From Sulfurovum sp. (GTDB lineage: Bacteria > Campylobacterota > Campylobacteria > Campylobacterales > Sulfurovaceae), in assembly GCA_002733355.1 (NCBI GenBank), contig NVVN01000006.1, positions 45,365 to 55,473 of the forward strand: a DNA stretch of 10,109 nt, in the 5' to 3' direction. Both the position numbers and the translations under genes were made by a program. Below the pieces are notes generated by a model, which had not been told where the DNA came from, made no database searches, and was given only the letters and a program-made list of their open reading frames with translations. This document shows positions 1 through 10,109 of this stretch, in pieces (the stretch's first letter is position 1; each line of letters begins with the position of its first letter).

Positions 1-1943
1 ATAATATCTATTTTATTTTCTGCACCGTTGGTAGTGAACATTCTTTTGGATGCTGCATCAAATGCTACTATCTCACTTCCACCATCTAAAGTAGTTTTAA
101 ATGAACCTAGTTTTTTGAGCTTTGCATTAAAACTCTTAATACAATGTTCCGATGGAGCTAGCGTAGTTACTTCTTTTGCATTTGCTTCTTTGTTCTCTAC
201 ATAACGTACAAAACTCATCGCATAATCAAGGTAGGTATCAACACCTTCTCCTCTTGCCTCTTGGACAGATTTAAATGTCGCATACCCATCTTTTCCTGAA
301 GCAATATAGCTGTTTGTTACAATCACATACATTTTATCATTGTCTATAGTTGCCCATGTATTTGTAGCTCTATCTTTTATCTCAAGATTATAAATCCTCT
401 TATTTGCTTCTGCCGTTGTATCGATGTCATACTTAAGTCCATAGGCATAAGGAAAAGAACCCGTTGATCCACCATTATCTAAGTAGTTTGTAAGTGCATC
501 TTCTAGCACCTGTTTAATCTCTCCACCTTTCATTTCCAGTTCAAAGAGTGTATTGGCAAAAGGAAGAAGCTCATAGGCTGTTGCCATGCTTACATCTCCT
601 GCAGGAACAGAAATCCTTACCCCTCCAGCATTTTGGATACACGCATCTGCACGGTTACTTAGGTCATAAAATGATTTAGCGACTATGGGAGCTATCTGGC
701 TACCTAGAGGTAACTCGCTACCATTGACATCTCCATAGCTTGTCCCAGGGATTCTGATATGTTTTAAACTCTGCGTTGCTTTACCGATCACTTTTGCTTT
801 TTCTTCATCTACTTTGTTTTTGTAACTCTCGATAACCACTAAGGTTGTTACATCTTCTTCAACTATCTCAAGACTTGTATTGCCATTGATAAGTGTGAGT
901 ATTTTCTCTTTCTCTACAGCATCAACCTCTACCTTATCGCCATCCGTATTTTTTTGTAAAAATGTATCACCCACTAAAAGTATTGGACTCCCAGAACAAG
1001 ACTCTATATTCCCATCTTTGTCAAACTTCACATCTAAGTTACCAAGTACTTTTGCATATTGACCAGCTTGAACAATACAAACCTTTTTGCTGTCTTTTGA
1101 TGTTGCCATCGTTGGATAGTCACCCTCACTTGAGACAAAGGCTCCAAAATCTCCTAGAAAAGTATGTGAATCACCGCCTACTATCACATCTACGCCATTG
1201 AGTTTTGCAGCCATCTCTTTGTCATATTTATACCCTTGATGCGTTAAAAGTATGATTTTGTTCACACCTTTTTCTTTCAACTCATCGATGTATTTTTGTG
1301 CAGTAGTAATTTCATTTAAAAATGTAATTTCATCACTTGGGTTTGATGACTCTTTTGTTTTTTGCGATACAGTAATACCTACGATTCCTACTTTTTGACC
1401 ATCTACTTCTTTTATAACGTAAGGGTTCCACATATTTTCAAGTATATTCCCTGCATCTGGCACTACATTTGCAGAGAGTACTGAGATAGTACTATCAAGT
1501 CTGCCTATGAACGTTTTTAAAGCACTGTCCCCATCATCAAAAGAGTGATTACCCAAAACATATGCATCAAACCCTACCTTATTCATAGCCTCTGCATCTG
1601 CTTTACCTTTAAAAAGTGAATAATACAATGTCCCCTGAAACACATCTCCAGCATTCAGTGTTAAAGAGTTTGGTTTAGCATTTTTCAACTCTTTTACTTT
1701 ACTCACAATCCGTGGGTAGCCTCCTGTATAATAATATGTCTCCTTCCCTTCTAGAGCAAAACTTAACCTTTCACTGTCTATATGAGAGTGTGTGTCATTG
1801 ATATGAAAAATGGACATACTTAAAGGCTTACCTATTGGGGTTGGTGTTGGTGTTGGTACTGGGGTAATCTGTGTATCAGAATATTCACACCCTGCCATAA
1901 TCATACTCACTAACACTGCACTCAGATAGATTCTATTTTTCAT
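1..1943 (-). CDS. nadN: NadN/UshA-type 5'-nucleotidase lipoprotein fused to an additional C-terminal domain; 3' end truncated by the window
   Basis: Not in the ORF track because there is no stop in the window. ATG at 1943, RBS AAAGGA at 1957-1952. My translation: MKNRIYLSAVLVSMIMAGC (lipobox), PTPTPTP linker, metallophosphoesterase motifs HINDTHSH, NAGDVFQGTLYY, GNHSFD, LLTHQG, GGDSHT, and 5'-nucleotidase C-terminal motifs NAGGVR, LPFANTL, GSTGSFPY, YIASGKDGY. The frame is still open at base 1. Confidence 0.9.
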   Translation of the reverse strand, partial: MKNRIYLSAVLVSMIMAGCEYSDTQITPVPTPTPTPIGKPLSMSIFHINDTHSHIDSERLSFALEGKETYYYTGGYPRIVSKVKELKNAKPNSLTLNAGDVFQGTLYYSLFKGKADAEAMNKVGFDAYVLGNHSFDDGDSALKTFIGRLDSTISVLSANVVPDAGNILENMWNPYVIKEVDGQKVGIVGITVSQKTKESSNPSDEITFLNEITTAQKYIDELKEKGVNKIILLTHQGYKYDKEMAAKLNGVDVIVGGDSHTFLGDFGAFVSSEGDYPTMATSKDSKKVCIVQAGQYAKVLGNLDVKFDKDGNIESCSGSPILLVGDTFLQKNTDGDKVEVDAVEKEKILTLINGNTSLEIVEEDVTTLVVIESYKNKVDEEKAKVIGKATQSLKHIRIPGTSYGDVNGSELPLGSQIAPIVAKSFYDLSNRADACIQNAGGVRISVPAGDVSMATAYELLPFANTLFELEMKGGEIKQVLEDALTNYLDNGGSTGSFPYAYGLKYDIDTTAEANKRIYNLEIKDRATNTWATIDNDKMYVIVTNSYIASGKDGYATFKSVQEARGEGVDTYLDYAMSFVRYVENKEANAKEVTTLAPSEHCIKSFNAKLKKLGSFKTTLDGGSEIVAFDAASKRMFTTNGAENKIDI

Positions 1944-1979
1944 TTTATATTTCCTTTAGTATAATATTGTGATTATAGA

Positions 1980-2034
1980 ATCATAGTTTGTTTTAGTAAC
2001 AAGAGCACTACAAACTAGGGACAAAATGGTTACA
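1980..2034 (-). promoter_or_regulatory. Pho-box-like promoter of nadN
   Basis: Minus-strand hexamers TGTAAC (2034-2029), TGTCCC (2023-2018), TGTAGT (2012-2007) and TGTTAC (2001-1996) at an 11-bp period, then 10 bp, then -10 TATGAT (1985-1980). Confidence 0.7.
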
Positions 2035-2093
2035 TCTACTTATGACATAAAGTTAGATTTGTTATCTTATCAACACCTAAATTGTTGTTACAG

Positions 2094-4076
2094 TTACTTA
2101 TTTTCAAATACCTGTGGGTATACAAAAATGGGTAAATACTCTGCATCATAATTATCTCCCTCTTCATCTATAAGAGTTTTAACAATACCTACCCCTTTAG
2201 TAATACTCTCCTCATGCTTAAACGGTCGGTCTGTAATAATCTCACCTGTTTTATAAGGTGTGACATCATCTAAATGGGTAAAGGCTTCTTCCCCTTCTCT
2301 AAAATATTTAAAGGTAAAAGGCACCTTTGGAAAATAATCTTTCCCTTTTGTATATCTCTGTGTCACAACAACTTTTCTATAGTTCTTCACTGCTCCCAAT
2401 GATTCATCAAGCGTTGGATAAAGCAGTGGTGCTTCAATATATCCAAGTGAATTTAAATACGCTTTTTTAGCAGTAAATGCCCTTATAAGCTTTAAACGCA
2501 TTGCTTGTATCTCTTTTAAGTTCGCGACGGATTCAAAAGAGAGAGAAGGAAAGTCATCAGAGTACCCTTCTTCTTTCGTGATATGATCTTGAAGATATGC
2601 CTCCATAGAATCAGGCATATCTCCATACAAAGAGGCACCCACAACATGATTTAAAAAATACCTGTACTCGCCCATGTTTGCTTCACGATTGATGGGGTCT
2701 CCTCTATGTGAAGAACCTGCTGTTTGTGTTCCTGTTACCGATACATTGTGTTCATACCCAAGGTAATCCATCTCACCCCATCCCAAATCATCTGCAAACT
2801 TTCGAGAAAAAGACCATACAGTATCTATGGTATTTCCCGTTCCTGAGGTAAAATGTGGGGGTTCAAATCCATAGGTAGAACTGTGACATCCCACACATTG
2901 AAGTAGCTCTTCAGGGGTCTGTGCACGTAATTCTCCCTCTTTATCTTCAATAAAACCAGAAAGATACCATCCTGCTCCATTGTCTATCCATGTCTCTTCT
3001 TTATTATAATAGAGTTGTGCATCTTCTTCTTTTGCTACCACTTCTCCAGGAAAATACATCTTATGTTTATACATATATCGTATCTCTTTGACACGGTTTG
3101 CCCGTAATCCAGGGAACTTATTTTCACTGCTATTCCCATCTGCCTCTACATCTACATAGTGTAAAGGATGCGCAAATTCTGTGCCAAGGGGGAAAAGACC
3201 TCTGTCTACATTTACCTTGTTCGCCGCTCCCACATAATACTTCTCATCTTCTTTTACTCTGTCCTGTATGGCATGTTCAAGTAACTCAAGATTGCGTCTG
3301 TATGTTTTTAAATCATATAAACCTTCTTCATTTTTCATAAATATTTCAGCCATGCGAATATACACCCCACTGACACTTCCTGTATGTGGGGTAAAAATAC
3401 CATAGGGCATAAAATTGATGCTTCTCCACCCTGTGTTATATCCAAGTGCATCTTCAAACAGCATCTCATCTTTGCGTTGGGTTCTTACAAAACCATCACT
3501 GTCTGCAGGCAGTGATGAAGGGTTCAATGCAGGGAAAAGTCTAAAAGCATCATCTTCAATATGACTGTTGCTTACATTTTTTTGACCCTGCTTCTTGCTG
3601 TAGGCATTTTGCCAATTATCCTCTTTGAGATACTTTTTCATATCCCAGAGACTCTCATTGATATCCAGCAAACGAAAGGCTTCATTAAGTTTTTCAGGAT
3701 GAATGGTGTTTTCCCAAGGGTTGACATTAGGTGATTTGACAAATTCATTGATAGGCACAAAAGCATACTCTAGCTGTAAATTTCCTACTATTTTACTCGC
3801 ACCTGCTTGAAACAGACTATTGCCAAGTTTCATTGTTGCTGCAGCATTGGAGTGGCAGAAAAGACAGGCATTTTGTGTGCCGTGAGAAGTTTCTATATAA
3901 CACTGTGCTGGTATATTTGCATAAGGATTCTCAAAGTGTGTACGACTTTTAAACTCTCCAATCATGGCTATAGTCTTCGATACATTCTCTTCTACTGCTG
4001 CAATATCTTCTCCTATTTTACTATCACTGCATCCTGAAAAAAGAAATATTGTTAAAATCATACATATAGATTTCAT
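2094..4076 (-). CDS. Uncharacterised lipoprotein with two CXXCH haem c-binding motifs (putative dihaem cytochrome c)
   Basis: ~660-aa ORF. The ATG at 4076, preceded by GGGG at 4086-4083, is preferred over TTG 4082. Lipobox LFSGC; CLFCH at 3866-3852 and CVGCH at 2897-2883. Confidence 0.8.
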   Translation of the reverse strand: MKSICMILTIFLFSGCSDSKIGEDIAAVEENVSKTIAMIGEFKSRTHFENPYANIPAQCYIETSHGTQNACLFCHSNAAATMKLGNSLFQAGASKIVGNLQLEYAFVPINEFVKSPNVNPWENTIHPEKLNEAFRLLDINESLWDMKKYLKEDNWQNAYSKKQGQKNVSNSHIEDDAFRLFPALNPSSLPADSDGFVRTQRKDEMLFEDALGYNTGWRSINFMPYGIFTPHTGSVSGVYIRMAEIFMKNEEGLYDLKTYRRNLELLEHAIQDRVKEDEKYYVGAANKVNVDRGLFPLGTEFAHPLHYVDVEADGNSSENKFPGLRANRVKEIRYMYKHKMYFPGEVVAKEEDAQLYYNKEETWIDNGAGWYLSGFIEDKEGELRAQTPEELLQCVGCHSSTYGFEPPHFTSGTGNTIDTVWSFSRKFADDLGWGEMDYLGYEHNVSVTGTQTAGSSHRGDPINREANMGEYRYFLNHVVGASLYGDMPDSMEAYLQDHITKEEGYSDDFPSLSFESVANLKEIQAMRLKLIRAFTAKKAYLNSLGYIEAPLLYPTLDESLGAVKNYRKVVVTQRYTKGKDYFPKVPFTFKYFREGEEAFTHLDDVTPYKTGEIITDRPFKHEESITKGVGIVKTLIDEEGDNYDAEYLPIFVYPQVFENK

Positions 4077-4134
4077 CTTCAACCCCGATAATTTTTTTAA
4101 AAAAACCTCAATTTGCTTAAAAGTACCATCTTGG

Positions 4135-4161
4135 ACAAAAGAGGCATAATGCCTCTTTTGT
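4135..4161 (-). terminator. Intrinsic terminator-like hairpin after phoX
   Basis: Perfect 12-bp inverted repeat ACAAAAGAGGCA-TAA-TGCCTCTTTTGT, 4 nt past the phoX stop, with T4 runs on both strands. Confidence 0.75.
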
Positions 4162-4165
4162 TATC

Positions 4166-6037
4166 TTATTTGATACCTGGGATACCGCTAATGTACCCTA
4201 CAGGTGCATTGAATTTATCTATTTTTGGTGTCAATGCCGTCTTAAGTGCATCAGGTGTTGTTGATGTAAAGTCACCCAAGTGCTGTGCATTACTCATAAT
4301 GTATGCATAACCATTTTCATTGTCAACGACTTGCAAGCCTGTTGACTCTGCACCTGCAGGAAGAGAGAGTAGGCGAGAAAGTTTTTTTGTATCAACATTA
4401 TATGCCCATAAGAAGTTATTTGTATGTGTACCGCTGTCCTCACCTATAAAGAGCGTTCTCATTTTTTCAGAGAAGAACACATTATCTGTATTGGCAATAC
4501 TGTCAACTGCACAGGTATTACCTTTTGCATCTTCTGCGATAGCTTTGCCAAGTAATGCCGCAGGTACACTCATATTTATAGCTACATACTCTGAATCAAT
4601 AATATTCCCATCACTGTCTTTCTGTCCAGATGCCAACTGTATCTCATATGTTGCCCCACAATTGTTTTTAGCAATTTGTATGTCATCTTTAGGTGCATCA
4701 GGATCATTTAACATTCCATCCTTGATGTAAGACATAGCCATATAAAGTTTTTTATCTTTACTGTCAAATGCCACACCTTCCATCTTGTTCCATTCAGTTG
4801 TAGCACCCTTTATTGCAGCTAAACGTCTTGGCTCCAAAAAGGCTGCCACATTCTCTTTTCCGGTTTTAAGTTTTAAATACTCTATGCCATTGTGCCCTGC
4901 TCTGATTTTTGTATATCCAGCAGGCGTTGTACCATTTGCATCTGCTTCAGGGACAAAGTCAAATACATCTGCAAAAGTATGGCTGTCTGCATAACCTTTG
5001 ACCTCAGCATCTGTAGCATGCCCCAGTTTGATCCAGGAAAGGTTTGCCGATCCGCCATCAGAACCGACTACACTTGTTTGTGTCCATTTTGCAGCATAAA
5101 GCGTACCTGCACTTAGATCATTTACATTATCGGCAATATACATGAACATACCCACATTTTTACCATCATCACCAAAGTAGGCTGTTTTACCATCGCTCAA
5201 TACTTTTGACATCTCCCAAGTACCTTTTCCCATCGAGTAGTGTTTGCTAATGTTGTATGAAGCATCTTTTTTTACTTCTACTTCAGTGATAAATCCATAG
5301 TGATAGGGATTTGCTGTTTTTGTATTGTCAAAATAAACTTCACTCAGTGCTTTAATACCAGCTTCTCTTCTAGATTCATCTACACCCGCATTGTAATAAA
5401 GGTCATAGTCTTCTTCACTACCTAGATGTGTATTCCAGGGTGTTTGAGACCCAAAACATGGAATCCAAAGACCATCAACACTAGAAAAATCAAGTGGTTT
5501 TTGCTCTACAGCCTTAAGATTTCCGTTGGCATCTTGTTCTACGGATGTCAAAAGCATTCCCATTGGCATTCTTGAGTACCAATTTTCCTCTTTATATGCA
5601 CTGTTTCCATTTGCCAAAATCCAATCATACTCCAAGTGAGAAACAAGAAAAAGCTTACCATCAACATTTAGAAGAGAGTTAGCATCCGGGGTTTCTGCTA
5701 AAACATTTTTACCTTGAGGATCTAAAATGGGTTCCATATTATGGTTATATACCTGTCCCGCCTGATAAGCATTTGTTCCTACAGTATCTTTGATATTAAA
5801 GAGTGTATTATATGAGAGCGCGTGCTCTGTAAATTCGGTATCTGAAGTATATACACGCACTTTAGCCGATGAGTATGCTTTTGCCATGTCATCGTTTGTT
5901 ACTGGGGCATCCATCCCTATAAATTCTACCTTGGTTGCACTAATACCTACATTTTCATCTGTGATATCATCACTTCCACATCCAGATAAAACTAACGCTG
6001 ATGCCGCTGCGATTGATAGTAAAAAACATTTTTTCAT
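4166..6037 (-). CDS. phoX: PhoX-family (DUF839) alkaline phosphatase, lipoprotein
   Basis: 623 aa; lipobox VLSGC; PhoX-type motifs CFGSQTPWNTHLGSEE, YHYGFITEV, GDDG, GTLYAAKW, NKMEG, TDN, GEDSG, GAESTG and NAQH; RBS AAAGGAGA at 6050-6043. Confidence 0.9.
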   Translation of the reverse strand: MKKCFLLSIAAASALVLSGCGSDDITDENVGISATKVEFIGMDAPVTNDDMAKAYSSAKVRVYTSDTEFTEHALSYNTLFNIKDTVGTNAYQAGQVYNHNMEPILDPQGKNVLAETPDANSLLNVDGKLFLVSHLEYDWILANGNSAYKEENWYSRMPMGMLLTSVEQDANGNLKAVEQKPLDFSSVDGLWIPCFGSQTPWNTHLGSEEDYDLYYNAGVDESRREAGIKALSEVYFDNTKTANPYHYGFITEVEVKKDASYNISKHYSMGKGTWEMSKVLSDGKTAYFGDDGKNVGMFMYIADNVNDLSAGTLYAAKWTQTSVVGSDGGSANLSWIKLGHATDAEVKGYADSHTFADVFDFVPEADANGTTPAGYTKIRAGHNGIEYLKLKTGKENVAAFLEPRRLAAIKGATTEWNKMEGVAFDSKDKKLYMAMSYIKDGMLNDPDAPKDDIQIAKNNCGATYEIQLASGQKDSDGNIIDSEYVAINMSVPAALLGKAIAEDAKGNTCAVDSIANTDNVFFSEKMRTLFIGEDSGTHTNNFLWAYNVDTKKLSRLLSLPAGAESTGLQVVDNENGYAYIMSNAQHLGDFTSTTPDALKTALTPKIDKFNAPVGYISGIPGIK

Positions 6038-6064
6038 TTCTTTCTCCTTTTTGTATGTTTCAGG

Positions 6065-6119
6065 AGTTTACAGAACAATAGTTACACAAAGATATCAATT
6101 TCGCAACATAATGGTTACA
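6065..6119 (-). promoter_or_regulatory. Pho-box-like promoter of phoX
   Basis: Minus-strand hexamers TGTAAC (6119-6114), TGTTGC (6108-6103), TGATAT (6097-6092) and TGTAAC (6086-6081) at an 11-bp period, then 10 bp, then -10 TAAACT (6070-6065). Confidence 0.7.
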
Positions 6120-6149
6120 GTAAAAGGTGCTGTGTAGGACTTCAAGTAG

Positions 6150-6182
6150 TGTTATCAGTCTGTTATAGTTTCACTATATGAT
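6150..6182 (+). promoter_or_regulatory. Pho-box-like promoter divergent from phoX
   Basis: TGTTAT (6150-6155)-N5-TGTTAT (6161-6166)-N10-TATGAT (6177-6182); same spacing as the other three promoters and the same -10 as the nadN and sRNA promoters. Confidence 0.5.
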
Positions 6183-6216
6183 ATCACAATAAATAGAGAA
6201 AAAAAGGAGATTTAAA

Positions 6217-6234
6217 ATGCCATTTGAACTATAA
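6217..6234 (+). other. 5-codon mini-ORF (MPFEL*) with a strong RBS; micropeptide or gene remnant
   Basis: AAGGAG at 6204-6209, a 7-nt spacer, then ATG CCA TTT GAA CTA TAA; lies downstream of the promoter at 6150-6182. Confidence 0.3.
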
Positions 6235-6245
6235 GTTATTTACAG

Positions 6246-6275
6246 AAGAGACAGAAAGAAGACCATCTCTTTTTT
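6246..6275. terminator. Probable (possibly bidirectional) terminator hairpin
   Basis: On the minus strand AAGAGAUGG/CUGUCUCUU (9 bp, 2 G-U) follows the stop of the histone-like gene. On the plus strand the AAGAGA/UCUCUU stem is followed by a U run. Confidence 0.45.
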
Positions 6276-6277
6276 AA

Positions 6278-6565
6278 TTATTTTTTTGCTTTCTTAGAGC
6301 TTGTTTTTTTCACTGTAGGTTTTTTAGCCACTTTTTTTATTACAACTTTTTTTGTCACTTTCTTCTTTATTGCTTTTGCTATCATTTTCTTCGCAACTTT
6401 TTTCACTTTTTTCTTCGCTGTAAGTTTTTTCTTTACAAGGGCTTTGGTTACTTTTTTGACTACGGCTTTAGCTTTTTTCTTCGTTACAATTTTTTTAGCT
6501 ACTGCTTTTTTAGTTACATTCTTTGCTACTCTTTTTACTGCCTTTTTCTTTAACACTTTTGCCAT
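6278..6565 (-). CDS. Lys/Ala/Val-rich histone H1-like basic protein
   Basis: 95 aa; 43 Lys and 1 Arg, with no Asp, Glu or aromatic residues; repeated (V/A)(A/T/V)KK units; RBS AAGGAG upstream of the ATG; has its own consensus promoter. Confidence 0.75.
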   Translation of the reverse strand: MAKVLKKKAVKRVAKNVTKKAVAKKIVTKKKAKAVVKKVTKALVKKKLTAKKKVKKVAKKMIAKAIKKKVTKKVVIKKVAKKPTVKKTSSKKAKK

Positions 6566-6624
6566 GGGTGGCTCCTTATATGATTTTAATCATATTACCT
6601 ACTAGATAGTAATATAATATAGTA

Positions 6625-6653
6625 ATTATATACTTTTAAAGATAGTATGTCAA
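6625..6653 (-). promoter_or_regulatory. Perfect-consensus sigma70 promoter of the histone-like gene
   Basis: TTGACA (6653-6648)-N17-TATAAT (6630-6625) on the minus strand. Confidence 0.75.
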
Positions 6654-6687
6654 TAAATACTGTTATTTCCCTATAATATATGGTATT

Positions 6688-6710
6688 ATTTTGGTTACAT
6701 TTTGGTTACA
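6688..6710. promoter_or_regulatory. Perfect 11-bp tandem repeat (ATTTTGGTTAC x2); Pho-box-like operator
   Basis: GTTACA at 6694-6699 and 6705-6710, the same hexamer and period as the phoX/nadN arrays; lies between a plus-strand TATAAT (6672-6677) and the RBS of the HTH gene. Confidence 0.6.
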
Positions 6711-6720
6711 AAGGAAAAAA

Positions 6721-6993
6721 ATGACCTTTATTGAATTTAAAAAACAACTCCTTGATGCAGAAATAAGCTTGCCTAAGTTTTCTAAACTGATTAAGGTGAG
6801 TGAAAAAAATCTACAATCTTATAAAAAAAAAGGGGTAGTGCCTAATGCCATCGCCGTCTCCGTAACGTGTTTTGTCCATATGCATCATGCTGGATTGGAT
6901 TATCGCACCATTATTGAAGAGCTTAAACTAGAGGCCAAAACAAAAAAAGGTTCTGGCTTTGCAAAAAAGAAGAATAAACACGCGACAAAGTAA
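6721..6993 (+). CDS. Small Cro/XRE-like helix-turn-helix protein
   Basis: 90 aa from ATG 6721 (RBS AAAGGA just upstream; preferred over TTG 6691). The segment MTFIEFKKQLLDAEISLPKFSKLIKVSEKNLQSYKKKGVVP fits the Cro-type HTH pattern; basic C-terminal tail. Confidence 0.7.
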   Translation: MTFIEFKKQLLDAEISLPKFSKLIKVSEKNLQSYKKKGVVPNAIAVSVTCFVHMHHAGLDYRTIIEELKLEAKTKKGSGFAKKKNKHATK

Positions 6994-7047
6994 TATATTT
7001 AGTACGCTTCTCTAGTAAATCCACCAAAGTAAACATATAATAATTAT

Positions 7048-7163
7048 AGAAAGCTAACGGAATCATCTGGACATAAAGTGCACTTTGAATTGGCAAATAT
7101 AATATCTTATGATGAGGGGAGGCGTTTGAGAAGATAGGTCCAGTATGACTCCGTTAGCCTTCT
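7048..7163 (-). ncRNA. Candidate structured small RNA (~116 nt)
   Basis: 25-bp closing stem (7163-7138 with 7072-7048) with 23 Watson-Crick pairs, 2 G-U pairs and one bulged A; the G-U pairs form only on the minus strand. Two internal hairpins and a C-rich loop. The 5' end coincides with the predicted TSS of the upstream promoter. Confidence 0.6.
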
Positions 7164-7169
7164 GATAAC

Positions 7170-7224
7170 ATCATAGTATTCTTTGGTAACATATTCACCA
7201 CATTACTATAACAGTTTGATTACT
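7170..7224 (-). promoter_or_regulatory. Pho-box-like promoter of the candidate sRNA
   Basis: Minus-strand hexamers AGTAAT (7224-7219), TGTTAT (7213-7208), TGTGGT (7202-7197) and TGTTAC (7191-7186) at an 11-bp period, then 10 bp, then TATGAT (7175-7170). Confidence 0.65.
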
Positions 7225-7913
7225 TAAGAAAATTTATACCCTATACCTCGTACAGGTACAATATAATTTTTTTCTTCTTTTGAATCTATTTTTTTTCTAA
7301 GTCGATTAATTGTAACGTTAACTGTTCGTTTTTGTGTATCAGGATGATTTTTCCAAATATTTGTGAGTAAAAATTCTCTATCTAATGCCCTATGCTTATT
7401 GTTTATAAACAAAGAGAGTAGTTCAAATTCCAACTTTGTTAAAAAAACTTCTTCATCATGAATATAGGTTTTTCTTGTATTTAGATCCATTATAATATCT
7501 CTTCCACATACCCTATCATACTGTATGTTATTTGTCCGTCTTAAGATAGCTTTTACTCTATACAAAAGTTCCTTTATATTAAAAGGTTTTTTCAAGTAAT
7601 CATCACAACCTCGGATATACCCTTCTTCAATATCTTCATCTTTATCCTTGGCTGAAACAAACATAACAGGGGTATTAATGCCTTTATCTCTTAAATAGCC
7701 TATAAACTCACTGCCTTCTACACGAGGGAGCATACGATCAACCAGCATTAAATCAATATTTTCATTTTCCAACAATGATTCTACTTCACTTGTAGAGGCG
7801 ACACCTATGACTTTGTATCCATTTTTAAGCAAATGAAATGTTTCCAGTTCTAAAATATCAACATCATCTTCTATAATTAAGACTGTTGCGACAGATTCCA
7901 TATCATGTGCCAT
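7224..7913 (-). CDS. OmpR/PhoB-family response regulator (PhoB/PhosR-like)
   Basis: Receiver motifs IIEDD, LVDRMLP (phospho-Asp), VSAK and YLKKPF; winged-helix motifs LTKLEFELL, RTVNVTINRLRKKI and VRGIGYKF. The start is probably ATG 7913 or 7916 (AAAGG upstream); the ORF track extends it to 7946. Confidence 0.9.
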   Translation of the reverse strand: MAHDMESVATVLIIEDDVDILELETFHLLKNGYKVIGVASTSEVESLLENENIDLMLVDRMLPRVEGSEFIGYLRDKGINTPVMFVSAKDKDEDIEEGYIRGCDDYLKKPFNIKELLYRVKAILRRTNNIQYDRVCGRDIIMDLNTRKTYIHDEEVFLTKLEFELLSLFINNKHRALDREFLLTNIWKNHPDTQKRTVNVTINRLRKKIDSKEEKNYIVPVRGIGYKFS

Positions 7914-7949
7914 CATAAAACCTTTTTTATTGATTTGAATACCCATGCA

Positions 7950-10109
7950 TTAATACTTATAAGAAACCTCAAAACTAAAGGTTCTACCATTTTTAAATCT
8001 GTTGGTCACATTTTCTGTACTCCCTTGGTACCAAATAGTCTCTTCATCCAGTAGGTTGCCAAGCTTTGTTTTCAAACTTAAACCGTTTTGGAATTGTTCT
8101 ATCCACACTATATCTACCAAAGCGGGTGGTACTTCATAAAAATCTGGAAATTCATCTTGATCATCTATCAGACCTAGTTTTCGGATTCTCTCTCCCATTT
8201 TATTATAAGAAAGAAATACGGTTCTCCCCTCTCCCTCATAAGACAGTGCTATGTTTACAACCGTTTGTGACAAGCCTTGTAATTGTCTATTGTTTGTTGT
8301 ATAAAGTCCCTCTTGATCCTTTTGCAAAACCACCTCTGAATCGGCGTAAGTAAAGTTGCCTGATAGATAATAATTGGATAATTTGTTATAAATAAAACTT
8401 AAATTTTTTCGACCATCTATTTCTATCCCATAGATTGTTGCTGTATCCGCATTAGCAAATCCATACCTTGGAAGCGACGAGGAAAGAAGCTGCACATCTT
8501 CTATCGGTTTATCCAAAAACTTATAAAAAAGACCTACTTTAATATTTTCTGTATTAGAAAAATAATGGCTATATTTCAAATCATAACTGGTAATAAAGGT
8601 ATTCACCAAGTCTGGATTACCTTGCACCGTAGCAACTTCATAAGGGTGAAAAAACTCAGCATCTGAAAATTCTCTTAAGTCTGGAACAATATAGGTATTG
8701 GATAGTGCAAAATCAATATGGTTATTATCATTCAACTTATACTTGACACTCCCACTAAACAATAAATCATCAAAGACTAAAGAGTTTGGCACTATTTCTA
8801 TAGGATCCAAAGCACTAAAGTTATTTGTATATTCAAAAATAGTTTGTGTAAAATCAACCTTTTTAACACCTAATATAACTTCTAATCCTTCCATCGGATG
8901 TAATAAGGAGTTCAAATAAAAACTGTTTTCTTCCACCTCAGCATCATACCAATATGCAGGCTGGAAAGAGATATTCACGGCAAATAAATCTGTGGTTGTC
9001 GCCCTTACATTGTCTCCATAAATGGTATCGATGTCTTGTGTGAGTGTTGTATCCTCTCTAGATTGATCAATTTGGTACTTGTTATATCTTGATACTCTTG
9101 TTTTCAAGCTATGGGAAAAACCTACATCCACATAATCTTTTTCTGTAAATAGATTCACCATCGTTTTATTTTTAAGATAAAATGCATCCAAATCATCATC
9201 TGAAGTAAGGTTCAAGAATGCATTAGTAGTAAAACTATGCAAAAAAGGCTCTCCCAGTAGTGTTCCGTCAAATCTTAAATTTCGTAAATAAGCATACTTG
9301 TAGTTGCCGGGTTGATTTAATGATGCTTTAGCACTTTCAAATCCAAACCTAAACTTGTTCTCAAAATCAAATAGTGCATAAGCAAAATCTCCACTCACCT
9401 GATCTACATCTAGTACTCTCTCTTCCCAGTTTAAATCATATCTAATTTTCCAATCATCATCTGAGTTAGCAATACCATCCGAAACTTGTGTGACAGATTC
9501 TGAATTACGGGTATACAATTTTGTATATTTGATATGAAAGACATCTGCATAGTTATATCCCACATTGAAGATACCTGAATTCGTATATTGCTCAATTGTT
9601 CTAAATGTTTTTCCAAATTGCTCTGGAGTTGTAAATAATTTATCATTCTGTCTATCATAGGCATACGTAAAATAATCTTCTTCTCTATATCTATGCTCTT
9701 GATTATATGTATAGTTTGCGAAGAATGAAAGGGTATGGTCTTCTGCTATTTCTACACTATAGGCACCCTCTACACTCACTTTTCCACCCCATGGCAGATT
9801 TTCTTTTCTTGTCGTAAGCTTTCTGTTTACAATATCTCTCATAAAAGTTTCAAGTTGTTCTTGCGTAAACCCATGTGCTGTATCGAAAGACACTACAGGC
9901 TCCCCCACTACAATCTGTGAAGCATCCAATATCTCTTGAGGAATCGATCTATAACCATCATCTACTCCCTGCCAATCCGTAGTACTGCCTTCATACGTAT
10001 TTACTTCTGTTCCTGTATAACTGTTCCCTTTTGCTCCAATCGAAATCTTGATATAATTGTCTTTTGTTTTGTCTTTGGTTCGTATATCTATATACCCTCC
10101 ACCAAAACT
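7950..10109 (-). CDS. TonB-dependent outer-membrane receptor; 5' end truncated by the window
   Basis: The frame stays open beyond the track's TTG 9929 to the edge: SFGGGYIDIRTK (end-of-plug motif)...DWQGVDDGYR. Beta-barrel features PDLRE, GNPDL, YGIEIDG and NLLDE; aromatic C-terminus FEVSYKY. Confidence 0.9.
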   Translation of the reverse strand, partial: SFGGGYIDIRTKDKTKDNYIKISIGAKGNSYTGTEVNTYEGSTTDWQGVDDGYRSIPQEILDASQIVVGEPVVSFDTAHGFTQEQLETFMRDIVNRKLTTRKENLPWGGKVSVEGAYSVEIAEDHTLSFFANYTYNQEHRYREEDYFTYAYDRQNDKLFTTPEQFGKTFRTIEQYTNSGIFNVGYNYADVFHIKYTKLYTRNSESVTQVSDGIANSDDDWKIRYDLNWEERVLDVDQVSGDFAYALFDFENKFRFGFESAKASLNQPGNYKYAYLRNLRFDGTLLGEPFLHSFTTNAFLNLTSDDDLDAFYLKNKTMVNLFTEKDYVDVGFSHSLKTRVSRYNKYQIDQSREDTTLTQDIDTIYGDNVRATTTDLFAVNISFQPAYWYDAEVEENSFYLNSLLHPMEGLEVILGVKKVDFTQTIFEYTNNFSALDPIEIVPNSLVFDDLLFSGSVKYKLNDNNHIDFALSNTYIVPDLREFSDAEFFHPYEVATVQGNPDLVNTFITSYDLKYSHYFSNTENIKVGLFYKFLDKPIEDVQLLSSSLPRYGFANADTATIYGIEIDGRKNLSFIYNKLSNYYLSGNFTYADSEVVLQKDQEGLYTTNNRQLQGLSQTVVNIALSYEGEGRTVFLSYNKMGERIRKLGLIDDQDEFPDFYEVPPALVDIVWIEQFQNGLSLKTKLGNLLDEETIWYQGSTENVTNRFKNGRTFSFEVSYKY

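Follow-up and report, generated by a model that had tools for sequence, protein, structure and literature searches.

Nearly all of the regulators known for phosphorus metabolism in bacteria are proteins, according to the authors who described PhoS, an sRNA located in the 3' UTR of phoR in Bacillus velezensis as well as B. subtilis and stimulated by PhoP (PMC11522486). Other sRNAs to be considered come from Campylobacterota, the phylum of Sulfurovum. In Campylobacter jejuni, RNase III matures CJnc190 by cutting an intramolecular duplex, and this sRNA acts through a C/U-rich loop on a G-rich RBS, and RepG of Helicobacter pylori is a stand-alone sRNA whose C/U-rich loop binds a G-rich mRNA site (PMC8687705). 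Promoters of the Pho regulon are described as carrying PHO boxes, in which the regulator binds tandem direct repeats arranged head to tail that replace the -35 box; such repeats, when phased by 11 bp, are given as the hallmark of PhoB-type PHO boxes (PMC4415409).

Here, we analyzed in silico a window from a Sulfurovum genome (the whole stretch of DNA under study, 10,109 nt) that contains a hairpin element located between convergent genes, behind an OmpR/PhoB-type response regulator gene (Table 1). Since the element has a promoter signature in common with phosphate-scavenging genes, it is probably a new regulatory RNA that is switched on at low phosphate. On balance, we favor, with some reserve, an undescribed RNA gene controlled by the PhoB-like regulator, which would probably produce an sRNA with a regulatory role that RNase III may cut, and would also serve as a 5' leader of the next Pho gene in many relatives. 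On this best reading, sRNAs or leaders under two-component control are a known kind of RNA and this particular one is undescribed. A literature search by title and beginning of abstract gave no phosphate-linked sRNA for Sulfurovum or Sulfurimonas.

PhoS is the closest described system in concept and CJnc190 the closest in architecture, and the element belongs to neither family. PhoS and the element are both encoded directly behind Pho two-component genes, and phosphate starvation induces PhoS through the Pho regulator; compared by its description, PhoS differs from the element in being 66 nt long, in belonging to another phylum and in activating phoP translation by freeing the RBS (PMC11522486). 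CJnc190 resembles the element in coming from the same Hfq-less phylum, in having its 5' and 3' parts engaged in a long duplex and in exposing a C/U-rich single strand, whereas it is described with an antisense sRNA partner and several promoters (PMC8687705). In contrast, the element has one Pho-box promoter, a duplex that begins at the predicted +1 and a hypervariable loop, and it has no sequence or Rfam relation to CJnc190. RepG, for its part, is described as being transcribed in its mature form (PMC8687705).

Table 1. Hairpin element, its parts and the related features of the window (window positions)
Feature	Position	Strand	Remarks
nadN promoter	1980..2012	minus	22.1 bits; identical repeat / 9 nt / TATGAT / 6 nt spacing
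Weaker box of the same type	6097..6121	minus	12.5 bits; 60 nt before the phoX start
Tandem TGTAACC-N4-TGTAACC box	6688..6712	minus	16.1 bits; upstream of a Lys-rich 95-aa gene
Convergent 90-aa ORF (ORF90)	6721..6993	plus	stop 54 nt from the 3' arm of the RNA
Hairpin RNA (predicted)	7048..7163	minus	116 nt; from the fold and covariance model R1
3' arm	about 7071-7048 (earlier note: 7072-7048)	minus	ends UUUCU, followed by AU-rich sequence
Interior	7138-7072	minus	67 nt; 19 C, 6 G; contains a CGCCUCCCCUCAUCAU patch
5' arm	about 7163-7139 (earlier note: 7163-7138)	minus	bulged A7144; from the fold and the per-pair table
Putative -10 box TATGAT	7170..7175	minus	6 nt before A7163
Four 7-mers, 11-bp phasing (Pho-box-like)	7185..7224	minus	AGTAATC, TGTTATA, TGTGGTG, TGTTACC
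OmpR/PhoB-type response regulator	7224..7946	minus	directly upstream of the element; Pfam Response_reg and Trans_reg_C

The inverted repeat that an earlier note on this DNA had pointed out is confirmed by the sequence and by the fold of the minus strand, and a separate inverted-repeat search of the window also picked it up. It lies 60 nt past the stop codon of the regulator gene. Folding of positions 7040-7170 as the minus strand gives a 24-bp stem with A7144 bulged and two G-U pairs (-42.8 kcal/mol, z -6.83, none of 200 shuffles as good). The fold of the plus strand is weaker (-39.0 kcal/mol, z -4.31) because the two G-U pairs turn into A-C mismatches, as the same note had remarked for these two substitutions. 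This long helix corresponds to about two helical turns, a duplex of the type found in sRNAs matured by RNase III. Of the two inner hairpins that had also been proposed, the UAUCUU/AAGAUA stem, with a 22-nt C-rich loop, is present in the minimum-energy fold of the minus strand. The AAAG-UGCA-CUUU mini-hairpin is absent from that fold (7040-7170), and its pairing is broken by a substitution in the nearest relative, G008. Both inner hairpins are specific to the lineage of the window's genome.

The element is not a repeat, as one full-length copy is present in the 1.94-Mb genome of the window, the four other matches being of 14-22 nt with E values of at least 0.22. A first DNA search of 40 relatives gave a full-length match in G008 only. 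A covariance model restricted to the RNA (R1) identified one locus in each of 13 of the 116 genomes of the genus Sulfurovum, with scores of 79-113 bits, and no credible match in 150 other genomes sampled from the order. Weak hits in G001 (25.2 bits) and G139 (28.7 bits) were rejected because they have neither the arms nor the promoter. The two arm cores, separated by a variable gap, are present in five of the 116 genomes, three of which have quite different interiors together with compensatory changes in the basal stem. Furthermore, the loci beside homologues of ORF90 (28 of the 116 genomes) include six further, more diverged copies. In metagenomes, 76 stretches matched an arm pattern that took interiors of 58-88 nt, shorter ones such as that of G003 being outside its scope; 12 of them were confirmed by the covariance model and the other 64, to which the model gave no confirmation, were dropped. 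The family thus amounts to 22 distinct sequences, drawn from 13 genomes and 12 metagenome contigs.

Two observations had been named that would have spoken against a new RNA. The first, dispersed copies of the MITE or REP type, was not encountered, all 13 genomes having one copy each. The second, a match to a known housekeeping RNA, was not encountered either. Searches of Rfam 15 with E up to 1 gave nothing at the element in the window and no match overlapping an element in 15 family loci. The sole Rfam match in the window is to Hrs12 (4088-4166), with 29.5 bits for a gathering score of 70.

As had been anticipated, the stem covaries across homologous intergenic regions. In the alignment of the 22 distinct sequences (A3), 97.0% of the 528 cells (24 pairs in 22 sequences) are paired. 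Both sides have changed in 12 of the 24 pairs (60 cells), which none of 500 column shuffles equaled, and pairing falls to 37-46% if the partner is slid by 1-3 columns. Run without any supplied structure, RNAalifold recovers exactly these pairs, 24 in number, and finds no inner helix that is conserved. Such covariation in 22 distinct sequences indicates that the element is more than chance, and it is sufficient for entry of the family into Rfam. The two halves of the stem evolve in different ways. The basal 12 pairs covary freely, with double changes in nine of them (pairs 3-8 and 10-12), and the apical 12 pairs (G7151 to A7139, bulged A7144 included) are nearly invariant in sequence, pairs 13, 17, 19, 22 and 25 being identical in all 22 sequences. 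The boundary between both halves falls about where a cut by RNase III would be expected.

The family also bears out the proposal that selection acts on the RNA of the minus strand. G-U or U-G combinations occupy 40 cells of the alignment versus four for A-C or C-A (21 versus three among the first 11 sequences). The covariance model gives the element of the window 113 bits on the minus strand versus 43 bits on the plus strand, and in the family the opposite strand scores 30-70 bits below the correct one. Wobble pairs, model score, C-rich interior and promoter direction all agree that the RNA is read from the minus strand.

The exposed loop had been expected to be conserved, and this expectation did not hold. 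The interiors range from 47 to 87 nt, differ in length by non-multiples of three and are unalignable across the family, which has kept their C-rich, G-poor make-up only. The C-over-G skew averages 0.52 and is never below 0.36 in any of the 22, a level reached in the given direction by about 9% of 70-nt windows drawn at random from this genome, and 17 of the 22 distinct interiors contain a CCC run. In the consensus fold, no pairs are formed within the interior; a pyrimidine-rich single strand is thus carried on a stem, as in RepG and CJnc190. In RepG, the loop is reportedly the conserved part; in the element, conservation is found in the stem and variation in the loop. This odd pattern, an invariant apical stem below a loop that is hypervariable but constrained in composition, merits the attention of specialists.

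Upstream of the stem, the four 7-mers start at 7224, 7213, 7202 and 7191, the first one overlapping the stop codon of the regulator gene. They are followed by 9 nt, TATGAT, 6 nt and A7163. The array of repeats, spacer and TATGAT put forward in the earlier note therefore stands, in the form of four 7-mers with a 9-nt spacer, and the same spacing is found in relatives. Indeed, among the 21 members whose upstream sequence is available, 20 conform to TGTNNNN-N4-YGTWAYY-N7-11-TANNNT-N5-8-+1, and the remaining one, G127, has the same layout with a start shifted by a few bases. In the family layout, the predicted +1 is an A and the first base of the stem; the start near 7163 that had been proposed is thus upheld in silico by conserved promoter spacing. 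Moreover, the 11 distinct members retrieved by arm-only or RNA-only queries all have the promoter, which is itself outside both queries. Judged by their sequence, the TGT repeats with their 11-bp phasing would stand in for the -35 box as a Pho-box-type site. The PHO core of Escherichia coli, CTGTCAT, has TGT in common with the Sulfurovum repeats TGTTAYC and TGTAGYN (PMC4415409). The consensus of the Sulfurovum box is specific to the genus, and the site is a putative one.

A weight matrix built from the family promoters was scanned over the window's genome, and hits of at least 15 bits were counted. The score of the element's own promoter (24.9 bits) is circular because the matrix came from the promoters of the family itself. 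The likeness to the nadN promoter, already noticed in the earlier note, is confirmed by the common layout of repeats, spacer, -10 box and start. Boxes were also found at the gene of a phosphate porin, Porin_O_P (16.0 bits), and at a DUF3450 gene (15.0 bits), and a looser box pattern matched an ABC permease gene on contig C20. This contig, which carries the window at positions 45365-55473 and represents 5.3% of the genome, holds five of the 13 hits of at least 15 bits, the RNA's own promoter being excluded. The top hit of the genome (25.5 bits, contig C13) precedes an ABC ATPase gene without evident tie to phosphate. In three relatives (G018, G071 and G061), the regulator gene itself is preceded by the box and a -10 box lying five or six bases before the ATG, and would therefore be leaderless and autoregulated. 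Since these three genes look leaderless, a PhoS-like action on the regulator mRNA is unlikely. The claim that the repeat layout is common to phosphate genes thus extends to nadN, phoX, Porin_O_P and the regulator genes of three relatives. Its tandem repeats, spaced constantly from the -10 box and shared with the first three of these genes, give the element what reads as a Pho-regulon promoter. At the sequence level, the Pho box of the genus is now well defined: TGTNNNN-N4-TGTTAYC, 9 nt upstream of the -10 box.

The best NCBIfam match of the regulator is PhoB (167.9 bits for a cut-off of 296.2), and nadN is above its own cut-off. No sensor kinase is encoded within the window. A response regulator gene is found on the same strand at most 1.5 kb upstream in 10 of the 12 genome loci with upstream sequence, directly upstream in seven of them and behind a small intervening ORF in three; the assignment of these upstream regulators was checked with Pfam in the window's genome (G000) and in G129. 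In G100, G116 and L079, the gene upstream of the element is not a regulator. Genes near the family loci include those of PstS, PHO4, a TonB-dependent receptor and an acyltransferase-GNAT fusion. On the other side, ORF90 is assigned to XRE-type HTH proteins by language-model features only, and the language-model look-up gave nothing for the 76-aa ORF. ORF90 was considered as an obligate partner of the RNA and rejected on account of its incomplete co-occurrence across genomes.

According to our preferred reading, an RNA gene of the Pho regulon, a hairpin RNA of about 116 nt would be transcribed from the minus strand with A7163 as its start, and the adjacent PhoB-like response regulator would most likely activate its promoter when phosphate is scarce. 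The 5' and 3' ends of the RNA would form the 24-bp helix and hold open the G-poor, C-rich unstructured interior, which might pair with purine-rich mRNA sites, for instance ribosome-binding sites. The long helix would be a likely substrate of RNase III, which could remove the basal half, where the pairs covary, so that the mature stem would be the apical half with its conserved sequence. Where a Pho gene directly follows, the same transcript may double as the 5' leader of that gene. That the element is transcribed, obeys the regulator, is processed and acts in trans is what we infer here, whereas its structure, strand, conservation, single copy and promoter layout, and the box in common with Pho genes, are results in silico. 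Among 21 listed sequencing runs, none is recorded as RNA. Some data argue against this reading: the regulator scores under the PhoB cut-off, a purely cis role could explain 15 of the 22 loci and, unlike in most base-pairing sRNAs, the supposed seed (the interior) is the least conserved part of the element. From the sRNA regulated by phosphate that the earlier note had proposed, we retain a conserved and structured minus-strand element with a Pho-type promoter and no Rfam match; its conserved loop is abandoned, and in 15 of the 22 loci the element may also, or instead, be a leader.

The enzymes that the preferred reading calls for were sought in the window's genome, which is 94% complete. The gene of RNase III (rnc) is present (242 bits, over its cut-off), and Hfq was not found, in line with the lack of Hfq that the earlier note had stated for Campylobacterota. 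Regarding targets, the duplexes that a seeded scan of the genome returned were all long and gapped, none standing out clearly, and a scan with 9-mer seeds returned 493 matches, mostly of the AU-rich UUAUGAUGA type, and was uninformative. Neither scan gave a convincing or conserved mRNA target. The start region of acpS was considered in its own right. It can form 17-18 contiguous pairs with the RNA in G000, G072 and G008 only, the pairing in the other nine genomes (4-10 pairs) being level with that of mismatched controls (7.8 +/- 1.3). As a conserved target, acpS was therefore rejected. This gene looks leaderless in most genomes.

The main rival of an sRNA gene is a purely cis role of the element as a leader, a stabilizer or a processing site; an antisense role towards ORF90, a terminator and a DNA-level site are less likely. 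As a cis-acting 5' leader, a doubtful option that nevertheless deserves to be weighed, the hairpin would act on one mRNA alone, that of a downstream Pho gene driven by the Pho-box promoter. It might protect the 5' end from exonucleases, offer a site to RNase III or mask the RBS in an anti-SD-like manner, and the copy of the window's genome would be a leftover from the loss of a downstream ORF. A co-oriented ORF does begin at most 100 nt downstream of the stem in 15 of the 22 members. It encodes a 76-81-aa protein of no known family in seven of them, an HD-domain protein in three, a PhoX-like lipoprotein in three, NadN in one and another protein in one. A scan of positions 5900-7400 found no canonical terminator at the element nor any terminator-like site. 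In those 15 members, this combination means that the RNA would serve as a 5' leader as well, or as a leader only. The 5' end, fully paired from the +1, is likewise consistent with a leader, and in G071 the interior has, by eye, ACUCCCUUUU and the downstream RBS AAAAAGGAGU.

However, in five of the 22 members (G000, G072, G008, G116 and G018), the RNA is directly followed by the convergent ORF90 and has no downstream cistron, and the element is kept there with changes that preserve pairing through G-U. Thus, the lineage of G000, G072 and G008 has retained the RNA without the small downstream ORF of G100 and G129, and its substitutions maintain the pairs, for instance a C-to-U change that gives a G-U pair. 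In the last two members, the downstream gene is of another type or there is none. The downstream gene therefore varies from locus to locus, and the linkage between regulator and RNA is what remains constant. Moreover, L098, L080 and L128 have a second TGTAACC-type repeat after the stem (seen by eye, under the 11-bit threshold), suggesting that the next gene has a promoter of its own. Finally, a mere stabilizer would not need an apical stem that is invariant in sequence.

The contrast between stem and interior could also be read in a more speculative and rather unlikely way, in which a fixed scaffold would present a fast-evolving guide. The scaffold would consist of the Pho-box promoter, the basal helix removed by RNase III and the invariant apical helix, whose bulged A might be recognized together with it by some protein or nuclease. 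The C-rich interior would be swapped wholesale between species and would thereby re-aim the phosphate-starvation response in each lineage, and the transcript could still be the leader of whichever Pho gene sits downstream. If true, this would invert the usual rule, by which the seed is conserved and the scaffold varies.

It is improbable that the RNA is a cis-antisense partner of ORF90, with RNase III cutting the duplex of both transcripts and thereby lowering ORF90 or allowing the ORF90 mRNA to antagonize the RNA. The overlap would arise from Pho-induced transcription entering ORF90 or from an ORF90 3' UTR crossing the hairpin. A precedent is CJnc180, which is encoded in cis to CJnc190 and described as antagonizing it (PMC8687705). 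In eight loci, ORF90 and the RNA unit converge. Its stop codon lies 15-55 nt from the RNA in the five members in which it directly follows and about 270-305 nt away, past a small ORF, in G100, G129 and L091, and there is no terminator between the RNA and ORF90. However, G071 and G061 have the RNA and no homologue of ORF90 found with the 90-aa query, ORF90 occurs in the absence of the RNA in at least 15 genomes, and ORF90 is upstream and divergent in G112 and G099.

A terminator or 3'-UTR structure of the regulator gene, or a bidirectional terminator between the convergent genes, is very improbable. The position of the element just past the regulator gene and between convergent genes, the folding of both strands and the U-rich end of the 3' arm would suit such a function. 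However, a conserved promoter lies between the stop codon of the regulator and the stem, a loop of 47-87 nt on an invariant apical stem is unlike intrinsic terminators, the terminator scan was negative and the gene upstream is not a regulator in three loci. Hardly tenable is a DNA-level element, be it a transposon end, a MITE or an attC-like integron site at which a folded single strand would recombine. The imperfect inverted repeat with its conserved extrahelical base and arms and its variable center, the small ORF that precedes and the tolerance of folded single-stranded DNA for G-T mismatches would fit. However, the element is single in each of the 13 genomes, its flanks show no array, integrase or transposase, and in all 21 members with upstream sequence it sits in the Pho island with a phased promoter ahead of it. 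Moreover, it matches the 7-nt attC core consensus imperfectly and at basal positions that covary freely.

The preferred reading, an RNA gene controlled by the PhoB-like regulator, gives the element a broader interest, as few regulatory RNAs are known for phosphate control and it is a candidate for the post-transcriptional arm of the Pho response of Sulfurovum. These bacteria are sulfur oxidizers that abound in the marine subsurface and at vents, and the sequencing runs listed are labelled marine subsurface, seawater and hydrothermal vent.

Coordinates of the features described here are collected in the table below. A neighbour of the RNA that is kept in at least seven genomes encodes a Lys-rich protein of 95 aa with KKAVAKK-type repeats, giving it a histone H1-like appearance. 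Upstream of this gene lie a box consisting of a tandem TGTAACC-N4-TGTAACC and a sigma-70 promoter that matches the consensus at 12/12 positions. This protein may be a Pho-regulated basic protein, and a link to polyphosphate, as for AlgP-type proteins, is conceivable. Furthermore, a 90-aa ORF, often convergent with the RNA unit, has homologues in 28 of the 116 genomes of the genus set, and language-model features indicate, with scores of 0.94-0.96, an XRE-type HTH. Searches of Pfam and NCBIfam assigned neither the Lys-rich protein nor the 90-aa ORF product to a family.

Features around the RNA and in related loci (G, genomes; L, individual loci)
Feature	Location	Strand
Lys-rich 95-aa protein gene	window 6278-6565	-
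box of this gene	window 6688-6712	
promoter of this gene	window 6653-6625	
90-aa ORF	window 6721-6993	+
76-81-aa ORF	L070 224-454	-
	L071 1639-1854	
	L061 1204-1446	-
	L067 1667-1906	
acpS start region	G000:C8:37475-37490 (L002); acpS loci, L171-L182	
Response-regulator gene starts	L069 700-760 (G018)	
	L071 715-770 (G071)	
	L072 590-640 (G061)	
Large proteins in Pho island	window 2094-4082	-
	L061 1672-3114	-
	L065 1695-3125	-
Acyltransferase-GNAT fusion	L068 1-1197	-
	L069 2634-3122	
Hrs12 match	window 4088-4166	+
Element and promoter after tRNA gene	L079 1295-1382	

Seven members carry, directly 3' of the RNA, an ORF of 76-81 aa (MEDHIIVPIMEID.. or MEEF..VPIVEID..) that matches no known family and is missing from the window's own locus.

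In three relatives (G018, G071 and G061), the regulator gene is preceded by a Pho-type box and a -10 box. The latter ends 5-6 nt before the ATG, and this arrangement suggests that the regulator mRNAs are leaderless and autoregulated. One metagenome contig harbors the element and its promoter after a tRNA gene, at a place from which the regulator gene is absent.

Moreover, 16 nt of the RNA interior from the window's own genome (G000) are perfectly complementary to the start region of acpS. When wobble pairs are included, the pairing extends to 17-18 contiguous pairs and is found only in this genome, G072 and G008. In most of 12 genomes, a -10 box lies six nt before the acpS ATG, and the gene looks leaderless there.

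Other components of the Pho island include a 662-aa protein in the window and fragments of 476-480 aa with a CxxCH motif in G100 (L061) and G116 (L065), all without a Pfam family. Between the gene of the 662-aa protein and phoX, a weak match to Rfam Hrs12 (29.5 bits versus a gathering score of 70, E 0.17) most likely arose by chance. Downstream of the RNA, G099 and G018 encode a protein that combines acyltransferase and GNAT domains in a single fusion and appears to resemble the OlsF-type synthases of phosphorus-free ornithine lipids; such an identity would suit a Pho island.
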